Virus record (IMG/VR): IMGVR_UViG_3300020044_004791
Location: 1 to 25,865 of that record
Length of the DNA stretch: 25,865 nt
Strand: one strand, 5' to 3'
Source: a virus
Lineage: Duplodnaviria; Caudoviricetes
The position numbers and the translations under genes were made by a program. Below the pieces are notes generated by a model. That model was given only the letters and a program-made list of their open reading frames with translations, had not been told where the DNA came from and ran no database searches. The stretch's first letter is position 1; each line of letters opens with the position of its first letter. This document shows, in pieces, positions 1-25,865 of this stretch.

Positions 1-359
1 TCTTCCTGTGCTTTCTCTTTATTCTCCCAAGGAAAGACGATCCATTCATCGCCTTCAATGACTTCAGACGACGCAATGCCTATCGGAGAGCATGTCGCCC
101 TACGAAGAAGCACGATCGAGGGAGTGTTCCCGTATTTGATTTTCCAGTTGAGGATTGTTTTTCCTGAGTCTGCAATATCGTCAACGAACACGCTTTTTCT
201 CGTGGGTCGCTCAACGAGGGGGAGTCCAAACTTATGGGATAACGCCACAGCAAAAACAAGACCACCCCTAGGGATAGGGCAGAAACTATCACAAATTGGC
301 TTTTCGATTCTAGAAAGTGCTTCATCAAATTCCTCCCATGTGTAATGCCTGATCTTCAT
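1..359 (-). CDS. Purine (xanthine-guanine type) phosphoribosyltransferase, 3'-truncated by window edge
   Basis: Not in the ORF track. Manual translation from ATG at 359 (ATGA overlap with the queD stop) gives MKIRHYTWEEFDEAL...PIPRGGLVFAVALSHKFGLP...VFVDDIADSGKT...EWIVFPWENKEK. It has the PRGG loop, the PRPP-binding VDDIADSGKT motif and the XGPRT-like WIVFPWE. No stop before base 1. Confidence 0.88.
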   Translation of the reverse strand, partial: MKIRHYTWEEFDEALSRIEKPICDSFCPIPRGGLVFAVALSHKFGLPLVERPTRKSVFVDDIADSGKTILNWKIKYGNTPSIVLLRRATCSPIGIASSEVIEGDEWIVFPWENKEKAQE

Positions 360-772
360 ATTGAAAAACTCGCCGAACATTTGCGGGTCTCATCGACAAT
401 ACATTCGACAAGAGTGACGCCCGTGTCTTTCAGCAATTCGGGGGCGACGACTTTGACTAGATGAATGGCAATGTTCTCTGCGGTAGGGTTGAACGGGACT
501 TCAACGACCGTTGGATCAATACCTTTGAGAGCCGCCGCCAAGGGGTCAAGGGTATAGACGAGGAAGTGATGATCCCAATTGTCTTCAAGCCACATACACA
601 AAGTAGACTTGATTACTGAGAAGTCAATGACTCGACCAATTTCATCAAGGGAGGGGGCTTCGCAATGGAAGTGAACTCGATAGTTGTGACCATGAAGGTG
701 TTGGCATTTACTCTCATGATTGGTCACTCGATGACCTACTGAGATGTCGTGGTAACGGATTGCTTTGATCAT
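356..772 (-). CDS. queD: 6-carboxy-5,6,7,8-tetrahydropterin synthase (QueD/PTPS family)
   Basis: Motifs CQHLHGHNY, IDFSVIK, DH and NPTAENIA; adjacent to folE and queC. Confidence 0.93.
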   Translation of the reverse strand: MIKAIRYHDISVGHRVTNHESKCQHLHGHNYRVHFHCEAPSLDEIGRVIDFSVIKSTLCMWLEDNWDHHFLVYTLDPLAAALKGIDPTVVEVPFNPTAENIAIHLVKVVAPELLKDTGVTLVECIVDETRKCSASFSI

Positions 773-1431
773 TTAATTAACCTCAAAAATTCGGCTCTCG
801 CCTCGGGTTTATCACGGAACACGCCACGCATCACGCTTGATGTCATTGCAGTATCCGACTCTTTGACACCTCGCCATGTCATGCACTGGTGTTTTGCCTC
901 GATGACGATTGCTAACCCTCTAGGGGCAATCAGTCTCTCGATGATGTCTGCCAATTGGACTGTGGCTTCCTCTTGAATTTGTGGGCGAGCCATAATCCAA
1001 TTAACGAGACGCACAAACTTACTGATCCCAATAACACGATCAGAAGGCAGAATGCCGATCCAAGCACGACCAGTAATAGGTACAAGGTGATGGCTACAAG
1101 CAGATCGAATAGTGATAGGACCGAGAGTATAGATTTCGTCAAATTGTTTGGCATTAGGGAACTCCGTAATTTTCGGTGGCTCAACATAACGGCCTGAGAA
1201 CACCTCTTTGATATACATCTTGGCGACTCTCTTGGCAGTCTCTTGAGTGTTGTGATCATTCTCAATGTCAATGATCAAGGTCTCGAGGACATCTTTGATC
1301 TTTCCCTCGACTTCATTCTGTAATAGTTCTAATTCATTTCCTTGAAAATACTTAGCGATATTGTCATTGGCAAAGAAAGAGCCGCCATCTTGCTTGATGC
1401 GGTTTTTAATTGATTCGGTCAAAATACTCAT
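769..1431 (-). CDS. folE: GTP cyclohydrolase I
   Basis: Motifs TAKRVAKMY, SACSHHLVP, SKFVRLV, RPQIQE and HQCMTWRGV. Confidence 0.96.
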   Translation of the reverse strand: MSILTESIKNRIKQDGGSFFANDNIAKYFQGNELELLQNEVEGKIKDVLETLIIDIENDHNTQETAKRVAKMYIKEVFSGRYVEPPKITEFPNAKQFDEIYTLGPITIRSACSHHLVPITGRAWIGILPSDRVIGISKFVRLVNWIMARPQIQEEATVQLADIIERLIAPRGLAIVIEAKHQCMTWRGVKESDTAMTSSVMRGVFRDKPEARAEFLRLIK

Positions 1432-2174
1432 TTGGTCAAGCCCTCGTAATTAGGTGTGTTTGGCAATTCCATCAAGCCCTCTTGCCATGCTCTCACGATC
1501 AAAGGGTCAGGCGTATGAGCATCGAGGAATCCTTGCGCTCGTAATAGTGTCGCATGATCTTTGCCAATGGGGGGGTATTGCCCATCGTAGGCAGTATGAG
1601 AAAAGGCAAGAGCATCCATGCAACCATCAAGCGTTTTTGCAAGATGAATCGATGCCGCCTTGCTCAACCACATCAATGGGGTGTGAATCTTAAAGTGCTT
1701 GATGCCAAGAGCCTCATTGATCGTTTCTTGTTGAGAGTCAATGAATTGCTGACGGCAATCAGGGTAATTGGCATTGTCTTGCTGACATACGCCCGTAACG
1801 AGATCAAAGCAGTCTAGTTCTAAAGCATAGTTTGCGGCAATCGTCAGGAAAAAAGCATTCCTCATTGGCACGAATGTTAATTCGACTCGATCTCCAATGA
1901 TCTGATCCATCTCGTCAAAATTTTCATATTGCTCAAGAGTCTCATTGGGATTCGTCAGAGGGCTTCGACCTTTGAGGATAGCGGGAACATGAACGAGATG
2001 CCAAGATTCGACTCCCGCCATCTCTGCAATGGTTGCCGCCGCCTCAAGTTCTCGATTGTGCTTTTGTCCATAATCAAATGTGATGGCATGCACCTCATCG
2101 AAATTCTCCTTTGCCCAATAGAGGCAAGTCGTTGAATCTTGACCCCCTGATAAAACAACCATTACTTTTTTCAT
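1428..2174 (-). CDS. queC: 7-cyano-7-deazaguanine (preQ0) synthase
   Basis: PP-loop VLSGGQDSTT, FDYGQKH, FVPMRN, YPDCR and TPLMWLSK. Likely start is MKKVMVV at 2174 (ATGA overlap with the upstream stop); the ORF track starts at 2192. Confidence 0.93.
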   Translation of the reverse strand: MKKVMVVLSGGQDSTTCLYWAKENFDEVHAITFDYGQKHNRELEAAATIAEMAGVESWHLVHVPAILKGRSPLTNPNETLEQYENFDEMDQIIGDRVELTFVPMRNAFFLTIAANYALELDCFDLVTGVCQQDNANYPDCRQQFIDSQQETINEALGIKHFKIHTPLMWLSKAASIHLAKTLDGCMDALAFSHTAYDGQYPPIGKDHATLLRAQGFLDAHTPDPLIVRAWQEGLMELPNTPNYEGLTK

Positions 2175-3019
2175 CTCTGTTTCCTTTCCCAAAATTCATA
2201 CGCCTCAATGGCGAGTTTTGCTTGCCAATCAGAAGCAACCGCCATGAACATCCTTGTTCCAAGATGCTTTGTGATCTCTCTCTGATACTTGACGAACGAT
2301 CTGAATGCCACTTTTTCGGTTGGATAATCGCCCTTGCCTGAGTTTTTCCAATTGCCAGCGATTGCCAGTTCGGCGGGATCGACCTCATATTCTTTGAGGA
2401 TTCGCAAGACATCTGCCGATGGCTTTTTCATGAAGTCTTGCTTCGAGCAAGTTACAAAATTGCCATTGCGATCGTAAAGTTTCATCGAGCCGTAAATTAA
2501 AGCCCCCGCCCAAGATGAGGAGTCGCACATATAGGGCTTGTAATGTTTAAGGTAATCCATCGATGTGAAACCGAGCCAATGCACTTGCCTTTTGCCAACG
2601 TGCTTCATGATCCCATTGATAAAGCCTTTATTTTTAGGAGTGCCGACTAGACCGCCAATGCCGACTACATCAGAGGTCTCAAAATATTTGTCAAGCATTT
2701 TGATGTCTTCGCCTCGGGTAAAAATTGGGACTGGCGTGTAGCCTTTTGAAAGCATCGTTTCATAGTTCCTGATCGTGCCTTCAGGGTCGCCAATTACATC
2801 AAGCGTGAAATAACGCCAAGGTTTGAATGGAAGAGAATCGAGGAATTTGCAATAGTCATCAAGGGCAATTGGTTTTCCTGCCTTCCAAGCCGTGAACGCT
2901 CCTGAATCAAGAACGAATCTGACTTTGTCTTGATTCGCTTGAAGTACCTCAATCAATTGTCGACTCATGTAAGGATAAGCCGCCAAAAGATTCAATCGAG
3001 GAGGCTCACTTAAATTCAT
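2171..3019 (-). CDS. dpdA: DpdA-like DNA 7-deazaguanine transglycosylase (TGT fold)
   Basis: TGT-like motifs LDSGAFTAW, LDVIGD, GIGGLV, VHWLG and DSSSW; directly upstream of queC-folE-queD in a phage. Confidence 0.85.
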   Translation of the reverse strand: MNLSEPPRLNLLAAYPYMSRQLIEVLQANQDKVRFVLDSGAFTAWKAGKPIALDDYCKFLDSLPFKPWRYFTLDVIGDPEGTIRNYETMLSKGYTPVPIFTRGEDIKMLDKYFETSDVVGIGGLVGTPKNKGFINGIMKHVGKRQVHWLGFTSMDYLKHYKPYMCDSSSWAGALIYGSMKLYDRNGNFVTCSKQDFMKKPSADVLRILKEYEVDPAELAIAGNWKNSGKGDYPTEKVAFRSFVKYQREITKHLGTRMFMAVASDWQAKLAIEAYEFWERKQR

Positions 3020-3554
3020 AAGAGATGCCAGCCTGATCTAAGGCGTTGGTAATAGTCTCATGAGCAAAGTCTTTTTCCTCTTGGCTCACTCCGATCTTGA
3101 TTGTTGAAAGAATGCCATCGAGATTGCTTCCATCTTTTTCATGCAGATCAATATTTGATTGCCAACCTTCAAAAAGAACATTCAATTCCTCAGGACTAAA
3201 GCCTGTTGCAATCTGCTCAATGTCAGTCAAACCCTCAAGTTCAAGTTTTAGCAGTTCATCATCCCATCCCGAATTGAGAGCGATCTTGTTGTCGGCAATG
3301 ATGTATGCCTTTCGCTGGCTCTCTGAAAGATGTGTCAATCGAACGCAAGGGATTTTGTTTAGTTCTAATTTAAGAGCCGCCAAGACCCTGCCATGCCCTG
3401 CAATGATGGTCGATTGCTCATCGATCAGGACGGGGTTATTGAACCCAAATTGCCGAATCGAAGCGGCGATTTGTGCCACTTGAGCCTCTGAATGAGTGCG
3501 AGAATTGTTTGCGTAAGGGATAAGTTTGTCTGTCGAGACTTCTTCAATTTTCAT
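3006..3554 (-). CDS. ParB/Srx N-terminal domain protein
   Basis: LIPYANNSRTHS, SIRQFGFNNPVLID, IIAGHGR and AYIIADNK, typical of phage ParB-N domains; short acidic C-terminal tail. Confidence 0.88.
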   Translation of the reverse strand: MKIEEVSTDKLIPYANNSRTHSEAQVAQIAASIRQFGFNNPVLIDEQSTIIAGHGRVLAALKLELNKIPCVRLTHLSESQRKAYIIADNKIALNSGWDDELLKLELEGLTDIEQIATGFSPEELNVLFEGWQSNIDLHEKDGSNLDGILSTIKIGVSQEEKDFAHETITNALDQAGISYEFK

Positions 3555-3810
3555 TTATTGATCCTAAGTAGCGTTTGTCAGAATAGGTGTATTGCCAAAT
3601 TTTCTTTCGCTCTTTCGGGCGAGGATTGTCGACCTGTTCTCGGATCACATACTTCTGTCTCATGAAGTAGCAAAGAGTCATCGAGATTTGCGAGGGCTTG
3701 AGTTCAGGAATAGCCGAACGTATGTCGGTTATCGATAAAGGCTTTGCCGCCTCTCTGAATAGAGTCCTGATCTTGGTGACTGCCTGACTGCCCTGCATTT
3801 GTTCAGACAT
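3544..3810 (-). CDS. Small basic protein, possible winged helix-turn-helix
   Basis: 88 aa; PLSITDIR...LKPSQISMTLCYF...YVIRE...WQY pattern resembles wHTH; overlaps the parB start. Confidence 0.5.
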   Translation of the reverse strand: MSEQMQGSQAVTKIRTLFREAAKPLSITDIRSAIPELKPSQISMTLCYFMRQKYVIREQVDNPRPKERKKIWQYTYSDKRYLGSINEN

Positions 3811-3840
3811 AAAAAAACCCCCATGTATTACGCATGGGGG
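3811..3840 (-). terminator. Intrinsic terminator-like hairpin
   Basis: Minus strand reads CCCCCATG-cgtaata-CATGGGGG followed by T7, just after the DUF932 stop. Confidence 0.75.
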
Positions 3841-3845
3841 TGAGT

Positions 3846-3863
3846 ATTACAGGGGACTATTAC
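3846..3863 (-). promoter_or_regulatory. Putative promoter, GTAATAGTC box plus -10-like TGTAAT
   Basis: Minus strand GTAATAGTC-ccc-TGTAAT; same architecture as 7599-7617 and 7988-8005. Confidence 0.4.
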
Positions 3864-4837
3864 GCTGTCAAGAGATCAAGAGCATTATTTTTCACTCGAT
3901 CGCCTTTTCCGAACCAAGCCGAATCAAGACGGGTGTCATTCGAGCGAGATGGCAAGTGATGATCGTAATACTCGGTGACGGCGTTGAGCATCGCCCATTT
4001 TGTATGCCCTACCATCTCAGCGCCCTTTGCCTCGCCATCAAAGAGGCTCAAAATCTTGGCGTAGGTGCGATTTTTGGTGATGTCTGAGGCTTCCCCCTTG
4101 ACCTGAGAGATTGGAGCGATCAGAGAGGCTAGGAATGCCTCTGCCGCCTTGGCATTCATCTTTTGTGATTGCAGATGCTTTGCCATCTCCATAAATGAAC
4201 CAAAAGATTCGACTGCGCCCATCAATTTGGTTTGCAAAAGGTCAGGGTTGAACTTTGAGAGGTGAGTGAACGAGACTACGCCTTGCGATTGGCTCTTACG
4301 CATTGCCATTTGAAGAGTATTGTTGCACACGACCCGAACAGAAGTAAATCGAGCAGTCGTAGCCAATGAGCGATCGCATGAGGTCGAGAGCAAAAGATAC
4401 CCGCCTACGGTGTCATCCTTGGCAACATCGCCATATCGACCAGTTTCAGCCAATGCCCACAACTTCTTGCCGCCCTGAAGAGTGCCAGCGACTTGAATTT
4501 TGAACCCTGCTACATCAACGAGATTGCGAAAGAACTCGAGGACTTCACGGGGCTGAACCGCATGATAGCGATCTGATACGACAGAGAGGGGGGCTTTGGT
4601 ATCTGAGCGATACAAGACATTTTGACCAGCGAAAGTCTCGATGCCTCCCAAGAATTGATCGTCTGTGCGATAGACCACAGGGGCTTTCTCAACAGTCCAA
4701 TTCATGCCTGCTTGAACCGCCCAAGTATCGATTGATGAATCCTGCTCGATTGCTTGACCTAAGCCGTGCCAAGGGGTCTCGCCAACGAATGCAGTCTCTG
4801 CGAAGCCGTTTTCTCTGATTGTGATTAAGTGTGCCAT
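3860..4837 (-). CDS. DUF932-family phage/plasmid protein
   Basis: ETPWHGLG, VSDRYHAVQPREVLEFF, AGTLQGGKKLWALA, RVVCNNTL and WAMLNAVTEY. Start reassigned to MAHLIT at 4837, which has the RBS CACGAAAAGGA at 4846-4856. Confidence 0.88.
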   Translation of the reverse strand: MAHLITIRENGFAETAFVGETPWHGLGQAIEQDSSIDTWAVQAGMNWTVEKAPVVYRTDDQFLGGIETFAGQNVLYRSDTKAPLSVVSDRYHAVQPREVLEFFRNLVDVAGFKIQVAGTLQGGKKLWALAETGRYGDVAKDDTVGGYLLLSTSCDRSLATTARFTSVRVVCNNTLQMAMRKSQSQGVVSFTHLSKFNPDLLQTKLMGAVESFGSFMEMAKHLQSQKMNAKAAEAFLASLIAPISQVKGEASDITKNRTYAKILSLFDGEAKGAEMVGHTKWAMLNAVTEYYDHHLPSRSNDTRLDSAWFGKGDRVKNNALDLLTA

Positions 4838-4871
4838 TTTGAATTTCCTTTTCGTGAATGAATAATGATGA

Positions 4872-5045
4872 TTACTTTGAGCCGTGGTTGATGATGATGC
4901 ACTCGTTGGCGTGGCTAATGCCTTTCGAGTCAATGTAGTGTTCGCCGCATCCCGCCATCCATTCGATGAACATGACTGCGATGAACCCTGCAAAGAGGGT
5001 TGCCAAGATCGCATGAGCGATCAGTGAGATGATTTTTTTGACCAT
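4872..5045 (-). CDS. Small membrane protein, 57 aa
   Basis: Not in the ORF track. MVKKIISLIAHAILATLFAGFIAVMFIEWMAGCGEHYIDSKGISHANECIIINHGSK; RBS CACGAAAGGA at 5053-5062; one hydrophobic helix and two Cys. Confidence 0.75.
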   Translation of the reverse strand: MVKKIISLIAHAILATLFAGFIAVMFIEWMAGCGEHYIDSKGISHANECIIINHGSK

Positions 5046-5066
5046 GATTGATTCCTTTCGTGATGA

Positions 5067-5297
5067 TTAAAGATGAGCATCTAATTCGGCGCAAGCCTTT
5101 TGCTCTTTGACACCCGCCAAGAATTGAATCCGAGCGGTTTTGGGATTGATCCCCAAACTGGTAGTCGCCTCAAGGAATAATTCCCAAGAGGGGTAAAAAC
5201 AATCAAAGTAAGCCCAACGCAAAGCAGGGCAAAGGCGCTCGCCCATTGCTTGATTCAATTCAATGCGATCTGCTATCTGCTTTGCTGTGAAATTCAT
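5067..5297 (-). CDS. Hypothetical protein
   Basis: 76 aa ORF with strong RBS TAAGGAG; co-oriented with neighbours. Confidence 0.7.
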   Translation of the reverse strand: MNFTAKQIADRIELNQAMGERLCPALRWAYFDCFYPSWELFLEATTSLGINPKTARIQFLAGVKEQKACAELDAHL

Positions 5298-5321
5298 GAC
5301 GACTCCTTATCGATGAGAAGT

Positions 5322-5350
5322 ATTACATCATAGTAATCACGACTAGACAA
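5322..5350 (-). promoter_or_regulatory. Putative sigma70-like promoter
   Basis: TTGTCT-17 nt-TGTAAT upstream of the 5297 ORF; overlaps the inverted repeat ATTAC-N6-GTAAT (5322-5337). Confidence 0.45.
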
Positions 5351-5495
5351 CAACTCTTTGTAATAATGTCCTCCCAAGCAAGTCGGGTAAAGATTGGGAA
5401 TGCTGGCTCAAGATGAGGTTACGCCCCTACCCTTGCCTACCCCTTGCCTAAGGCAAAAAGATCGCAGGATGAGCCGATTTCGGGGGTCTGAGGGC

Positions 5496-5520
5496 AAAAA
5501 AAACCCCTCATTGCGAGGGG
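5496..5520 (-). terminator. Intrinsic terminator of the ssb operon
   Basis: Minus strand CCCCTC-gcaat-GAGGGG followed by T8. Confidence 0.85.
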
Positions 5521-5615
5521 AAAGTCTCAAGGGAGGTGAGACAACTGCAAAGGGTGGGGGGCATGACCACGAAAAGGAGTATGTTTTTTTGGGTGCATCC
5601 ACCCGCCAGCCCCCC
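5496..5615 (-). ncRNA. Candidate structured sRNA / 3'UTR RNA with two anti-Shine-Dalgarno loops
   Basis: Stem GGGGGGC/GCCCCCC (5609-5615/5556-5562) encloses the hairpin GGGUG-GAUG-CACCC and ACUCCUUUUCGUGGU. A second hairpin is GUCUCA-CCUCCCU-UGAGAC (5524-5542), followed by the terminator. Confidence 0.6.
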
Positions 5616-5620
5616 GTAAA

Positions 5621-6022
5621 TCAGAACGGAATGTCGTCATCCATATCATCAAAAGAGGTCGGCTCGGCAGAGGGCTTGGCAGAGGGCTTAGATTCGCCCT
5701 TTGAGCCTAGCATCTGCATTTTCTCGCCAATGACTTTGGTCACATAGCGATCGATCCCGTCTTTCTGATATTTCTCGGTTTTGAGTTTGCCCTCGATGTA
5801 GATCGATTGCCCTTTCTTGAGCCACTCGCCACAGACTTCAGCCAATTTGCCGAAGAATACCACGTTGATCCATTCGGTGACTTCTTTTTGTTCGCCGTTT
5901 TTGTCTTTGTATTTTTCCGAAATGGCGATACTGAAATTGACCACCGCCTTGCCGTCGGGCATGAAGCGCATCTCAGGGTCTTTCCCGAGATTGCCAATGC
6001 CTATGAATTTATTTACTGCCAT
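5621..6022 (-). CDS. ssb: Single-stranded DNA-binding protein
   Basis: [40 protein letters not shown] and C-terminal DDDIPF. Confidence 0.97.
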
Positions 6023-6024
6023 GA

Positions 6025-6651
6025 TTATTCTCCTAGTTTGATGATTAACGATTCGACTTCATCCAAGAATTTGAGGGTCTCAGATTCCATCTCTTTGATC
6101 AAGTCCTCATCACGGCTAGTGCGAATGATGAGCAATTGATTCCTTAAAGGGAGGCGAGGATCAAAAGAGATGAAGTCACACCACTCTCGCCCCGTCACCC
6201 ACAACTGACATTGAATCTGCTTCATGTATTCAGCAGGAATCTTGCCAGCAAAAATGTAGTCGAGATGGGTCGTCGTATTCGGACACTTCACCTCGACCAA
6301 TCCATTGTCGGCTACCAATCGATCAGGAGATACACCAAGCCACTTGATTTCAGGGTGAAGCCAAAAGCCTGTTCGATCAGTCAAGACATCGGCTTTCGCC
6401 TCATACGCCATCACGGCAAATTGCTCTTGCTCGATTCCCCACTCCATCGCCGAATTGGAATACGACTCAGGCGATGTATTGGTAAGTCTTTCAGCAACGA
6501 TCCGAACTTTGTATTTGTATCGGGTTACGGCTTCCCCTGCTTTGCCCTTTGCCATGACATCAGCCATGTTCGAGGCAGTCACATGACCAAGTCGAGCCGC
6601 TTTCCATTCGTCAGATCCTTGCTCGATGTTTTTAAAGATTTGCTCGATCAT
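6025..6651 (-). CDS. YqaJ/lambda-type recombination exonuclease
   Basis: [33 protein letters not shown] and YMKQIQCQL. Confidence 0.93.
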
Positions 6652-7214
6652 TGCTGATTCTCCTTCGCTTCATGGGCTTCATTGCTGATCTCGATCTTGC
6701 GGCTATCTTTGGCAGACTCAAGAACCTTTTGAGCCGCTTGATCGTTTTTGCAAGCCTTGATGCCAGCGATATATGCTTTTTTAAGATCATCCATCGTCAC
6801 GGCTTTTTGAATTTCGATGACTAAAGGCTCAAGATCAATAGGATCAGGATCGCCCTCAGAGGGCAGATCATCTCCAGCGTAAATGTATAACCCGATTCCA
6901 AAAGTAGCAATGCACTTAGCAAGGCATCTCATCATTGCGTCGCTAATTTTTCGAGAATCAGGATTCTTGACTGCATTATTTTTGTTGTCCATGACTGGCA
7001 AGTGCATCGTCATAGATTTGCCAAGAGCGGTGACGGTGCAAAAGACCATCATCGTTTCGCCATAACTGACGGGGGCGTGAAAAGTCCATGTTGCCATTGG
7101 ATCCTCACAAAGCAAAGTATCGACTGCCCATGCCCACGAAAGGTAAGAGAGATTCCCTTTTCTTTCAATGTGTTCATTGACATTGATTTTGCGAAGTTCT
7201 GAATATTGTTTCAT
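6648..7214 (-). CDS. Sak3/DUF1071 (Rad52-like) single-strand annealing protein
   Basis: LSYLSWAWA, LPVMDNKN and MRCLAKCIATFGIGLYIYAGDDLP; next to the exonuclease and ssb. Confidence 0.88.
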   Translation of the reverse strand: MKQYSELRKINVNEHIERKGNLSYLSWAWAVDTLLCEDPMATWTFHAPVSYGETMMVFCTVTALGKSMTMHLPVMDNKNNAVKNPDSRKISDAMMRCLAKCIATFGIGLYIYAGDDLPSEGDPDPIDLEPLVIEIQKAVTMDDLKKAYIAGIKACKNDQAAQKVLESAKDSRKIEISNEAHEAKENQQ

Positions 7215-7235
7215 GATGATTTCCTCATTGAATGA

Positions 7236-7553
7236 TTAAATGTCGTCCCGATCGTCACCGATCAAGCCATTGTTGTAGCGATCAGCCGCTTCATTCTCAG
7301 CCCATAGGTCGAGTTGCTCGGCTACCGCCTCAAAGATCAATTCGCCCAAGCGATGCTTGTCGCCAGTCGCAAGGGCTTGCTCGATCTCAGTCTTTGCCAT
7401 GTGCATGCAATCATTGGCGATGGCATCCACAAAGACATCGAACTTTTTAATGTCATACTCATCCTCAAGCAGTCTCTCGACCTCTTGCTCGATGGCATGA
7501 TCACGCTCTGCCGCTTCCTGATATGGCTGTTCAAGCCAATCGTCGTAGTTCAT
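7236..7553 (-). CDS. Acidic hypothetical early protein
   Basis: 105 aa, very D/E-rich; RBS AAAAGGAGG; first gene after the leftward promoter. Confidence 0.75.
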   Translation of the reverse strand: MNYDDWLEQPYQEAAERDHAIEQEVERLLEDEYDIKKFDVFVDAIANDCMHMAKTEIEQALATGDKHRLGELIFEAVAEQLDLWAENEAADRYNNGLIGDDRDDI

Positions 7554-7570
7554 GATTCCTCCTTTTCGTT

Positions 7571-7617
7571 TATCGCATCGGGTGATACGATGAAGACTAT
7601 TATATCGAGACTATTAC
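7571..7617 (-). promoter_or_regulatory. Leftward early promoter with downstream operator-like palindrome
   Basis: Minus strand GTAATAGTC-tcga-TATAAT (-10 at 7599-7604); 17-bp imperfect palindrome TATCACCCGATGCGATA at 7571-7587. Confidence 0.55.
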
Positions 7618-7620
7618 AGA

Positions 7621-7971
7621 ATGAACACCCTCACATTGACTCTCCCTTACCCCCCATCAGTAAACACTTATTGGGGATTCAAAGGGCATCAACGATTCCT
7701 AACGACTAAAGCAAGACAATTTAAAGCATTGGTGGCTCATGAAGTGAGCCTGACATCAATTAGGTTCGGATCATCACGACTAGAGTTAATCATTGCTCTT
7801 CATGCCCCTGATAAAAGGATCAGAGACATCGACAACATTCTCAAGCCTTTGCTCGATTCATTGGTTCAAGCCAATCTTTTTGATGATGACTCACAAGTAG
7901 ACCTACTGACTATTATGCGGAAAGAGCCATGTAAAGGTGGCAAGGTAATAGTAGTCGTCAAGACTTATTGA
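7621..7971 (+). CDS. rusA: RusA-family Holliday junction resolvase
   Basis: LPYPPSVNTYW, RDIDNILKPLLDSL and FDDDSQV. Confidence 0.93.
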   Translation: MNTLTLTLPYPPSVNTYWGFKGHQRFLTTKARQFKALVAHEVSLTSIRFGSSRLELIIALHAPDKRIRDIDNILKPLLDSLVQANLFDDDSQVDLLTIMRKEPCKGGKVIVVVKTY

Positions 7972-7987
7972 GGGGGTTTCCTTGAAT

Positions 7988-8005
7988 GTAATAGTCCTCT
8001 ATCAT
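7988..8005 (+). promoter_or_regulatory. Putative rightward promoter of replication genes
   Basis: GTAATAGTC-ctc-TATCAT upstream of the RBS at 8020-8032. Confidence 0.45.
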
Positions 8006-8040
8006 TGAGGTTGTCTTCAACCACGAAAAGGACTTTCTCA

Positions 8041-8781
8041 ATGCACTATTTTCAATTCGAGATCAAGGAATGGGTGAGCAATACCGCCCACTTGACCCAC
8101 AACGAGGAGTCAGCCTATTTGAGGCTGATTTGCTATTACTACGATTCAGAGCGACCTCTCCCTCATGATGACTTGGCAATGATTTTTCGTAAGTGTCGAG
8201 TAAATGAAGACCTTGGAAAGTCAATCATGCTTGAGTTCTTTCGGATGGACGGCTCTCTTGGTGCTTGGGTGCATGATCGATGTGATCGAGAGATTGAAAA
8301 GTATCGAGCCAAACATGAGCAAGCATCGAGAGCGGGAAGAGCATCCGCTGAGTCTCGGTTGAACACTCGCTCAACACCCGTTCAACCAATCAATAATCAA
8401 GAATCATCAATCATCAATCAAGAATCAAAGAATCAAAAGAAAAAGACGACTTCCGTCGTCATGCCTGACGGCATCTCTGAATCTGTTTGGCATGATTTCA
8501 TGACATTGAGGAAATCAAAGAAAGCAACCCTTACGGCAACCGCCTTGAAAGGAATTGAAAGAGAAGCCGCTAAAGCAAACATCTCTCTTGAGCAAGCCTT
8601 GAGACATTGTTGTGAGAGAGGATGGGCAGGGTTTAAAGCAGAATGGATTGCTCAAATTCAACCGAATCGGATCAGCCCAACAGTCGAAAAGAATCTCGCC
8701 GCCGCCCGAGCAATTTTTGGAGATGAAAGGAGACTTAACGATGTCAGAACAATCGACCTCGATGTCAAAAAGATTACCTGA
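8041..8781 (+). CDS. DUF1376 (YdaU-like) phage replication initiator
   Basis: MHYFQFEIKEW...TAHLT..EESAYLRLI..YYDSERPL, R(C)DREI..Y and C-terminal WHDFMTLRK/GWAGFKAEW. Start moved to the ATG at 8041 after the RBS. Confidence 0.82.
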   Translation: MHYFQFEIKEWVSNTAHLTHNEESAYLRLICYYYDSERPLPHDDLAMIFRKCRVNEDLGKSIMLEFFRMDGSLGAWVHDRCDREIEKYRAKHEQASRAGRASAESRLNTRSTPVQPINNQESSIINQESKNQKKKTTSVVMPDGISESVWHDFMTLRKSKKATLTATALKGIEREAAKANISLEQALRHCCERGWAGFKAEWIAQIQPNRISPTVEKNLAAARAIFGDERRLNDVRTIDLDVKKIT

Positions 8782-9154
8782 CGCATGGGTTCAAAGAATC
8801 TTTGCCACGATGCAAGGGCATTATGGAACTCGATTTCTCAATATGTGGCGAACGGGTCAGACTCTTCCCGATGGTAACGACGCAGGGGTAGTCAATGCCA
8901 TGAATCATTGGGCAGAGAAACTTGGTTGGTATGTAAATTCGCCCGATACGATCAAAGCCGTGCTTGAGCATCTACCCATTGAGCCGCCCTCTTTGCCTCA
9001 ATTTTCCGAGTTACTTCGTCATGCTTATCGAGAGCCCGTCGTTGCCAAGATCGAGAGAAAATGGACTCAGGAGGAACTTGATGCCAACAAGCAGAGAGTC
9101 AGAGAGATGATGGCAAAACTAAACTTGAGGTCTAAGCATGACCCTTTGGCGTAA
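8741..9154 (+). CDS. Putative replication protein P-like helicase loader / hypothetical
   Basis: Follows the initiator; WVQRIFATMQGHYGTRF and PPSLPQF; RBS AAAGGAG before the ATG at 8741. Confidence 0.55.
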   Translation: MSEQSTSMSKRLPDAWVQRIFATMQGHYGTRFLNMWRTGQTLPDGNDAGVVNAMNHWAEKLGWYVNSPDTIKAVLEHLPIEPPSLPQFSELLRHAYREPVVAKIERKWTQEELDANKQRVREMMAKLNLRSKHDPLA

Positions 9155-9188
9155 GAGACAAATTCTTAATCACGAAAAGGAAAACAAA

Positions 9189-9404
9189 ATGAAAACAATC
9201 AAACTTGCATATTGCGATTACATCGCCCACTTGATCAAAGCAAACTTGATGACTGCTGATCATCATGATTTGAAATTGCTTGAAGAGGTAGGCAAAATTC
9301 AATACGACCTCGGCATTGAAGGTGAATTCAATTCGACTACGAAATCAATTGATGTTATTGACATCAACGACAAAATGTATCGGATCACTATTCAAGAATT
9401 ATGA
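9189..9404 (+). CDS. Hypothetical protein
   Basis: RBS CACGAAAAGGA (9171-9181) precedes the ATG at 9189; the ORF track starts at 9138. Confidence 0.7.
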   Translation: MKTIKLAYCDYIAHLIKANLMTADHHDLKLLEEVGKIQYDLGIEGEFNSTTKSIDVIDINDKMYRITIQEL

Positions 9405-9442
9405 GATGCCAATTACAAAATTAACCACGAAAAGGAATCCCG

Positions 9443-9784
9443 ATGACAAACACAGACCCCGACATCAGCCCATTTAAAGCCCTTGATTTTATTCGAGACA
9501 ACGCCGCCGCCTACGCTCTCGCAAAGGCAAATGTCGTATATATGACTGAATATCGAAAGACGATCAAAGCGACCCTCATGGCATCATGCTCTGAGAAAAC
9601 TGAATCTGCCAAAGAAACTTTTGCTTACTCTCACCCTGATTACAAATTACATCTCTCTGCTCTTCAACAGGCAGTAGGAGAGGCTGAGAGACTTAGATGG
9701 CTCATGATTGCGGCAGAGGCAAAGATAGAAGTTTGGCGATCTCTTGAATCCTCTGCTCGGGCTGAAGGGAGAGCCACCACATGA
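9443..9784 (+). CDS. Helical hypothetical phage protein
   Basis: 113 aa; RBS ACCACGAAAAGGA; Ala-rich helices and AYSHPDY. Confidence 0.75.
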   Translation: MTNTDPDISPFKALDFIRDNAAAYALAKANVVYMTEYRKTIKATLMASCSEKTESAKETFAYSHPDYKLHLSALQQAVGEAERLRWLMIAAEAKIEVWRSLESSARAEGRATT

Positions 9785-10278
9785 TCGGGGTCACATTCTC
9801 AAAGACCGAATTGAGAATTCTGAGAGGGGTTGGAAAACTTCGCTACGAGATTACTTCGGAGCAAGGGGTTGAAATGAAACAAGACCCTCGCAAAGACCCT
9901 GTTCAAATAGCCATTGACGGGGTCTTGACGGAATACGCAGTCGCAAAGTTTCTCAATCTTCACTTTGATCTGAATTGCGATTACCGAAAATTCGGCGCAG
10001 ACTTAATTTCGCATTCAGGAGCATTGATCGATGTGAAGTCGACTGAGACAATGGGCGGGAATCTGAATGCAACAAAGCGTTCTCTCGATAAGCCTGCCGA
10101 CCTTTTCGTCTTGACTGAGATTCGTCCATCTCAAGTTGCCATCGTCGGCTGGATCGGTCGAGATCGGTTTCTTTGTGATGAGAATCTGAAAGATGTAGGT
10201 AACGGTCCTTTTTATTCAATCCCTCAAACAAGGTTGTATCCTTTCTATGAAATCAGAGACAAAGAGGCTATATGGTAA
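9781..10278 (+). CDS. Hypothetical protein, possible PD-(D/E)xK nuclease fold
   Basis: G.LTEYAVAK...ADL...IDVKST pattern; ATGA coupling to the upstream gene. Confidence 0.55.
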   Translation: MIGVTFSKTELRILRGVGKLRYEITSEQGVEMKQDPRKDPVQIAIDGVLTEYAVAKFLNLHFDLNCDYRKFGADLISHSGALIDVKSTETMGGNLNATKRSLDKPADLFVLTEIRPSQVAIVGWIGRDRFLCDENLKDVGNGPFYSIPQTRLYPFYEIRDKEAIW

Positions 10279-10531
10279 AACGGCAGAACTCGGATGCGTC
10301 CTTTGCCTCCATCTTGGAAAGGGAGCGACTCCTGCGGAAGTGCATCACATCAGGAGATTCGGAGGGAAAAGAGACCTCGCTCCCGTTATCCCCTTATGTC
10401 CTGAGCATCATCGAGGCAACACGGGAATACATGGGCTTGGCGCAAAAGGCTTCGAAAAGCGATACGGCATCGATCAAGATTTCCTTTTAGAACTGACGAC
10501 TAGACTAATTCAAAATGCGGAGCATCGATGA
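10247..10531 (+). CDS. Ref-like / HNH-type zinc-binding nuclease
   Basis: LGCVLC, AEVHHIR, VIPLCPEHHRG, GIH and FEKRYG. Confidence 0.8.
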   Translation: MKSETKRLYGKTAELGCVLCLHLGKGATPAEVHHIRRFGGKRDLAPVIPLCPEHHRGNTGIHGLGAKGFEKRYGIDQDFLLELTTRLIQNAEHR

Positions 10532-10952
10532 ACGGGCGTTGACCAGCCGTTCTACGCTCGTCAATGTAAGAGTTCATTGCTCCTTCCATTGAACCCTGCC
10601 ACTTAGTAATGTCCCGAACCGACCATGCCGCACCCCATCTCAAAGCGACGGATTGCTCTCTTCCTGCGATTTTTATTGCCTCGGCAATATCATCGTATAG
10701 GCTAAGTTCCCAAGAGGCTCTCCCATCGATGTAAGCCATCAGATCGACGGCTTTTCCCTCAAGATGTTTACTCTGCATGGTTTGGCTTGCACCCTTTGCG
10801 ACGAGAGCGGCTTGCTCTGCCATCGACCTCACCCCTTGAACGACACCGAAATCAATCTTAGTGATCTCAATAGCCCTAAGAACTACTCTCACCAGCCTGT
10901 CATCGACTCCTTGGAGTTTTTCGAGACTGCGTTGAGAGAGGGCAAAGGTCAT
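10500..10952 (-). CDS. Endolysin, M15-family L-Ala-D-Glu peptidase
   Basis: FALSQRSLEKLQGV, GVRS..EQ..L, SKHL.GKAVD, RWG..W and DAPHFEL. Confidence 0.9.
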   Translation of the reverse strand: MTFALSQRSLEKLQGVDDRLVRVVLRAIEITKIDFGVVQGVRSMAEQAALVAKGASQTMQSKHLEGKAVDLMAYIDGRASWELSLYDDIAEAIKIAGREQSVALRWGAAWSVRDITKWQGSMEGAMNSYIDERRTAGQRPFIDAPHFELV

Positions 10953-11350
10953 GCCACGCCTTTCATCTTTTCGTAAGTCCTCATGCCGCCGATGCCAAGT
11001 AGACCACCAAGAACAGTCATGAGAGTCCCCATATCAAAAGGGATTGCCAAGGCTTGATGCCCGAACGAAATCATGATTTTGTCAACGATCGGAAAAATAA
11101 CGAAGTGCAAGGCAAAAGCCGTGCCGCAAGTCCAGCCGACGAATGGTCGCCATCCTGATTTGAAAAGAGAGTCAGACTTTGCCTCTTCCTGATTGACCAT
11201 AATTTGAGCAATTGAAAGTTGAAAGTCTTGATCATTGACTGCTTTGGCAAGTTCTTCTTTTGCCTTGGCTCTTTCGTTTGCATCAGGAATGATTTTGTCA
11301 AGATTTTTCCCGCCAATATCAATTACTGCAGTAATTGGATCCCATGCCAT
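10949..11350 (-). CDS. Holin (3TM, GTA-type)
   Basis: LDKIIPD, EAKS.SLFKSGWRPFVGW and GLLGIGGMRTYEK. Start MAWDP at 11350 with RBS GGGAG. Confidence 0.85.
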   Translation of the reverse strand: MAWDPITAVIDIGGKNLDKIIPDANERAKAKEELAKAVNDQDFQLSIAQIMVNQEEAKSDSLFKSGWRPFVGWTCGTAFALHFVIFPIVDKIMISFGHQALAIPFDMGTLMTVLGGLLGIGGMRTYEKMKGVA

Positions 11351-11352
11351 TT

Positions 11353-11538
11353 TTATCTCCCAACGTGGGGCACAATAGTTGCCCATATCACGCCAGCCAT
11401 GCCGACTAGCATGACGCCAATTGCCTTTAAGAGTATGCCCTCAAGTCGTTTGAGCCGAGCGTTGATTTGCTCATACCGCATTGCACAAACTTCTTCATGG
11501 ACAGATAACCGAGCATCGGTTGCATCTACTTGTGCCAT
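11353..11538 (-). CDS. Small membrane protein of the lysis region
   Basis: RLSVHEEVCAMRYEQINARLKRLE coiled coil followed by a C-terminal TM helix. Confidence 0.7.
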   Translation of the reverse strand: MAQVDATDARLSVHEEVCAMRYEQINARLKRLEGILLKAIGVMLVGMAGVIWATIVPHVGR

Positions 11539-11546
11539 TTACCACC

Positions 11547-11705
11547 TCATTCCTTTTGTTTAAGTTCCTCAGGCACTTGCGGATCACCTTGCTCTTTAAT
11601 CTTGAGCATGATGTTCATTGCTCCCGATTTGGTAGGGCATTCGCCCAATGCTTCCAAGATGAAATTCACTTCCTCGATGCTAAGTTGTAAATTGATAGTT
11701 GTCAT
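11547..11705 (-). CDS. Hypothetical protein, 52 aa
   Basis: Not in the ORF track. MTTINLQLSIEEVNFILEALGECPTKSGAMNIMLKIKEQGDPQVPEELKQKE; RBS AAAAGGA; fills the gap in the late operon. Confidence 0.72.
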   Translation of the reverse strand: MTTINLQLSIEEVNFILEALGECPTKSGAMNIMLKIKEQGDPQVPEELKQKE

Positions 11706-11722
11706 GTCTTATCCTTTTTAAT

Positions 11723-12082
11723 TTATAGCCAAGATTGAGTTGCTTCATCCCATACATGGTAGCCCCCGTCGTCAGGATATGGCACAGGAGCGAACCATAA
11801 GCAAGACTCAGGATTGAGATTCCATGAGGGATAGGGTTGAGGAGGTATAAAAGCGTTGAGGACTGGGTCGTAGGTAAATTCAAGCCCAGCGTAATTTTTT
11901 CTGAATGCCTTTGACTGATCAGGATCAGGGGTATTTGTATTTGGAATGTAATAAATCCCACCTCTTGTGTTGTATGAGGTCTGATACCACTCGGATGCGT
12001 TGGGCAATCCATCAATGTATGACTGATCGGCAACGATGACATCATCGACGATCCAATTAGTTAAGTGTGCAAAATGACTCAT
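11723..12082 (-). CDS. Tail-fibre-associated hypothetical protein
   Basis: MSHFA, WYQTSYNT, FRKNYAG, AFIPPQPYPSW and APVPYP; follows the glycine-rich genes. Confidence 0.7.
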   Translation of the reverse strand: MSHFAHLTNWIVDDVIVADQSYIDGLPNASEWYQTSYNTRGGIYYIPNTNTPDPDQSKAFRKNYAGLEFTYDPVLNAFIPPQPYPSWNLNPESCLWFAPVPYPDDGGYHVWDEATQSWL

Positions 12083-12999
12083 GCTGTGTATGTCCCCGAT
12101 GAAGTGAAAGTGTGAATTGTGTAACCGCCTGAAGAGGTAACAGTGCCACCAGTCCCTGCTTGTGCTCCAAAATATTTCAAGATCACTATGCCTGATCCCC
12201 CTGCGGAAGACCCGCCGCCTCCACCGCCCCCGCCTGAGTTGATTGCTCCGTCGGTATAAGATGGGTAGCCATTGCCGCCCCCGCCCGAACCACCAGTCCC
12301 TCCGGGAGATGTATAGAAGCCTTGACCGCCGCCACCGCCTGCGTAATAAGTAGCCGTACCGTTAATTGAATATTGCAAGCCAGCCGCACCATTACCGCCA
12401 GTCCAATTATTTCCCCCTGCGTTGGTTGATCCTACTGCGGAAGCACCACCGCCTCCTGCTCCCACTGCGTAAGAACTTGAAGGAGGGCGAGACGGGGCTG
12501 AATAAGGACCACCAGCGAATCCCTGTCCTGATACACCAGTTCCGGGACCATAAGGACCAAACACTAATCCGTCTGATCTCAAGCCATAGTAGCCACCGCC
12601 ACCTGAGCCGCCATTACCAACCGATGATGAGGAAGCACCAAAGCCTCCTCCTGTTGCCGTGTATGAACCAAAAACAGAATTGTTGCCATTGTTAGAACCA
12701 GCCGCCGCTCCAGCACCTACCGTAACTGTGTAAGCAGTTCCCGATAAAACTGATATTGCAGAGCCATTAGGAGTCTTTGGCGTTTCAGCACCATAGTAAA
12801 GAAGTCCTCCCGCACCACCACCACCAGCACTAGAACCGCCGCCGCCAGCAACGACTAGCAATTCAATAGCGTATGTATTCAAAGGCCATAGTGATGCGCC
12901 TTGATATTCTTGTTGCTCCTGAAGACTCCAAACCCCTGTCGCTAATGATTGCGATGGCGTGTTATTTGTCCCAATGATTCCCCCGTTTACTCTTGGCAT
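12079..12999 (-). CDS. Glycine-rich putative receptor-binding/tail protein
   Basis: LVVAGGGG, GGGGAGG, YYAGGGGG, GGSGIVI and YTIHTFTSSGT. Confidence 0.75.
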   Translation of the reverse strand: MPRVNGGIIGTNNTPSQSLATGVWSLQEQQEYQGASLWPLNTYAIELLVVAGGGGSSAGGGGAGGLLYYGAETPKTPNGSAISVLSGTAYTVTVGAGAAAGSNNGNNSVFGSYTATGGGFGASSSSVGNGGSGGGGYYGLRSDGLVFGPYGPGTGVSGQGFAGGPYSAPSRPPSSSYAVGAGGGGASAVGSTNAGGNNWTGGNGAAGLQYSINGTATYYAGGGGGQGFYTSPGGTGGSGGGGNGYPSYTDGAINSGGGGGGGGSSAGGSGIVILKYFGAQAGTGGTVTSSGGYTIHTFTSSGTYTA

Positions 13000-13008
13000 A
13001 TTTTTTCC

Positions 13009-13905
13009 TTAACCGACATAAGTGCCTGAAGACGTAAAAGTATGAATCGAATACCCACCCACTGAAGTGTATGTGCCGCCCGTTCCTCTTTGAGCACCAG
13101 CGTATCTAATGATGACAATGCCTGACCCTCCATTAAGATAAGCACCGCCGCCGCCTCCTGTATTAGCAGTCGCAGAAGTGCCCCCAGCACCGCCGCCGCC
13201 TATGCCTCCACTTCCATAGGGCGAACCACTTGGGTATGTGCCACCACCGCCGCCTCCAGCGTAGTAAGTAGATGTGCCGTTTATAGCGTAAGCCAATCCA
13301 GCACCGCCATCTGCGCCAGCGTAATTTCCTGCGGGTGGTCTTACTGCTGATGCCCCTGCACCGCCACCGCCTCCTGATGGATAGTAAGGAGCGGCGTAAT
13401 AGGATGATGATCCATTCAAGCCTTGCCCTGCCGTCCCCGCACCGCCATAAGACGGATCAGTTCCGTGACCGCCGCCACCGCCTGAGCCGCCAGCAGTTGC
13501 TGTTCCATATCCACCAGCACCACCCGCTAAAGCCGTGAAAGAACCAAAGACAGAGTCCGCTCCTTTTGACCCCGTGCCATTAAAGCCGCCTAAGCCAGCA
13601 CCGCCAGCACCAATCGTGACGGTATAGGATTGCCCTGCGTTAATTGATTGAGCCGCACCATTTGGGGTCTTTGGGGTTTCTGTCCCGTAATAAAGTAATC
13701 CCCCTGCACCGCCGCCTCCATCAATATAGCCACCGCCTCCACCGCCTCCAGCAATGATGAGAAGTTCTGCGTTGTAAGCCATAGTCGGCCACACGCCCAT
13801 ATTCTGAAACTTCTCTTGCTCGGGAAGTCTCCACACGCCTGAAGCCGCAGAAAGGGTCGGGGTATTTTTTGGTCCTACTATGCCCCCGTTAAAACGAGAT
13901 GGCAT
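13009..13905 (-). CDS. Glycine-rich putative receptor-binding/tail protein (paralogue)
   Basis: Same motif series as 12079-12999; start MPSRF overlaps the upstream TGA. Confidence 0.75.
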   Translation of the reverse strand: MPSRFNGGIVGPKNTPTLSAASGVWRLPEQEKFQNMGVWPTMAYNAELLIIAGGGGGGGYIDGGGGAGGLLYYGTETPKTPNGAAQSINAGQSYTVTIGAGGAGLGGFNGTGSKGADSVFGSFTALAGGAGGYGTATAGGSGGGGGHGTDPSYGGAGTAGQGLNGSSSYYAAPYYPSGGGGGAGASAVRPPAGNYAGADGGAGLAYAINGTSTYYAGGGGGGTYPSGSPYGSGGIGGGGAGGTSATANTGGGGGAYLNGGSGIVIIRYAGAQRGTGGTYTSVGGYSIHTFTSSGTYVG

Positions 13906-14279
13906 CAGGAGCAATCCTCATAAGAGCAGACCACTTTCAATCTGTTTGCCGCACTTGCCGTTGCCCCTATTGATCGGTCTTCCTCAATGTAAACATAGGA
14001 ATCTTTGTCAATCACAATCAGCGTAGCCCCCGCAGGAACTACGATCTTGTAAGCAATCTGCGTTGCCGTCCCGCCAATGGCGGCGGCTGAATAGTAGTTG
14101 ATGTCAATCGTCGCACTATTTGTGCCGTCTGAATTGGCGACATAAAGAGAATTGATTTTTAAAACTTTTCCCGATGACGCCGCATTGCTTACGACTGCAG
14201 TTGCTGATGTGGTTGAAAGATTGACGGTCACCGCCTTGCCTGTGATCGTCGTTAAGTTTGCGATATTTGGTGCCGCCAT
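13905..14279 (-). CDS. Beta-rich virion/tail adaptor protein
   Basis: MAAPNIANL, KVLKINSLYVAN and VVCSYE; RBS GGAGG before the ATG at 14279. Confidence 0.7.
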   Translation of the reverse strand: MAAPNIANLTTITGKAVTVNLSTTSATAVVSNAASSGKVLKINSLYVANSDGTNSATIDINYYSAAAIGGTATQIAYKIVVPAGATLIVIDKDSYVYIEEDRSIGATASAANRLKVVCSYEDCS

Positions 14280-14280
14280 G

Positions 14281-17200
14281 TTAGCCTCCGAAAGTAAAAA
14301 TGAATCCCATTGCTTGCGCTTTGGAAACGCCCCCACCACTTCCATTTGAAGCGGCGGTCAAGCGACCTTGAGCATCAACGGTGATGTTGGCACTTGTGTA
14401 TGAGCCAGCAGTCACCGCCGTGTTTGCAAGAGATATTGTTCCCGAGGTCGTAATAGTGCCACCTGATAATCCCGTGCCTGTTGCGACCGATGTGACAGTT
14501 CCTGTATTGCTTGTGAATCCGCTCGGATTGCTTGATGGGTATGCGCCTAAGGCAGTCAAAGCGGCGGCGGCTGAAGTAGCCCCTGTCCCGCCATTTGCGA
14601 TTGCCAAAGTGCCAGCAAGAGTGATTGCGCCAGTCGAAGCAGTTGAAGGTGTTAGCCCTGTTGTTCCTGCGCTGAAAGAGGTTACGCCACCAGCCGTCCC
14701 GTTTGCCGCAGAAGTAATCCTTCCTTGAGCATCGACTGTAATGTTGGCATTCGTATACGCACCAGCAGTCACCGCAGTATTCGCTAAAGCGATTGTTACC
14801 GCCGCCGAGCCGTTATACGAAGTGCCACTCAATCCCGTCCCAATAGTCAGCGTATTGGCGACTGATCCTGCCGAGCCAGTCGTATTCTGATTTAGGGTAG
14901 GAATGTCAGCCGCTACAACCGATCTGAAAGAAGGAACGCCAGCCACACCATTAGGAGCCGCCAAAAAGGTATTTGCCGTTTGACTTGCAAAGTTTGAAGC
15001 CGTGACTGCTAAAGTGCCGCCAAGAGTCAAATTGCCTGAAGTCGTAACCGTCCCAGTCAGGGTCAATCCGCTAACTGTCCCCGTTCCACCTACGCTTGTA
15101 ACAGTTCCCGTAGTCGATGATGTTCCCGCACCAATTGCGGTTCTGAAAGTTGCCGCATCCAAAGCCGAGACTGTATTGTCAGCATTGAATCGAGGGAATG
15201 TGATTGCGCTCGGGTTAGTGAGCGTGAACATATTGCCACCAAGGGTAGTCGCACCAAGGCTTGTTCTACCCGTTGCCGCCACTAGGCTAGTCGCCCCACC
15301 ATTCCATTGCAAAGTATTTGTGTAGGCAGTATCCCAATTGGTCTGCGAAGCAGTCGTAGGGATTGAATAGCCAGCGGACAAAGTCAATGCCAAAGTGCCA
15401 CTTGATGTAATGGGCGACCCCGCCACACTCAATCCAGTCGGCACTGTCATTGCTACTGAGGTGACTGTTCCTGTCGTGCTTGAAGTCCCTGCGCCAATAG
15501 CCGTTCTGAATGATGCCGCATCAAGAGATGAGACTGTGTTGTCAGCATTAAAGCGAGGGAAGGTGATTGCCGATGGGTTGGTAATCGTAAAGATATTTGA
15601 GCCAAGAGTCGTAGCACCTAAATTCGTTCTAGCCGTTCCCGCAGTTGATGCCCCCGTGCCCCCGTTCAAAACGGGCAGGATGCCAGTTACGCCCGAAGTG
15701 AGGGGTAAGCCTGTGGCATTGGTTAAAACTGCCCCAGAGGGCGTTCCTAGGGCAGGAGTGATCAATGTCGGGCTATTCGCAAAGACCAAAGAGCCTGAAC
15801 CTGTTTCATCAGAGACCACAGAGATTAAATTGGCAGAAGTCGGAGTCGCCAACCAAGTTGCCACATTTGTTCCAAGCCCCGTGATCGAGCCGACGGCAGG
15901 GGTGATCGTTGTATTCGTCACGCCCGTGACTTGCCCTTGAGCATTAGTCGTCAGGACTGGTGATTGAGTGGCTGATCCATAAGTGCCAGCCGTCCCAGTA
16001 TTGGTGATGCTGAATTGAGTGCCAGTCAGGGTCAAGCCCGTGCCAGCAGAATAAGTGCCCGCACCCGAGAATTGAGTCCAAGTAATAGCCGTTACGCCTA
16101 AAGTGCCCCCTGCTGGCGAGGTGCAGACCCACCCAGTATCTGCCTGAGTCGTGCCGCCCTCAATAAAAGTAAAAGAATTTGGGACTTCTGCCCATGTGTT
16201 CATGTCAGTAGACCGAGACCAAGCACTTGCCGCTACAACATAGATTCCATTCTCTGCAGGGGCAGTCTGATTCTTGACTAGAACTCGATCGCCAGCAATA
16301 ACGGCTACGCCATCGATTGTCTGAGTTCCTGAAAGGGTGATATTGACAGTTGTCCCTGCATTGCATGAACCTTTGGCATCAAGCCCTTGAGCGACAGAAT
16401 CAACGTAATTCTTGGTTGCCGCATCTTGAGCATTGATAGGATCAGCAAGAGAAGTAAGATTCTGAGAGCCAAAAGCAAAAGATCCTGTTGGTGCAGAAAG
16501 ATCGGAAAGACTTGCCTGTGATGCCGCAGTCACTAGCCCTTTGCCATTGACTGTTAATTTTGAAAATGTGCCAACGTTTGAATTGACAGTTGCCAAAGTA
16601 AAAGTTGATGAGACCGCCGCAGACCCATCGACTGCCGCAAGAGTGGCAATGCCATCTCCTGTCAAAGACAGATTGCGAGCCGTCGTCCACGTTGCCGCAC
16701 TACCCGTCGTGTTCTGATTCAGAGTCGGGATGTCAGCACCAACGATGGCTCTAAAAGTTGGCAGTCCAGCAGAGCCATTGGGAGCCGCTAGAAAGTAGTT
16801 TGCTGTTTTAGATGCGTAAGGATTAAGCGTATCGCCGTATCCTGTCGCAAGAGCAATTGTGACTGCCGCAGAGCCATTAAAGGATGAGCCACTAAGCCCC
16901 GTGCTGATCGTCAAAGCATTGGCTACCGATCCAGCAGAGCCAGTTGTATTTTGATTCAGAGTCGGGACATCTGCGACTTCAATTGCTGACATGACTGCAT
17001 TCGTGCCATTACCTCTCAAGAAGTAGCGGTTCGTCGTCGCCCCTGCAAGATTATTGATTGCAGTTTGAGCAGTTGATGCTCCTGTACCGCCATCTGCAAT
17101 AGCAAGATCGGTGATCCCTGTAATTGAGCCACCAGTGATGCTGACATTGTTGGCGTTTTGACTGGCGATCGTTCCAGCATTAGAAACTTGCGAAAGGAGA

Positions 17201-17568
17201 ATGCTAATGTCTTGCTGAGATGCCGCAGTCAATCTACCTTTTGAATCGACTGTGAAGGTGACTGTTTTACTTGCCGACCCGTATGTGCCAGTCGTAACGG
17301 CGGTGTCAAGTAAAGATATGTCGTTGCCAGTAATTGAGATCGGGCTGACGCCAAAGTAAACGCCCGTGTCAAGAGGTCCTAGTTGCTCAGACGTTCCATT
17401 GGTATAGACAATATCAAGGTAAGTTTGATCATCGATGTCGACCAAAGTGATTGATACGATACCAACACCAGCAACCCCTCGATCTATTGAAATCGTGTTG
17501 GTCGGTTGAGGCGTGACAACTACTTCAAGATTGTTGCCATCTTGAACGATGATTGAGAGATTCGCCAT
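14281..17568 (-). CDS. Long tail fibre protein
   Basis: 1095 aa, T/G/A/S-rich; repeated ITVDAQGR.T.A and ANGGTGA motifs; DAATKNYVD; GDRVLVKNQ...NGIY domain. Confidence 0.85.
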   Translation of the reverse strand: MANLSIIVQDGNNLEVVVTPQPTNTISIDRGVAGVGIVSITLVDIDDQTYLDIVYTNGTSEQLGPLDTGVYFGVSPISITGNDISLLDTAVTTGTYGSASKTVTFTVDSKGRLTAASQQDISILLSQVSNAGTIASQNANNVSITGGSITGITDLAIADGGTGASTAQTAINNLAGATTNRYFLRGNGTNAVMSAIEVADVPTLNQNTTGSAGSVANALTISTGLSGSSFNGSAAVTIALATGYGDTLNPYASKTANYFLAAPNGSAGLPTFRAIVGADIPTLNQNTTGSAATWTTARNLSLTGDGIATLAAVDGSAAVSSTFTLATVNSNVGTFSKLTVNGKGLVTAASQASLSDLSAPTGSFAFGSQNLTSLADPINAQDAATKNYVDSVAQGLDAKGSCNAGTTVNITLSGTQTIDGVAVIAGDRVLVKNQTAPAENGIYVVAASAWSRSTDMNTWAEVPNSFTFIEGGTTQADTGWVCTSPAGGTLGVTAITWTQFSGAGTYSAGTGLTLTGTQFSITNTGTAGTYGSATQSPVLTTNAQGQVTGVTNTTITPAVGSITGLGTNVATWLATPTSANLISVVSDETGSGSLVFANSPTLITPALGTPSGAVLTNATGLPLTSGVTGILPVLNGGTGASTAGTARTNLGATTLGSNIFTITNPSAITFPRFNADNTVSSLDAASFRTAIGAGTSSTTGTVTSVAMTVPTGLSVAGSPITSSGTLALTLSAGYSIPTTASQTNWDTAYTNTLQWNGGATSLVAATGRTSLGATTLGGNMFTLTNPSAITFPRFNADNTVSALDAATFRTAIGAGTSSTTGTVTSVGGTGTVSGLTLTGTVTTSGNLTLGGTLAVTASNFASQTANTFLAAPNGVAGVPSFRSVVAADIPTLNQNTTGSAGSVANTLTIGTGLSGTSYNGSAAVTIALANTAVTAGAYTNANITVDAQGRITSAANGTAGGVTSFSAGTTGLTPSTASTGAITLAGTLAIANGGTGATSAAAALTALGAYPSSNPSGFTSNTGTVTSVATGTGLSGGTITTSGTISLANTAVTAGSYTSANITVDAQGRLTAASNGSGGGVSKAQAMGFIFTFGG
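15091..15621 (-). repeat. Internal ~55-aa duplication in tail fibre (approx. 15091-15258 and 15454-15621)
   Basis: LGATTLG.N.FT.TNPSAITFPRFNADNTVS.LDAA.FRTAIGAGTSSTTGTVTSV occurs twice. Confidence 0.9.
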
Positions 17569-18062
17569 TATGGGTTCTCCTGCACGATGCCATCAGATCG
17601 AACCAAGAAAAGCAGAAAGATGATGTTGTCTTCCGCAGGGGTAGACATATTGGCAGGAAAAGAAACTTTGATGCGTCCGCTAAATGCCACGCAATCATTG
17701 ATTGCTATGTTCAATTCAGGATCAGAGGCTATCAAGTCCCATGCCGTGTCATCAATCACAAGAGTAAAAGCCCCTGCCGCATCATCTCGATTGGTGATGC
17801 TGAGGTCGATTACAGGAGTTACTTCGGGGTAATTCGCAATGTCAAAAGTTAAGCCATTGCGGGTATCGGTGAGGTTTGAGATCAATCGGCGAGTAATCTC
17901 AGCCGAGATGGTCGCCCCCGAAAGATCAACAGGGGCAGTCGATACCGAATTGGTAAAGACAAGATTCCAATAAGTTTGTTGCTCCCAAACTAACTCACCA
18001 GCAATGATCGGGTTGTTAAATCCCGATATTTGATACAGACTGTTTTTATTAAAAACTGCCAT
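17568..18062 (-). CDS. Putative baseplate/tail-fibre adaptor (BppU-N-like)
   Basis: PVDLSGATISAEI and Ig-like beta pattern; RBS AGGAG; directly before the fibre gene. Confidence 0.6.
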   Translation of the reverse strand: MAVFNKNSLYQISGFNNPIIAGELVWEQQTYWNLVFTNSVSTAPVDLSGATISAEITRRLISNLTDTRNGLTFDIANYPEVTPVIDLSITNRDDAAGAFTLVIDDTAWDLIASDPELNIAINDCVAFSGRIKVSFPANMSTPAEDNIIFLLFLVRSDGIVQENP

Positions 18063-18160
18063 GATTTCTCCTAATCTCGGTTAATAGCCCTATGCACTTA
18101 CAGGGCTACGAATCATGTCTTGTAGTGTATAGGTATTGTAATCAATCTCTCTCTAAAAGA

Positions 18161-18727
18161 TCAAGACTTCATGATAAATGCCAAAGCGTAGTAAGGAGGC
18201 AAATTAGCATTTGTTGCTGAAGTGCCTTCGGTACTATTAGAAACAGTAATGCCTGTGACCGCAGATGTTGTATCAGATGATTGCTGACCAGCACCACCGC
18301 CTGCAGGAGCGGTCAATGTGCCGCCATTGTGTGTGTAGTGAAAATGTCCCGGATCGGTTACTGTTGCCGTGTGAGTATGGCTTACAAGGGTTGCATCTGC
18401 CGATCCCCCTGTATTGTTAGGGCTGTAAGTGCTTCCTGCCCCGACAACGAATCGTGATCTTAAATCGGGAGTGCCATTTGCTCCATCACATAAATACCAC
18501 CCCGTCGGAATAGAAACGACAGAGCCTGACCAAATAATGATGCCCCCTGCTGGGACTGCGTAGACTGCTTGAGCAACGCCAAGATTGGTTCTTGCCGCCG
18601 CCGCACTCGTTGCTCCCGTCCCCCCGTTTGCAATTGGGACTGCGTTAACCAATCCATCGGTAGCGTCAAGTTGCCCCGTTGAATTCAAATTGTTTGCGAG
18701 TTGAGATAAGTTGTAGGCTTGTGTCAT
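18161..18727 (-). CDS. Tail-collar domain protein
   Basis: VPAGGIIIWSG, IPTGWYLCDG.NGTPDLRSRFVVGAG, HTH and NLPPYYALAFIMK. Confidence 0.85.
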   Translation of the reverse strand: MTQAYNLSQLANNLNSTGQLDATDGLVNAVPIANGGTGATSAAAARTNLGVAQAVYAVPAGGIIIWSGSVVSIPTGWYLCDGANGTPDLRSRFVVGAGSTYSPNNTGGSADATLVSHTHTATVTDPGHFHYTHNGGTLTAPAGGGAGQQSSDTTSAVTGITVSNSTEGTSATNANLPPYYALAFIMKS

Positions 18728-21700
18728 TATGCGGCTCCTATACGGGCGAAAGTTTGCTGATTCAAAAGTGTGAAATTATTGTCGTAAGGCTGAGTCAAAA
18801 TAAAATTGGTGGCAGTCGCCGTGTAATCATACGTCGCCCCTTTCACTAGCATAGCCCCATTAGCGTAAAGTTCCATAGCCAATGGGTTGCTTGAGAATGG
18901 GTAAGTGGTTGCCCCTGAAGTTGTGTAAGCGACCGTGTTCGTAATATTTGAGCATGGCACACCTAAATTGTTTGCCGCAAAAAGAATGATGTTCAATTTG
19001 CCAGTCAAAGCAGAAGGGAAGCCGCCAAGAGTATTTGCGGAAAGATCGTAATCTACCTCGTTGAATTGAGAGCCGTTTACATACACTTGCTCATAGCCAC
19101 TATTGATTTGATAATCAGAAGGCGAGTAAGAGGACACGGCACTTAGATCAGCCTCAAAGCGGCTATACGGGGCGTAGGAAGCACCAGTCGCTCTGAATTG
19201 ATAAATCGTATTGCCAGCCGTCGCCCCGCTTATAGTGCCTGTGAATGTGATGACTTTAGTCGTTGTGTTTATAGAGGCTACTGTAAAAGTTGAAGGAGAT
19301 CCAACATTGCTAAAAGAAAGAACATCTCCTGCTTTGATTTCCTGAAAAGGTAGATCAAGGTAAGTGACTGTTGTTGATGTAGATGAGGCAATGCTGATGT
19401 TAAGAGGGGCATAAAAATCAGCGTAACTTGTAACTCTCATGCTTAAAGTGACGATCTTTTCGCCTACTGCACATGCGTTGGTCAAAGTCACATTTGATGA
19501 TGTCTCAGAATATTCAGAAGTTGAAAGCAGAATGCCGTTTCTGAATACAAGAATTTGCCCCACGATATGAGTGACAGTAAAAACTGTTTGCCCCGCCGTT
19601 GCAGAAAAGACTGTCTCTGTAAAAAAGAAATCATCTTGCTGAGTAAATCCTACGACTCGACCAAAAACATCAATCGTCAATTGAGAGGGTGCAACCGTTT
19701 TCGTATAGACCCCGTTGCCAAAATTTAAGAACTTCTCCAATGAGACGATCATTGTTCCGTTAGTGTTATTTGTGACGCTTACTAGCCCGTCAGCACTACT
19801 GATTGATGTCGTGCCTACTTTAGTCAATTGCCCTGATCTCTCATCGAGATCAATGTAATTTGTGCCATCCTGTAAGCCACTCCAAATAGTCTGATCGTAA
19901 ATTGATGTTTCTGTTGGGACGAACGATCCATTCAGATTGAGAAAGCCAGCATTGCCTACTGCCAAAGTGAATCGGCGGTTGGATCGGTTGCAATACAAAA
20001 GATAATTGTCTGTGCTGAAATTATCCGAAGCAAGATACCAAGTGTAGTCATCAGGATTGCTACTGTAATTAGGCGTGGTCGAATTGAATAATCCATAGTA
20101 AGACTTATTGCGAGGGCTTGAACTTATTGAGGCTCCTGAACTTGAGTCTGCGTAGGCAACGACTAGGTATCGATTTTCGTATTGAAAAGTCTTTGGTCGC
20201 CAAGTCAATTTGGTGCTTGCCAATGAATAGCGAGATGCTCCAAGACTATTTACCATACGAGTAAAGAAATACCAATCGCCCGATGCCAATGCTAGATCAA
20301 TTGCTGGCAAAGTAAAAACTGCAGGCCATGGTGTGCCGCTTGATTGAACTTGAGAAGTCCCAATAAAGATCAATTGATCTTCTGTGGGATATTGAAAAGC
20401 CGAATACCAAACTTCTGCGTATTGCACAATGCCTGAGACTGGGGTCTTTACATAGACCGTGAAATAAGGATCAGGCGATAGCGGATAGGAAGTGCCAAAG
20501 GTAGGGGGATCAATAAGTCCCCATATTAAAGGGCTACCAATTCCCGTGTTAGGAGCAGGAGTGAACTGAGTGATGCTTTCATCATCAAAGATTTGAGCGT
20601 TGTATTCTGATAAAGAAAGATCACAAATTACTGCCCCCGTATCATCAAACTTTTGCGTGACCTTAATAATTCGATATGGCTTGTCTTCCCATCCATAGTT
20701 GACATTTGTAATCGTGAGGATGTCTCCTGCCTCTAATTGCAAACCAACATAACTAATGGCACATTGAATATTCAGATCCTCTCTTGCCGCTTTGAGCATC
20801 CTGATCGCAATCAATTGCGCCCTGACATCATTGTTTACTAATGGCAGACTTACGGATTGCTTATTGATTGGCTCGTTCGGAAAAAGAAGTTCAGGGGCAA
20901 TCTGAGCAAGATCAAATGTCGCAGTATTGAAAGCATCTTGATTTGAATTATCAGGAAATTTGCATTCAATGATGTTGTATGAAGCGGCTATGTCTGTCGG
21001 GTTAATCGTGATTGCTGAGATGATATTGCTATCGTCAATGTGCATAGCCACATCGTAATCAGGAGATTGAACAATGACTCCCCACTTCGCAGTGATCTCG
21101 TTGTATTTGATTAGGCAGTCAGCACAATCTGCCATGTTCTGCATATTATCTAGAACGGCTCGATCTGTTTGAATGACTCCATCAAAGCGGAATCGAGGGA
21201 TGGTCTGCGTCCCACCATCATAAGGAGTGTATGTAATGATCTCATCACTATAAACATCAAGAGCCGCAAGGCTATCAGTATCAATTTGATTGACAGGGAG
21301 AGCCGCTCCATATCGCTGATCTGTCATGTAATCGTATAAGCACTCTCCCGGTTTTGTCCTTGAATTAAAGACTTGGAATCGAGTCTGAGCAATGCCTGTA
21401 ATATTTGCTTTTGGACTGTATGAGAGATAGATGATTGCAAAAGCCGTATTGCTCATCTTTTTACTGCTATCCCATGTGTAAATCAAGCCAGATGATTGCA
21501 TGACTTCAATAGCGGTCAAAGTCGTATTGGTCGGCGAGAATGAACCATTGTCGTAAAGATAAAAAGCAATCTTGCCTGATACTGTTGTGTCATAGCCACC
21601 AGTTGATTCATCGTAAAGAGAGTCGACTACATAGCCATCCTCTCTAAAGATAACTTTTTTCCCGCCCCAGTAAATGTCGCCAAATGTGATTTGATCGGGA

Positions 21701-22092
21701 TCGTCTGCTGGTCCTGTCACCTCGCAGAGAGCCATTACGTAGAAAAGCCATTGGCTGTTTTGAGTAATTGAAAGATCAACGATCGTGCCCCCGACATAAG
21801 CCTCTCCATATACGACAGGCAATTTATTATCAGTTGCTGGCGGGACTTGCTGGCGATTACCGACATCAGGCTGAGACCCCGCCCCTCCCGCTCCGTCAGC
21901 ACCTTGCTGAGGATTAAAAAATGCTTTTGAGATTACTGCTGAAACAACCATATTGATTGCAAACGCAACGGCGACTGCCGCAAAAGAACCAGCAGTCAAT
22001 CCTATAAGTCCAACAGCAATCATCGTCCCTACTGCAAAAGCAGGGATTGAAAAGAACAAAAGGAAAAGGATTAAGTATATTTTTTTCATCAT
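18727..22092 (-). CDS. Tail tip / host-specificity protein (gpJ-like)
   Basis: 1121 aa; LPVVYG, PGECLYDYMTD.RYGA, FRFDGVI and LEAGDILTIT...YRII; position downstream of TMP and hub genes. Confidence 0.8.
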   Translation of the reverse strand: MMKKIYLILFLLFFSIPAFAVGTMIAVGLIGLTAGSFAAVAVAFAINMVVSAVISKAFFNPQQGADGAGGAGSQPDVGNRQQVPPATDNKLPVVYGEAYVGGTIVDLSITQNSQWLFYVMALCEVTGPADDPDQITFGDIYWGGKKVIFREDGYVVDSLYDESTGGYDTTVSGKIAFYLYDNGSFSPTNTTLTAIEVMQSSGLIYTWDSSKKMSNTAFAIIYLSYSPKANITGIAQTRFQVFNSRTKPGECLYDYMTDQRYGAALPVNQIDTDSLAALDVYSDEIITYTPYDGGTQTIPRFRFDGVIQTDRAVLDNMQNMADCADCLIKYNEITAKWGVIVQSPDYDVAMHIDDSNIISAITINPTDIAASYNIIECKFPDNSNQDAFNTATFDLAQIAPELLFPNEPINKQSVSLPLVNNDVRAQLIAIRMLKAAREDLNIQCAISYVGLQLEAGDILTITNVNYGWEDKPYRIIKVTQKFDDTGAVICDLSLSEYNAQIFDDESITQFTPAPNTGIGSPLIWGLIDPPTFGTSYPLSPDPYFTVYVKTPVSGIVQYAEVWYSAFQYPTEDQLIFIGTSQVQSSGTPWPAVFTLPAIDLALASGDWYFFTRMVNSLGASRYSLASTKLTWRPKTFQYENRYLVVAYADSSSGASISSSPRNKSYYGLFNSTTPNYSSNPDDYTWYLASDNFSTDNYLLYCNRSNRRFTLAVGNAGFLNLNGSFVPTETSIYDQTIWSGLQDGTNYIDLDERSGQLTKVGTTSISSADGLVSVTNNTNGTMIVSLEKFLNFGNGVYTKTVAPSQLTIDVFGRVVGFTQQDDFFFTETVFSATAGQTVFTVTHIVGQILVFRNGILLSTSEYSETSSNVTLTNACAVGEKIVTLSMRVTSYADFYAPLNISIASSTSTTVTYLDLPFQEIKAGDVLSFSNVGSPSTFTVASINTTTKVITFTGTISGATAGNTIYQFRATGASYAPYSRFEADLSAVSSYSPSDYQINSGYEQVYVNGSQFNEVDYDLSANTLGGFPSALTGKLNIILFAANNLGVPCSNITNTVAYTTSGATTYPFSSNPLAMELYANGAMLVKGATYDYTATATNFILTQPYDNNFTLLNQQTFARIGAA

Positions 22093-22523
22093 TGAATCCA
22101 GTTCTCATCTTTTTTCCGAAAGCCGTATCGTCCATAATCGAGATCAGGGCTTACATCTAATTTTGTCATTGTGAAGTATTTAATCCTGCCAGCGTCTTTC
22201 AATTCCCTGCCATATCGAATGTAAGACTCAAAGAGGCGAAAGCCTGTCAGTCCTCGGCGATGTTCAGGGCGAACATACCAAGCCAATTCATGCAGGGCAA
22301 AACCCTTGTCATCCCATATAGTCGGCATGATTACGCTCATCAATAATCCTTTACCTTCTTGGTAAAAGATTTTTCCCGCCCCCGCAAAGATCGAGTCAAG
22401 CAATCGATTCCAATATTCAATATTGTCATCGGCAAGAATTTCAATGAAATCAGCAGAATCTCGAAACTCTTTCATCATCTCAATGATTGAGTCTTTGTCA
22501 TGCTTATTTGCCTCTCGTATCAT
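22089..22523 (-). CDS. GNAT-family acetyltransferase-like protein
   Basis: MIREANKHD, ELAWYVRPEHRRG..G.RL and Y.RYGFRK. Confidence 0.75.
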   Translation of the reverse strand: MIREANKHDKDSIIEMMKEFRDSADFIEILADDNIEYWNRLLDSIFAGAGKIFYQEGKGLLMSVIMPTIWDDKGFALHELAWYVRPEHRRGLTGFRLFESYIRYGRELKDAGRIKYFTMTKLDVSPDLDYGRYGFRKKDENWIQ

Positions 22524-23125
22524 TGATTCGGCTCCGCACCTTTGCCGAACTGATAATTGATCGAGGTAATGAATGCCACTCGATTCATGCTTGTATCGTC
22601 AGGGTAAAAGAATTGCCATGAATTGTCATTCGTGTATCGACCAGCAAAGCGATTTTTTAAGATCAATTGAATCGATGAAGCGGCAACAGTAATAACGCCT
22701 ACAAATTCTCTTACCTCTTCCATCCATTGTTCAGTAATTGAGAATGAAGTCACATACCCGTTAAAGTATTGATACAGACCGCCACTTCCACCGTCTGTGA
22801 TCAATTCGCCTTCAGGATTAAAGAATCCATGCCATGCTTCAATTTGTGAGCCTTTGATCTCTTGCCCTAGAACCCACCCTAGCATTGCCGTATCAAGTCC
22901 AACTAAAGTAAATGTCGTTTCATTAGCCGTGCTTTTTATGTCTCGTTGTGCATCGCCAGCCTTAATGAGAACGCCAAGAGCATTAAATGGTTGAGAGTCG
23001 ACTTCAGGGACTATGAGAGCCGATGGAGTCGATGCCATCCGATAGGTTGCAGACGGAGTCGTTACTCGAACGAAGTCGGCAAAGCGAATATTGTTGGTGT
23101 CAATGACTGGCAAGATCGGGTTCAT
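22520..23125 (-). CDS. Minor tail / hub protein
   Basis: Position between the distal-tail-like gene and the tip protein; beta-rich; GRYTND.SWQ.FYPDD.SM. Confidence 0.6.
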   Translation of the reverse strand: MNPILPVIDTNNIRFADFVRVTTPSATYRMASTPSALIVPEVDSQPFNALGVLIKAGDAQRDIKSTANETTFTLVGLDTAMLGWVLGQEIKGSQIEAWHGFFNPEGELITDGGSGGLYQYFNGYVTSFSITEQWMEEVREFVGVITVAASSIQLILKNRFAGRYTNDNSWQFFYPDDTSMNRVAFITSINYQFGKGAEPNQ

Positions 23126-23802
23126 AGCACGCTCTCAAATGCTTTGAAAGACCCCGACCATTGGATGTATGAGTCATTTGTAATGGGCATCAAAGTGTAG
23201 GTAGGGTAATCCCTTAGAATGACAGGGAATGTGATTCCCGTATAGGTATCACCGCCCATTGAGACTGTCGTCCCATACTGCCCTATAACCGCCGCTAGAG
23301 GCGATGAAACGGGTGTGATAAGGTTGCGGTGGACTGGGATCGTTACAGTCGATCCTACCCCCCTCTGAACATCCTCCGTGGCTATGTATGAGTATCTGCC
23401 AACCTGACAGAAGTCTCCAGCACGAACAATATATTTTGCGTCATCAATGCTTGGCAATGAGCCGAGGACAAGATTCTTGTTTGCCGATGAAGTCTGCCAA
23501 TAGCAAGCAATCGCTTGAGTGCGAGTCATGTCCCCTTGATAGTCAATGTAATTTGACCAGCCTGTAGAGGCAAAATTCAAATATTGCTCAAGGGCTTTGT
23601 CAGGGATTCTTAAAGAACTCAAAAGGCTTCTGCTCTGAGAATACAAAAGATAATTCATTGGTTGAAGGTCGAATCCAAAAGGAACGACTGTCAAAATCTC
23701 ACTTGTGCTGATTCGCTGATTGCGGCTTACCACCTGACCAACGAATCGATGATCATTGATTGAGATGTTCTCACTAATAGAAAGGATAGTTGTTAGGCTC
23801 AT
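23122..23802 (-). CDS. Distal tail (Dit-like) protein
   Basis: Immediately downstream of the tape measure; AGDFCQVG.Y.Y and C-terminal F.AFESVL. Confidence 0.6.
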   Translation of the reverse strand: MSLTTILSISENISINDHRFVGQVVSRNQRISTSEILTVVPFGFDLQPMNYLLYSQSRSLLSSLRIPDKALEQYLNFASTGWSNYIDYQGDMTRTQAIACYWQTSSANKNLVLGSLPSIDDAKYIVRAGDFCQVGRYSYIATEDVQRGVGSTVTIPVHRNLITPVSSPLAAVIGQYGTTVSMGGDTYTGITFPVILRDYPTYTLMPITNDSYIQWSGSFKAFESVL

Positions 23803-23806
23803 ATTT

Positions 23807-25865
23807 TTACCTGCTCGTTGGGACTGATCTTGCCGCAGATTGGTTTACGGCATAGATAGTCATTTTATTTTTTGCAAGGAATTGCTGTGCTGATTGAGTA
23901 TCAATCGCTTGCATATTGGCAATGTAAGGTCCGTTGTAAGTTACTGATTGACCTTTGCCCATTGCTGAAGAAAGACGATTGTTCGGAATAATTGTCCCTG
24001 AGGTTCGAGGAATAAATATTTCAGGTCCCGCCTCTCCCACAATAGATGGTTGATTGACAGGCGGTGAGCCGCCGTCTGCGAATCCGGGAAGACTAAAGCC
24101 CATCGCTCCTGCCGCCATCTTGACCATTTGCAACATTTGGAATTTCAAGATCATTGCCATGATGTCTTGTATTACGCTCTTAGCAAAATCTTTAAATGAA
24201 AACTTACCAGTCCTCACGAATGTATCAATAGCAGAATTCATATTGCTGACAAAAGAGCCAAACATATCTTGAGCCAATTGACCATAGTTCTGTGCGTTCT
24301 TAACGTATTGCTCAAAGGCATAATTCCAGCCCGTCACAAAATCTTCTTGACGTTTGCGTTCTGCCTCGACTCCTGCTTGACGAATGTTTGAAAGTTGACG
24401 CTCTGTCGCTTCTGCCCCATTGATCAATGCCATTCCTTGTTTATATTCAGTCGAGTATTCTTTTCCTGCCCATTGAGCCTTGAGTTCATTTCGCTGAAAT
24501 TCAAAATTCAGCAATTTTTCTTGAAGTGCTAATTCCTCTCTCTGTTTTTCAAAAGCAAAAGTAGTCATGTGAACTCGCTCGTTTTCGAGTCGAGCCTGAT
24601 CCCCTTTGATTGCCGCCAATCTTGATTCATTGTCAATCTGTCGCTCAGTAAATTGAATTGCTAAGTTTCGCTTTGCGTTAATCAATTCATCTCGCTGTTC
24701 ACGCTCTTGCTCGGCTTTTTTCAAGTCATGATTAAATTGTTGCTGAATAATTCCTTTTTGAGCCGCACTTAGATTTTCTGCTTTTAAAGCCTCTGCCCGC
24801 ATTTGCTCTGCTTTTGCTAAATCCTCTTGCAATTGAACTGCACTTAGTGAAAGAGCCAATTCGTCTTGACTGCCTGTCAAATACATCATTTGAAATTCGT
24901 GTCGGCGTTGATCAAGTTGAAGCATCTCTTTTGCCAATTTGAGTTTTGCTTGAGCGGCGGCAATGGTTCTGCGGTCGCCAGTCTTTCCTGATTCAGGTGT
25001 GCCGCCACCCTCTTTAACTACTGGCTCAATTGCGTCAGTTTCGGCATCAGCACTTTCAAAGGCTTTCATTGCCCCAAAGTAAGCCGCCAAGCCTGCACCC
25101 GCCATAGCAATGCCCCTGATACCCCCCGCCGCCGATAAAGCCATGCCAAGAGCCGCAGTTGATTTGAGAGCCGTATTCAATGCCCTGAAAGCGGCAACCA
25201 ATTTAAACATTCCGCTTACTACTGCTACCGCCGTAATGGCGACCATCGCAGATTTGAATTGATTGACAGACGGAACGAAATCGCCTCCTGTAAATACTTT
25301 AAAGAATTCTGCGAATGCCAATTTCAAATTGAGCATCATTCGATCAATACGATCGCCTAGTTCTGCCCATGCTTTGAGCGCCTGTTCTTGGCGACGGAAT
25401 TCAGCCGTGGATTGACCAAGTGCCTCGGCAATCTCTTCGACTGATTTGTGTAAGCCTCCTCGACCGAGAATCTCTTTGACTGCTTTGATTCGATCGTATG
25501 TGTTGCCGATCCCTGCCAGCCCTTGATACACCCGAGTCAATGCTTGCTCAGGGTTCATCGATCTCAATTCTTGAAAAGAAATCCCCAAGTCCTCAAAGGT
25601 TGCTATTGCCGCTTCATTTCCCTGTTGAGCCTCTGCAATCTTGGCAAACATCGTCGCCATGATCTTGCCAGCGTCTTCAGACTTACCACCCGCCTGAATG
25701 ATGGCGTTTTGAAACTGTAAAACTTTTGCTATGCTTACATCGTATGTCTTTGAAAGATCATCAAGATTGCCAGCCAATGTTAGGACTGAGTGAGACATTG
25801 CCGCAAAGCCAGCAACAGAAAGACCAGCCGCTCCTCCTAATTGATTGAAGAGGTTGTTCAATTTC
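23807..25865 (-). CDS. Tail tape measure protein, 5'-truncated by window edge
   Basis: Long helical A/E/Q/K-rich protein with hydrophobic segments; lambda-type FVRTGKFSFKDFAKSVIQD; FADGG...VGEAGPEIFIP. Confidence 0.93.
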   Translation of the reverse strand, partial: KLNNLFNQLGGAAGLSVAGFAAMSHSVLTLAGNLDDLSKTYDVSIAKVLQFQNAIIQAGGKSEDAGKIMATMFAKIAEAQQGNEAAIATFEDLGISFQELRSMNPEQALTRVYQGLAGIGNTYDRIKAVKEILGRGGLHKSVEEIAEALGQSTAEFRRQEQALKAWAELGDRIDRMMLNLKLAFAEFFKVFTGGDFVPSVNQFKSAMVAITAVAVVSGMFKLVAAFRALNTALKSTAALGMALSAAGGIRGIAMAGAGLAAYFGAMKAFESADAETDAIEPVVKEGGGTPESGKTGDRRTIAAAQAKLKLAKEMLQLDQRRHEFQMMYLTGSQDELALSLSAVQLQEDLAKAEQMRAEALKAENLSAAQKGIIQQQFNHDLKKAEQEREQRDELINAKRNLAIQFTERQIDNESRLAAIKGDQARLENERVHMTTFAFEKQREELALQEKLLNFEFQRNELKAQWAGKEYSTEYKQGMALINGAEATERQLSNIRQAGVEAERKRQEDFVTGWNYAFEQYVKNAQNYGQLAQDMFGSFVSNMNSAIDTFVRTGKFSFKDFAKSVIQDIMAMILKFQMLQMVKMAAGAMGFSLPGFADGGSPPVNQPSIVGEAGPEIFIPRTSGTIIPNNRLSSAMGKGQSVTYNGPYIANMQAIDTQSAQQFLAKNKMTIYAVNQSAARSVPTSR

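Follow-up and report, generated by a model that had tools for sequence, protein, structure and literature searches.

Few cases of early-gene shut-off are known to us in phages without a CI-type repressor, and that of T4 is carried out by a protein nuclease; P4 CI RNA is a further phage RNA for comparison. According to the available sections of PMC3014915, T4 RegB silences early mRNAs, including its own, via the Shine-Dalgarno sequence, with S1 as a cofactor. The C4 RNA of phages P1 and P7, as set out in the accessible text of PMC5320573, has a GG-led closing stem and is released from a longer precursor by RNase P of the host; its loop partly occludes a ribosome-binding site (RBS), with a specificity that differs between the two phages. 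Bacterial RNase P recognises RCCA and also processes C4 RNA (PMC11143913, in its available part). P22 sar, lambda OOP and aQ, and 24B_1 likewise repress phage genes by pairing; each is directed at one transcript, mostly in the lysis-lysogeny decision, and none of them, in the portion of PMC12197685 at hand, reads a tag shared by several genes. Lastly, STAXI is a pseudoknot motif found near the ssb genes of mobile elements, as described in excerpts of PMC2864571.

The window considered here, i.e., the whole stretch of DNA that was analysed, is a virus record of 25.9 kb (25,865 nt). It contains a leftward recombination operon (a 105-aa gene, Sak, YqaJ and SSB), a rightward operon (RusA, a DUF1376 initiator-like gene and small genes), more leftward early genes (DUF932), a 7-deazaguanine gene cluster and lysis genes. 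The acidic 105-aa protein that heads the recombination operon (window 7236-7553, minus strand) matches nothing in Pfam or PHROG, and its gene is tagged in many family members; its place in the operon, we presume, resembles that of lambda gam. Separately, queD, folE, queC, a TGT-like gene and a ParB-like gene at 356-3554 (minus strand) likely form a 7-deazaguanine DNA-modification cluster. The motif TAATAGTC occurs six times in the window versus 0.4 expected (3050, 3855, 7595, 7609, 7908 and 7989), with four of the six copies within promoter-like intergenic stretches, and is likely a phage promoter or operator motif distinct from the RBS tag treated below.

Behind ssb lies a phage RNA family that is apparently uncatalogued; the comparative evidence that it pairs with tagged early mRNAs is strong (Table 1). 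Like C4, the RNA would pair its seed over the RBS, as judged by sequence and covariation. C4, however, comprises three stem-loops with two target-pairing loops, a' and b', and acts in prophage immunity with an antirepressor, whereas here there is a single seed, the second stem is a pseudoknot, the third hairpin is optional and up to 10 genes are tagged. The context differs as well, with neither PF03374 (ANT, the antirepressor) nor PF00589 present in five near-complete genomes of relatives. The C4 model RF01695 gave no match at E<=1 in the window and none at gathering score in 36 loci, and a C4 search of the five genomes came back blank, as did its controls. RegB would be a functional analogue only: it is a protein that cuts GGAG, while the RNA would read a tag of 9-11 nt by pairing; the genome search for RegB (PF10715) was blank, and its controls were too. 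STAXI consists of two or three tandem pseudoknots with UUCG loops, whereas the present element has a single knot within a closing stem, plus a seed; identity with STAXI was rejected on the single knot and the lack of an Rfam match. More generally, scans against Rfam gave no match to the core in the window and 36 loci. No literature record of the RNA was found among the titles and abstract openings judged, the candidates in PMC10690425 may include it, and the available parts of PMC5737381 and PMC12197685 describe nothing like it.

Table 1. Features of the RNA, of its surroundings and of the tagged leaders in the window.
Feature	Position	Strand	Detail
ssb	5621..6022	-	PF00436, E 1.5e-34; final gene of gene105-sak-yqaJ-ssb, operon reads into the RNA
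Conserved RNA core, about 63 nt: closing stem, pseudoknot, A-linker, seed, 3' ACC	5553..5615	-	homologues and predicted fold
P1 closing stem, 5' arm; begins 5 nt past the ssb stop	5605..5615	-	predicted fold
Hairpin S1 (4-5 bp); loop is the 5' strand of pseudoknot stem S2 (5600-5596)	5591..5604	-	predicted fold, covariation
A-rich linker, loop 3 of the predicted H-type pseudoknot	5584..5590	-	
Pseudoknot stem S2, 3' strand; 4/5 pairs, one G-A mismatch	5579..5583	-	sequence
Seed UCCUUUUCGUG, complement of the RBS tag	5568..5578	-	enrichment, homologues, duplex energy
P1 closing stem, 3' arm, one bulged U	5556..5567	-	predicted fold
3' ACC overhang (RCC), as in RNase P substrates	5553..5555	-	processing inferred
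Separable downstream module: GCAGUUGUC motif, CCUCCCU-loop hairpin (5542-5524), intrinsic terminator (5520-5504 and U-run)	5496..5550	-	
Tag, RBS of DUF932 gene (ATG 4837)	4846..4856	-	-17.6 kcal/mol; PF06067
Weak candidate: three-A tag ahead of 57-aa gene	5053..5062	-	-14.0 kcal/mol, rank 10/36
Weak candidate: one-mismatch tag, 76-aa gene	5302..5312	-	-14.5 kcal/mol, rank 9/36
Tag, RBS of 105-aa first recombination-operon gene	7559..7569	-	exact; -17.7 kcal/mol; gene tagged in many relatives
Tag, RBS of DUF1376 replication initiator-like gene (ATG 8041)	8020..8032	+	-21.0 kcal/mol; PF07120
Tag, RBS of 71-aa gene (ATG 9189)	9169..9181	+	-18.7 kcal/mol
Tag, RBS of 113-aa gene (ATG 9443)	9424..9436	+	-21.3 kcal/mol

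The multibranch stems previously drawn for 5496-5620 of the minus strand were reproduced by RNAfold (-46.5 kcal/mol, z -2.62), and 2 of 200 shuffles were equally stable. An earlier note on this DNA had taken all 120 nt as one unit and had missed the pseudoknot; the conserved part is the core at 5553-5615, from which 5496-5550 is separable. The 15-mer to which that note drew attention does lie at 5580-5566 of the minus strand. As for its being an open loop, positions 5578-5571 are open, but 5567-5566 are paired inside the closing stem, which leaves a usable seed of about 11 nt (5578-5568). In a fold model without the pseudoknot, the unpaired probability is 0.90-1.0 at 5578-5571 and only 0.2-0.3 at 5570-5568.

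The loop of hairpin S1 is predicted to pair with bases past the linker, giving an H-type pseudoknot, with the S2 stem of the window (4/5 pairs) among the weaker ones of the family. In a sequence-only alignment of 39 of 51 rows, a set that had passed a filter asking for some S2 pairing, 86.5% of cells were paired in S1 and 95.1% in S2. Two-sided changes occurred there at 8/8 pairs (4 in S1 and 4 in S2), and the covariation score was reached by 0 of 500 shuffles, with slid controls paired at 37-49%. Because this set was pre-filtered for S2 pairing, we also relied on a set of 24 distinct loops chosen without any pseudoknot filter, in which own loop/linker pairing exceeded swapped pairing (mean 9.3 vs 6.8; p 2e-5, a value that ignores the relatedness of the loops). 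RNAalifold returned no structure on alignment A2, in which P1 is probably out of register; P1 pairs were therefore left out of the pair counting, and P1 covariation was judged by reading the sequences.

Other identities for the core were considered and set aside. We take it to resemble a preQ1-I riboswitch, and the phage encodes queC, folE and queD; that assignment was rejected, as Rfam gave no match, the loop varies freely with its partner, and the element lies behind ssb, at least 2.5 kb from the que genes and not in a 5' leader. A tRNA or tmRNA was rejected likewise (ARAGORN reported 0 genes in the window and seven member loci), as was tmRNA mimicry, given that G-U is absent at stem position 3 in member rows and that ARAGORN was blank.

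Homologues were gathered through SSB and YqaJ searches (152 loci), followed by pattern scans with a structural filter, which together gave at least 51 distinct homologues of the core in phage contigs, many of them close strains. Several of the SSB/YqaJ relatives have the same post-ssb layout, in which the stem sequences differ and the seed is the same. From the first candidate set, 9/46 rows were left out (8 by eye, lacking the hairpin-linker layout, and one truncated duplicate); from the second, 16/66 were left out for want of a CCUUU seed or for poor layout, locus L646 among them, and L040 was restored. As CCUUU was required of members, more distant seeds would escape. The family RNA measures 63-85 nt. 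A pyrimidine precedes P1, a GGGG-led stem of 10-13 bp; within P1 come the 4-bp hairpin S1, an A-rich linker, the segment pairing with the loop of S1 and, in some members, another hairpin, with the seed placed last. The 3' half of P1 and RCC complete the element.

It lies directly behind ssb or a short ssb-like gene at 27 of 37 loci examined, behind an intervening small gene at 6, and could not be called at 4. Each of the five near-complete genomes has one antisense copy with this fold, at the ssb site; their tags mostly cluster around the RNA, with few outliers (e.g., three in G010), and G006 has a single tag only. Up to 10 genes per phage are tagged, on both strands, with L495 having one tagged gene only; among them are the gene that heads the recombination operon, the initiator and DUF932 genes, those for annealing proteins (Sak or Erf) and numerous small genes of unknown function. 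One relative has the Betaproteobacteria-1 RNA of Rfam elsewhere in its locus, a weak hint as to the host. A scan of bacterial genomes, covering half of the collection, gave no seed-bearing member among the at least 120 stretches listed, and annotated phage records yielded distant matches only. The element at 6001-6070 (plus strand) of L646, a GC-rich phage, has the same stem, hairpin, A-linker, pseudoknot-like pairing and ACC end without the CCUUU seed, and is possibly a distant family member with a different target.

The ground just past ssb is shared with other elements. The separable module of the window recalls anti-Shine-Dalgarno sRNAs of the suhB/MmgR type in its CCUCCCU loop followed by a terminator, a likeness that concerns this module and not the core; suhB (RF00519) scored 26.4 bits against 5489-5549, with a cut-off of 41 bits (E 0.12). 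A GYRGUWGYC motif lies behind the core in 5/51 members, and the stricter GYRGUWGCC occurs in 25/36 element-less relatives, in 24 of those behind a -10-like box. A candidate second small RNA, made up of a -10-like box, GYRGUWGCC and a terminator, is seen at 5540-5548 (minus strand) of the window and just past ssb also in L001, L004, L009, L010, L015, L088 and L090. Downstream of ssb, L042, L045, L051 and L074 carry another stem-closed RNA-like element (GGGGGAAAGCGGAUG ... GCGAGUACCCC, then ACC), for which L042, L045 and L074 gave no Rfam match. About 170-480 nt past the ssb stop, L098 has repeated structured units with GCAUGGGGAUUG and GGGUUAGCGCCG motifs and then a terminator; these units had no Rfam match at gathering score. 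The post-ssb site seems to host interchangeable small RNAs.

On the target side, ACGAAAAGGA occurs six times in the window versus 0.06 expected, a count that 0 of 100 shuffles reached. Five of the six matches are in sense orientation ahead of early-gene ATGs and one is antisense after ssb, which bears out the single antisense copy described previously; the exact sites precede the ATGs at 4837, 7553, 8041, 9189 and 9443, and the late region of the window past 9.5 kb holds no copy. All seven target sites listed in the earlier note are present, 4-8 nt ahead of an ATG, but they are not of one strength by duplex energy: the five exact sites are strong, and those at 5302 and 5053 are weak. Paired with the seed, the former occupy ranks 1-5 of 36 leaders (-21.3 to -17.6 kcal/mol), one of these 36 having carried a wrong start coordinate, while the latter score below yqaJ, one late gene and the holin. 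The 76-aa gene with the 5302 site is the first gene downstream of the RNA, and the equivalent position is usually tagged in relatives.

The co-variation of loop and RBS envisaged for relatives is indeed found, with seed and tag changing together across four seed types. A phage's own seed matches its RBS tag at 139/147 sites and 59/62 tree tips; four-U seeds go with four-A tags (64/70 sites) and three-U seeds with three-A tags (70/72 sites). The seeds CCUUUCAAG and CCUUUGCGUG were found by seed-blind scans, and their tags were predicted before look-up: the loci with CCUUUCAAG (L109, L110 and L534) carry TTGAAAGG tags (4/4), and the first downstream gene of L495, whose seed is CCUUUGCGUG, has ACGCAAAGG (1/1). 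L203, with a seed ending in CGUA, has TACG tags (2/2), and L040 (CGUU) has one AACG tag, to be read beside the 28/132 tags of ordinary CGUG seeds that also deviate at the position varied in these two loci. On the 62-row tree, 11 seed changes, 11 tag changes and 12 joint changes were counted, and the 59 matching tips compare with a best of 47 in 3000 independent simulations under a simple in-house model. This tree is a gappy supermatrix of mosaic genomes with much missing data, from which 2/64 rows were dropped for low coverage, and its mismatching tips are L050, L028 and L051. An earlier, smaller tree was underpowered (2/3 changes matched), and independent-pair tests were not significant alone (seed/tag, 4 same, 0 opposite and 1 unchanged, p 0.125; presence, 3:0, p 0.25).

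The tag is also absent from most RNA-less relatives, with one clade excepted. Across 36 element-less ssb loci (298 kb) there are 0 four-A, 5 three-A and 4 TTG tags, and L048, which is complete and element-less, has lost CG at a site where its close relative L050 keeps it. The exceptions are (i) L050, which has a three-U seed yet one four-A tag, (ii) L051 and its kin, which have TTGAAAGG tags and no element, and (iii) the clade of L027, L028 and L030, with 2-4 three-A tags on early genes. In the L028 genome (G001; 78% complete, four tags) no element was found, and the tags of this clade would reflect either a recent loss or an RNA located elsewhere. Since seed and tag change together, the RNA likely silences the whole early-gene set at once.

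A sequence like the tag is, in terms of 16S pairing, a working Shine-Dalgarno core with a 5' extension. The spacing from GG to ATG is 6-9 nt in 131/139 sites, and the A after GG is kept at 36/38 target sites of 18 members whose seed cannot pair with that A, which points to the tags being real Shine-Dalgarno sites whose core is retained irrespective of the seed. The likeliest outcome of pairing is therefore antisense repression of early translation. Of the tagged sites, 37 lie upstream in the operon of the RNA, 81 downstream of it and 21 on the opposite strand, so that the RNA would have to pair mostly in trans.

In our model, the seed of the 5553-5615 RNA would pair in trans with the tag CACGAAAAGGA in five early-gene RBSs, and pairing over a functional Shine-Dalgarno site would most simply block translation initiation. 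An RNA freed at the end of the early operon and aimed at the first gene of that operon, as well as at the initiator, would afford delayed negative feedback, and a type of barcode distinguishing early phage mRNAs from host and late mRNAs would be provided by the CG(A)n stretch that precedes the Shine-Dalgarno core. It is thus probable, on the comparative evidence, that this small pseudoknotted phage RNA represses tagged early mRNAs as an early off-switch. Against this stands the conserved pseudoknot, which plain antisense blocking would not require and which may point to a different mechanism. The suggestion that the region has no visible repressor gene agrees with the five near-complete relatives, in which tyrosine integrase, S24 repressor peptidase and above-cut-off HTH_3 were not found. 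No dedicated partner protein tracks with the RNA except a tail-fibre-like one (6 element-bearing vs 2 element-less genomes); any partner would thus be a host factor.

The main rival to repression builds on the pseudoknot, which would bind protein S1 or the 30S subunit and deliver ribosomes to the tagged early leaders; the RNA would still pair with those leaders, but act in trans as a guide that promotes their translation. The pseudoknot is conserved as strongly as the seed; protein S1 binds H-type pseudoknots, one of which is needed for standby loading at tisB (PMC7708055, in its accessible part); and the requisite partner would be a host factor, given that no phage protein bar the tail-fibre-like one co-tracks. 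Activation nonetheless appears unlikely: the seed covers the very Shine-Dalgarno core that targets keep for the ribosome (36/38), an RNA arising at the tail of an operon that is headed by one of its targets would come late for an activator, and RNA-less relatives retain the same genes with ordinary RBSs.

Repression might otherwise serve to maintain a non-integrating carrier state, to limit the initiator, or to keep out superinfecting relatives bearing an identical tag, in which case the seed types would correspond to immunity groups. Four seed types with matched tags recall the specificity of C4 in P1 versus P7 (available text of PMC5320573), the initiator gene is tagged in many members, and neither an integrase nor a CI-like gene was found in the five near-complete genomes. 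We consider an immunity role improbable, however, as the PF03374 antirepressor is absent from those same genomes, only two seed types are common, which is little diversity for immunity groups, and the carrier state is a conjecture here.

A further alternative turns on the strand used: the motif would be a DNA operator or an RNA site of the RegA/RegB/Csr kind, with the post-ssb copy being a plus-strand decoy or a plain RBS. A reverse-complement fold is possible, whole-element folding energy favours the ssb strand in 19/51 and the other strand in 32/51, and the window has an ATG after the motif. That plus-strand ATG, though, is found in only 8/51 listed members; the 12-codon ORF at 5581 is thus not conserved, and the reading of the motif as its RBS, which the earlier note had entertained, fails. 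It is the ssb strand that carries the -10 boxes, RCC and terminators, outer P1 has 13 G-U versus 0 A-C (counts biased by the structural filter), the distance from tag to ATG is fixed, and no protein co-occurs, all of which makes a protein site very improbable. That the element is a plain terminator or an mRNA-stabilising 3' structure with incidental complementarity, for which the U-run directly behind P1 in many members might speak, is scarcely credible in view of the invariant seed core, the four seed types with matched changes and the covarying pseudoknot.

With regard to biogenesis of the predicted RNA, a pyrimidine occupies position -1 on the ssb strand in 49/51 listed members, and RCC follows the stem in 12/12 members reached by protein search and in 51/51 overall, the latter partly demanded by the search patterns. 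TANNNT -10 boxes lie 5-8 nt upstream on the ssb strand in 11/51 listed members; the window copy has no such box upstream, so its RNA would derive from the operon transcript. Terminators are on the ssb strand, P1 being followed directly by a U-run in many members. The RNase P substrate features present are G+1, a 10-13 bp stem and 3' RCC, with an A as fourth base in only 6/51. The RCC end fits the RCCA interaction of RNase P, from which we infer a processing step. The A-rich linker and U-tail are compatible with an Hfq-dependent sRNA, and nothing more.

A broader interpretation, doubtful at present, is that of an RNA-guided, genome-wide translation switch, in which a pseudoknotted, tRNA-ended guide on protein S1 or the 30S subunit would read a barcode set in the Shine-Dalgarno region of early genes and steer ribosomes onto or away from the tagged mRNAs; were this true, the seed would be reprogrammable through single-base changes. 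Ultimately, a single RNA of 63-85 nt seems to govern as many as ten genes, located on both strands, via a co-evolving tag. The four natural seed/tag pairs are ready material for swaps, and the RNA could serve as a compact orthogonal translation switch.
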